Source: Eledone cirrhosa
Lineage: Eukaryota
DNA: 64,000 nucleotides
Reading direction: 5' to 3'
Assembly (NCBI GenBank): GCA_964016885.1
Contig: OZ024747.1
Location: 39,742,001-39,806,000 of the forward strand
A model generated the notes under the pieces. The model searched no databases. It was given only the letters and a program-made list of their open reading frames with translations, and was not told the origin of the DNA. The first letter of the stretch is position 1. The number at the start of each line of letters is the position of its first letter. The position numbers and the translations under genes were made by a program. Of the stretch, positions 1 to 64,000 are shown piece after piece.

Positions 1-1020
1 TAGGGCAATTACAATTACGATTAGAGAAATTAACAGAGTTATTAGCAAGTGACCTAGTATTATTTATAGAAGGAATTGGATTGGAGAAGTTATTTACGAT
101 AGGAACTATAGTTACCTGATTTAGATTGGTGTTATGAACATTCAACGAAGTTACGTTTGACGTCGTATTTAAATTTACAGAATCTAGCCAATGACGTCGG
201 GTATACTACTGCTATTATTATGACGCTCAATGTTGGAAGGATGTAATTTATTATTTAATATTTTATTGTTGTGTTTAGAGATAATGTTAGCGGTGTTGGG
301 AGTGGTGGAATAAGAAAATTTAATTGTATGTTTGTTAAAGATTTCACTATAGATATGTGAGGGAGGGAAGCATTTATCTAAGGCCCTAAAGAATAGTTTA
401 GGAATATTATTATTAATAGATAGAGAAAAAGGAGCATTAAACCAGATTATGTTTTTGTATCTAGGTCTTTTATTTAAGTTATTGGAATGTTCATAATTAA
501 TTATTTTACTATAAGACCTTCGATGATTGGTTTCCTTACTGTATTTAATTTTATCAGGATAACCGGCTTTAGAAAGCGCATTATTATAGTAAGTGGCATT
601 AGCGTCGAAGATATCTTTATTAGAGGATAGATTTGAGATTCTTTATTCAATATTACTGATTATAGAATTTTTAATGTTAGTGGGGTGGTTAGATTTAAAA
701 TTAACATAATTTAAATTCTCATTGTTTTTATGGTAAGGGATAGGCCAGTGTCAAGATTAAGGGATATATCCAAGAAGTTAGCTAGTTTGACGTTGTTATC
801 AAATTCAATTTTAAGGTTATGGTGCTTAAAGAGATCACGTATATTGTTCTTAATAATATTGTGGTTGACTAAGTTACAGTTTAAGATAGTAAAAAGGCCA
901 TCGTCACGATAAACTCCACCGCGAAGTTGAGGAATTTTCCGATTTAAAGAATTCAAAATAAAGATACCAATCAAATCAGACAATTGCGATGAATCGGAAG
1001 CACCCATTGTGATAACATTA
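1..1020 (-). mobile_element. Penelope-like element, degraded RT/thumb/linker fragment (YRDDG-type, possibly Naiad-like)
   Basis: ORF 711-1007: MGASDSSQLSDLIG..GGVYRDDGL..NFLDISLNLDTG. Downstream frames read SNHP and IIWFNAPFS, typical of PLE RT C-terminal regions. Frameshifted, with stops. Confidence 0.8.
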
Positions 1021-1029
1021 AAAATTAAT

Positions 1030-1559
1030 TATCACCTAACTCTCCATCTCTCTATATGAATTAACACCAAACTATTCCCCTCTATATATCTACTACACGG
1101 AACTCTCTTCCAATCCCACTCTCAATGAACATCAAACGCTCCCCCTTTCTATATCTACCATACAACACTCTCTTATTCCCTCGCACTCTATCCATCATTA
1201 CCAAACCCTCCCCCTCTCTATATCTAACAGTACCTATATCAATCCTCCCACTCTATTCATTAGCACCACATTCTCACCCTCTTTATATCTACTACACGGA
1301 ACTCTCTATAGTAATTAACATCAATCTCTCCCCCTCTCTATTATATAACACATTTTCCCAACCTTCCTCTCTATATCAATTACTAATAAACTCTCCCATT
1401 CTCTATATCTATCTCTCCCATTTATCTCTACATAACATGCACATAAATTGTAGTGCATATACAAATAGATATCTGTTTTGCTAGTTTGGGCAGAAAAACA
1501 TAATTATGGGGGTGGGGAGCATGACTTCCCCGGTCCCTCCATCAGTTCCACCGCTCCTG
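1030..1559. mobile_element. Non-autonomous MITE-like repeat with internal C/T-rich tandem array
   Basis: Internal repeats of ctctatatatctactacacggaactctc are shared with 51160-51670. The right end (cataacatgcacataaattgtag...aaatagat...ccgctcctg) is shared with 47028-47147. Confidence 0.55.
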
Positions 1560-1689
1560 ATATATATATATATATATATATATTGAGTATATGTTGGTTG
1601 TTTACCGACACCTCAGTATGCAGATTGGAGCACTCGACGAAGTACGCAGGTTGGTTGGTTTACTCAGAAGTAATGTAAAATAATTAAGT

Positions 1690-1903
1690 CAAATATGTAA
1701 AATTTGGCTTCGTTTCTTATAAATTATAGATATACTGCTATATATATTTCGGTGACAGCCATCATTGGCTGTGACCTCTTCAGGCAGTCTTAATTGGTGT
1801 GGGAGAGACAGGTACACATGTTGTTGGAGTGTGTTTTACTCCGTCAATACTCCGATATGTCCAGCTGCTGGTTGCGTTGTTATTTCTCTGCGGAACTAGA
1901 ATC

Positions 1904-1982
<79 letters not shown>

Positions 1983-2290
1983 AGGTGCTTAAGCTGTGTC
2001 TGCGAGAATGTGTGATCCGCGTATGATTTGATGAATTTAGAGAGTGAGTACGGTTTGTTTGTCAGAAGTCTTGGTTACAGGTTAGCGTTCAGTTTAGGGT
2101 ATTTGCTGAACGTGAATATACTAGTTTGAGCAATAACGGTCTTATTTACGTATATTTATCATGTAAGATAATATTATCTATTACATGTGTCTCGCAAATT
2201 GATTCTATGTATGAGGGTAAAGTACAATTTTTTGGAGACTCAAATGGTAGCTATTATGACAGTAGAATTATAAGGGCAAATATACCACGA
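1690..2290 (-). mobile_element. Penelope-like element 3' end / pseudo-LTR remnant
   Basis: Carries the hammerhead at 1734-1788. Minus strand near 2080-2130 is a decayed LESxxIxxxxPKLN-like GIY-YIG C-terminus. Confidence 0.5.
1734..1788 (-). ncRNA. Minimal type I hammerhead ribozyme
   Basis: Minus strand reads ACUGC-CUGAAGA-GGUcACAGCCA(AUGA)UGGCUGUcACC-GAAA-UAUAUAUA-GCAGU: 5-bp stem I, intact core, long stem II, palindromic minimal stem III, AUA cleavage triplet. Confidence 0.8.
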
Positions 2291-2941
2291 GAAACAAAAG
2301 CGATATCTTTAAAGAAATATGTGTGATAATTCATTGGAATGAAACCAAAATTATGAAATAGTAAATATGTGTAACATTATACTTATTTTGGTAGACAAAG
2401 AAAAATATATGTGAAGGAAGCCATCCTATAATTTCGAATATTTCTTGGGCGTTAATGTAAAAAAAATCAATTAAATTTGAAATGATTGTAATTCTGCTGT
2501 AGAAAAATATATTGTAGTTGCAAATTAAATGAAGATTAATAAATATAAAAATAGTTTAATAGGATAGTGTCAGATATATTTTGCATAATCATATGCATAT
2601 AATAACTCGGCTGACATTGAAACTAGTGTTGAGCAGTTATGTAATATTGTTAAAGCTGGCAACATATTTTAACCAAAGTTCTCTGTTTATCAGTTAATGT
2701 TGTAGAGTTTCTCTAAAATAATATTGAAAAGTAGTGAATAGAAATAATACCCTAGGCAGCTGCATAATTATTGAGCTACATAAAAAAGTCTCAAAGTATG
2801 TATTATCTATGTAGGCGAAGAATTACATAAAAACATAATACATTTTGTTAAAACATGGGAATGTATTCAATAAATTATTTCCCCTGGGAATATAACACCG
2901 TTATAGTAAAATAAATTTAACGCTACTATGTTTATAAAAGA

Positions 2942-3085
2942 CCCCAGTGCGTGACTAGTACTTTATTTTATCGACCCCCGTAAGGATGAAAGGCAAAGTT
3001 AACCTTGGCGGGATTTGAACTCAGATCATAAAGGGCCGTAACAAAGCATGGCGTCCCAACCTCTACCGAAACTGCCAATCCACCG
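2942..3085 (-). mobile_element. SINE family A (tRNA head plus Deu/Nin-like core)
   Basis: Reverse complement contains the B-box gagttcaaatcc and the core ttgcctttcatccttacggggtcgataaaataaagtac. Confidence 0.85.
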
Positions 3086-3370
3086 TTAGCAAATAATGCA
3101 ATTTTATATGGGCATTTTGATAAAAACGCTTGACTTCCATTTGTTACTTTCCCTCGATTTCCCAGTGGTAATAGTTACTAGTGTATACATTATTTTTTTC
3201 AAATCAAAAACCTTATAGTTATAAGTTTATAAAACAACTATTTAATCGAATATACCTACGATATTCTTCCTAAACATCTTTGAACCTATTACATTACATC
3301 ATCTTCAATAATAAAAAGAAAGAGTTATTATTAAAATATAACACGATTTATTTCACCTTCCCTTCACCAA

Positions 3371-3569
3371 TCGAGGGTTGGTTGAAAACTTCATAGGCTG
3401 ACTATGGAGGGGTGACACTATAACTGTGAAATCTTGTATGCATAAATTTCAACAGTTATTAATTTACTGCATTGTTTCCTTACAGGGTCGAAACTGAAAA
3501 ATAAACTCCATTTGGTCATTCCATGAGAGTATCTTATTGAGCCTATGAACTTCTCATCTGACACTTGTA
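3371..3569. mobile_element. Mariner-derived MITE-like element (diverged)
   Basis: Imperfect TIRs: cgagggttggttgaaaacttcataggct ... agcctatgaacttctcatctgacacttgta. A related fragment lies at ~29089-29160. Confidence 0.5.
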
Positions 3570-4218
3570 TTGTGAAAACTACTACACTTCAGCAATTTTA
3601 TTGTTTTCAATTATCATTTATTGATAATGCTATTCCAACATATTTATTCCAACATATTTATATTTCTCTCATATCAATTTATCTAATTCCATTTAAATAG
3701 CTTCATGTGGCGACCCCTTTAAACATTAAATATCCACCACTACTTCAGATATAAAGTTATTCTTTACGAAGTAAAAATGCATCTATACATGTCCACTTTG
3801 AGGGCGATAGATTAGTAGAGTCGATAGAGCATTGGGTAAAACGCTTTGTGACATTTCATGTTGCTCTTTCTATTATGAGTTCAATTCCCGTTGAAGTTTT
3901 ATTTCGTCCTTTCATTGTTGAAAAAATAAAATACCTGCCAAATCCTAGGGTGGTTACAATCGACTATCCCTTCCACAAATATTGCTGACATGCCAGATTA
4001 AAAATATTCTATATCCAGTCTAACCTGTAGCCAACCGTAATTTAAACAATTGTCTCACTAATAGGTAAATATCATGGTCATTTACGTTGGGACAACCAAG
4101 TACATATCCTTAATGCTTCTTAAGCCAACTATTTGTTATATATATAAAGTTTACTCATATATATATATACATGCATAGACATACATCCAATACATAAATA
4201 CATACATATGTTTTTTTT

Positions 4219-5048
4219 CTAGGGCGGGGAAAATTCCCGCGATCCATGGACAAGTTCTCTGCAGCGGTCTCTGTCCCTCATTATCGCTGACATGTCCTGC
4301 GTCTCCAACAGACCAGTGTCTGTCCTTAGGGCATCAACATACGTTAACCTTGGTCTTCCTCTTCCAGTGTGTCCATGTAGGGGCTCCCACAGGAGCACTG
4401 AGTGCAAAGTCAACTCCGGATGCTGGTGAGCATGTCCAGCTAACCTCAGTCTCCTCTGTGTCACTTTTGAGCTGACTTTTGGGAGGCTCTCATACAGCTC
4501 TGAGTTTTTCATCCTCAGTGTATACTGATTAATGTTCAGAGCCATCCTCAGCATTCTCGTGTAGCACCCATCCACCATCTGAGTGAGTTTCTTGGTCCGT
4601 GTCCAAGTCTCAGACCCGTACAGCAGCACAGACTCCACTACAGCAATGAAGCGGCGGATTTTCAGGTCTTTACGAAGGTCTGACTTCCACACCGATCTCA
4701 AGCTGTGGCACGCCGCCCAGGCTTTCCTCTTCCTCTCAACCACATCATCTTCCGTATTCCCAATCTTTGCTCCCAAATACAGGAAGTCCTCCACCAATTC
4801 TAGCGCCTTCCCGCCTACATTAGTGATCCCCTCTGGCTTCTCAACATTCTCTACCAGATATTTTGTTTTAGTCTCATTCATTCTCAGCCCCACACTCATC
4901 GACACAGTCTCAACCTCCTGCATCAAATCCTCTGCCTCCTTCACTGTATTTGTCACCAAAACTATGTCGTCGGCAAATTCAGCATCTGATATCTTTTTCG
5001 CCTTAACTCTCCTGCTCTGAGTCGGTGTTACAGTAAAGCCAGAGTCCT

Positions 5049-5050
<2 letters not shown>
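4219..5050 (-). mobile_element. RTE-clade LINE, 5'-truncated (RT C-terminal half), copy 1
   Basis: Open ORF with EFADDIVL, FLYLG, ESVLLYGSETW, RRLRLAGH, GRGRPRLTY. The 5' junction lies in (TA)n. Confidence 0.92.
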
Positions 5051-5117
<67 letters not shown>

Positions 5118-5226
5118 GTATAAAAATCAATACAATATAATTACCTCATTAACAGAGGTTTCCCGAATGAGGCGAATACGAAAGAAACGTCTTCATTCGT
5201 TCGTCAGACGAGGCAATATCATATAT

Positions 5227-5316
5227 ATAGGAACAAGTATAACCCCGACGGCAGAGCTCAAGCCGTTTCGACGGGTAATTCTTGAGCTCTGCCGTCGGGG
5301 TCATACTTGTACCTAT
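5227..5316. repeat. Foldback hairpin, 36-bp arms
   Basis: 5227-5262 is the reverse complement of 5281-5316 with 2 mismatches; 18-nt loop. Confidence 0.9.
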
Positions 5317-5392
5317 TACCCACTCTACTACCCTAAGTATTGAGTACTTTGGTGCGTTATGGTCCATCTGGTTCCTTACCACATTTCCTTCG

Positions 5393-5427
<35 letters not shown>

Positions 5428-5508
5428 TGCATAGACATAATTACAATACATAAATACATACTTATATATATATATATATATGCATAGACATACATAAAAT
5501 ACATAAAT

Positions 5509-5596
<88 letters not shown>

Positions 5597-5871
5597 CTGA
5601 TAACCTCTTGTGACATGAGATATTTTCACAGAAAAAGTTAAAAGAAAATATTGGCTATACATCTATATATACAGTCGAACGCATATACGAATATCTCTCT
5701 CTATTTCTTAGTTTATTCTTTAAGTGCATTCATATATTTTTTCGTCAAATTGCAATGCACGCACGCATACACAAACGTAAACAGATGGACATATGAAGGT
5801 ACACACAAGTACAGTCACAAACACACACACACAAACACAGCGGTAGTCACAAACAGTCTAACATTATTATC

Positions 5872-6180
5872 CGCCCCGCCGAGGTTAACTTTGCCTTTCA
5901 TCCTTACGGGGTCGATAAAATAAAGTACCAGTAATGTACTGGGTTATTGCTGGCCTTGTGCCAAAAGTAGAAACAATTATTATAGCCTGCAGTGAATTGG
6001 CATATCGGTAGAGGGTTGGACGCCATGCTTTCTAGAATATTTACGTCCCTTTACGGTCTGAGTTCAAATCCCGTCAAGGTTAACTTTGCCTTTCATCCTT
6101 ATGGGGTCTATAAAATAAAGTACCAGTAATACACTGGGATAATTGCTGGCCTTGTGCCAAAAGTAGAAACAATTATTATA
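5872..6180 (+). mobile_element. Two tandem SINE family A copies (first 5'-truncated)
   Basis: The core gcctttcatcctta.ggggtc.ataaaataaagtaccag and the tail gtagaaacaattattat each occur twice. Confidence 0.9.
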
Positions 6181-7505
6181 GTCTACCTTATCTTGCCCAA
6201 AGATAAAATTGATATCCCACAACCACGCAGCTGGAACATTTCCATCTCCAGCAGATCAATGTCTCCTATACTAAAGTTTTGCAGCTGCAATAAAGCAACG
6301 AAAATCACATTCCTATACAATTCTACACACACACACTTGCAGAATAAATACAAACATATGCATACACTGACGCAAATAGACTTCAAATTATTTTTATCTC
6401 AGCTGTCTTTCTCTCTGTCTCTCACTTTTCGCTATATATGTTCGTGTGTGTGTGTATGCTCACCTATATAGAAAGTGATAATGTGTATGAACAGAAACAT
6501 ATTGATACACATAAATTCATTTGATAAAAAAAAATATTTTCTTCATGATGTTGTGTCCTTTATAAATTCTTGAACTGACTGAAACAAATAAACAAATAAC
6601 TGAATAAATTAAGAAAATGGAAAAAAAAAAAAACAACAAATTATTAAAGTAAAAAAAAAAGAAAACGGAAATGAAACATTGAAGATTGAAATACGTAATG
6701 AAAAATTCCGGGGAAAATATATTTTCTGACAAATAGAAAAAAACATCTCCATGAAAATGTTTTACTTAGTTCAAACAGGAATATATCACTGCTTAAACAA
6801 CTTTAAGAGAACGGCAGAAATTCGTAGCATAATTGCAGACTTTGGAAGAATTTGAAACATTTCTGAATGATGTACTGAGTAATCTGTTCAATAAAGCATG
6901 ATATTGTTGCTAAAACAATGTATTATGCCACGCGCAAGAGAGACAAATTTAGGATAATTACCTATATTATGGAATACTACATACATACGACAGAGGAAAC
7001 GTTCGTAGGCATACCCATGGAAACGTGGGGCAAGTTAAAACGTAAGAGGCCAAATAAGTATAATTGTTTGGGAGAAAATAAAAAAAATAAACATATATAA
7101 CAAGACCCACTGGAAGGAGTGTTTGAGGACTCAGCTCCCACGATGCTGTCGCATTTACTGCCATAGCCAACACATACTGGAATCGAATTCTGTCAATTGA
7201 TTGGTTATTGATTAGGCGAGACCTGCTAATAAAGCCACATACGCCGATTATGCATAATAAACGTAGAAGATGTATGCAGTACGCTCTCTTACTGCATTAA
7301 GTGTGGCAGAAATTAGAGTACGGGTATAAATTTATGGTACCCATTTACGTGTGTTGTATCGAGGCAAATAACTTTGTGTCTACTCTGGGATTTATACATA
7401 ACCTTACTTATTGCGTACGCTGAGATGCAACCGTTACTAGCAGGGAAACATTATGCTAGTCCCGTTAACCTCTTATTATTATCATCATTATTATTATTAT
7501 TATTA

Positions 7506-9285
7506 CAGTTGGATTTATCTTGCTTTATCTTCATACGAGTTATCACCACGTCACAACCAGTGGCCTCAAGAGACAACAAGGTCCGCCATGTTCAAGAAAG
7601 AACATACATACACACACATGCATCTTTAGGTGTATAGACTTGTGATGTACTTATATTGACAGAATCTTCCTTAGTATATGGGCAGTTCCGATTAGTTCTA
7701 TCTTTTGTATTTCTCCTATACGCGGGTTTCCTGGGATTTGCGATAAGTAATCACTAGCCCCCTTAGGTATCATTCCTAGAGCGCCTACAACCACTGGTAT
7801 TGTTTTAGTTCTCAAGTTCCACATTTTTCCAATTTCTATCTCCTGGTCCTTATACTTGCCCAATTTTTCAAATGTTTTTATAGATACATTTTTGTCTATT
7901 GGAACGGACATATCAATTAGCAGGCATACCCTCTTTTTAAAGTCCTTCAATATTATATCAGCTCTATTTGCATCTATTTTTCGGTCTGTTTGGATGCTAA
8001 AGTTCCACAAGATTGAGATGTGATCTTTTTCAAGTATGGGTGGTGGTTGATGCTCCCACCAATTCTTTTGATGGGGCAGGTCAAAATTCTCCAATGTATG
8101 TATTGTGCAGCTCTGTCATGCCTGTTTAGGTATTCGGTTGCAGCTATAGGACTGCACATTGAAATTATACGATCAATGGTCTCTGGTTGTTTTTCACATA
8201 CACGGCATAATGGGTTGCATCCATTTTTTATTATGTTGGCTTGGTAATTTTTTGTTGGCAGACACTGATATTGTGCTGATGTAATCAGTCATACAGTCTC
8301 CGATTTCAGTCAAGAGGATGCCAACCATGGATATGTTAAAGGTTTGTCAACATCAGGATTGTTAGCTCTTTCTGGGGTTTTCCATACAGAGGCTTTTCTT
8401 GCCATTTCTTAGCCAGTTTCTGTAACAGTTCTTTCTTTTCAGTTACGTTTACCTGTTTTGTTTTTTCTGTGTTTTTCATTTCAGCAGTAAATGGAACTTC
8501 TTAAAGTTGTAGTCCATTACTGTAACTTTGTGAATCTTTTGTAATGGAGTATGATCTTTTGATGCTTTCGTGTTTCAAAACGAGTTTGATCATCCAATTA
8601 TGTAATTCCCTTAGATATGTAGATAATCCAATTGTTGCAGTTTTCAACGCAATATCTAACTGGATTAACCCATGTCCTCCTGCTTTCCGAGGGAGATATA
8701 TTCTATCTGTATCTGCCTTAGGGTGATGCATTCTGTGCATGGTTAAGAATTTTCTAATTTCTGTATCGAGCCTACGGATCTCTGTGCTTGACCAGTTGAT
8801 GACATTGTAACTGTAGGTTACTACTGGTATGGCAAGCGTGTTTATGGCATCGATCCTATTCCTTGCACTCAATTCCGTTCTTAAGATTGCTCTTATTCTG
8901 CGGTAACATTCCTCCCTTATCCTTTCCCTCATTGTCGAGTGCTTGATTCCTTCACAAACACCTAGATATTTGTAAGTTTCCTCTTGATCAAGTTCTCTTA
9001 TCACATTCCCCCGATCAAGATTAATGTCTGAACTTTTTAGCAGCTTTCCTCTGGTGAACGTTGCTTTGGCGCATTTATCTAGTCCAAACTTCATTTTAAT
9101 GTCATCACTGAACTGCTTCACAGTGGATAATAGCCCTTGTAATTGTTCATCATTTTTTTCAAATAGTTTCAGGTCATCCATGTAGAACAAGTGATTAATG
9201 GTTTTGTCATAGACTTTATATCCATGTTTTGTTTCATTGAGCATTTTACTTAATGGTATAAGTGCGATGCAGAATAAAAGCGGTG
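7506..9285 (-). mobile_element. Dong/R4-clade non-LTR retrotransposon (RT plus zinc knuckle plus RLE endonuclease), 5'-truncated and decayed
   Basis: Motifs NHLFYMDDLKLF, FGLDKC, YKYLG, YLPRKAGGHGL, YLNRHD and ILWNFSIQTDRKIDANRADII..LLIDMSVP..KY..TIPVVVGALG. Flanked by (TAA)n at both ends (7473-7505, 9286-9297). Confidence 0.9.
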
Positions 9286-9301
9286 ATTATTATTATTTCA
9301 T

Positions 9302-9471
9302 TGTCCCTCGGAAGTCTCCCCCCTATTGGGGAATTTTTTCATTGTTCTATTATTACATCCTCTGTTTTTTGATTTTTTACACGCAGAAATGCCCTTTTGT
9401 ACCGTCCTCTATTGTCCTGTACAGTCCTTAATGTCTACTTTGTGTAAACCCTTGTGGTTAATAAAGAAAGC
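9302..9471 (+). mobile_element. 5'-truncated copy (3' UTR only) of Tx1 family A
   Basis: Direct repeat of 15215-15383 with about a dozen differences. Ends AATAAAGAAAGC followed by (ATT)6. Confidence 0.9.
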
Positions 9472-9706
9472 ATTATTATTATTATTATTGGCGACCTACG
9501 TAGTAAATCGTATTATCGTGAGCTCCGCAAAGGTTTGTTATTTTCAGTTGTTTAAAATTGCCATTTATGGAAAATTTTTATTGTTAACTGTATATAAGTT
9601 CACATACATTGTTTTCTGAAAAGGACACTCAAAAAGATTGGGGCCTTGAGCCCAAAATTTAAACTTTTTATAATTATCAAACAAAAAAAAATTTCTTTGA
9701 AAAATC

Positions 9707-11734
9707 ATGGCCGACTCAGAGTCACACATTCCTCACAAACTAACTCCTCACACCGACACCACCATTGTAAATATTACTACGTTTGCCAACACTAAAACTA
9801 TAAGCAGGAGTAATATTTTAAATTTGTCTCAGGCAGACATTCATTTCCCGCCATTACCAATGACTGCATGTGTTAAAGCCGCCACCCCCACCACCACAGC
9901 GACAACAGAAACAAAAGAAAAAAATAAATTAACTCGTGATATCGAAATGAATTCAAACAAAATGAACTCTTCCACACCGAACACCACTGACGCCACCACC
10001 ACCACAACTGAAACTAAAATTAACAATAACAAAAATAACGATAACAACAACAACAATGAAATTAAGAAAACTACCCTGTCTTTTGCAAGAGTAGCAAAAA
10101 CGTGCGAAGCGATCCAGGTAACTCAGGAGGAATTAGAAGAAGCCAAAAGAATGGTAAAGAAAGATGGGTACAGGGTCAGCCCCCCCCCCCCCCCCCCCCC
10201 CTCCCCCCACACACCACCTAATAAAATGGAGCATCGTCGCCTATGCACCGTGTCTTATCGGACAATTAACATAAAATCGCGCCGAATGGAACAAAAAAAA
10301 CCACATCAGACGTGGGCAGAAATATGGAACCGTGGACGCGTTCTTTGAAACACCACAGGAGGCCAGAGAACACTCCATGGCCCCATTAAGAAGTGACAAC
10401 TTCACATTCGTCCCAAGCTATTGTGGCCAGAGACTCGTAAAGATCAGGGTGACCCACGTTCCACCGGCCATCGAAATTCCCTGGCTAATGGCTGCCGTCC
10501 TCGAAAAGAAAAGCAGGAGAACTGGTCCGGATCTGGGATGGAGCTCCTGATCCAAGCGGACCATAAAAGCATTGAGGAGATCCCAGAGGTAATAGACCTC
10601 ACTGACGGCAGCCACCTTACCGTAATCGTCAAGGGTAGAAGGCCTAGGTGTGTCATTTGTGGTGAAGGAACCTACCTAAGGGCTTTCTGCCCTCAGGCTA
10701 AAAGGTTGAGGCCCCCCCCCCCCCAGTGACTCAACCATCAACACCACCAGCAGCAGAGATGGCAGCAACAACTGTAGCAGCAACAACAGAAGCAAATGTA
10801 ACAGCAACACCCCCAGCAACAGTAGCAAAACCAACACCACCCAACGCGCCAGAACTAGCACCAGCGCCTACACCATCCACAACGCCACAACCAAAACCAA
10901 CGCCTGTGGAGGATTTTCCACTCCCCGGCTTATCACAACTGGAGACAGATTGTGACGACGAGGAGTGGGAAACGGTATCAGGATAAAAGAAAAAAAGAAA
11001 CCAAAAGAGAAAAAATTCTCTACCTTTTCCCCTCCAAAAACAAAATACAGAGGGAAACAAATAAACTATCAAACAAAAAAGTGAGGACAGATATGCCACC
11101 ATCCACACCAGCATCACCAACTCTATCACCACAAACACCAACACCATCACCATCATTAACCCCAACACCACCATCACCAACAACACAAAAGTCACCAAAA
11201 AGCGAAAATGAAACAAACCCACAACAAACGCAAACAAAACAAAACAACCAAAACGATACACACTACACAGTGGATTTGCAGTGTTGGGAGAGAGTTGGAC
11301 GCCATGCTTTGACGTATAGAGTTACGGCTCTTGCCATTCTGAGTTCAAATCCCGCCGAGATTTACTTTGCCTTTCATCCTTACGGGGTCGATAAAATAAA
11401 GTACCAGTAATGCACTGGGTATTTACTGGCCTTGTGCCTCACGTAGAAACAATTAAATTTGAACAACAACCAATTATTACACTACATGCAACACAACACC
11501 AGCATCACAGAAAAAGACTACACAACAACCCAAAAGTTCACACCTCCTCCACACATACAAATCACTCGCATCACACAGAAAACGTACACAACACTAAAAC
11601 AAAAATTCCCCAAACACATCGGAGACTTCCGACAAGCACTCTCCAGGAGGATTTATAAAGACATCCTGCCGGAGGAGGCCACAAGCAGTGAAAAGGATGG
11701 ACAAACCATCCTTCCTCTACGAGAAGTAAGGTAA
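9707..11734 (+). pseudogene. Tx1 family A ORF1 (gag-like, degenerate zinc knuckle CVICGEGTYLRAFC), frameshifted and SINE-interrupted
   Basis: Fragments align with ORF1 at 30469-32346 (SFARVAK, NFTFVPSYCGQ, VIVKGRRPRC, HYT..NNNQL). Confidence 0.85.
11269..11455 (+). mobile_element. SINE family A inserted in Tx1 family A ORF1
   Basis: B-box gagttcaaatcc, core and gtagaaacaatt tail interrupt the ORF1 homology. Confidence 0.9.
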
Positions 11735-11768
11735 GTAGTCTTTCCCATCTTTTCCACTCCATTTCAAC

Positions 11769-14700
11769 ATGACCTCACTCAGAATAGGCAGCATAAATGC
11801 GCGTGGCGTGGGGTCGTCATGGAAGCAGGGCCACCTTCTCAACGACCTCAGGTCACTAAACATAGATGTAGTGGCCATCAGCGAGACCAGAATCTCCAAA
11901 GCACGGGCCTTCGCACCGATCTTAGGCGGCTACGATGTGTACGCATCTCCCAGCCGTCCAGGATCGGGGGTGGAGTTGCTGTGTTTTTTCGGAGAGGTTT
12001 GGATCTCGCCATACGGGCCATCTTCCTGGACCCAGAAGGTAAGTTGGTGGTGCTAGACGTGACCAGCGGAGACGGGTAAGCTTTCAGGGTAATGGCCGTC
12101 TATGCCCCGACAGGAGCAGGGCGGCCTGATTTCTTCCGGCGTCTGGAGACCTTTCTTGGAACGTCCTGCTCTTTAGTGTTAGTGGGCGACTGGAACAGGA
12201 TCTTAGATGCACGCTGGGACTGTGTGGGATTAGCGGATAGGGGAGGAGGGTGCAAGAGCCTCACCAACCTGCTCAGGCGTTTTGAACTGTCTGACAGGTA
12301 CCGATTGGATTTCCCGAATGTGCCAATGTGGACTTGAACAAATCGCATAGGGTCATCCAGATCATATCTAAATAGAGTATTTTGTAGAGAAATAGATATG
12401 TCTAGCATAGGCTGTCCACAATTCAAGATATTCAGCTACACGGACCACAAATTCGTGATCTGTGTGCTTGACTTAGATAGGCTTCATAGACGAGGACCCG
12501 GCTACTGGAAACTAAACGCGTCCTTACCAACGCGCAAGGCCTACAGAGACCGGATTAGCGAACTAGTTAAGCGGGCGTTGACGGGGGCTATCGTAAACAA
12601 CAAGTGGTGGTTTGCTCTGAAAAGAGCAATTAGAATAGAATCCATTAGGTTTAGTAAGGCTTTAGCAATAGAGAAAAATAGAGCAGAGGGAGATTTAGTT
12701 AGAAAATTAGACGTGCCGCTTAGCAAAGGCATCGCGACCGACATACTTGCGGCGAAATTGGCCCTTGACCAATTCTTCAATGCAAAGCACGAAGGCTGCG
12801 TTGTCGGAGCTAGGGTGCGTGCTCTCAGGCACGAGGGGACGAAAGCCGTTCAATGGGCCCGAGTGGCGGAGGCACGTCGGGGCAACAAAGCCACGATCCG
12901 GCGCATGCCACTCGATCCCGGGCAAATGTGTGAAGCTTTTCAGCGACACTTCGCCCAGTTGTTCGGGAGCAGCGGCGGGCGCTGATCGAGGGATGGACTT
13001 TAGTGTCTACCTCGACGGACTGCCGCGGCTCTCGGCCACTAGGGCGGAGTGTTGAGAAAAGCCGATAACAGCCGCTGAAGTACGGGAGGCAATGTCTAGC
13101 TGCACAAGGGGTAAATCGCCTGGTATGGATGGTCTGCCCTATGAACTTTACGTACAGATGCCAGACTTGTTCGGAGGCCTCTTGGCGGACGTCTACTGCA
13201 ACTGGCAACAGAACGGGAGAATTCCCAGCTCTGTGAGCCGAGGAGCGGTGGCACTGCTGAGAAAGGATCCGAACAAGGGGGATAACATAGATTATTTTAG
13301 GCCCATAACTCTGCTAAACACAGAGTTCAAGATTTTGGCCAAGGTGCTAGCAAAGAGGTTGGCGCTTGTCGTTGGTGGTCTGGGGAGAGGCGCAAACATG
13401 TGCCATTCCCGACAGATCCATCCACGACAACCTCCACCTCATGCGATACATCGTAGAGAGGGTAGCTAGGGACCCTGGCACGAGTGGTACGTGATCAATT
13501 TAGATCAGTCGAAAGCTTTCAATAGGGTCGACCATCGGTACCTAGCGGCAGTCTTGAGGGCGGCTGGCTTTGGGTCCGTCTTCAGAGGCTGGATCGCTGC
13601 TATGCACAGCGACATCTGCTCTGTGGTGAGAGTGAACGGTCCCCTTTCGGAACCGTTCAACATCATGCGCTCGGTACGCCAAGGATGTCCTCTCTCGTCC
13701 CTCTTGTACGTATTGACTCTCGAGCCATTACTACACAAACTGGAGACGTTGAGGGGGTCCCGCGCGAACTAGGATGCGGAAGATACGTGTCAGCATATGC
13801 GGACGATGTCACCGTAGTGGTGTCGAACGCCAAACACATCGAGGCGATCGGCACTACACTAAGAGAATACGAAGCGGTAACAGGAGCAATGATCAACCAG
13901 TAAAAGTCAGTGGGCCTGCAGCTCGGCACCTGGAGAGGCAGGTCCATGCCGTCCAACAGCGTCGTCAGGCGCTGGACGGACGGACCAGTTAAATTACTCG
14001 GGGTCTGGTTCGGTCCGGATCTCAAGACGGACAAAAACTGGGACGAGGTGACGAGCAGTGTGGCTTCCTTACCCAGAAATGGGCCGAGAAGAAGCTATCC
14101 CTGAAAGGTCGAGCGTAGGTGGCTAACGCGTATAACGCGTCCGTCATCTACTACCGCCTGACCGTCGTACCTTGTCCTAAGCCCCGCCTGACTGCGCTGG
14201 AGCGTTTGCTCTTTCGCTTTTTGTGGAAGGGACGCGCTCCGATGGTCAGGCGGTCCATCTGCTGTCAACACCCGCTACGTGGAGGGTTGGGAATGCCGTG
14301 GCTGATGATGCGTAGACACGCACTCAGGCTACGACATCTCCACCTCTTCCTCGACGGTGATCAGGTGTGGTCTCCGTTTGCTAGACGCGTCTTTTCCCGG
14401 CTCGTCTCCTTGGCGGAGCTGCAGTCCTGGGTCAAGCGAAGACCGAGAGGGAGCGCTTGGAGACTGGAATGTCTTCAGGCGCTCACAGCCCTCGACCAAT
14501 CGGGCAATGTTATCGGTGGAAACTCCACCTTGGCATTCTATAGAGGATTAGTGGCGGGGAAGAGCGACGACGTACTTGGGGAAACTCTAGGCGTCGACGA
14601 AAATCAACTAGCCAATCTCTTCGGAAGAACTTTCGGGCCGGGGCCTATGGACAACTTCCAGAAATCCCTGGCCTGGCAGTGCTACCGAGGAGCTTTGCCG

Positions 14701-15133
14701 GTTCGGGATAAACTCTACAGGCATGGAGGTGCCGTCAACCGGGCATGTCCGAGATGCGCGCAGGGAGACGAAACCGTCCTGCACGCACTCGTCCAGTGTC
14801 CGAGCATTGCTGTCGCGTGTAGGACTGATCCAGCTATCAGCTGAGTCCATCGTGAGGATTGTCCCGCCCTCTTCCTTTAGCCGGGAAGGGCAGGCAGTTT
14901 TTATCTGTCTGGTGGCCATGGCGAAAGAGATAGTATGGTGGACACATTTGAAAGGGCTGAAGACTAGCACTTACCTCTTCGGTGATGCCCTGATTAACTT
15001 TTTCAAATTTCATTTAAAAAGGAAAATCAGAGTAGAAAGGGAAGTGCTCTCTTCCCAGCATTTTGTTGAAAGATGGGTGAGAGAGGCAAGAATGGCCCGA
15101 GTGAATGGGCCTACTCTGAGTATGTGTCTGTAA
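11769..15133 (+). pseudogene. Tx1 family A ORF2 (APE endonuclease, RT, C-terminal zinc finger), with stops and frameshifts
   Basis: SINARG, SETR, GDWN, TDHK, KSPGMDG, FRPITLLN, LDQSKAF, RQGCPLS, AYADD and CPRCAQGDETVLHALVQC are spread over several frames. Confidence 0.93.
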
Positions 15134-15400
15134 ATTAAAGGTGGAAAACTGGGAGAGGGCACTTGCCTTAGTGGTCAGGGTCACTGTGGCTTTTTAATGG
15201 GCTTTCTCCACGAATGTCCCTCGGAAGTCTCCCCCCTATTGGGGAATTTGTTCATTGTTCTATTATTACATCCTCTGTTAATTGTTTTTTACACGCAGAA
15301 ATGCCCATTTGTACCGCCCTGTATTGTCCTGTACTGTCCTTAATGTCTACCTTATGTAGACCCTTGTGGTTAATAAAGAAAGCATTATTATTATTATTAT

Positions 15401-15497
15401 ATAACTTTGCCTTTCATCCTTACGGGGTCGATAAAATAAAGTACCAGTAATGTACTGGTTAATTGCTGGCCTTGTGCCTAAAGTAGAAACAATTATT
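15401..15497 (+). mobile_element. 5'-truncated SINE family A directly after the Tx1 (ATT)n tail
   Basis: taactttgcctttcatccttacggggtcgataaaataaagtaccag...gtagaaacaattatt. Confidence 0.88.
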
Positions 15498-15535
15498 ATA
15501 TATATATATATATATCTATATATATATATATATAT

Positions 15536-16014
15536 ATGTAAGTATGTATGTATACGTACTTACATATATGTATACAGACATACAGTAGCATGTATATATA
15601 TACATACAGGCACACATACATATATGCACGTATCAGTTTACCGAACATTTATTATAATTGTTTCTACTTTTGGCACAAGGCCAGCAATTACCCAGTGTAT
15701 TACTAGTACTTTATTTTATCGACCCCGTAAGGATGAAAGGCAAAGTTAACCTCGGCGGGATTTGAACTCAGAATGGCAAGGGCCGTAACTCAATGCGTCA
15801 AAGCATGGCGTCCGACCCTCTACCGATACTGCCAATCCAATTATCCCGTACAGTGTTTAGGCAACCACGTCACCTTTTTAACAAACCGATTATTATAATA
15901 AATGTTCGGTAAACTGATACGTGCATATATGTATGTGTGCCTGTATGTATATATATACATGGTACTGTACGTCTGTATACATATATGTATGTACGTATAC
16001 ATACATACTTACAT
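15536..16014. repeat. Inverted duplication (~123-bp arms) enclosing a SINE
   Basis: 15536-15658 is the reverse complement of 15892-16014 with few mismatches. The spacer holds a minus-strand SINE A (~15655-15840). Confidence 0.88.
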
Positions 16015-16065
16015 TTAAGTAAGTGCCGTACTAAGAGTGAGAAATGAAATTTCGTTTCATTCTAT

Positions 16066-16096
<31 letters not shown>

Positions 16097-16122
16097 TTAT
16101 AATTATATATATATATATATTA

Positions 16123-16169
<47 letters not shown>

Positions 16170-16199
16170 GTGAGGTTTTTTTTACAAAATGAAAAATAA

Positions 16200-16848
16200 C
16201 CGAGGTGTCCTACACGAGTGAAAGTATAAAGGAGATGAAATCGAAAATGCAACTGAAGTCTTATTTTTTTTTTTAAATATATATATTTATTTGGTTCCTT
16301 TACCGGTTTCGCAGTTCTGCTTTTCAAAAGGTGAGTTGAGATGGAGGGTCTGTGGTTTTTCTCACATCTGGTTGGTCTCTGAATGTTACTTGTTTTATAT
16401 GGAAAAAGTGGCTCGAAATTCCAGGTTTTTCGAGAAGTAATTTGATTGGTTTGTCAATAATTATAATAAATTTCGCGCCAGTTCGCGTTACAATAGTTCT
16501 TCAAATAAGAGAGGGGGGGGGTTGTCACAGGTTGTTTTTTCATATATGAGTGTTTGAATTTCTTTTTACTTGAAAAAAGGAGGCTCACGAAGGCTTTTTT
16601 TTTGGTTGGTTATAAATGAAATTTGGCTGTCACGTGAACAAGTTTTTATAACATTTTTGCGCCCTTATTTGGAAAACTATTCTGTAGTCTTTATAGTGAA
16701 TATATGACAATGGAGAGATAGTGGTCAAAAGAAAAGGGATTGGGAGAAATGTTCTGGTTCAGTGAATATGGCCAGCTCGCCGGGGTGTCAGAGTTCAGAT
16801 TTTCTATTGAGACTGAAGATATGTATGTTTATTTGTGTGCTTGTGTGT

Positions 16849-16888
<40 letters not shown>

Positions 16889-17208
16889 TGGAAGATGATT
16901 CTATTAGTAGAGATTGGGGAGGGAGTTGTGTGTGTGTGTATATGGGTGTTATGTGTGTGTGTGCGAGTATGTTAAGATGGAGAGAATATATATTTTGTGT
17001 GTGTGTATATATATATATGTGTGTAGGAAAGTGGTTCTATTAGTAGAAATGGGGAGGGAGTTGTAGGTGTGGGGGTTGTTATGTGTGTGTATGGGTGTTA
17101 TGTGTGTGGGAGTATGGTTAGCACGTTAAGATGAAGAGAATATATATATATATATATATTGTGTGTGTGTGTGTATGTGTGTGTGTAGGAAAGTGATTCC
17201 TTTAGTAG

Positions 17209-17210
<2 letters not shown>
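16200..17210 (-). mobile_element. Probable Penelope-derived remnant with internal tandem units
   Basis: Hammerhead at 16297, a QPKKSL-like linker remnant, and recurring ggaaagtg.ttc...tagtag units interleaved with (GT)n at 16890-17210. Confidence 0.4.
16297..16331 (-). ncRNA. Minimal hammerhead ribozyme, U3-A8 core variant
   Basis: Minus strand reads CCUU-UUGAAAA-GCAGAACUGC-GAAA-CCGG-UA-AAGG. C3/G8 is replaced by the compensatory U3/A8; palindromic ACCGGU stem III; GUA triplet. Confidence 0.7.
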
Positions 17211-17290
<80 letters not shown>

Positions 17291-17325
17291 ATATAGTTAG
17301 TATATTGGTGAGTAACTTTACGTTT

Positions 17326-17506
17326 TGGCAGTATCGGTAGAGGGCCGGATGCCATGCTTTGAAGCATAGAGTTACCTCCCTGTATGATCTGAGTTCAAAT
17401 CACACCGAGGTTAACTTTGCCTTTCATCCTTCTGGGGTCGATAGAATAAAGTACCAGTAATGCATTGGATAATTGCTGGCCTTGTGCCAAATGTAGAAAC
17501 AATTAT
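17326..17506 (+). mobile_element. SINE family A
   Basis: A-box tggcagtatcgg, B-box, core and tail are present. Confidence 0.9.
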
Positions 17507-18534
17507 TTGTTCACTCGTTGCATAAGTGGGCCCGGTTGTAAATGTTGTACTACTCATTTAGTCTTCATATGCAGAGTGTTAATAATTATAAGGAGTAGGA
17601 ATGTGGTGTCAAAATATCGTCATTATATTAAACTTATATTATTGCTTCTGCTTCATAAAACAACTTAAATCTCTAAAGTAAACAATATAATTTTATTTGT
17701 ATTTGAAATTAATCTTCCGATAGAATAGAACACAGAATGTTTAGGTGTAAAATTTTCTGATCAGCTATAACCTGTCCCTCCGCGGAGCGTGGCTGAGGCA
17801 CAGCTCTCTCTTGGTGTAGCACCTGTCTAAACTTTTCAGTTTCTTTCGTTGCTTGATTTTTCGTTTTCTTTTTCTTTTATAAATTTACGTTTTTGTCTCG
17901 TTTGATAGTATGTTTTGTTTGTGTATAAAAAGCTTTGTAAAATATAACTGTTAGCTAGTACTAGATATGCGAGATTTTTGACAAATATGTCTCGTTCTTC
18001 TTTCATACGTTTATCTTATCTTTGAGTTTCTTCTGCTGAAACAATTGGCGCTGTGTCAAATAAAATTATCTTTCCAATTAATTTCTCATTCAATATTTCT
18101 TCACTATATTTCGATTTTTCGATACTCGTTTGTGAACGTTTTCATCTTATTTAAATCATGAGGGAGAAATATGGATGTCAGATAATTTAATTTTCACATT
18201 TACGAAACCTGATGGCTTGTGCTTATAATCTTTTTATGGTCGTCGTGAGAGCAGTTTCATTTTCCTTACAATTCTAATTACCGCGATGAAAACAGTATAT
18301 ACGTTCTACAACACACTTCTATCCTCTTTCTAAATAAACTCACATTTTTTCTTCACTGTAACTATTTAATTACATCCTTGTGTGCTCTGAGTTCAAATCT
18401 ATCTGAAATGAAATTATTTTTGCATTTTATAACCAGTCACCTACATTTTCCTACTGAACCAACTACAAGCCAATTTAAATGGTTGGCAATGTGATAGAGA
18501 TGTAATTCATTATTCATTTTAATTTTACAGAGAA

Positions 18535-19350
18535 AAATTTGCAGAATTGGTAAGGCGTTGGTTAAAGTGCCATTGCAATATTTGTTCTGACATTTTGCAT
18601 TCTGAGTTCAAATCCGTCCAAGATAAACTTGGTCTTCTATCCTTCCGGTCTATAAAGTAAGTTCCACTCAAATAAAATAAGTTCCACTCAAGTACCGGAG
18701 TTGGTTTACTCAATTTTGCATTGCCCCCACATTTATGTAATGAATATTTGCCGATTCGAACCGCAACAATAAATTAAGACACCACCATTTCCGAATCAAA
18801 GCTAGAATGATTTTACATTCTTTCCAACTTCAATGACCATTAGAGACTTAATGAGCATCGTATCCAATGTACGTTTCAATGTTGCTATTATAAATAGATG
18901 GCTTTCCAATCACAAGGTCTTGGATTCTAATCTTATATTTTCCTCTGTAAATAGTTATTTCTCTAAAGTGACTTATACATTTAATCCTGTATTACATTTG
19001 TACATATATGTTGAACATTTATATCCTAGAAATATATTAAAATTTATCAAAACGGAATTCCTAGTTCGCATATCCAGTAATCTTGGTATACATGACATAA
19101 TAATCCTAGACACAAGAAAGTAAATATATTCAACAATGTTAGTATCGTATCGTTGTTTGCGGCACTCTTCCATTAGTATCGAATAAATATTTGTTTCTAA
19201 TTTTGGTACCAAGCCAGAAATTTGTAGGAAAGGGGAATATCGTTTAAATCAATCCCAGTGCGTTGAGGTACTTTATTCTAACGACCCCTTAAGAATGAAA
19301 TGCAAAACTAACCTCGGTGGGATTTGGTCTCAGAACTTATAGAGCCGTAA
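18535..19350. mobile_element. Older diverged SINE A-related copies (~18540-18720 plus; ~19190-19350 minus)
   Basis: Degenerate B-box (ctgagttcaaatcc) and core. Similar relics occur at ~3800-3960, 21140-21275, 22770-22860, 28310-28495 and 61070-61265. Confidence 0.6.
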
Positions 19351-21499
19351 CAGAGAGCAAGTTAGCTGATGCCCTCAGTATCTAATAAAATAATAATTAA
19401 CATATATGAAACGTAGGGAATGTTGCTATTATGGAGTGATGAAATGTAAATATTCAATGTATACTAGATAAATTTTGTTTGATTTTGAGTTCCACTAGCA
19501 GCTTTTAATTTATTCCTCGTAATATATGCACACAAATGTCTCTGCAATTGCATTAAAATTTCTCTGGTTTCAATTTAGTATATTGCATTCCGGATCGATA
19601 ATAAAGACCAAACAAATATCAGATATAAGTTGAGTTCATTTAATCAACTAAATCTCTTTTACAAAATTGGTCTTGTTCCCTACCAGAAGGCGCCAATGTT
19701 GCATCATTGGACGCCGGCAATATGAATGATATCATATTATCTAGATTAATCAGAATTTACTTACACCTTCTTCAGAGTTTAATCTCCACGTGTTTTGCCT
19801 TTCTGCTAGTTCTACTTCGAGCGTCAATTAAGATAGAAAATCAATATAATAAACTATGATATACCATATCGTAAATCTCTCTACTGAAGTTACCTATCTA
19901 GAATACAACACAAATGAAAACATTCAGGTCATCATGCTGCAGACGGGGAGGTTATTTTGCTGAGGTGGTAATACAGTAAACGAATATATAATGTTGTAAA
20001 GTAGAAGATAATATCGGGGAAGAGTTGAGAATAATGTACATATGATACGGTAGAGAAAGAGATAATATTTACAAAGAGATGCTGAGAAAGAGACAGAGTG
20101 AGATAATAGCCTAGAACCAAATGTAAACTTTTAATAACCAAGGTAACAAACTGGTTTCAATTCTGGTTAAAGACGTTCCGGATTTCAGTTCTTTTGCATA
20201 CGAATTATTTTCTTGTTTATTCGCTTAGTTAAAATAGAAAGGACGCTGCGGCTGATGGTTCGGCATGAGTGAGAAACTCAGAACTGTCAAGTCTCCCCAT
20301 CCGACAGGGGAATTTCCCCGTTTTGGTTCATTTCTTCCCGTCTCCCTGCTTTTGTGAAAGTGGGTACAGCTTTCATCATGTAAGATCTGACCATTTGGGC
20401 TCATTTCTCCCTATTTATTCGCAAAACTTTGCTCAACTCATGGTAGAAATCTTGCAAGATGTTTGGCATTTGTGAAGTGCAGTTCTTAGCACGACCAGAT
20501 ATTTATCACCTTTTGTTCGGGGTATGGGAGTTATTTCTCATTAGTTTCTCTGTTTATATGAATGGCCTGATGAAATAAATATAGCAATACTGCAGAACAT
20601 TGTTCTGTATCCACAGTCCTCTCTCTTTTTCTTTGGATTTTTATTTTTTTAATTGAATCTAATTTACAAGTTTGTTTTTTTAAATGTGTATTATATGTAT
20701 GAACTGAGGAGTAATTTCAATGAGTCGATCAATGGAAAAGTGTCTCATTTCCTATTAATTATATGAGAAGAAATAATCAAACAATAGATTTCTTTCCTGA
20801 AGCCATTGCAAATTTGTCTCGCTTTATACTCATTGTCTTAATGTTTGTTTCAATTCGTAAGAAATATTTCTCAATAAAATCACAATGTTAAAGTGCAACA
20901 ATATAAATATATGGAAGCAGTTACTATTGGAAGTTTTGAAAAGAGTGTGTATATGTGTATAACGCCGTAACTCCTCATGGTGTTGTAGGAGCACCGTCTT
21001 TTCAAACGGCGTGCCTTGGAAACTATAAACTCGATGGGGCCCCAGCCCTTATCCATGTCTAAACGCAGCTGATTAAGTCTAGGAGGTGTGGCGCGTGTGT
21101 CGGAAAAGGATATAGAAGAATCAACTGCAGCATCTGAATGGTACTTTATTTATCGACCTCGAAATGATGAAAAGTAAAGTTGACTTTGGTCGCATTCGAA
21201 CTCATAGAGCTCAGAAAGCCAGAAGGAATACAGTATAACATTCTGTCCGATGTTCTGGCGATTCTGCTAATCCGCTGCTTTGATAATAGTATAGATACTG
21301 TCATTTTATTTGATTTTACGAATGTATTACTCAATTGTATAGATTTGTGGGAAATATATATGAAAGTCAACAACAGTAGTCAGCATATTAACTATAATGG
21401 TTAAGGGATAGGAAGCAATGTGTATTATGCTTACAGATTCAGGGGGCTAGTGGGAACTCTTAAGGGAATTACAATTTCTGCATAAGAATGTATATAGTG

Positions 21500-21770
21500 T
21501 GAAGGCTCGTGGTCTAGTGGTAAGAGTGTTGAACTTAGGAACCTAATGCCGTGGGTTCGATTCCTAGACTGGGCTGTGTGTTTTATTCTTGAGCAAAAAA
21601 AATTATTTCACGTTGCTCCACGATACTAAGCCGAAAATGAGTACCAGCAATTGATGGGGGTTTAACCCTGCGATGGAGATCCGTCCTGCGCTGTCTTCGT
21701 CTTGTACTCTCAGTCGCTTCACCCCACGGAAACTGGGATAAGTACTGACCTGATTAGACTTTATACTTAG
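21500..21770 (+). mobile_element. SINE family B (tRNA head, CORE-like cttgagcaa segment)
   Basis: A-box tggtctagtgg, B-box gggttcgattcc, then ttcttgagcaa. Homologous to the minus-strand copy at 54030-54265. Confidence 0.75.
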
Positions 21771-23266
21771 ACATGTATATACACCACCAACATTTCAGAA
21801 TATACTTCTAGTCACATTACATATTTGTAATTACAATTAATTGAGACTTTGCTACATCAGCCCAATTTTGAAAATACAGATGGAGTTTTCTTATTCCTGT
21901 GCTTTTTTTTTTGGGGGGGGGGATTATCGGCTTGCTTTTGCTCTTTGAAACAATGATTGATTAAAAAGAATTAAACAGACACTGGATAAGAAATATAAGC
22001 TGTGTAAATTGCTGTTGTTTAACCCCAGTTCGTCTCTAATTAAGCTGACATGGGTTCAAAACTGTTCAGGCGTGTCCATCACGTCCTCTAAGCATGGAAA
22101 ACATCATGATATAATGAGTTCTTTTCTTATGTAATACAGTGTTTTCAATATTGTGTAATTTAGTGGTGAGGATATAGTCGATTATATCGACCCCATTAGG
22201 GTGATAGACTGACAGAATTGTTAAACAATCAGTGTTTAACTAACTTACATCATCCTGAGTTCAAATCTCGTCTTTTGATTTTCGCGTTATCCCTACCCAC
22301 AAATAACTGGATTTGTGCCTACCTTAGTAACCATTACGACTTAATCTGTAATGGGGTGACTTTAGATGATTTAGATAACACAGAATTACTTTATTTTGTC
22401 GATTTAGGAAGAATAAAAAGAAAATTAACCATTGTGTGAATTGAACCCAGAATGTAGAATCGGAATGGATACCGAGGCTATAACGATTCTACCAACATAC
22501 TGCCCTCAGTTCACATAAATCTTTATGTTTACCTGAATGGGAGCCTTCCTTTTTCTATAACAAGTTATAATTGGTTTGGTTCCAGTATAACAAATTCTGC
22601 AAAACATGAAATAGCAGACGATCATATATTTAGTTAGGTTTTCATAAATAGCATTCTCTAGTTTCATCAACTCTTTATAAATATTGACAGGGTGATGTCC
22701 CTTGCAACATTGGTCATACTTGTTTTGTTATAAAATTATTGATGATGCATTTGTTTCTGCTTTTTACATTTTAATTTCAGATCCCACCGATGTCAACTTT
22801 GCTTTTTATCTCTTCAGGATCGATATAATAAAGTACCAGTTAGATAGTAGGTCGATAAAATACATTTCCCCACCACTTCATCTAAATAAGAAATCGTTTA
22901 ATGAGTTGTCATATATGTTTTATTGTGTTCTCTACGATTTTCTCTTCGATTGCAGTAAGGAGACCCGTCGTCCGCGATGACACTGCCCTTTACTTATCAA
23001 TGGAGCATCCTCAGATTTTGACAAATTTACAGTGAAATGTTTATTCCAAAACTTAGAATAATTACGAACTAGATTACCCACTCAGAATGGTCCGAAGATT
23101 CTGCACCCCAACTCCGAGACACAGGCTTGACTAATTTTGCTGGAGATGGCTCTCAGCCCGGCTACTGCCCACTGGTTAATAATATATTGCTAAAGGATTC
23201 TATAACATTGAAGATAACAAAAATATTTATATTTTTTAATCAATTAAAGATGTAGCGTAATGTCTG

Positions 23267-23499
<233 letters not shown>

Positions 23500-23734
23500 G
23501 TAATGCACTTCGCAAAATATATTACTTTTAAATGAACAATCTCTTCAGTCGAATATCCATTTATAATTATTTAAAATTATGACCAGAACTTTCGTTCTCT
23601 CACAAACAGCATTTGGCTGCCTGTAAAAGATTTTGTTTGTGATTACCCGAGTCACGAATGCAGAGTGACAACATTTGAAGTCACAAACAATCTAGGTTGC
23701 CCTGTTTCCACGTCTCGACCTCTGTACTCTCGAT

Positions 23735-23920
23735 ATAATTGTTTCTACGTTTGGCACAAGGCCAGCAATTATTCCAGTACAATACTGGTACTTTTTTATC
23801 GATCCCGTAAGCATAAAAGGCCAAGTTAACCTCGGTGGGATTTAAACTCAGATCGTAAAGGGGCGTAACTCTCTGTAGCAAAATATGGCGTCCGACCCTC
23901 TACCAATACAGCAAATCCAC
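23735..23920 (-). mobile_element. SINE family A
   Basis: Reverse complement of head, core and tail. Confidence 0.88.
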
Positions 23921-24222
23921 AAATGAAGTAAAATCAAAATAAATGTCATATTTTCGAAAGATGCGTATAATTTTACGTCTCTGTATTTACTGTTTTAACA
24001 AAGTAAATACAGAGTGTATTAACAAAGTAAATACACTCAAGTGTTAAATACAAAAATATAAAAAGATTAAATACAAGGGAAATAATTCTGTGAGTTTGTC
24101 TCCCTTTGATGGGTAACCGAACTTCCTACGTGAAGTATCATAATATGATAAAGGGAGTCAACTAAGGTTTAATACATGAGTAACGTTTTTGTTTCAATAC
24201 TAGTTTCAAAGTGCAATATTTT

Positions 24223-24737
24223 CCCCATTCCCATAGGTGAGTCATCCTAGCTCCATATTTCCATACTGTGTCACTGAAGATAGCCAAATTCTATAGTGTG
24301 CCACCCTAGCTTCACAGTTCTATAGTGCGACACCCTAGCATCAAATGCCATATTTTCTTACACTATCTCCCCATTGCCATAGGGGTGCGGTTACCCTAGC
24401 TACATGTTTCCATACTGTGTTACCGAAGCTCCCCAGTTACATAGTGTGTCACCCTAGCTCTGCAGTGCTATAGTGAGACCCCCTAGCTCCGAAGTGCAGT
24501 ATTGTGCCACCCTAACTACCCATTGCCGTAGGAGCGTCACCCTAGCTTCATATTTCCATACTCTATCACTGAAGCGCCCTAGTTCCATAGTATGCCACCT
24601 AGGTTCTGCAGTGCCATAGTGTTCCGCCCTAGCTCCGTGGTGCCATAGTATGACACCCTAGCTCCGAAGTGCCGTATTTTCCACCCTATGTCCCCATTAC
24701 CATATTTTACCATCCTATGTTCCCAGTGCCATACTGT
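24223..24737. repeat. Minisatellite, ~28-29 bp unit with ~147-bp higher-order structure
   Basis: Unit approximates ccatagtgtgtcaccctagctccgcagtg. The variant block cccatt.cc.tagg...tttccatact.....act/ccgaag recurs at ~24224, 24370 and 24518. Confidence 0.85.
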
Positions 24738-24948
24738 CCTTTAACAGCATCTTAAGACGATGATGATGTTAATGTTGATGTAATGATGATGATGTCAATG
24801 ATGATGATGATGATGATGATAATTATTTACCCACCTGTTCACTCTCCTTTGGAGACACATACATTCACAAAGAGCATAGTTTTTACACCTCCCCCTTTCT
24901 CACTTTTACACACACATACACACTCACACACACACACACACACACACA

Positions 24949-25028
<80 letters not shown>

Positions 25029-25030
<2 letters not shown>

Positions 25031-25375
25031 AAGGCGGGTAAAATTCCCGAGATCCATGGACGAGTTCTCTCCAGCGGTCTCTGTCCCTCATTATCGCTGC
25101 AATGTCCTGCGTCTCCAACAGACCAGTATCTGTCCTTAGGGCATCAACATACGTTAACCTTGGTCTTCCTCTTCTAGTGTGTCCATGTAGGGGCTCCCTA
25201 CCTTTTTATCATCATAGTGGACTATTGTATGCGCCTTGCACTGGAGAAACACCAGGACTCTGGCTTTACTGTAGCACCGGCTCAGAACAGGAGAGTTAGG
25301 GCGAAAAAGGTATCGGATGCTGAATTTGCCGACGACATAGTTTTGGTGACAAATACAGTGAAGGAGGCAGAGGAT
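25029..25375 (-). mobile_element. RTE-clade LINE copy 2 with 5' inversion
   Basis: 25029-25198 matches the 3' end of copy 1 (4219-4388) on the minus strand. 25199-25375 is an upstream RT segment (YLFIIIVDY..EFADDIVLVTNTVKEAED) on the plus strand. (TA)n on both flanks. Confidence 0.9.
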
Positions 25376-25390
25376 ATATATATATATATA

Positions 25391-25588
25391 TATAAATTAA
25401 TATGTATGTGATGAAACACAGATACCAACACATCTGTATATATATTGCAAAAGAAAAATTTAGCCAGATTGAAGTATACTAATTATTATACTACAGTTTG
25501 TCCATATCGATTTAAAATAATAAATCAACGAAGACGAACTGTATTGCCAAGAGGCTGTGATGTTTCATCACATACATATTAATTTATA
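25391..25588. repeat. Perfect 28-bp inverted repeat
   Basis: tataaattaatatgtatgtgatgaaaca (25391-25418) versus its reverse complement at 25561-25588. Confidence 0.9.
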
Positions 25589-25644
25589 CACTGCTCAGGG
25601 GGTATTTTCCTCCTTCGAGCTAATTCCATTGTAAAAGAATTCAT

Positions 25645-25708
<64 letters not shown>

Positions 25709-26177
25709 TCACACACACACATATATATATATACACACACAGAGTTTTGTGCAAAAGTTGAAACTCAGTTTGATTTTATATTTCGCCGTAGAATTTTCAC
25801 CATCTCCTTCCGTTCAGGAACGTACTGACACATGCCCGGACACAATTCCATTTTTATTTATATAGACTAGACAAGTCCAGTTCAATCTCCTTTGGGGAAT
25901 GTTTTCTGTAGTTGGCGATAGATAGATAAATAGGACATACATAGCGACAAAAAGAATAACATATAGACAAATCGATGTGTATGTGTGTGTGTGCGCGTGT
26001 GCGTACATGTGTGCGTGTGCGTGCATGTGTGTTTGTGTGTGTGTATGTGTGTGTGCAGGCGCGCGTGTGTGATAGAAGCTAATGTGTTATTTCGCTGTAA
26101 TTTCTAGCAATACAGGTTACTACAAAAGAGCTCTTTGCGCCATGTACAGCCGCACAGACAAATTGATAAAAGGCCCT

Positions 26178-28120
26178 CTAAAAGACGCACCCGGCGTTGC
26201 TCGGGAATGAAAGTGTTCCTTATATATTAGAAGAACGCAAAACAGGTTTTATAGAAATTAATTATTCTAAATTACATTTATTCTTCAATTAAGGTAAATG
26301 ATGAAATTAGTTCTGAATTTGTAATACGGAAATTAATAAAAAATGAAAATACAAAATGTATCTCTGTTATGAGGGGAGATAAATTCTATCACATGTGTTG
26401 AAGGAAATTACTTAAACGCTTCTAGATAAACAACATCTTTGTTTTTTGGTTCGGAACATAGACAAATAAGTCTTGTAAACTACTCACCATGGAGCAACAA
26501 TCATAAAGTTGACCATGAGGAAAGAAAGGATAATTTAAGTGCAAGCCAGTAGATTTCAAAGTCTGACCTCCGGTTTTATTGATAGACATTGCGAAGCAAA
26601 GTCGGATTGGGAATTGTATTTCAAATGGTATGTCTGTTGGGTTGATTGGAATTCTTGTAATGGAAATATCTTCTCCAGAGGTACACCCAGTTATGATCGT
26701 AGCTTCTATCACATTAGGTGATAATGTCTTTACAATCAATCTTGGCCCATTGCATAATTTAGGAGGATCTAAATTTCTTAGAAGCATCATTGGGACTCCA
26801 AACTTCTGATTTGTACTCCTTGATGTATGTTGGAATCTTATTCATTAATTCCTGTTCAAGCCGTGCTACTGCCTCATTTTTTTTAGCAAGAATTGCCCTT
26901 TCATACAACCATTTAAGTGAATTATAATGACTACTTAAGTCTGGAAATAACCTGTTTTTCAATTCAGCTGGGGAATCCACCATGATAGCAATATGATCCA
27001 AGTTTATATGACCATTCCCATCAATTGGTACTGCTCCATTTCCTAATTGGAGGAGTAGGGTTGAAAACTGTTCTGTACATTGGTTCCAGTGTAATAAAAC
27101 TCGCATGTTAGTATTGAGGGAGAATGTCTGTACTTTATTCCATAGGTGCGAAGACTTAATGCATGCTTTTATTTCATCAGCTCTTCTTCCTCTCGGACTG
27201 ACTGATAATTTCTGTCTAAAGTCTCCTTATAAAACTAATGTAACTCCTCCCATAGATGTATTGATGTCTCTTATGTCCAGTACGGTCTTATCAAGAGCTT
27301 CCATTTCATCTCTATGCTACATGGTGCATTCATATCAATTGATCAGATGGCATAGGCGCAACACTTCTGTTAAACCTGAGTCTTTGCTTATGTTACAAAT
27401 TTGACTGTCATTTGTGACCAGGTTTAGCGGTAATTTAAAAGTAGAATGAGCCCCTTTGTCATCCCGGGAGAAGGGTGGCAGCAATGTCAGGCGATGCTAC
27501 AGCAAGTGCAATTCTATTTTGCCGCCTTACCTTGGAGGTAAGCAATGTTGTTATAAACACTTTACCTCTGCCAGTGTCAAGAAAGAATATTCCACTTGAC
27601 TGACGAAATGATTTCAGATATGACCAGTGTTGTCCTGGAAGACGTTTAGCCTCAACTTCATTCACAAATGCAGCCAACTTTGTCTCTCTTGCAAACCCTC
27701 TTGAAATTAAATTACTTTGATTTTAGCAGTACGGAACCTGACTCTTGCAAATCCTTGCCTCCCATGACCAAAATTGATCCGCAATTTCAATCAATGCTTG
27801 ATTGAAAATCTCTTCACAGAACTGAATATTGATGCCTGGATTTGAATGTTGAACTGTATATTTTAAGTCGCCAGCCATACCCTCTTGATGTTTCATTCAA
27901 AGTTGTCGGGGACTGGCAAGTTGACACATGTTCAGCATAATGGTAAGAAAGGATTAATTGAACCACAGGGCCCCTCTGTGACTTGACAATTTCATGCAGC
28001 ATAGGATATTATGCAGCCAAATCAAAATGTGGTCATGTGGAAATCCTCGTTTTTGTCATTCAATTGTGTACGTGTCACATTAGACTGGTCCAAAGACTTT
28101 ACCTGTTTTAGGAGATCCAT
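26178..28120 (-). mobile_element. Helitron remnant (Rep HUH motif, PIF1-like helicase, 3' terminal hairpin)
   Basis: YTIE*QKRGFPHDHILIW (~28010-28070), ALAVASPDIAATLLPG, MLLRNLDPPKLCNG, QFPIRLCFAMSINK, HGQLY. The 3' hairpin cccgagcaacgccggg is followed by TTAG (CTAG-like). Internally deleted and frameshifted. Confidence 0.92.
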
Positions 28121-28698
28121 CAGCGTCGAAGGCTGTTTTCCAATTAGTTGTTAATACATTGAATAAATACATTGCTTGCATACAGGAGAAATTATTCCCG
28201 AACTATTGATTTGTTATATTATTATATGAGTTCAATTTCCTGTGGGTTCATGAATTATAAGCTCTGTTAGCTATAGTTCTTTTGTTATTTAATACAAGGA
28301 GAACAGTGGATTGACAGCGTCGGTAAAGCGTCCGTCGGACAACAAGCTCTGCAGCATATAGTTACGTCCCTTTGCATTCTGAGATCAAACCCTGTCGAAG
28401 TTCGCTTTGCCTTTCATCCTTAAGGACTGGGTTCGATTCAATCGAATTTTCCCTCTCCTAAATTGATGGCCTTCTACCTAAAACAGAAACTATTATTTTT
28501 AATAAAGTGTAACGTAAATTGTGTGACATTTAACAACTTTTGGAACCGTTGAAATTACTATGTAGAAACTCCCACTTTGATTGAAGGTGTGTAAGTATAT
28601 GTAAGTGGTAGTAAGTTGTTTCTTAATAACATTCGAAATCATTATTCTAAATATATTGATCCTTAGTTACCACTTGTAACGATATATAAACATTCATT

Positions 28699-28815
28699 AG
28701 TTCAAATCCCGCCAAGGTTAACTTTGCCTTTCATCCTTACGGGGTCGATAAAATAAAGTACCAGTAATGTACTGATATAATTGCTGGCCTTGTGCCAAAA
28801 GTAGAAACAATTATT
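28699..28815 (+). mobile_element. 5'-truncated SINE family A
   Basis: B-box remnant, core and tail. Confidence 0.88.
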
Positions 28816-29346
28816 TCTTTCTTCTTTTTTTGCGAAATGTCAGTCCTTTTTATAAGTATAATAACTAAGTTGATACCAACCTATCACTTGCTGTTAGTAA
28901 GCGTATATGGACGTAGCATATGAAATGGGGGTTATCGCAAGTAAATAATATAAAATACGAATAGATTATCATTAGCTTCGCTGTTGTGTCTAGCTTTCGG
29001 CATTTACTACAACTCTGTATAAATATCGACAGAGTGATCTCCCTTGTAACGCTAAATATTTCAATATTACTTCTATGTTAGTTAAAACTATGAGGGATGG
29101 CTTAAAATATTTAATAAGCTGAAACTTTCATAGGCTGAAAGGTGCATAGGCTGACAATGATACTCGGAATTACCAAATGAGGTTTATTAGTCAAAAGGGT
29201 ACCTAGAAGGAAACAATACAGTTACTAATAAGAAGAGTTGAATTTAAGGCATGCAAGATGTCACAGCTCTAGTATCACACTCGTATGTATTTACTGTGTT
29301 TGTAAAGAATTCCACAACATTGAAGTATTGAGACAGTTTCTCATTA

Positions 29347-29936
29347 TTGGCAGTATCGGTAGAGGGTCGGACGCCATGCTTTCCAGCATAGTTAAGTCCC
29401 TTTACGATCTGAGTTCAAATCCCGCCGAGGTTGACTTTGCCTTTCATCCTTACGGGGTCGATAAAATAAAGTACCGTAATGCACTGGGTAATTGCTGGCC
29501 TTGTGCCTAACGTAGAAACAATTATTTTGTGGTCTCATTATTATAGGGCGGTGAATTGGGAGCATCGGTAGAGCGTCAGACACCATGCTTTGCCGCATAG
29601 AGTTACGGCCCTTGCCATTCTGAGTTAAAATCCCGCCGAGGTTAACTTTGCCTTTCATCCTTACGGGGTCGATAAAATAAAGTACCAGTAATGCACTGAG
29701 TAATTGCTGGCCTTGTACCAATAGTAGAAACAATTATTAGAGGGCGGTGGATTGGCAGTATCGGTAGAGGGTCAGACGCTATGCTTTGCAGCATAGTATT
29801 ACGGCCCTTTACGGTCTGAGTTCAAATCCTGTCGAGGTTAACTATTCCTTTCATCCTTACGGGATCGATAAACTAAAGCACCAGTAATTTACTGGGGTGA
29901 TTACAGGCCTTGTTCCAAAAGAAGAAACAATTATTT
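29347..29936 (+). mobile_element. Three head-to-tail SINE family A copies
   Basis: Copies at ~29347-29526, 29546-29738 and 29741-29936, each ending agaaacaattatt. Confidence 0.92.
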
Positions 29937-30099
29937 TGCAGTCAATAAAAGTTTTAGTAGATTAATTGGTTACTATAACAAGCTTCAAGCTAAGAGTAGT
30001 GTTCTGATTAATATATCTAGGGTCGATGAATTCTTACTCATGTTAATACAACTCAAAAGGTTTTGTAAAACCGCTAGGCCATCAATCTCTTTCGAGATG

Positions 30100-30104
30100 T
30101 CCCT

Positions 30105-30172
<68 letters not shown>

Positions 30173-30236
30173 TCTCTCTATCTATCTATCTAATAAAGAA
30201 AGATATCTATCTGTCTATCTATCTTTCACTCACACG
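30100..30236. repeat. (TC)n/(TCTA)n microsatellite containing the left TSD and an AATAAAGAAAG stub
   Basis: Seen directly. TSD atctatctttcactcacacg at 30217-30236. Confidence 0.9.
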
Positions 30237-30468
30237 ACAATCTAGCTGTCGTCTGTTCTACAGTGTGGATGTCATTCACTTCGCACAGAAGTTTTGTTCA
30301 AATTTATTGAGGAAATTTTGTGAGTTCAAACTTAATTTTGATACAATTGTGTAGCTTGACCCTCCGTCTGAACTGTCAGGCGGTGGGTCAGCTCATCTTT
30401 ACCCCTCCTAGAGGTGAAAAACCTGTTTTAAAAAATTTTGTGTAAAAAATTTCAATCGTCTAACAGAA

Positions 30469-32346
30469 ATGTTGAACGCAGCGAACGAAAATAGTGGTGG
30501 GGGGACAGCGGTAAGAGTTGTAAGCTCGCACGCTTTAGTCCTCCCTTCCTTCCCAACTAACGTCATAGAGAAGGAAGGAAAAATGAAAATAAAAACGGAC
30601 GAATCTGCGGAGGAAAAATTAAATGACGAAAACAACGAAAAAAAAAAATTTGAAAAATTGCATGACAATACTAATAACACAAACAAAGACACAACAAACA
30701 AAAAAATAACAGTTGAAAATAACATCATATCAGAAAACAAAGCAGACGACAAGATTTCTTTTGCACAGAAAACAAAGAAATCTTTGACTTATATAGCGGA
30801 AAACATTTCAGATGTGGTACGAAGGATCACGGACGCAAAACAATACATAAGTGAAGGTGAGAATGGTATTTTATTGGTAAAAATGCCTCAAGAATTCACG
30901 AAAGACATTGAAAGCCGAACGGTCAAGTTTCGGACCATCAACAACAGTACAAAAAAACCTGAACAGCCTTCTCAAGCAGATATCAAAACAGTACTCGCAG
31001 AAGTACTGAATGAAACAACTTTCATAAGAAAAGACAGACTGTATGGAAGCCTAGCAATTATCATGAAGAACGAATCGGCGGCAAAAAAATGTGCTTTGTC
31101 ACCGATTCGTTCGAAAAATTTCACCTTTTATCCATCTTATATGGGAAAAAAAACTCAACGCATATGGCTGGATGCAATGATGCCAGATGTGGACTACTGC
31201 TGGCTCATAGCTGGCTTCATCGATCCAGTGAATGACAACGTGATTTCCATTGGGAAAACCACAGGCAATGCGTTCAGTGGAACAGGTATAGAGCTGGTAG
31301 TACAAATGAAGCCTGAACGCATCGCCCAAATACCCGACAGAATCCTATTAGAGGACCACGGGTATATAAACATTAGCGTGGAGGGGAGAAGGCCGTCCTG
31401 CCATATCTGTGCAGGCAGAGGGCACCTGAAGGCCGCTTGTCCCCAACTCAACAAAAAGAAAACCCTGCTACCAACACCAGCTCCACCACCACCACCACAA
31501 CAGATAAACAAACAACAAAACTCAGTCCCACCCAACCCGTCCCTCAGTAACACCACAACACCACCACAACACAAACAGTCACAACACATTACCCCAAAAC
31601 AAAATACAGGCCCACCCAACCTCTCACTCAATAAAACAACACAACCACCGCAGACACAACACACAACACAGTCTAACATAGTGACATCCATCTCCCCCAC
31701 AAAGAAAACCAACACGGAAACATTACCAGCAAACATACCTCTTCCCTCCAACACTGAAGATAACCCAACGAATTCGGAGGAAGAAACGGAGTCCTTCAGA
31801 CAGATTAAAAGGAAAAAAAGAAAACATGTGCAAAACACACAAGGACAAACAACCCCCACCCAAATCGCAACACAATCTAACAAAACAGAAAACACCCCTC
31901 CAGCAACAAACAAAACCAAACCTGCCCCTCCCCTCTTCGAAACACTCACACCATCGGAAAAAAAGACATTACACTATACTTACATCAACAGAAACAATAA
32001 TAAATTAAATGAACTCATATACAATAATCCTTCGGTACAAACCGAAGGTGTAAACTTTGTTTCATCAGAAAACCACCCACATTTAAAACTAATAAAAATC
32101 CCAATGAACCTCTACCAAAAACTAAAAAAGGATTTTAAGGAGGACGTAGGACCACCCTCTGTCAAACCCATAAACCGCGTCCTACTAAAAAGCTTTCCCC
32201 CTCCCCTTCCCCTCCCCAACACAACTCCAAACACCCCAACCCCACCACACACCGACGACCCCACACCACCACAAGACACCCCTTCACCCAACACCCCCGA
32301 CCCCATGGAAGTCGTGCAACCCGAACCCCGGGAAGCGGAAAGGTAG
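30469..32346 (+). CDS. Tx1 ORF1p, gag-like nucleic-acid-binding protein with CCHC zinc knuckle
   Basis: 625 aa. CHICAGRGHLKAAC (CX2CX4HX4C), a P/T/Q-rich linker and a basic KRKKRK motif. Confidence 0.9.
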   Translation: MLNAANENSGGGTAVRVVSSHALVLPSFPTNVIEKEGKMKIKTDESAEEKLNDENNEKKKFEKLHDNTNNTNKDTTNKKITVENNIISENKADDKISFAQKTKKSLTYIAENISDVVRRITDAKQYISEGENGILLVKMPQEFTKDIESRTVKFRTINNSTKKPEQPSQADIKTVLAEVLNETTFIRKDRLYGSLAIIMKNESAAKKCALSPIRSKNFTFYPSYMGKKTQRIWLDAMMPDVDYCWLIAGFIDPVNDNVISIGKTTGNAFSGTGIELVVQMKPERIAQIPDRILLEDHGYINISVEGRRPSCHICAGRGHLKAACPQLNKKKTLLPTPAPPPPPQQINKQQNSVPPNPSLSNTTTPPQHKQSQHITPKQNTGPPNLSLNKTTQPPQTQHTTQSNIVTSISPTKKTNTETLPANIPLPSNTEDNPTNSEEETESFRQIKRKKRKHVQNTQGQTTPTQIATQSNKTENTPPATNKTKPAPPLFETLTPSEKKTLHYTYINRNNNKLNELIYNNPSVQTEGVNFVSSENHPHLKLIKIPMNLYQKLKKDFKEDVGPPSVKPINRVLLKSFPPPLPLPNTTPNTPTPPHTDDPTPPQDTPSPNTPDPMEVVQPEPREAER

Positions 32347-32379
32347 GTCTCTACACTCTCCTTTGGCTCTGCCGCCCAC

Positions 32380-35300
32380 ATGGATGTGTTAAGAGTAGGA
32401 TGTTTGAATGCACGTGGCCTGGGCTCAACTTGGAAGCAAGCAAAGCTTCTAAATGACCTCAAGTCATGTAGTATAAATGTAATGGTTATCTGTGAGACTC
32501 GAATCAGCGTCATGCGGCAGCTGGCCCCCACCTTCGATGACTTTGAGGTGCATGCATCTCTCTGTCAACCTGGAGGTGGGGGTGGGGTTGTCGTGCTGCT
32601 GCAAAAACACCTGGGTCTTGCCGTACAGGTTGTGCACTCGGACCCGGAGGGTCGTTTGTTGGTGCTAGACGTTGGCAGTAGTGAAAGTGCGGCCTTGAGA
32701 CTGGTCGCCGTCTACTCCCCTTTCGGAGCTGAACGGCCCGACTTCTTCCAGCGTTTGGAGACTTTTCTGGGAACGTCGCGTTCCCTGCTTCTAGCGGGGG
32801 ATTGGAATGACATCCTGGATGCACGTTGGGACTATGCAGGAGCATGTCCTAATAGAGGGGGGTGTAACAGCCTCAAGGGGTTACTCGACCGTTTTAACTT
32901 GGTCGATAGATATCGACTAGATTTTCCAACTGTGCCTACCTGGACTTGGAGAAACCACAGTGGTCAATCTAGATCGTACTTAGATAGATTCTTAGTTAGA
33001 AGTAAGGATAGGGACATATTAAGCTGTCCAGAAATGCGCACGGTTGGCTACACGGATCACAAATTAGTGACCTGCGTGGTCAATCTCGAGAAAACACATA
33101 GACAGGGTCCCGGTTACTGGAAACTTAATTTGTCGTTACCGGCAAAAGAGACTTACAGAAACCGGATTAGCAGATTAGTTAAGGAGAGGTTGACGGGTGC
33201 AATCGTCAACAACCGATGGTGGGCATCTCTCAAAAGAGAAATTAGAACAGAATCAATAAGTTATAGCAAGATGTTAGCTGCCAATAGGAATAGAAACGAG
33301 AAAGAATTAACAGGTAAATTAGAAGAGGCAATCAAGAGCGAAGATGTGGCCAGAGTGATGGCATCGAGGACGGCCTTGAACCAGTTTTTCGATGCAAAGC
33401 ATGAAGGCTGCGTCATTCGAAGTAAAATACGTGCTCTAGGTAATGAGGGGGCCAAAGCCGTTGGATGGGCCCGCGTGACAGAAGCTAAAAGTGGAAATCG
33501 ATCCACCATCCGGTCGTTGCAAGACGAAGATGGACGAGTGATCCGGGAGCCTAAGCAGATGTGCGAGGCCTTTCAAAAGCACTTTGCCCGATTGTTCGGG
33601 GGAGGCGAGGGTCCGGGCCGGGGCGTGGATTTCGGTCCATACCTCGACGGCCTGCCGCGTCTCTCGAACAAAGAGGCAGAGTCCTGCGAGGGACCAATCT
33701 CGGCTGATGAGATCGGAGATGCGCTGAGCCAATGCAGCAGACGCAAATCTCCAGGTCTCGATGGTATACCTTACGAACTTTATTTAGCAATGCCGGTCTT
33801 CTTCTCCGAACTCCTCGAAGCGGTCTACTGCAATTGGCAGCAGAACGGGAGAATTCCTTGTTCTGTAGCCAAGGGCGTAGTCACGCTGGTGAGGAAGGAC
33901 GAGAACAAGGGGGATAGTATAAATAATTTTCGGCCCATAACCCTGCTAAACACAGAGTTAAAGATTTTGGCCAAGGTGTTAGCAAAGAGGTTGGCGCTTG
34001 TCGTGGGTGGCCTGGTGGGAGATGCGCAGACATGTGCAATCCCATCCAGGTCCATTCACGATAACCTCCACCTCATGCGATACATCATAGAGAGGGTTGG
34101 CAACAAACCCGGCTTCGGTGGGGCCCTGATCAACTTGGATCAGTCTAAGGCCTTCGATAGGGTCGACCATGGTTACCTGGATGCGGTGCTAGCGGCGGCT
34201 GGGTTCGGTCCTGTTTTCAGAGGCTGGATCACTGCCCTACATAGCAACCACATCTGTTCTAGGATCAAGGTGAACGGCTACCTTTCGAAGCCGTTCGAAA
34301 TCACACGATCCATTCGACAGGGGTGCCCTCTCTCCTCCCTTCTGTACGTATTGACTCTCGAGCCTTTACTGAGGAAGTTGGAGTTGTTGCAGGGTATCCC
34401 CCTGGAACCAGGATTGAGCAAAGCGGTGTCGGCCTACGCCGATGACGTAACAGTAATGGTATCAACCGACTCGGAGATCGAGGCGATCGGTACCTTACTG
34501 GAGGAGTACGAAAGGTTGTCAGGAGCGAAACTGAACCGGGAAAAATCCATCGGGCTGCAACTCGGAACGTGGAGAGGCAAACCGATGCCTCCTGACGGTG
34601 TCGTCGGACACTGGACGGAGGGCCCGGTAAAGTTGCTTGGGGTCTGGTTTGGACCGGACCTCCAGGTGGAAAAGAACTGGAACGAGGTTACGAACAAGGT
34701 GTTTGCACTAACCCAGAAATGGGCCAAGTGTAAGCTGTCCCTAAAAGGCCGGGCGGAGGTGGCGAACATTTACATAGCGTCCGTCACTTACTACCGCCTG
34801 ACTGTCGTGCCTTGCCCTAAGGAAACACTCACCACCATGGAACGCATGCTCTTCCAATTTCTTTGGAAGAAGCGTCCTCCTATGGTGAGAAGATCCATCT
34901 GCTGCCAACAACCTTCGAAAGGAGGGCTGGGGATGCCGTGGTTGATGATGCGTAGGCACGCATTAAGGCTACGGCACCTACAGGTATTCCTCACTGGTCA
35001 ACCGGTGTGGGCTCCGTTCGTGAAACGAGCCTTTCCGAGACTCGTCTCACTCACCGAGCTACAGTCCTGGGTCAAGCAAAGATCCGGAAAACTGGGAGAC
35101 TGGCACACTGAGTGTGCTCAGGCGCTCAGGGCTCTCTGGCAAGCGGGCCGGGCCATCGGTGGAGAATCCACCTCATCATTCTATAGAGGGCTGGTGGCTA
35201 GCAGGGGCGATGACACCCTTGGAGAGTCGCTGGACATGGAGGAAGACGAACTGGCCAGCCTGTTCGGTAGGACTTTCGGCCCAGGACCAATGGACAACTT

Positions 35301-35817
35301 CCAGAAGTCACTGGCCTGGCAGTGCTACCGAGGGGCTCTACCCGTTCGAGAGAGGCTCTACAGACACGGGCGCCCGGGCAGGGATCCCTCAAAAAAGATT
35401 TGCCCTAGATGCGTGCGTCACGAAGAAACCGTGGCGCACGCATTGGTGCAATGTCCGGGCGTGGCTGATCTGTGGGGCTACGCCGAACAACTGCTGTCGC
35501 GGGTGGCGCCGATTAAATTGACCGCCGAGTCCGTGATGACAATCAAACCGCCTCCCCTCTTCACAAAGGAAGCAAAGGCGGTTTTTCTGTGCGTAATAGC
35601 CATGTTGAAAGAGGTTGTTTGGTGGACACGATTGAAAGGTCTGAGGTCAGGCAACTTCCTCTCTGGCCATAGTCTGGTCTACTTCTTCCGATATCACTTC
35701 GGAAGAAGGATAAGAATGGAGAGAGAGGTGCTTGGCCACAGGCAGTTTTATGAAAGGTGGGTGATAGTGGCGAGAATGGCTCGTGTAAATGGGCCTTCTC
35801 TGTATACCATCCTGTAG
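32380..35817 (+). CDS. Tx1 ORF2p: APE endonuclease, reverse transcriptase and C-terminal zinc finger
   Basis: 1145 aa. APE motifs LNARGL/CETR/AVYSP/GDWN/SYLDRF/TDHK; RT motifs KSPGLDG/FRPITLLN/LDQSKAFDRVDH/RQGCPLS/YADD; CPRCVRHEETVAHALVQC. Confidence 0.97.
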   Translation: MDVLRVGCLNARGLGSTWKQAKLLNDLKSCSINVMVICETRISVMRQLAPTFDDFEVHASLCQPGGGGGVVVLLQKHLGLAVQVVHSDPEGRLLVLDVGSSESAALRLVAVYSPFGAERPDFFQRLETFLGTSRSLLLAGDWNDILDARWDYAGACPNRGGCNSLKGLLDRFNLVDRYRLDFPTVPTWTWRNHSGQSRSYLDRFLVRSKDRDILSCPEMRTVGYTDHKLVTCVVNLEKTHRQGPGYWKLNLSLPAKETYRNRISRLVKERLTGAIVNNRWWASLKREIRTESISYSKMLAANRNRNEKELTGKLEEAIKSEDVARVMASRTALNQFFDAKHEGCVIRSKIRALGNEGAKAVGWARVTEAKSGNRSTIRSLQDEDGRVIREPKQMCEAFQKHFARLFGGGEGPGRGVDFGPYLDGLPRLSNKEAESCEGPISADEIGDALSQCSRRKSPGLDGIPYELYLAMPVFFSELLEAVYCNWQQNGRIPCSVAKGVVTLVRKDENKGDSINNFRPITLLNTELKILAKVLAKRLALVVGGLVGDAQTCAIPSRSIHDNLHLMRYIIERVGNKPGFGGALINLDQSKAFDRVDHGYLDAVLAAAGFGPVFRGWITALHSNHICSRIKVNGYLSKPFEITRSIRQGCPLSSLLYVLTLEPLLRKLELLQGIPLEPGLSKAVSAYADDVTVMVSTDSEIEAIGTLLEEYERLSGAKLNREKSIGLQLGTWRGKPMPPDGVVGHWTEGPVKLLGVWFGPDLQVEKNWNEVTNKVFALTQKWAKCKLSLKGRAEVANIYIASVTYYRLTVVPCPKETLTTMERMLFQFLWKKRPPMVRRSICCQQPSKGGLGMPWLMMRRHALRLRHLQVFLTGQPVWAPFVKRAFPRLVSLTELQSWVKQRSGKLGDWHTECAQALRALWQAGRAIGGESTSSFYRGLVASRGDDTLGESLDMEEDELASLFGRTFGPGPMDNFQKSLAWQCYRGALPVRERLYRHGRPGRDPSKKICPRCVRHEETVAHALVQCPGVADLWGYAEQLLSRVAPIKLTAESVMTIKPPPLFTKEAKAVFLCVIAMLKEVVWWTRLKGLRSGNFLSGHSLVYFFRYHFGRRIRMEREVLGHRQFYERWVIVARMARVNGPSLYTIL

Positions 35818-36117
35818 GTAAAGAAGTAAAGGAGAGGGGAGCACCTTCTCCATGTGCTCCCCGGGCAAAGGATTGCACACTTTTTCGGGGGTGTGTGCAA
35901 CCCCCATCACGTCCCCTCCCTTTTGAGGTTATTTTCGATTATTTTCATGTTACACCCTTTTTACTCGATTATATGTAAACTCCCCCTTTGTATTTGTCCC
36001 TTCTTTTTATGCCTTTATGGTAAATAAAGAAATCTATCTTTCACTCACACGTTCTTACTCTTTCTCTCTCTGCCACTCTCTTTCGATCTGCTTATATCTA
36101 TATAGGGAGAGAGCGAG

Positions 36118-36181
<64 letters not shown>

Positions 36182-36229
36182 AGAATTTATAGCGAAGGCC
36201 TTTTGAAGTTGTGTATAAATTTATCTATT

Positions 36230-36990
36230 TAGCTATTGTGTATATTTCGCTGGGGTTGAGGATTAGCTGGTGTGATTCCCACCCATCTAACGGTCCGAGT
36301 TCCCCAGATAGCAATAAGACATGCAAACAATGAACTTCTAAATGTTCCGATACGAGGGCCTGACATACACCCTATCACCATTAAGCCGGCCTGCCTCCGA
36401 ACTCCAGCCGTTATAAGGGTGGAAATCAAACCGTCTAATCGTCAAACCCAGAGGAATATATATATGTAAAGAAAATAAACCAAATACTCTGATGGCCTGA
36501 TAATCTTTAAGATTTTCCTCGATGAAGCAGGAAAAATGCAGGTTTTCACCTAGTGCGGACCCTAGGGGATCAAGAAAATGAATTTTTTAATGTGCATAAT
36601 ATGCCTTTAAATTTCGGGAAAATCGGCTAGACGTAACGCCTCAAAAAAGCCCTAAAAGGCTGAAAAGATGAAGTTTTTCACCTAATGCGGGCCCTAGGGG
36701 ATCAAAAAGTTGAAACATAAGTCATACACATGTAAAGTTTGAAAAACAGTCAGATAAAATATACCCAATTTTTATTCTCCCTAGTCTGTAGAAATTAACT
36801 AGATAAATAATCATTTAAACGGAGCTAAGTTTAAAATGTAACTTCCAAGAAATAACAGATAAATGACACAGAGGAAAAATTGGGTATATTTTATCTGACT
36901 GTTCTTCAAACTTACAATTTTATATATAGCTCTGATTAATAATTATTTGCTTAATTAATTTTTTCATTGAGCCACACCGTGAAAGGTAGC
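36230..36990. mobile_element. Unclassified repeat-structured element with internal direct and inverted repeats
   Basis: A ~31-bp direct repeat ttttcaccta.tgcgg.ccctaggggatcaa occurs at ~36543 and ~36675, and a 39-bp inverted repeat at 36735-36773/36875-36913. Outer boundaries are uncertain. Confidence 0.4.
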
Positions 36991-37330
36991 CACACTCATA
37001 TATGTATCTATGACTATATCTAAATATATACATATTTATCCCTATATATATATATAGAGAGAGGGGGGGGGGTATGTGTAGCATTTCCTCACACTTTCTC
37101 TTGTATTCCTTTCTTCATAATATTTAAGACAGGAAAAATGACGTCAAAGCAGTAGTTATCGAAAGATATCAGAGGTCCTCTTAGAAAGGTGCTATTGTGT
37201 CCAACTGAGCTGGACATGTCTATTATCTTCTTTTTCTGACCAAGTTTAACAACTCAAACAAATATTCAATTTCTACCTCCGTTTATTTACGGTTACAACA
37301 GTACATAAATATGCAAACAATCGGAAATTA

Positions 37331-37500
37331 TGGATTGGCAGTATCGGTAGAGGGTCGGACGCCATGCTTTGACGCATAGAGTTACATCCCTTGCCATTCT
37401 GAGTTCAAATCCCGCCGAGGTTAACTTTGCCTTTCATCCTTACGGGGGTAGATAAAATAAAGTACCAGTCACGCACTGGGGTTGATTTAATCGACTTTCC
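37331..37500 (+). mobile_element. SINE family A (variant tail)
   Basis: A-box, B-box and core present; tail ctggggttgatttaatcgact. Confidence 0.88.
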
Positions 37501-38435
37501 CGCCATTATTTAACCCCGATTCAACTTTAATCAAGAGATCTTCTGACGTGACTATCACGTCTCTATATTTTGAAATACATCAGCAAACATATATTGTTTT
37601 GTTTAAAGCAATATATGATTTGAGAGAATGTGGCTGTTATTTCTAGCATATTGGTCAGCTACGTAGGGGCTCTCTCGTTGGTGGGTAGATGAAAATAAAG
37701 TTAATATGTGATGGTTGTGGCAGAGGAGGGAGCAATAATGCAAGCTGCTGTGGTGGTGGTGGTAGAAGTAACATGCTGGTAGAAGCTGTGGTGGCAGACG
37801 TAATTGTGGGAGTGATCGACATGTTAATCCTGGTGAAAGGAGTAGGAGTGATATGGTTACAGTAGCAGTAGTAAATAGTTACGGTGGCAGTCGTGGTTGT
37901 ATTAGTAGTGGTGGAAATGTACGTTATTGTGCTATAGTTGCAGTAGGAGCAGTGATATGTAGTGAAGATGTAACATTTGATTGATGTGGTGATGTGTAAG
38001 CACGGGGGGTGAAGTCATTATGGGACTGCTTGTTGAGACTCCTGCACTGTAATGTTATTTGAATTGGAATGGACCTCCATCGTTTTCGATGATGAGTGTC
38101 CCATTTGTTCGGGAAACAGCTTCCACATGAAAATAAGGTGTACATAGCTGAGCATTCCACAGACACGTGTACCCTACCGGGAGTTTCAGCGTAAAACAGG
38201 ATGTGAGATGACTGACCCTTGAATTACAGGTACATTCCACCTACTAGCTTCCAAACAATTTCTCTCCACCCACTTTCACCAACAAGACATGGATGAACCC
38301 GAGGCTATGATAACTGACCCTTTCACAACATTCCATTCAGTGGGATCGAACACTGGAGCTGACGACTAGGAAAAGAACTGAAAGATTCGCCTATGTTTCG
38401 ACCACTAGTTTTATTTGAAGTATAATTGTGATAAT

Positions 38436-38620
38436 TGTTTCTACAATAGGCACAAGGCCAGCAATTATGCCAGTGTATTACTGGTACTTTATTTTATCGA
38501 CCCCCGTTAGGATGAAAGGCAAAGTTAACCTCGACGGGATTTGAACTCAGAATGGCAAGGGCCGTAACTCTATGCGTCAAAGCATGGCGTCCGACCCTCT
38601 AACGATACTGCCGATTCACC
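38436..38620 (-). mobile_element. SINE family A with 13-bp TSD
   Basis: TSD taattgtgataat at 38423-38435 and 38621-38633. Confidence 0.92.
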
Positions 38621-39129
38621 TAATTGTGATAATGATGATTTACCTTCAACGAGGCGTTAATATGTATATGTTTTGATGTTGGTAATTGTTTTATGTTAAT
38701 GGCAGTAGCAGGAGAGTTGCCACCAGTAGTCAAGGTCGGGGTAAGTCCTTTTGAAGCCCCAAGTACTTACAAGAGTATGGTGCTACACACCCCTTAAATA
38801 ATGTTTGTAATTTCTTTAAAATGTAAAATATGTTTAATTTGAATAATAAATTCTCCCTCTTAAGAGTGTGTATATTTTGCATAATTGTTAATCAAGCCCT
38901 GACTGTAGTGTATGGTATCGAATCAGAACCAGAGTAAACTAGTAGCAAGGATAGCATTTGCTACGGGCCACATATTCTCGGAGCTCTTTTTTCATGTAGT
39001 CCTATACTGTCTTTAACCTTCCATGAGCCTCTAAACTTTTCAGCCGACCTTCGTAGTATAGGATACAACCTAATCCGGGACTGTGCTAGTTGTAATGTAA
39101 GGGAAAGCTGCAGTGATTGATGCCTTAAC

Positions 39130-40130
39130 TATTTCTTTCTTTTACATCTTACCGAATGCTCGCTTCATCGAAGCCTTCAGTGAAGACACAGTTGTGAGAA
39201 GTTAAGTTGGATATTGCTTCAACTGCACCCATAGACCAAAACCACATGGATTCAAATCCGGCGAGCTAGAGGGCCAGTTGTATTTAGGGAAAAACATGGG
39301 CAATTCCTTCTTGAAAAATTCTTGCACTCTTTTCGAAGAATGGGTGGGCGCAGAGTCCTGTAAAACATGACTCGACTCGCATCATAATACTTCTTAATCC
39401 AAGGAAACAAAACTTCCTTTAAGATTTTTAGATAATCTGCTGTGTTGATTTTAAGACCCGCTTCAATATAATGAGGAGGCATCAATTTCCCATCACTTGC
39501 AACACCTCCAAAGACCATAATGTCTAGTCGAAGGAACTTGGGAAGGGTGGTACGCCATCACTCGTGAGTTTTGACGGTTTGCAACTTCCTCTACCATGAA
39601 CTTCTTTTCATCCACGAAGGTACAGATGTCTCTGCCACGATGTTTCGGATTTCAAATAAATTTTGGACTTCTTTCAGCTCGAATGGCTTTGGAGCGGGTA
39701 ATTAGGAAGTTACGTTGTCTCATTAGGTACGGTTTCGTGTGAAAGTCTTGTCTCACAGCCATAGAAACGGTCATTTTACTGATCCCTCGATCTCGAGCCA
39801 ACTAAGCCATCGATTTTGATTAAGAAGTGAAGTATGCGTGTTCGGCTACTCCGAGGCCTATGAAGCGTTCTCTGAGTATCCTGACTTTTGCTACAACTCT
39901 AAAAACTCTAGATTTGGCATACTTTGTGGCTCTAACAATGTCCCCAGCAATTTTGCCGGTGAGGAATAATTCGGCAATTACACTTCTACCGCTTAATTCT
40001 TTTAGATTGAAAAAACTATGAATAAGTGATTATTGAAGCTGGTAATATCTAGAATTTAGACTCAAGCAAAATCAATACGATTAGAAATATACCTAAATGA
40101 AAGTTGTCCCAATTTACCTGTTACACCCGA
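39130..40130 (-). mobile_element. Tc1/mariner superfamily DD37D (maT-like) transposon, decayed
   Basis: FVDEKKF, MVFGGVASDG and QDSAPTH...WPSSSPDLNPC(G), with 37 residues between the second D and the mutated third position. A TIR-like end tatcgggtgtaac lies at ~40120-40132; the other end was not found. Confidence 0.85.
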
Positions 40131-40830
40131 TATTTCTTCATTGTATTGTATTGTTTGCTTTTTTGTTTACGTTTATGTTTTGCACACACACGTACACAAA
40201 ACACACACACACATACACACATATATATAGATAATGTTATTACAGTGTATATATATGGGGCGGGGTGTATGAATATACATAAATATATATTTTTGCATAA
40301 TTATTTGTGTATTCGTATGCACATATAAACATACATCAATGAGAGTGTTGCTAAATATACAGTATTCATGAAATGCGTATATATCTGTGGGCTTGTTCGT
40401 GTCTGCATATATGTTGTGCAGCCATCTTGAAGATGACGGTAAGAATTTATCATCAGATAATTTTAGAACTCTTTGATTATTTCAGATGTTGTCTCTCAGT
40501 TCAATATTTATAAAACATTTAGAAAAAATACCTATTTTCCAACTTCAAAGAAACTATGTATCCAAAAGTCCGATGCTAAATTTGGTAGATAAATGTTATA
40601 GATACACAGGAATATATATTACTACGTCTAGATTTTCACTCTCATTTCTTCTACTCGCTCTTTAAAATTATTAATCTCACCTCGTTTATTCTAATTATAA
40701 TTCGTATTACTTATCCGTTACTCATTTTCTTTCCCTCCATATAACTGTTTGATTTTCAGTTTTTAGGTTGTATAACCTTTCCGTTTCTTATTCTTATTTC
40801 TCAATCACCCATACTATCGACAAGATTATG

Positions 40831-40945
<115 letters not shown>

Positions 40946-41111
40946 GTGTGTGTGTATTTATCCCGGGTTCAATCGAGAGTAACCACAGTAAGGTATTCAA
41001 TACATAGCAGAGTATAAATATTTAATATAGAAATGGCTTCTATGGGACTAGAATTGTTCTGTTTTTTTCAGGAGAAATCATCAAGATAGCCGACTGTCAA
41101 TGTAATATGGT

Positions 41112-41161
<50 letters not shown>

Positions 41162-42103
41162 GAGAGGAAAGTAAATTCTACTGATGAATTCGTTCATTCT
41201 AAATCATATGCCACCAGTTCTTTGAGAAAACGTCACCATACTTCGGGACAAGGCATATCAAAGGACCGAAATAACGGGGGTAAACTTTGTTCCATCATTA
41301 TGTATTTTGTGCTTTTTCTCTTCAAGTTCTAGCTGTCTGATGAGGTCATAGCTGTTGAATAATGCACGTGTACACACATGTACATACACGTACACACACA
41401 CACACATACACACCATAGTTCTTGATCTTATATATATATATTTATATATGTCAATCAATTTCTAGTTGATATAAAATGCTCGGATCTATTCATTGGAATC
41501 TTTGAGCATATTCTACAGTGGATATGGCGCATGTCTCTCGGACATGACACCCTTAATTTAATTTTGGATATATATATATTTATTTATTTATTTACAACTT
41601 TAAGAAGAAATGTCAGTTATGCCTGATGGAAATATTATATAGTAAGCTCACCCCACACACTTATTAATGGCAGGGCAGAAACTATTATACACTACCATCA
41701 CAGACTACAGCACTCTTTCTATAACTGGCTATTCGACCCAATGTAACCATCTATCTCAACCTTAGCTTCAACTATACAACCTATACTGGCTTCTAACAGA
41801 TTAGTCAGAATGCCTTAGTTAATGATGCTGATAACCAACAACATAACATGAACCTAGTTACCACCCAATACTTACCACATTAAATCCACTCTGCCAAATC
41901 ATTTCTCTAACTAGTATATACAATCATTTCCTAAAGGTACTTTTCAAATAATTTACTGTGCAGTTACCTCCCTTAGCTATTATGTTCCGTTACAGCCGCC
42001 ATTACAGTTGCCGGAATGCACTACGACATAAATTCACGTCAGTATCAAACTCTGCTATGAATATATTTTCATCCAGTTTGGCTGGTTATACTAACAAATA
42101 CAC

Positions 42104-42158
42104 CTTCTCAGAAGATCCTAGGTCACCCGATGTTGTAGGTGAAACATTATGCAAGAAG
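42104..42158 (+). other. Degenerate hammerhead ribozyme relic
   Basis: CUUCU-CAGAAGA-uCCUA...UAGGu-GAAA-CAUUAUG-CA-AGAAG. Stems I and II pair, but core U4 and U16.1 are mutated. Confidence 0.5.
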
Positions 42159-42225
42159 TATAAAAAATATTTGTTCTAACGACTTGCGACTCCTACATTT
42201 TTCATTTTCATTTTGCTTATATGTG

Positions 42226-42318
<93 letters not shown>

Positions 42319-42472
42319 ATAAAGAACAACGATTAACAAGAATTTTAATTGAAGCATTTAACCGAATTAAGAACGTTTCGTGAGACTAAAAAGAATATAC
42401 CATTTCTGTTAGATTCAACTCCTCGGAATCGAGTAAATACAAACAATATATTCCATACAAGATCAAGAACTC

Positions 42473-42474
<2 letters not shown>

Positions 42475-42561
<87 letters not shown>

Positions 42562-42562
42562 T

Positions 42563-42600
<38 letters not shown>

Positions 42601-42640
42601 CTGAAAAATGTGTGTGTGTGCGTCTGTGTGCGTGTGTGTA
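42475..42640. repeat. (GT)n microsatellite
   Basis: Seen directly. Confidence 0.97.
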
Positions 42641-43999
42641 CACCTGCATTTATTTATGATTACACCAAACACCAGAACGTTTGCGAGTGAGTCTGAAAAA
42701 AAACACAATTAGCCATCAAACATCTTATAGGCTCATCCGTCTCCCTAAATGTATCTGATCTTTCCACTCATCAACTAAGTGAAAATATTTCTACCAAGAT
42801 AGCACTTTAAATATCACTTCTACCTAGGAGGTCCCAGAAAATTTCTAACTGTTTTTCTTTCAGGACCGCATTCTACACATAACAAAGCCATACAAAATTA
42901 ACCTACTATACAACATACGTTTCACCAAACTTTACACACATTCATCAAGCGCAAACATTTGGTTATACCATTTAATTAGACGACTTTGATTGAACGCTTA
43001 TAATATGCAAATTAGTAAGTCCATTTCAGAAGAATACTAAGAGCGAATGGGTATATATCAAATACGTTTCCTTGCGGTTGATTGGGTGGTATACACGTCT
43101 TCTGCTGAGAGTCTAATAAGATACGAACGTCGATTAAAGATGTTTCTCATATTTTTAATTTACAGGGAAATTCGTAATATGTGGCATGTTTACATGCCTC
43201 AAAATTAGATTTGTGTATGTGTTTACACACGTTGGTGCAGTCTCGGTTACACAATCTGTATTTATACAGATATAACTTTATATATATATATACATACAAA
43301 TACAGGTTGGACCTCCTACACCCGGTTGGCTTAGGCCGATGTCACCAGGAAAGATATATTTTGCGATTCTCAAATGGTTTTATTTTAAAATACCATCTCA
43401 CGTCTTAATCAAATAAAAATATTATTCATGTTAAGAACTTCTGCATGGGAATTGAAACATTTGCAATGACTAAATAAAAACAAATGTAATCACTAAATAA
43501 AAACATTAAATTTGCAGGAATGGACTGATGATTTTCTGAGACAATGGAACACTGGAATTAGTGTAGCAATATAATGTATAAAATTCAAGAATAATAAGAA
43601 ACTATATAATAAAACAAAAGAGTTGAAATACTTATAAAAACAATCACATCGTATAACATTAGCAATATCCACGCAAACGAAAGAAATAATTATAAGAACA
43701 GCAGCAAAAACCGTTGGAAAATATCTGCGTACACTTTACAGATAATACACGTTTCAAACTTGACTAAACGTAGATGCACACACAGATACACACACACACA
43801 TATATGAATACTTATGCACACATTTATATATATAAATTTCTTGTAAGCAAGAACATGTGCAGAGCCGCATACACAATGACTCCATAATAAAACACTTTGT
43901 TATTTATTAACAACTCAAAAGATTACATAGCTTTATTAATCGTTATATGAGAAATTCTAGCAGCAAAAGGAAGAGGAAATTAAGGTTTCCATTTACAGA

Positions 44000-44620
44000 A
44001 CTAGAATTGTTAGGCTTTGGCGCCAATACCTCGAGCCAATCTAAGAAATACTGCTATGAACCGTTTAATTGAACATCGATATGGTTCTCGGAAGGAAATG
44101 GCAAATGATAGACTTGGCATAATTGTCTCGTGGCTACACATAGTAAAATACACTTTTAACACGCTATCGATCAGTGAGAAAAGACTTTGGAAGACCATCA
44201 TGAACTTGTTTAACTACAATCACATAAGTAAGTATGTTACCTAAAGTAAAATATAAATGGCAAAAATTCAATGGCAATATCACCGACGCCATGGATAAAT
44301 AGCTTCACAAGAGACATATCCCCAGTGACCACCGCTAACAGCAATGGCCCGAATGAGGAGTCAGAACCAAAGAGGAATAGTTTACAGATATCTGTAAAAA
44401 GGATCCTTAAACATAGGCAAGACTCTTTTGATAAAGGAGTCTTAGATATATCATTGATAAATATCAAATATAAAAAGCTGCTGATCACAGATCAACTCGA
44501 GACCGATCTGGAATTACACAACAACAACACATGGCATATTAATGTGAATTAAATAACCTTTTCAAATAGAGATCGAAAACGTTTTTGCTTAGGTTCTACC
44601 AGAGAGCGCATATAGAAATA
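44000..44620 (+). pseudogene. Highly degraded CR1/L2-type RT fragment
   Basis: WINSFTRD..VTTAN..PNEES and DQLETDLE..NN resemble decayed CR1-type RT segments; catalytic motifs are no longer readable. Confidence 0.35.
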
Positions 44621-44667
44621 TACTGAATCCAATTATTATTACTGTGGCACCTATTTGTAGATCAATA

Positions 44668-45033
44668 TATCGGTAGAGGGTCGGACGCCATGCTTTGGTG
44701 TATAGAGCCCTTGCCATTCTGAGTTCAAATCCTGCCGAGAATTACTTTGCCTTTCATCCTTACGGGGTCGATAAAATAAAGTACCAGTAATGCACTGGGT
44801 AATTGCTGGCCTTGTGCCAAACGTAGAAACAACATTTACATATAGGGCGGTGGATTGGCAGTATCTGTAGAGAGTCGGACGCCATGCTTTGTAGCAAAGA
44901 GTTACGGCCCTTTATGGTCTGTGTTCAAATCCCACCGAGGTTAACTTTGCCTTTCATCCTTAAAGGGTCGATAAAATAAAGTACCAGTAATGTACTGGGT
45001 AATTGCTGGACTTGTGCCAAACGTAGAAACAAT
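44668..45033 (+). mobile_element. Two tandem SINE family A copies
   Basis: The second copy is flanked by the direct repeat atttacatata (44834-44844 and 45034-45044). Confidence 0.9.
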
Positions 45034-45849
45034 ATTTACATATAAGTCTGTTATTTGGTGAAGTGGTAAAAGAAACATCTTTATCAGTATCATCACTAAC
45101 AATAGATGACAACAGTTGCTGCAAAAACAACAAAATCAGCAATAAACCAGCGAAGGAACGTCTATGTAGTCAGTGGATTTATTAAAAATAGAAACTAAAT
45201 CTATTTCAAATTAGATATTATGTTCTGAAGAAAATGAGGAACCATCTTCTAGATGTTAAACCGGATGCAATATGCCAGAAAGAAATCACGCTTATTGGCA
45301 ATTTTTTTTCGTTTTCGTTTGTCTTTTGTGTGTGTAATAATATATTTGCAAATATGTAATAAAATGTATACACGATCTAAATAAAAGAAGTACTTCCTTG
45401 TTAAGGATGCATTTTATCAAGGTTAGAAGGGGCATTTAATTGCATAATCGTTATAATCTGAAAGAGTGAGACACGAAGCATTGGATTCTCACATTTCTCC
45501 AATTAACACAAACTAGGGCGAACGTAGATAGGAAGAGGTAAGGGTAAATATTCTTTACGTTGTTTGAAAAACTAAGAAATAGTTGGGGGGTCGGATTTAA
45601 TGTACGGTTTAACATATGTAAATATGTTCTTAATGTTCTGATTGAACAAAAATATAAATAGGTTAAAACAAAACATGTAATTAATGAGATTAGAAATATT
45701 TTCTATATTCTATTTTGGTAGAGAAATGATAATTGAAGGAGGAAGTAGAAAAGAATTGTTAATTTAATAAACGGTAACTAATGAAACGATTCTTAATTAA
45801 GTGTTTTCTTTCTTTTCTTTGCCATGTCAATATTCCTTTGTTTTGACCA

Positions 45850-45901
<52 letters not shown>

Positions 45902-46931
45902 TCTCTCTTTCTCTCTGTCTGTCTGTCTGTCTCTCTCTATCTCTCTCTCTCTTTCTCTCTCTCATACATTATGTATCTCTCTCATTCTCTTCTCGTTCTC
46001 ATTATCTTCCAATATATAATTACAAGGATTGGTATGTCTGGACACGAGCAAACGTTTGGTAATAATTCTGCCTGAAGCGGTTTTTATTTGATCATTGTAT
46101 GTATTGTCACGGGCAGGAAGAAGGTTAGATGACAATACTACTCATGCTAACTTCAAGGCGCTCGAAGAAAATGAGGAAGCCTAGAGAACGACGTCAGTAA
46201 AATGGGGGAGGGAATTAATCATGATATGCTTTCAAAATGGCGATGAGCATTGTACATTTTGTAGACATTGAATCAGAATTCAGAACAATTGCGGCTTTCT
46301 TCTAGTTAACAGTATATCTTGTCTGCATCTAGTGGTTAACTTTTATAATAGCAGTCATTTGATGATGAACATACAAACGATATCATTCGAAATCTATCTT
46401 TTAAACGGATTGGCATTCAAAAGATGTTATATTTAATTTTTTATACTCACACACGTACACAGACACAGACACACACAGACACGCACGCACACACACACAG
46501 ACGCACACACACATACACAGACACCCATATGTATATATATATATATATATATGACAACGTATGTACACAAGAGCGTGTGCTTCTTAAAACATACCACTGA
46601 AACATTTTAGCTCAACCACATTGTTTTTTATTTCAATTCTTAAAATGTTGCTCTTTACATGTCAACTGACCGATATACATGCAGATATTCGTATTGTATC
46701 ATGTGAAACTTACTTTCGAAACAATATTACTTTCGTCTCTTCATTGATTGCTGCTTTTAATAGTTTGTCGCAACCATCTTCAATGAATCCACTCATATAT
46801 GTGCTTTGCATAATGCTTTATACTGTATATGCTTTTATGTTTTATAGCAAATATGATTTATATTATTATATATTTTTGTATTTGTAATTGTTATGTCTCA
46901 AGCATTCGCTGCTATGTATATTCCTCATAGT

Positions 46932-47147
46932 CAGGGGCGTTGGGAGAGTTTCTGAATTGGGTGGGGGTTTGCGGCGAATTTGGACAATTTTGTTCTAAAA
47001 TGGGCAGAAAACTTCGATATGTGATAAACATAACATGTACATAAATTGTAGCGCATATCCAAATAGATGCGTCTTTTAGTAGTTTGGTGAGAAAATATAA
47101 TTACTGGAGGGGAGGCATGCCCCCCCCCCCCCAGTTCCCCGCCACAG
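46932..47147. mobile_element. Short MITE-like element (same family as 1030-1559)
   Basis: Ends caggggcg...cgccacag form an imperfect TIR; the right half matches 1430-1559. Confidence 0.55.
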
Positions 47148-47479
47148 TATATATATAATTTAAAAATATATGCTCTGTGTCCTTTCCTAAGGGGATACTA
47201 TATCGAGCTTCTTAGAATTTTGTAAGAAACTGGTATTATACCCAATTTATTCATCTCCATAACAACCCCACAACATCAACACTACATCCCCGAAAAAACC
47301 CACTACATGAACCCACAACAGAACTCTTACACAATAACAACTACAACAGATACCACCCCCATCACCACATTAACTCTCATGTAACCACAAATTACAGACC
47401 CATACAAAACAGACAAGCAGACTACAATTACAACCAAAACAACATTCCTTTTTTAGGAACAAGACTGAAATACAAGGAC

Positions 47480-49679
47480 ACCCGATGGCCCCTACTCATG
47501 AGAAACCGAAGATAATTAACCTTTCAAAGATATCACTAAAACACAAATTAACATATTAAGGGGCTGAAATTTACACCCACACCACAAAAATCTAACTTCC
47601 CCGAAATGAAAGATGACATGATGGAATTCTGCTGAAAACTCAGACTAATAGAATACTTCTACAATGACACCAACAATGAAGAGGAATCAATAGCCAGAAA
47701 CAAAAGTGATTTCTGCCCACAGAAAGGAAGGAACACAGCACAGGACACCTACTGCGAACACACCATCAACTTTCCCTATGGACAAATTGCAAGCAAACAG
47801 ACGAAATCGAATCTCTCTAAACACGAATGGAAAGAATTATTCGCACGTCGAGATAACACTGAAATAACCACCAAAGAAGCTGATACAGGTATTACTGACT
47901 ACTATAGAGAGCTGGCACTTCAAATCTTACACGAGAACAAGTACTACGAAAAAATAGAAAACTACAAACAAACTAAAACAATGTGGAATCTCCTAGCATT
48001 GCTACAAAAATACCGCAATAGCCTAACCACAAAAGAATTTGATTACATAAACCATTTCAAACGTAATACAAGAGTTTTCTGCAGCTTACCGAAGATCCAC
48101 AAATGTAAACTCCTAAACGATGCATGTGACACTTCGACTAACAAATACATACATTTAACAGCACCAGAAGACTTAAAACTTAGACCAATTATAGCTGTTT
48201 GAAACCAACAGACTTAGCAACTTTCTGGACATCATACTGAAACCCTTAATAAAACACATACAGAGCTACATACGTAATGATCTTGATATGCTGAACCACC
48301 TACCCAAAACAGTAAGTGAAAACATTATTCTTGTCTCCTTTGACGTAGTAAAACTTTACACTAACAAACCCCATAACTATGGAATAACGGCAATCCAGTA
48401 CTGGCTAGACACTCACCAATCTGAAAAACCAACACGCATCAACAAAAACTGTATTATTGATGGACTCCGATTTATCTTACAGAATAATTTTGTTTACTTT
48501 CAATGACTCAACATACCGACAAATCTCAGATACTGCAATGGGCACAAAGGTAGCCCCCACATACGCCAACTTTGTCATGGGATTCCACGAACAACAAATC
48601 TACATCCAATCCCTTTTATTATTCAGAGACTCTTTCCTTAAACTTCTTAGAAATAATTGGAAGAGATACCTAGACGATTGCTTTATACTATGGCAGGAAG
48701 ACATGAATACACTCACTCCTTTCAAAAATATGATAAACAACATTACCAATAACATACAATTTACAATGGAATCCAACTCCAAGGAATTAGTCTTCTTGGA
48801 TATCCTTATATTAAAAACAGATGGGGAAATAGAAACAGACAGTACCTCCTCGTTACATCAAATCACCCAAAACATACAAAACTTAACATCTCTTTTAATA
48901 TAGCCAAACGTATATATGCACCATAGTATCAGACCCAGCTAAACTGGAACAAAGGCTAGATGAACTAAAAAAAACACTCACCTTAAGAGCTTTCCCATTT
49001 GACATAATTAATAACAGAATAGACGGAGCAAAACACGCAAATTTTCATCAACCCAACAACCCAAAGCACAGAGCCACAAACAATACCTTACCATATGTAT
49101 CCACGTTTAACCCCAGAAATACCGAAATGTTCAACCGCCTACACAAAAACCTCCCCATTCTATTTAAAAATAAAAGAATGAAAAAAATCCTAGAAATACA
49201 AAAGATCATCAAAAGTAAAAGGCAACCCAAATCACTAAAACACATTCTCACTGGAACAAATATACACAAACCAATCTCCAACCTTACGGTAACAAAATAC
49301 AGAAGAACAAACAGTGGCACATGCTATACTTCATTGAAGGACAACATTTTTTACAAACTTTTACAGTGAAAAACAACTTCACTTGTAACTCTGAGAACAG
49401 GATCTACATAATCACATGCGACGGATTTCGATATAACTACATAGGACAGACGGGTTTGTCATTACGCAAAATAATGACCCTCCATCGCCAACAAATCCGA
49501 GACGTAAGCACAAGAAAAATCCCCTTAAGTAGCCATATTGCAGATTGTGCAGGAATTACCCTACCAAACTTTAAAACCTCCCCCTTTTACAAATGCCTCG
49601 TTTCTATCATTCAACAACAAAGAATAAATAAAGAAAAACTATTTATTAACCAATTTAAATATGTAATGACCCCTATCAG

Positions 49680-49680
<1 letters not shown>
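47480..49680 (+). mobile_element. Penelope-like element (Neptune-type RT plus GIY-YIG endonuclease), decayed
   Basis: KGLKFTPT, LPKIHK, LRPII, LVSFDVVKLYTN, AMGTKVAPTYAN, WKRYLDDCF, FLDILI and the GIY-YIG segment IYIITC..YIGQTG..H. Multiple frameshifts. Confidence 0.92.
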
Positions 49681-49737
<57 letters not shown>

Positions 49738-50914
49738 ACACACACATGTACACACACACACACACATACACACACACCACGAAATAAGACAGAAAATATT
49801 GCTCATCATACACATTTTCTTTTTTTAATCTTCCCATCAAAAAGGAACCTCTGACAGACAGGTTGAAGCACACACACGCCCCCCCCCCCCCCCACATGTG
49901 TGTATTTTTATATATACAGTCTCACATGTTCACACTCACACGCTCTAAAACCATATCCCCAAAATAGAATTTCTTTTACAACCCTACTGTTGCCAATCCC
50001 ATAGAATTTGTTTCTATCTGAACTCTTGACCAGTCCATTAACACAATTGAGATACACATGTATTTACAGAATATTTCTTTTGTCCCTAAAAACAATTTTA
50101 TTCTGTGAAGAAACACACCTACCAACACTGCTGCTGTTACTACCACCTCTCTCTATACACATGAGTTCATTTTCCAGTCTCCTTCTCAACAAGGAAGATG
50201 AAAAACTTACCTCAACACTTAATTTTAAATCTTTAATTGTTAGTTTTTAATCCTTATTAATTCTTTTTAATTGTAATACTCAACATTTTATAAGATGAAG
50301 ATGAATTTTAAATAATACATTGAAACCAGTAATACTTTACATACTTTATATAAAACTCTTCTTTTTTTAAAAGAATTGTCCCTTTCATTCTTTCAATAAT
50401 GTCACTTTAACGAATCAAAGAAAGGAAAAAAAAGAAAAACAGACCCTTAATTACATTTTCAGTGCTATTTCCAATTTCACCTTCTCTCTCTCTCTCTCCT
50501 CTCGCTCTCTCTATCTCTAAATATATATATATACATGCATTCATTTATGATGGGCATTGATGAGCTTGGTCTCTCTCAAGTTTCACCTGCGCACTCACAG
50601 TATCATCAGTGTATGATGGTCCTGCGAGTACGCAAGTGAGACTCCAGAGAAACATGGCTTAGCCATAATAAATACTTCGGTATTGAGTTTTCATTCTTAC
50701 ATCCGTCAATAATACACGTACTCTCAAGTCTTGAATAATAGCTCCCACCATCACCACCACCACCACCACACCGCTTATTAATTTGTCAGATCCCCCACCC
50801 AGTTTTATTCCACCGGCACCCACCACCCACTTATTAAATTTTTCTAATCTATCTCCGACCGAAATGTTGTTGTTAGTGATTTATATTGATTCACCAGCTG
50901 GATAATTTAATAAT

Positions 50915-51007
50915 TGTTTCTACTTTTGGCACAAGGCTAGCAATTATCCCAGTGTATTACTGATACTTTATTTTATCGACACCGTAAGGATGAAAGGCAA
51001 AGTTGAC
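50915..51007 (-). mobile_element. 5'-truncated SINE family A with 17-bp TSD
   Basis: TSD ctggataatttaataat at 50898-50914 and 51008-51024. Confidence 0.92.
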
Positions 51008-51159
51008 CTGGATAATTTAATAATGATTTTACTTTACATTAAAAAAAACATTATATTATGACAAAAGAAGAACATTACAAGAACGCCCATATTTACGAAC
51101 GTACACTGTACAATTACTGATTTCCCAAGCCAACCCCTCCTATTATTTGGGACCCGAGA

Positions 51160-51670
51160 GTACCACCAAACTCGCCTCCTCTCTATGTCTATCTCATAAA
51201 ACTCTCTTTTAACACCCCCCCCCCTCTATATATCTACTACCCGGAACTATCTTCCAATCCCCCTCTATATAACAATTGACACCAAACTCTCCCCCTCTCT
51301 GTATCTACTACACGGAACTCTCTTCCTATCTCCCTCTATATATCAATAAACATCAATCTCTCCCTCTCTCTATATCTATCAATATCTAACTCTATGAACT
51401 CTCACTCTATTCATTACCCCCCCCCCCCCCCACCCCACCCTTATATCTATTACACGGAACACAATCCAACACTCCTCTCTATATCAATTAACACCAAAAT
51501 ATCCACTCTATATATCAACTACACGGAACTCTCTTCCAATCCCCCTCTATATATCAATAAACATCAATCTCCCCCGCCACCTATATCTACTAAACGGAAC
51601 TCTCTTCCAATCCCCCTCCCTATATCTATATCTGTCTCTCACAACTGTCTCTACATAACATGTACATAAA
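51160..51670. repeat. Internal tandem array of the MITE-like family seen at 1030-1559, truncated
   Basis: Repeats of ctctatatatctactacacggaactctcttccaatcccc, ending ctacataacatgtacataaa. Confidence 0.75.
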
Positions 51671-52710
51671 TACTTCCAACTTTTATTTATGGAATATATC
51701 ATGTAAATAGAGTTTAATAGAAAAAGAAAGAAAAAAGAAAATTTAGATTGAGAAGAATGGAATGTAAAATAGGAAACTATAGAGAAAAAAGAGAATAAGA
51801 ATGAAAAACACGGGAAGGGTAAGGAATGGCAAGGATTGTGTCACAGAGAAAGAGGAGGGTGAAGGGAAGGAGGATTGCGCTCTGGGCCTTGGGCGCGGCG
51901 GTGGAGGGGCAGCGCCCAGCGTGTGTTTTGGTAGTTTTGGGAGAAAAATATAATAATTTGGTGGGCCAGCACCCCAACACACACACGTACTCACCCCACC
52001 CCCAGGTATCCCCTCCCCGAGGTCCACCAACCCTGATAGTTCCTTTACTTCCTTTAAAAATAAAAGTTTGTTTTCATTGATATCGATATCGAGATTGTTT
52101 TGTATTTTTGTTCTCCATTTGTTTTCCTTTTTCTTAATTAATTTCCCACTCATTTCTAATGATATCCTTTCCCACTGTAAATTATTGATGTTTCTTTAGG
52201 TTTTAGTATATTTCTCTTTGGAACTAGTATCTTTTTCATGTTATTTCATGAAGTGTTTAACAAGGCTAAGATGTGGTTATGTGTGAACATGTGCATATCA
52301 ATCAAGTCGTCTCTGCACATGAAACTTATCAACGTCTCTGAATGAATGAATAACAAATCAAAGATTGTATATTTTTATCTCTTACTCGTGTCCATAGAAA
52401 TCAACAGCAAGCAGCAACAGTTTCATTGTATGAGAAATGTATAAACATATCTCAGTTGACTCTCATGACCTGGCATATTGTTCTCTCTGATATCATCTTA
52501 ATTTTGGCACCATTTTATTATAGGAAGCATGTCACAAAAATAATTTCACATACGTTTTTGCTATATCACTTGATGTTGTTTTTTGTGTCTATTTCTTTCC
52601 TCTCTGAGTGTGATTGAAGATAATAAAATCTGTCAAGAAAAACGTCTTAACATTCTTCACATAAAATATGCATTCAGATCACGAATATACGTTATTTCTG
52701 AGATTATACA

Positions 52711-52750
<40 letters not shown>

Positions 52751-54029
52751 AATGCTTGTGTGTGTGTACAATTATATGCGTCTGCATATATGTATTTACA
52801 TGTATTTAAAGAGGAAGAGAGAGAGAGAGATGGGGTGGGGAGAGGGAGAGGATACATGCTACAACACCATTCCAGATACTATTGAATTTCAGATTAATTA
52901 AGAAGTTAGTACATGTCACTTTAAAATCTATATAAATATGACACAAAGGACAAAAGTGCCAATTACTGATAGCTAGGGTTTTGTGGCACAACTGTTTCAA
53001 ATTTGTCTTGACGAAATAACACTGTTGGCAGTTTAGAAGCTGGTGTCTTTCAGAACTCACCTATGCGAAAGATTTAGTTGCAGAGACTGCTGAAGAACTG
53101 AAAATTACAACAAAACAAAACCAAGGTTTTCAACAGCGTTCTTCCTTTTCAACGCGTTTTTCCTTCCGAGCTAGATAGGCCAAATTAGTTGTCAAGTACT
53201 ACGGTAGGTTTAATCGTCATTCCGCTTGTCCTAAATTTCTTGACATTGTGACAACGTAAGAAGGAATTACACGCTTGTAACATTGGTTCCTTTCATCCAA
53301 GTCACTGAAATCATTTCAGAGATGTATTTGTAATATTGAATTCTATGAATTAATTTTTTCGTTACCATATTGTGAATGAAATACACTGTATTTCAGTTAA
53401 TTTTTGAAGAATTCTCGGGGACGTAGAAAAGTTATTAAATATTTCAATATTAAAATATTCTTTGTAGCATAATTTATCAAAAGATTTGTTTTTATAAATA
53501 TCAAGTTGGAAGATCTTAATTTAAATAGGAACACATTGAAGTGGATCGTTGTATTTCATAAATCCAGAGGCGGCTTGGAGCGAGTTAGGATCAACTGTAT
53601 TTAATAATTATATCTCATATAAACGGTGCCTTTACTATTTGTGTATGAATGCTTAGATATTGTTAGTGTGCATTTATATGATAGACCCTCTTTCCGGTAA
53701 ATGAATGTAAAACTCGTAAATAAACGCATAATGGGTTAAGTATTCCACATTAACGTGTACCTTTAACGTAATCCAGACAGAATCAGTGTAACACAGCGTG
53801 TGAGGATACAATTCATGGGACGGACGTCCAAATAATTTTCGTTTACCCAGTTAAACGCAGAAGGCTTGGAACGAACCAAGAACTTCATGAATATGAAGTG
53901 AACTTATTAACCACTCAGGCATCAATACTCATGCACACGCACAAACAGGGCAACGCTCACACATGCACACATATACATGTACACACACATAAACACACAC
54001 AGATAAGTTAATCTACATATATGGGATTA

Positions 54030-54265
54030 TCTCTAAAGTCTAAAGTTGGCCGGTGCTTATCCCAGTTTCATGGCGTGAAGCGACTGAGAGTACAAGACTT
54101 CCCCCTGGACAGGACGCCAGTCCATCGCAGGGTTAAACCTCCAGCTATTGATGCTACTCATTTTCAGCTGAGTAAACTGGAACATCGTGAAATGAAGTGT
54201 TTTGCTCAAGAACACAACACGCAACCCAGGAATCGAGCCCACGACATTATGATCGTAAGTCCAAC
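54030..54265 (-). mobile_element. SINE family B
   Basis: Reverse complement has gggctcgattcctggg, gtgttcttgagcaaaacactt and matches 21500-21770. Confidence 0.75.
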
Positions 54266-54585
54266 AATGGGATTATGATATGGCAACTAATAGAAGGATC
54301 CTAGTATTAACTATGCTAAATAAACATACAAAGATATAGACTTACATATACGTTTCTCGTATATACAGACTTGACAGAAATTTATACGCATATCATAAGT
54401 TTATAGCGATACTTCCCAATGTTCCATGTTCGCTCCATTACATAAGTGTGTTTATGTGAGAATGTAGGTTTATGTGTCTATGTGCGAGATTTTAGGTTTA
54501 TTTATTGTGTGCGGTGTATTTGTCTTGGTTTGATTGTGCGCGTGTGTGTGTGTGTGTATGTGTGTGTATGTGCGTGTGCGTGTGC

Positions 54586-54650
<65 letters not shown>

Positions 54651-55117
54651 GGCGCCCGTGCATAGAAGAAAATCCATTGATTTACAGTTGGTTAAAAACT
54701 TCTGATCGTCTGCAAAGTTGTAGTATCATCACAACCAAATCTGAAAATAGTTGACGTGAAAAAGAAAGAAGACTCTATACGCTTCAGATACTTCAACGAA
54801 TTGGCTCTATTCATTGTTGTAACGGATTAGATAAGTATGTAACGCTTGTCCGATGATTTTCAATGGGGAAAGCATTTTTCTCTCTCTCGATTCAACTGTT
54901 CGTATTACTAAATAGGAAAGAAATCTATTGCAGTGTAATTGATACTATCGTTCTTGATCTTAAATACCTTTTTTCATTCCATCTTTCGCTGTGGATATGA
55001 TGAAAAGACTTACGTTTTGGTCTATTGTAAGAAAACGGTTAGCATTTTCATGACAATATGGCAACTACTACATATAACAAGGTATAGGAGATGTGCACAC
55101 ACACAGGCACACTTAAG

Positions 55118-55800
<683 letters not shown>

Positions 55801-56053
55801 ATATTTCGGTGAATGTGTCTGTATGAGTCTCCGTTGTGTTAGTGTATGTAAATGTGGTTTAGTCTGCAATTGACAGCAGTAAAGACTGATATCAATATCG
55901 CCGAGTCTCCAGCGATATTAACCTGTCCTTTTTTCCTAAGTAAATGTATGGACAAGCACGTTGATTGTTTGCTTCACTGCTCACAGAAGTTGCAGCAACT
56001 ACACACCTATAAACAGACAACACACATGTATGCATACGCATACATACACACAC

Positions 56054-56169
<116 letters not shown>

Positions 56170-56268
56170 AAAAAGTTAAGTAGATAATAGTGAATATGTT
56201 ATATTTAAATGCCTCATTTTATCCCCTTGCTCTACACAGAGGATATATGTGTGATGCAAAGCTACATA

Positions 56269-56330
<62 letters not shown>

Positions 56331-56560
56331 CGTATGTGTGTGTGTGTGAAACGCGTGTAGTGTGAGTGTGCAATATATCTATGTATGTATAAATGTATAG
56401 AGAGAATTACAGGTAGTAGGTGTATGAATGTATCAAGAGAGAAACTGAGCACCTTGTCGTTTTATGTTTTACTTCATTTCTCTAAATACTTTTTCGTCAT
56501 TCTTGAATACCCGAAACGTAATCGGCTTTAATTCGTTCTTATTATCATATTCCTAAAGTT

Positions 56561-56591
<31 letters not shown>

Positions 56592-56999
56592 GCTTGTCCA
56601 TATGTATGTGTAACTGTGTATACTTGTCACTTATGTGTGTGAGACGCTGCGGACATGTTTTCTTCTAACCCCTTCTTCTCTAACATCAACCTTCTAGCTT
56701 TATCGCGGAATACATACGATCAGCAGAAACATTAACTCTCCTAAAGTCATTCAAGCCACAATTTTACGACTATGGTCATCAACACTTCAGACCATCCTCC
56801 ACTAATACTTTCCATTTCTATAATATCTACCACTTTTCCCAGCGTCACACCACAACATCGTCACTTATAACCAGCACGATAACTTACATCACACAGCATC
56901 GAAACCAGGCCTTTCCAAACTATACAAATGCCACCCCTCTTTTTAAAAATAAATTTGTTGCAGCCTTTTAGTAAATGTAATTCGTTCCGTCATTATTTT

Positions 57000-57186
57000 G
57001 ATTGACAGTATCGGTAGAGGGTCGGACGCCATGCTTTGACTCATAGAATTACGGCCCTTTCCAATCTGAGTTCAAATCCCGCTAAGGTTAACTTTGCCTT
57101 TCATCCTTACGGGGTCGATAAAATAAAGTACCAGTATGGTACTGAGTGATTGCTTGCCTTGTGCCAAAAAGTGGAAGCAATTATTA
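57000..57186 (+). mobile_element. SINE family A
   Basis: A-box, B-box, core and tail. Confidence 0.9.
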
Positions 57187-58579
57187 TGACGGAATTTCTC
57201 AGCACGTTTATTATGAAACTTTGCAATAACCAGCAAATAAGATTGCTAAACTGCGAATACAAAATATAAATAAAACACTGCTTAATTTCCCGCGTTGTCT
57301 TAAAACCAAAGGAACCACTGGCTAATATTGTTTCACGTGGACGTGTGACCTGCTAAAATTAGAAACTAAATCCCTCTTAAAAGCGGCCTAGCTATCATAA
57401 AAAAGAAAGAAAACATGATTTAATCCAAGCAAATGTTCACAATATGGGTAAGGTCAACAACGCCACTAATAAAAAATGATTATTACAACAATTATCACAA
57501 CCAACACTTATCATTATTGTAATACTACCAAACTCAGAAACTCAGAAACCATTATTATAATACTACCAACATATTATAATACTACCTCACAGCCATAGTA
57601 CCCCGACAGATTTAACACTGTTAAACACTAATTTCTCCTGGATAGTTTACTCATATTCGTTGTTTCAGTTCCAAATATTTCGGCTGTTGTTCTTTTGGCC
57701 TTCTTCAGGTAACGATATAAAAATGACTATGTCCAGATACAAAAATTACTTCCTAAACTGCGAATCGAACTTCACCTTCTGCAGAATCATTGTTTGCTTC
57801 GGTTAAAGAAATATACGAAGTCAGTGATCCAACATAGCAACACTCCATTCATAGCCCAAAACGAACGAAAGAACAAGGGAAATGAGCAAAATTAAAGAAA
57901 TGAGATAGCTCAAAATCAAAGGAAACAAGTCATAAAATGTATCGCGGAAACGACATCATACTGGTGACATCTCATTTGAGATTGTGATGCATCAGCCTGG
58001 TCGTAATCCAATGGCCACTAATAGCAAAATAATGAATTAAAATTAAATATGGAGGGGAGGACAGAGAATCCAATAAGAGAACTTTATAAATACAAAAGGC
58101 ATGCAAATGTAATATAGCGAGAAGGAAAGAAAGAGAGAACTGAAGAGAAGTTAAAGAAACCATGGAAGAAAGCTAGCAAAAATAAGAAAGAAAGTAAAAA
58201 ATAATCCTAGGTAGAAATGTAGGGGATAAAAGAGCGAGATAATGTACGAAACAGAGAGTGAATATAAAGAAAGACACAAACAATAAAAAAGCTTAAGAAA
58301 AAAATTTGAAACCATTGACCATTCCTTCCGGTTCTATCCACCGATTATCTCTTCTTAATATTTAATCAATCAGTTTGAAAAATTGCAATTTCATTCCGTA
58401 TATTAACGATTTTAGAGGAGACATTGGCGGAAAACATCATTTTGAAAACTTTTTCAAAAATTGTTATGTGGCGTCATTTGAGGGAATGAAGGAGAGTATT
58501 TATTCCTATCATTTTCTGATTAGTATTATTATTCGTCTCTTTTATAAATTACTCGTATTTTAGGTCGCGTTCATGTGAC

Positions 58580-58860
58580 TGCCTCCACCACCACTGCCAT
58601 CCTGATCATCACCATCAACATTTTCTTCATCATCATCATCATCATTTTCTCCGTCTTCTCCTTCATCTTCTCCTTATTTATCTTCGTCTTCTTTTTCTTC
58701 TTCCTCTTCTACTTCTACTTTTTCTTCTCCTACTTCTCCTTCTTCTCCTTCTCCTTCTTCTCCTTTTTCTTCTTCATCTACTTCTTCGTCTTCTCTTCCT
58801 CCCCTCATCTTCCACCTCCTCCTCCGCCTCCTCCTCCCCTCCACCTCCTTCTTTTTCGTC
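58580..58860. repeat. Degenerate (CAT)n/(CTT)n/(CCT)n trinucleotide tract
   Basis: Seen directly. Confidence 0.9.
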
Positions 58861-58989
58861 ATAGGCTCACACATATTGCCATCATTTTCCAAAGCCCCTC
58901 CACAATCACTTTCCCACTTGTTTCTCGTCAGAATGCTATATCACTGGAATCCCTTAGGCGGCGGCAAGCACATCCAGCCGTGTGAATGA

Positions 58990-59900
58990 CATTTGTTTTG
59001 AAGTGTCTATAAATGGCACTCTCACAACCCTTTTGCCTCGACCAAATCTCCAACTGAAGGAAATAAAACGTTTCATATTCTGGTAATTTCTCGTTTGATT
59101 TATTAGGAGAGTTTCCCAGTTTTGTGACTCCATTAAAGAAATGTGTTCGAAGTCTGTACATTGACGTATCTCAGGTTCGACTTGATGTATCAAGGTTTGT
59201 GTAGGTAATGAATGTATCCGACGTTTAAGCAGTGGGAAAGAATAATGTCATCCATACATGAGTCAGCGTTGCTAGAGATGATATTGAGAAGGTTGTTTAT
59301 GTAGAGTATGAGGAGTTTGAGAAACAACACTACCATGACTTGTGGTATTAATAAGAGCCTTGTAAATACAAGTCACAACTGATCGATCTGACAAGATTCC
59401 AATTCAAGATAAAAGAGATGCAGTTTAGTTAGGATATTTTCTTCTAAAATCTTTGCTGACATCACATAGAACTTCTTTCATCAAACAACTCAGTAGCAAG
59501 AGCTCTTGATGGTGGATAACACAAGACAATAGGTCACCTAAAGACCTTTATCCACACAAGTCATTTCGAAACCAACGTAAAAAGGAAAATAACTGAATGA
59601 ATGTGTTTGAGGAGTTGATTTTTGTCGATTGTTTCTATGAAGTCGAGGGCGAGGATAATGTTTCAGTAGTCAGCTATGTTGTTTGCCTATCACGAAAATC
59701 CCTGCACAAATTTGTAATGGGGAGGCATGTTGTTACATGACTGCCTGTTCATTCCATCTTTACATATGTAGGTTTTTCTAGCAGATTTCAATTTGTGTGC
59801 AAGTTTGTATTAGGTCTAGAAAAAGTGATGAACATCACAACTTTCCATCTTCTGATATTGGGAATATCATTTGTGACTATTTGAGAAAGTGTTATTGAAT
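58990..59900 (-). pseudogene. Degraded CR1-type LINE fragment
   Basis: RTHFFNGVTKLGNSP resembles the CR1 C-terminal RxxFFSxRVxxxWNxLP. Upstream LVWIK and YINNL remnants. Confidence 0.45.
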
Positions 59901-62900
59901 GCGTCTAAACTTAAAGTCAATATTGAATATTTAAAACTAAAAATGAAGAAAAGACAACCAAATAAAATAAAGTAATGTATGTGAAAGTTTTAATATTCTT
60001 TCCGCACGGAATGTTGATGAACTTTTCAGTTTAGGAGTAGGAAAGCATCCGGTGAGCAAATTAGCACAGGAAACGAAGAAAGCGAAAACATGAAAATAAA
60101 AGCGAGGTGAGAACGTGGTGTGGAAAATGGAAAAAATAGAAATATTAATAGAACTGATGAAATTTACAATAAATAAATAAATAAAATATAATATATAAAA
60201 TAAAATTAAAAAAATGCATACGGTGGTATACTTAAATGTGTGTCTAGGAGGATGCATCTACGTCTGCATGTATATTGAACATTATTGTCAGTTTTGATGA
60301 GAGAAAACTAATAACCAATATCGAGTTTTCTACAACAACCTAAACTATTACTTTGTATCTCATTCAAGTTTTTTTAGATGCAGACGAGAAAATATTCACT
60401 GTTATACTGCCTTCTATTGCTCTTAGTAGAAACCGTTCTTGCATATTTCATGAATAACTCATCGAATATTTTTGGCACAAATCTTTCTATTTTTGTTTAA
60501 ATCTTTCACAGATTTTTATTTTCTTTCGTATCATTTCAATACGACTGTTGAGATGAAAAACAATAGCAGCTAATTCTCAAAATGTTTAATATAATGAAAA
60601 CATTCCTCTTAATTATCCTTCAATTTAATATTGATGTAATTTATATAAAATCTTGTAGTCTTTCAATTAATATTTTACAGGTTTTATATTATTATTGTGT
60701 TATGACTGACTCAAATTGAATAAGACTTCTACATTTTAAGGGATTCAGATCAAAAGAGATTAAATTGTTGTAACGCTTTATACGTCTTCTGTGTCGATCA
60801 CTTCCAGCATTACTTCCTAAATGGGAACGTTTAATCATTATGCCTCGGGATCAATCTTACTGTACGATATCTGGGTAGCTGTAATTTACCATAGCCTCGA
60901 GGTGACCTATTGCTTGTGAATGAACTAGGTTGGTGGAAACTTCTTGGGAGCCCGTCGAATAGATTGTAATTGGAATTCAAAGGATAAACGTCATGGTAGA
61001 ATCCTTAGCCATGTATACCTTAACACGATGAGCAGGCTGTTCTCTAGGACGTGAATGTCTATTAATGTATTTTTCAATACTTCACTGGGTGTCGGAGTAT
61101 ATTTCTGCCCTTTTACATTCTGAGTTCAAAACTCTCTGATGAAAATGTTACCGGTCATCATTCTGAGGTCGATAAAATAAAGTACCAGTCAAGTATTGGT
61201 GTCGATATAATTGACTTTGCCTTCCATCCTACGTTGCTGGTATTGTGCGAATATGAGAAGCCATTATTCTCTTTTACTAATAAATATGTTATTTTTATCC
61301 GTTGAAGGATTCTGTCGAATAAGTTATACTTTTCTTCATCACGGGTAAAGTCTATTCCATTTCGTAAACGTTTTATACATCCGACTTTTCGTTGCAGCTC
61401 ATTAATGGTTATCTCGTATTCTATTGTTTCGCTTTTACATAAAATAAATTACTGTCCAAGAATATATAACAAATACTACAAGCATTTGAATCAACAGCCC
61501 TGCAACCAATCACATTTCTTCTAGCATTAGTCAAAGCAAACTTCTACCAATACCATTAGAATATCTACCACTTTGGAAAATAATTTGCAATATTGGCGAA
61601 TCAGCAATTTTAGATAAAAGTAATTGCATAATGGCCGGAATGGCCGGCACCAGCAAAGAGCGACAGAGGTTTTTTTTTATTTGTCCTGCTAAGATTCCAA
61701 AGGTTGTTCTTAGATGAATGATGTTTTGATGTTAGTCGTACTTTAAACTATCCTCAACTTATATAGTTTCCATTAATCTGCTATTATTGATCATAATACA
61801 CTCCCCTCTCCGTCCTTACAATAAGCGTGCATTTAAGCAATGGTTGATAATGTCTTCTGAAACTAAGAAATGTTCGAAACGTGTTCAAGTATATACTTAG
61901 CCTATTAGTAGACCACTGACAATGCTATAAGTTAACTTTAGATCGCTCAATCATTTTCTGTAAAATAAAGAGATACTTCAAGCGTTTCCTTTGCAATTTA
62001 GATGAGTTTTATTTCTACGCTTTGTTGAAGGAAAATCCTATTGACAGGCAAAAGCGTGTAATTGCTTGGCGTTCTTTTACATAATGAAAGCTGTTTTATC
62101 CTCGAGCGCACCTGGTATTCTCTGAAAGGTGTTTCTGGATTTCAACTTGAGGGAAAGATATAGGCATTAGAGTCAATCGCAAAATATGTTTATATTTCTT
62201 TACGGAATTCAATCCTTAAACCTACGTTATTACATGAACACGAGGTGTAGTCGATACGTAATTCGAGTCCGGTCAGAAGGAATTGTCTCCAATTGACCCG
62301 GCTGGATTCCCAAGCAAGACCAGCCGAGCTCACGGATGATATCCAACCAGCTTGCTTGACGTCTGTCTGACCACGGATCACTTGCGGATTGGCTTTGCCC
62401 GTTATATTTCCAGTGATTTTTCCCTTAGACATTCTGTCCACATGTCCGTAGTATCAGAGCTATAGAACACTACTTGGGGCGACTCTTTGAACTCCGTGCT
62501 AAGAACTCAATAGTACGAAAACGTGTTACATGTGGTATTTTAGAAAAAAGTGCAGTTACATGTATGAATTTATATTTCCAGTAGAGTAGCTGCTGGTTGT
62601 CCATAAATGTTTTATTTTATCACTGATTTTGAAAAATATTGTTTACATCAATCAGTAAGACAGCTGGCCTCTATAACTGTTCATAATATTTATCTTCTAC
62701 ATCAAACAACGATATCAGACCCGATACGTTTGCATTTAGCTGATGTTTTGATATATATGGTTATGTGTAAGTAGTATTAGTAACACTGAATGTTGGAATG
62801 TATTATTATGCATTTGTGAATATGTGAAATAGCTGGCGTTTGTATAGAAAATTAGAATGAAATATGCGGTTAATTTCTAATTATCAAGGGAAGCAACTTA

Positions 62901-63100
62901 AATAGAATTCCAAATCTAATTTCGTATGTATTATTTTTCATCGTTTTTCTTTCTCGCTTTGCGATAGGTAAAGTTTTTTATTATAATTTGTGTATTTCTC
63001 TCCCATTCTTCTTTCTATTTCGTTTATTTTAATATAATTGCATAATTATGATTCATACTTTAGCTATATATTAGAATTCCATTACAATATTTACTAAATA

Positions 63101-63282
63101 CTTGTTTCTACTTTAGGCACAAGGCCAGCAATTACCCAGTGCATTACTGGTACTTTATTTTATCGACCCCGTAAGGATGAAAGGCAAAGTCACCCTCGGC
63201 GGGATTTGAACTCAGATCGTAAAGGGACGTAACTATGCTGGAAAGCATGGCGTCCGACCCTCCACCGATACTGCCAATCCAC
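63101..63282 (-). mobile_element. SINE family A
   Basis: Near-consensus copy; short flanking direct repeat actaaata (63093-63100 and 63283-63290). Confidence 0.92.
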
Positions 63283-64000
63283 ACTAAATAATAAAATCAG
63301 TTAATTTGTTATTAAATTATTATCATTTGTTTTCATTTCTTCCTTACATTGTTATTTTTATGAATGTAGATAATTCAGGCACCACCAATTGACTTACAAT
63401 CATGTTAACAATGGAAATCTCTCTTTCGTTATGGTTAGCAGGTTTCTTCCATGTTCTTATTTTTCTCATAATAAACTCAGTCTAGTAATGTTTGTATATA
63501 AAGTGAAACAATTTTAACATTAACTCGTAGCCATATAAAAACAGCTGCCGATGCCATTGTTTTTGGTTTTATTGCGACTGCTGGTGATGTGGGTGGTGTC
63601 CTGATGACTATAGAGAAGGGAAGAAGGAGGAGAAATAAGAGAATAATTATAGTTTTGCTAAGTCAAAATCAAAACACAACAACAAAGATTTCACGACGGC
63701 TGTCGAAGATAAGGAAGGTGGTGATGATGATGTTGTTGATGATGATGACGATGACGATAATGATGAGGAAGAGGTACGATGATGAAGAAGGTAATATGGA
63801 TATTGACAGAGATGGTGAAAATAGTGATAAAGCTACCGCTGCACAGCCTATATCATATCATCACTAGTGACTTATAGATATTGCAGAAAACCAGCAATTT
63901 ATACAGAAAAGTGTATCAATGATTGAAACGTTTCAACTACAATATTTTGTTCGTCTTTAACTGACGAGGACAAAGAGAGGCAGTTATCACTTCTGCGAAG

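Follow-up and report, generated by a model that had tools for sequence, protein, structure and literature searches.

The window analyzed here, a 64,000-nucleotide stretch of the Eledone cirrhosa contig OZ024747.1 (positions 39,742,001 to 39,806,000, forward strand), contains two elements, A and B, which on their sequence are ordinary Tx1-like LINEs of the L1 group (Table 1). Their organization, with two ORFs, an APE endonuclease and a reverse transcriptase (RT), is that of the Tx1-clade LINEs Kibi, Koshi, Tx1 and Keno. The ORF2 product of B matches the Pfam domains RVT_1 and Exo_endo_phos over the cut-off and zf-RVT slightly under it (26.9 vs. 27.5), and its best PDB match is human L1 ORF2p (E = 5.5e-51). 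A Pfam search of B ORF1 gave zero matches; its knuckle can be read in the translation, and atlas matches to zf-CCHC and ZCCHC3-like clusters were obtained at 0.89-0.92. Copy A is decayed, as 16 of the 19 gaps in the alignment of A and B ORF2 are not multiples of three.

According to the cited portion of PMC4494074, Tx1 elements target microsatellites or their own tails and form tandem arrays, and the same is seen in the elements here: A lies in (TTA)n beside its own tail, B is flanked by a 20-bp duplication, and truncated copies of a related family (family D below) have the same start point after the tail. A quick RT tree covered unnamed proteins only, and a start-of-protein filter kept family G out of it.

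Table 1. Features of elements A and B, numbered from the first base of the window; the slash in a motif stands before the donor GT
Feature	Position	Strand	Remarks
Older family A copy, 3' tail	9302..9488	+	94% identical to 15215-15400; immediately upstream of the full A copy
Element A	9489..15400	+	Family A, full length, decayed; (TTA)n on either flank
A ORF1	9707..11734	+	Frameshifted; interrupted by a dispersed repeat inserted at about 11270-11455; AGG TAA closes the last frame
A 5' splice-site motif	11729..11736	+	AG/GTAAGT spanning the ORF1 stop; GT at 11731-11732
A inter-ORF spacer	11735..11768	+	34 nt, 76% pyrimidine
A ORF2	11769..15133	+	Many frameshifts and stops; ATG at 11769; codon 5 AGA; 70% DNA identity with B ORF2
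A proximal AG	11781..11782	+	CAG, the previously proposed acceptor; pyrimidine share 0.63; rank 20 of 264 AGs
B target-site duplication	30217..30236 (5'), 36032..36051 (3')	+	20 bp; 5' copy in a TATC-type microsatellite
Element B	30237..36031	+	Family B, intact two-ORF L1/Tx1-like LINE between target-site duplications
B ORF1	30469..32346	+	625 aa; CX2CX4HX4C knuckle and ZCCHC3/RRM-like region; ends AGG TAG
B 5' splice-site motif	32341..32348	+	AG/GTAGGT spanning the ORF1 stop; GT at 32343-32344
B inter-ORF spacer	32347..32379	+	33 nt, 76% pyrimidine; in frame, stop-free
B ORF2	32380..35817	+	1145 aa; APE endonuclease, reverse transcriptase, zinc-binding C-terminus; codon 5 AGA
B proximal AG	32392..32393	+	AAG, the previously proposed acceptor; pyrimidine share 0.58; rank 32 of 255 AGs; weak
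B ORF2 stop region	35792..35823	+	Pyrimidine-rich run, then TAG/GTAAAG; candidate distal acceptor

A splice-donor motif at the ORF1 stop

In both elements a 5' splice-site motif spans the stop codon of ORF1. A preliminary description of this DNA had placed the two motifs at the same coordinates, followed in each case by a pyrimidine-rich spacer of otherwise different sequence and by an AGA at codon 5 of ORF2; all of this was confirmed, the spacers being equal in pyrimidine content. Ranked by match to U1, the ORF1-stop donor is the first of 297 GT sites in A, ties for first of 299 in B, and ties for third of 366 in family D. Within a narrow interval at the ORF1 stop, 3, 4, 9 and 8 of 2000 dinucleotide shuffles matched the donors of A, B, D and family F respectively, and the donors of A and B exceed chance. 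The variants found (GTAAGT, GTAGGT and GTGAGT) are all inside the splice-donor consensus, and the motif is retained although the surrounding spacers are unalignable among families. In both A and B a GT also lies across the stop of ORF2, and the shuffle test gave no significant donor after the ORF2 stop of either element. Folding of the A and B junctions, inspected by eye without a shuffle control, gave no common structure.

The motif is present in several related families. In subfamily C, recovered from read contigs, the donor likewise begins before the ORF1 stop and is followed by a 24-nt spacer that is in frame and stop-free; a hypothetical mini-intron there would measure 41-42 nt. Family D is more distant (ORF2 40-41% identical), and its donor, retained in all 65 copies, lies just downstream of the ORF1 stop and 13 nt upstream of the ORF2 ATG. 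The arrangement of stop, donor and ATG is exact in 64 copies, and the 65th has one extra A with the donor intact. Across eight D subfamilies the seven donor bases are invariant, while three of the next seven spacer bases vary. In D and F, where the donor is beyond the stop, the position equivalent to the Arg5 acceptor holds an Asn codon (AAC in D), and the spacer between ORF1 and ORF2 is out of frame in D, F and G. With its donor beyond the stop and no matching acceptor, D cannot form an ORF1-ORF2 fusion from this site; since the donor lies between stop and ATG, any splice from it would retain the ORF1 stop and drop the ORF2 ATG. Decayed kin in another genome (G001) have the same layout: L046 has the donor 3 nt past a TAG, L093 reads AAG/GTAGGA, and the GT of L048 is mutated. 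The ORF1 end of L093 has no ORF2 match, yet a decayed ORF2 start comes next.

For family G, BLASTP was the sole means of placement (48% to D, 40% to B). It has no ORF1-stop donor and occurs as tandem copies with intact ORF2 frames; the motif is therefore dispensable in this lineage. A second donor is found past the ORF2 stop in D (at 15 nt) and in G (at 38 nt), matched in 23 and 5 of 1000 shuffles respectively. In A, B and C the ORF1-stop donor is followed by a pyrimidine-rich run, and so are these 3' UTR sites of D and G.

Rfam searches of three D loci returned just three sub-threshold miRNA matches, and thus no snRNA or leader-RNA target. Viral scans found no relatives and metagenome scans no real ones; three metagenome matches (L001-L003) were bacterial false hits and were dropped. 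One of 150 relatives of G002 gave a weak match.

Acceptors, reading frames and spliced copies

The preliminary description had proposed a conserved mini-intron, whose removal would fuse ORF1 to ORF2 in frame. Cutting 11731-11782 (52 nt, ending CTCAG) or 32343-32393 (51 nt, ending TTAAG) in silico indeed leaves an open fused frame, and the acceptor of B is the AAG about which it had cautioned. The first AG downstream of the donor in A and B is the phase-2 AG of Arg5, behind a pyrimidine-rich, AG-free spacer. The ORF2 ATG stands four codons upstream of Arg5 in A, B and an A-like contig end, and an A-like contig end in run X5 retains CAG at Arg5. The offsets between ORF1 and ORF2 (+1 in A, 0 in B) are as previously read, but since copy A is decayed, the active family may have another offset. 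Whenever the final ORF1 base and the T of the stop codon together form the GT, that GT is in phase 2; the same holds for an AG that opens an Arg codon, so that the in-frame join is forced by geometry and frame compatibility is no independent evidence. In B ORF2, 76 of 246 AGs are in phase 2.

The donor half of that proposal holds beyond A and B, in C, D, F and decayed kin, whereas the fusion half fails in D, and G is without a donor; the Arg5 codon is replaced by Asn in D and by Lys in P0040, a close relative (52% identical over residues 3-114). Judged from these sequences, donor, acceptor or frame is lost in relatives outside the A/B/C lineage, and fusion is not the general explanation of the donor.

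A distal acceptor may be considered instead. Twelve YAG sites are common to B and all eight D subfamilies; the pyrimidine share is at most 0.63 in all of them, and none is a strong shared acceptor for a distal splice. The best acceptors at the 3' end were equalled in 319 (A), 293 (B), 127 (D) and 13 (G) of 500 shuffles, and those of A, B and D do not exceed chance. The candidate at the B ORF2 stop ties for the best YAG in B and is not above chance for that UTR. A splice into it would keep the end of B ORF1 as it is.

No intron-less form, including the joint 32342-32394, was present in the contigs of the three read runs, of four, that cover the junction, which is a weak test, because contigs drop rare variants. 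Run X6 (4 of 29 bins) is without junction coverage. The preliminary description had suggested looking for genomic copies that lack these 51-52 nt, and to this extent none appeared. Likewise, none of the 65 D copies is an ORF2-less copy. Protein searches with B ORF1, both weak tests, yielded longer fused forms in 0 of 545 candidates and near-length relatives in 0 of 705. Short array units in G002 were rejected as spliced copies, those checked being 5'-truncated or rearranged. The protein P0004 was rejected as a spliced product of ORF1 tail and ORF2, its join being an ORF1 end read in the ORF2 frame, like frame 0 of D; by back-translation only, its Gly-Lys-Cys could conceal a donor after a TAG. 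A further GT of D, weak and lying upstream across the stop, was rejected as well, since joining it in phase to the Arg of NVRG would delete the conserved endonuclease Asn; one D copy lacks this GT.

Possible roles of the donor

At the sequence level, then, there is a donor motif at the end of ORF1, conserved in A, B, C and D and absent from G, with the ORF2 ATG kept and no spliced copies among the genomic copies and contigs searched. We tentatively suggest, as the likeliest of the readings considered but one well short of firm, that the motif is a U1 site for splicing ORF2 out, which would produce an ORF1-only mRNA, while ORF2 would be translated by reinitiation. U1 would bind the donor on or just after the ORF1 stop, and a portion of the transcripts would be spliced to a putative acceptor much further on, either in the late part of ORF2 or within the 3' UTR. 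Unspliced RNA would likely yield ORF2 through reinitiation at its own ATG. Nonsense-mediated decay follows a 50-nt rule, and the spliced RNA, with its junction within a few bases of the stop, would presumably escape it. In A, B and C, such a splice would take out the ORF1 stop, so the second exon must provide one. The benefit may be an excess of ORF1p; the way in which two-ORF LINEs set their large excess of ORF1p over ORF2p has been worked out chiefly in mammalian L1 and SART1, and there the control is translational. Because the ORF1-only RNA makes no ORF2p, cis-preference would leave it seldom copied back into the genome. For human L1, unconventional reinitiation of ORF2 over a 63-nt spacer is described in the passage cited (PMC5972666).

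There is a likeness to Ty1/copia elements (EVD, BARE1), which have a conserved donor near the end of the structural gene, as A, B, C, D and F have at the end of ORF1. In the cited part of PMC5580714, the 5' splice site of Arabidopsis EVD gives an RNA for the structural protein only, and U1 also blocks early termination; in that of PMC3735527, barley BARE/BARE1 has a spliced RNA for the structural protein only. EVD and BARE1 belong to the LTR elements and have a single Gag-Pol frame, whose stop is created by splicing, while the elements here are LINEs with two ORFs and a pre-existing stop, and both their splicing and their acceptor are putative. Human L1 splicing and SpIREs offer another comparison: L1 RNA also contains usable splice sites, and a spliced RNA from which the proteins are still made is copied in cis (PMC5860796, in the portion cited). 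The human donor, however, lies within the 5' UTR, and what results is a dead end. Within the open full-text LINE literature (subscription journals and Repbase being outside this scope), neither a donor at the ORF1 stop nor an ORF1-ORF2 splice fusion was found described. If the ORF1-only reading is true, one LINE lineage would set its ORF1p/ORF2p ratio via U1, probably by splicing, converging on the copia solution, and this would be a protein-balancing route not found described for this LINE group in the same literature.

A somewhat unlikely alternative is that U1 binds without splicing, either controlling the nuclear export of the downstream ORF2 RNA or shielding it from being cleaved and polyadenylated too early, with ORF2 again made by reinitiation. 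This would fit a conserved donor without a conserved acceptor, and spliced genomic copies of any type are unseen in the read contigs, the 65 D copies and the array units. A pyrimidine-rich run downstream is what a donor enhancer would look like, and such runs follow the donors of A, B and C as well as those in the 3' UTR of D and G. The donor of EVD has such a splicing-independent role (PMC5580714, as above). However, AATAAA or ATTAAA occurs 0, 1, 0 and 0 times in ORF2 of A, B, D and G, leaving little to protect, and 5, 7, 4 and 3 times in ORF1, upstream of the donor; the closeness of the site to the stop codon is also left unexplained. This closeness would be natural for a translational motif, that is, a termination-reinitiation signal, or a readthrough context in B and C, whose spacers of 33 and 24 nt keep the frame and contain no stop, and reinitiation signals near the stop are described for SART1 and caliciviruses in the cited part of PMC5972666. 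We consider this very unlikely, as D, F and G are out of frame, all variants stay within the splice-donor consensus, and a like motif also stands past the end of ORF2 in D and G, with nothing there to be reinitiated. TAA, the least leaky stop, is moreover the stop in A, C and D.

The fusion of ORF1 and ORF2 in frame by a mini-intron of 41-52 nt, restricted to A, B and C and serving as the main or a minor source of ORF2 activity, is improbable. It gains from a donor before the stop in these three, from the AG-free pyrimidine-rich spacer leading to the Arg5 AG in A and B, and from the CAG in the X5 contig end. Its nearest parallel is the Ogre intron, which sits between coding regions and unites them. 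Ogre is a retrotransposon with a functional intron (PMC12786077, in the excerpt cited), but an LTR element (Ty3/gypsy) of plants, unlike the LINEs here. Human introns of 37-65 nt are known (PMC4463651, passage cited). Against it, the conserved donors of D and F cannot yield a fusion, the B acceptor is a low-ranked AAG, the C intron would be just 41-42 nt, P0040 has Lys at codon 5, and the in-frame join is forced. Met and Leu4 would be intronic, yet both are retained in A and B, and the Leu4 position is hydrophobic in 75 of 84 relatives. An RNA that makes ORF2p should further be copied in cis, and the intron-less joint is unseen, weakly, in the three runs; spliced copies make up ~2% of full-length human L1s (PMC5860796, same portion). 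It is also unlikely, though conceivable, that the donor is a switch that has changed its role, dropping ORF2 in D, and in A, B and C having moved before the stop, where the 41-52 nt mini-intron would give a Gag-Pol-like fusion from an RNA barred from retrotransposition.

Finally, the motif may have no function: a last codon ending in G followed by TAA or TAG gives a GT by accident, which families may then inherit. G does without the motif, a GT across the stop is common, A and B also having one where ORF2 ends, the sample comprises just three deep lineages, and copies within an array do not count as independent. We regard this as decidedly improbable, given the shuffle tests and the retention of the motif amid unalignable spacers; in D, moreover, the motif has come clear of the stop codon and is thus beyond the reach of coding constraint.

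Donor motif at the ORF1 stop of elements A and B

In both Tx1-like two-ORF LINEs of the window (elements A and B), a 5' splice-site motif overlies the ORF1 stop codon. The two motifs, and the mini-introns that the preliminary description proposed to fuse ORF1 to Arg5 of ORF2, lie exactly as claimed, and removal of either intron in silico leaves an open fused frame. Every GT was scored by its matches to an 11-base consensus, the complement of the U1 5' end. The junction donor ranks first among 297 GTs in A and joint first among 299 in B, and in a narrow window at the stop its score is reached by 3 of 2000 (A) and 4 of 2000 (B) dinucleotide shuffles. The donor is more than a chance occurrence. 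The A frame ending in AGG TAA is backed by resemblance to the B tail (by eye).

Features of the window around elements A and B
Feature	Position	Remark
Element B	30237-36031	intact
B ORF1	30469-32346
B donor	32341-32348	AG/GTAGGT
B proposed mini-intron	32343-32393
B ORF2	32380-35817	endonuclease, RT and zinc-binding regions
B 3' UTR inverted repeats	35835-35910	two, short, directly after ORF2 stop; stems about 9 and 8 bp, by eye
Element A	about 9489-15400	full length, decayed
A donor	11729-11736	AG/GTAAGT
A proposed mini-intron	11731-11782
Older A copy, tail	9302-9488	directly upstream of full A; 41 exact bases in common with its 3' end
Dispersed repeat, abundant	11270-11455	inside A ORF1; ~190 bp; also in about 20 other places
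Mobile-element fragments	4219-4923 (-), 8501-9244 (-), 49321-49854 (+)	presumably two RT C-terminal pieces of other LINE types and one GIY-YIG-like (Penelope-type) piece

The joining is indeed in frame despite the differing ORF1/ORF2 offsets of A and B, but this agreement is forced by geometry and no independent evidence, since the GT (last ORF1 base plus the T of the stop) and the AG of an AGR codon are both phase 2. Phase-2 AGs make up 76 of 246 in B ORF2, and Arg or Lys is common at the codon-5 position (39 of the 92 relatives whose start motif could be detected, from a set of 154 proteins). Further, the +1 offset of A cannot be relied on: in the A/B ORF2 alignment, 16 of 19 gaps have lengths not divisible by 3.

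The two ORF2 share 70% DNA identity, and human L1 ORF2p is the best solved relative of element B, which has a 20-bp target duplication. Element A lies within (TTA)n behind the tail of the older A copy, the adjoining copies being a tandem insertion into their own (TTA)n tail; its 3' UTR is unlike that of B with its inverted repeats. Judged by the dispersed repeat and the microsatellites, the host would be an octopus.

Related families and read contigs

The search of bacterial genome records yielded 43 loci, all from two metagenome-assembled records (G001 and G002) that evidently include animal DNA, as inferred from LINE arrays and microsatellites. The long animal contigs (G002 C3-C19, with L004-L045 and L077; G001 C16, with L046) are likely host contamination of the bins. 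The G002 arrays hold about 70 LINE copies, in most of which ORF2 is open. A 5'-truncated unit of 3.1 kb stands in tandem at L097 (G002:C9:16000-34500) in at least two identical copies, which suggests that the arrays grew through duplication of DNA in addition to insertion.

Forty-two loci belong to family D, whose ORF2 is 40-41% identical to that of B and whose copies stand in tandem arrays in G002. The D junction reads GAG TAA G/GTAAGT, four bases, YTG ATG: the stop precedes the donor, the ORF2 ATG lies 13 nt downstream, and the Arg5 counterpart is AAC. This pattern is exact in 64 of 65 D ORF1 ends, which as array copies are not independent; the remaining one has an extra A and keeps the donor. 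Across 8 D subfamilies all 7 donor bases stay the same, but 3 of the 7 that follow differ. Among four decayed kin in G001, the donor lies 3 nt after TAG in L046 and reads AAG/GTAGGA in L093, the GT is mutated in L048, and the spacer is deleted in L050. In the decayed copy L094/L050 (G001:C16 near 419550) the deletion, of ~21 nt, runs from at or near the donor through the spacer and ORF2 ATG, and its end is not at an AG. Family G (3 copies, 48% identical to D and 40% to B, spacer 5 nt) lacks the donor at its ORF1 end, where 380 of 2000 shuffles score as well (window off by one base). A quick tree, with G left out, gave one supported clade with B beside the related protein P0001 and D beside P0002, P0003 and P0008. 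Deep branches thus have the donor in common, but not the acceptor or the fusion.

A third subfamily, C, was found among the listed loose contig ends of read runs X1, X2 and X5 (two organisms). Its ORF1 ends GAG AGG TAA GT, the spacer is about 24 nt, and the would-be intron would measure 41-42 nt if the alignment is ungapped; in X5, the start of an A-like ORF2 carries CAG at this position. Introns of 37-65 nt are known in human but uncommon (PMC4463651, in part).

Six runs contain element B, none of them recorded as RNA; contigs of 4 of the 6 were aligned to 32200-32720, and those of 3 span the junction. The two joints listed were one replaced segment and one with unknown sequence between; neither joins 32342 to 32394, and the suggested genomic copies without the 51-52 nt did not appear in contigs of the 3 spanning runs. 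As contigs drop rare variants, and 83 loose ends and 63 single-letter differences lie beyond those listed, this shows only that genomic copies without the intron do not form a major class.

Competing readings of the donor

We tentatively favour a reading in which U1 would use the donor and ORF2 would be spliced out, giving an ORF1-only RNA of presumed benefit; ORF2p itself would be made by reinitiation at the ORF2 ATG. Splicing from the D donor, whatever the acceptor, would leave the ORF1 stop in place and take out the ORF2 ATG, so that the sole coding product is ORF1p. Such a mechanism would work like the short Gag RNA of copia (PMC5580714 and PMC3735527, each in part); Ogre is a case of a retrotransposon with an intron (PMC12786077, in part). 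The mini-intron fusing ORF1 to ORF2 is impossible in the D branch, where the donor follows the stop, and is unsupported and improbable in the A/B/C lineage, even though the donor itself is real and conserved. L1 proteins prefer their own encoding RNA, and ~2% of full-length human L1s are spliced copies (PMC5860796, in part). A fusion RNA would make ORF2p and should be copied, whereas an ORF1-only RNA should not, so the missing spliced copies count more against the fusion than against the ORF1-only reading. Moreover, ORF2 Met and Leu4 fall inside the would-be mini-intron, yet are kept in A and B, and the Leu4 position is hydrophobic in 75 of 84 relatives, a pattern that reinitiation at the ORF2 ATG would predict (PMC5972666, in part).

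U1 binding without splicing ranks between these two readings and is rather unlikely; the copia donor also blocks early termination via U1 (PMC5580714, in part). A strong acceptor was absent among the 12 YAG sites in ORF2 common to B and all 8 D subfamilies. The TAG of the B ORF2 stop, preceded by a pyrimidine run and followed by GTAA, is joint best among the YAGs of B, and a donor joined there would leave the ORF1 end unchanged; this candidate is not above chance (293 of 500 region shuffles do as well). The best 3'-end acceptors were matched by 319 of 500 shuffles in A and 127 of 500 in D, no better than B, and by 13 of 500 in G. No ORF2-less copy was found in D, an ORF2 start following 65 of 65 D ORF1 ends, and splicing was not seen in the short G002 array units. 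A translational signal, or no function, has the least probability of all, each being quite improbable.

Literature and a second donor

The elements belong to the L1 group of LINEs and show Tx1-like targeting (PMC4494074, in part). Our literature search, which covered paper listings, returned no description of the donor motif. These families may already be in repeat libraries; the motif is real, conserved and apparently undescribed, in LINEs that are otherwise ordinary and Tx1-like.

A second strong donor follows the ORF2 stop by 15 nt in D (23 of 1000 shuffles) and by 38 nt in G (5 of 1000); none is significant in A (571 of 1000) or B (213 of 1000). In D and G (L009:7477-7530 and L077:9568-9660) it precedes a U-rich run of variable sequence and then a block that the two families conserve although their ORF2 are 48% identical; this arrangement may be a 3' UTR intron or a signal recognised by ORF2p.
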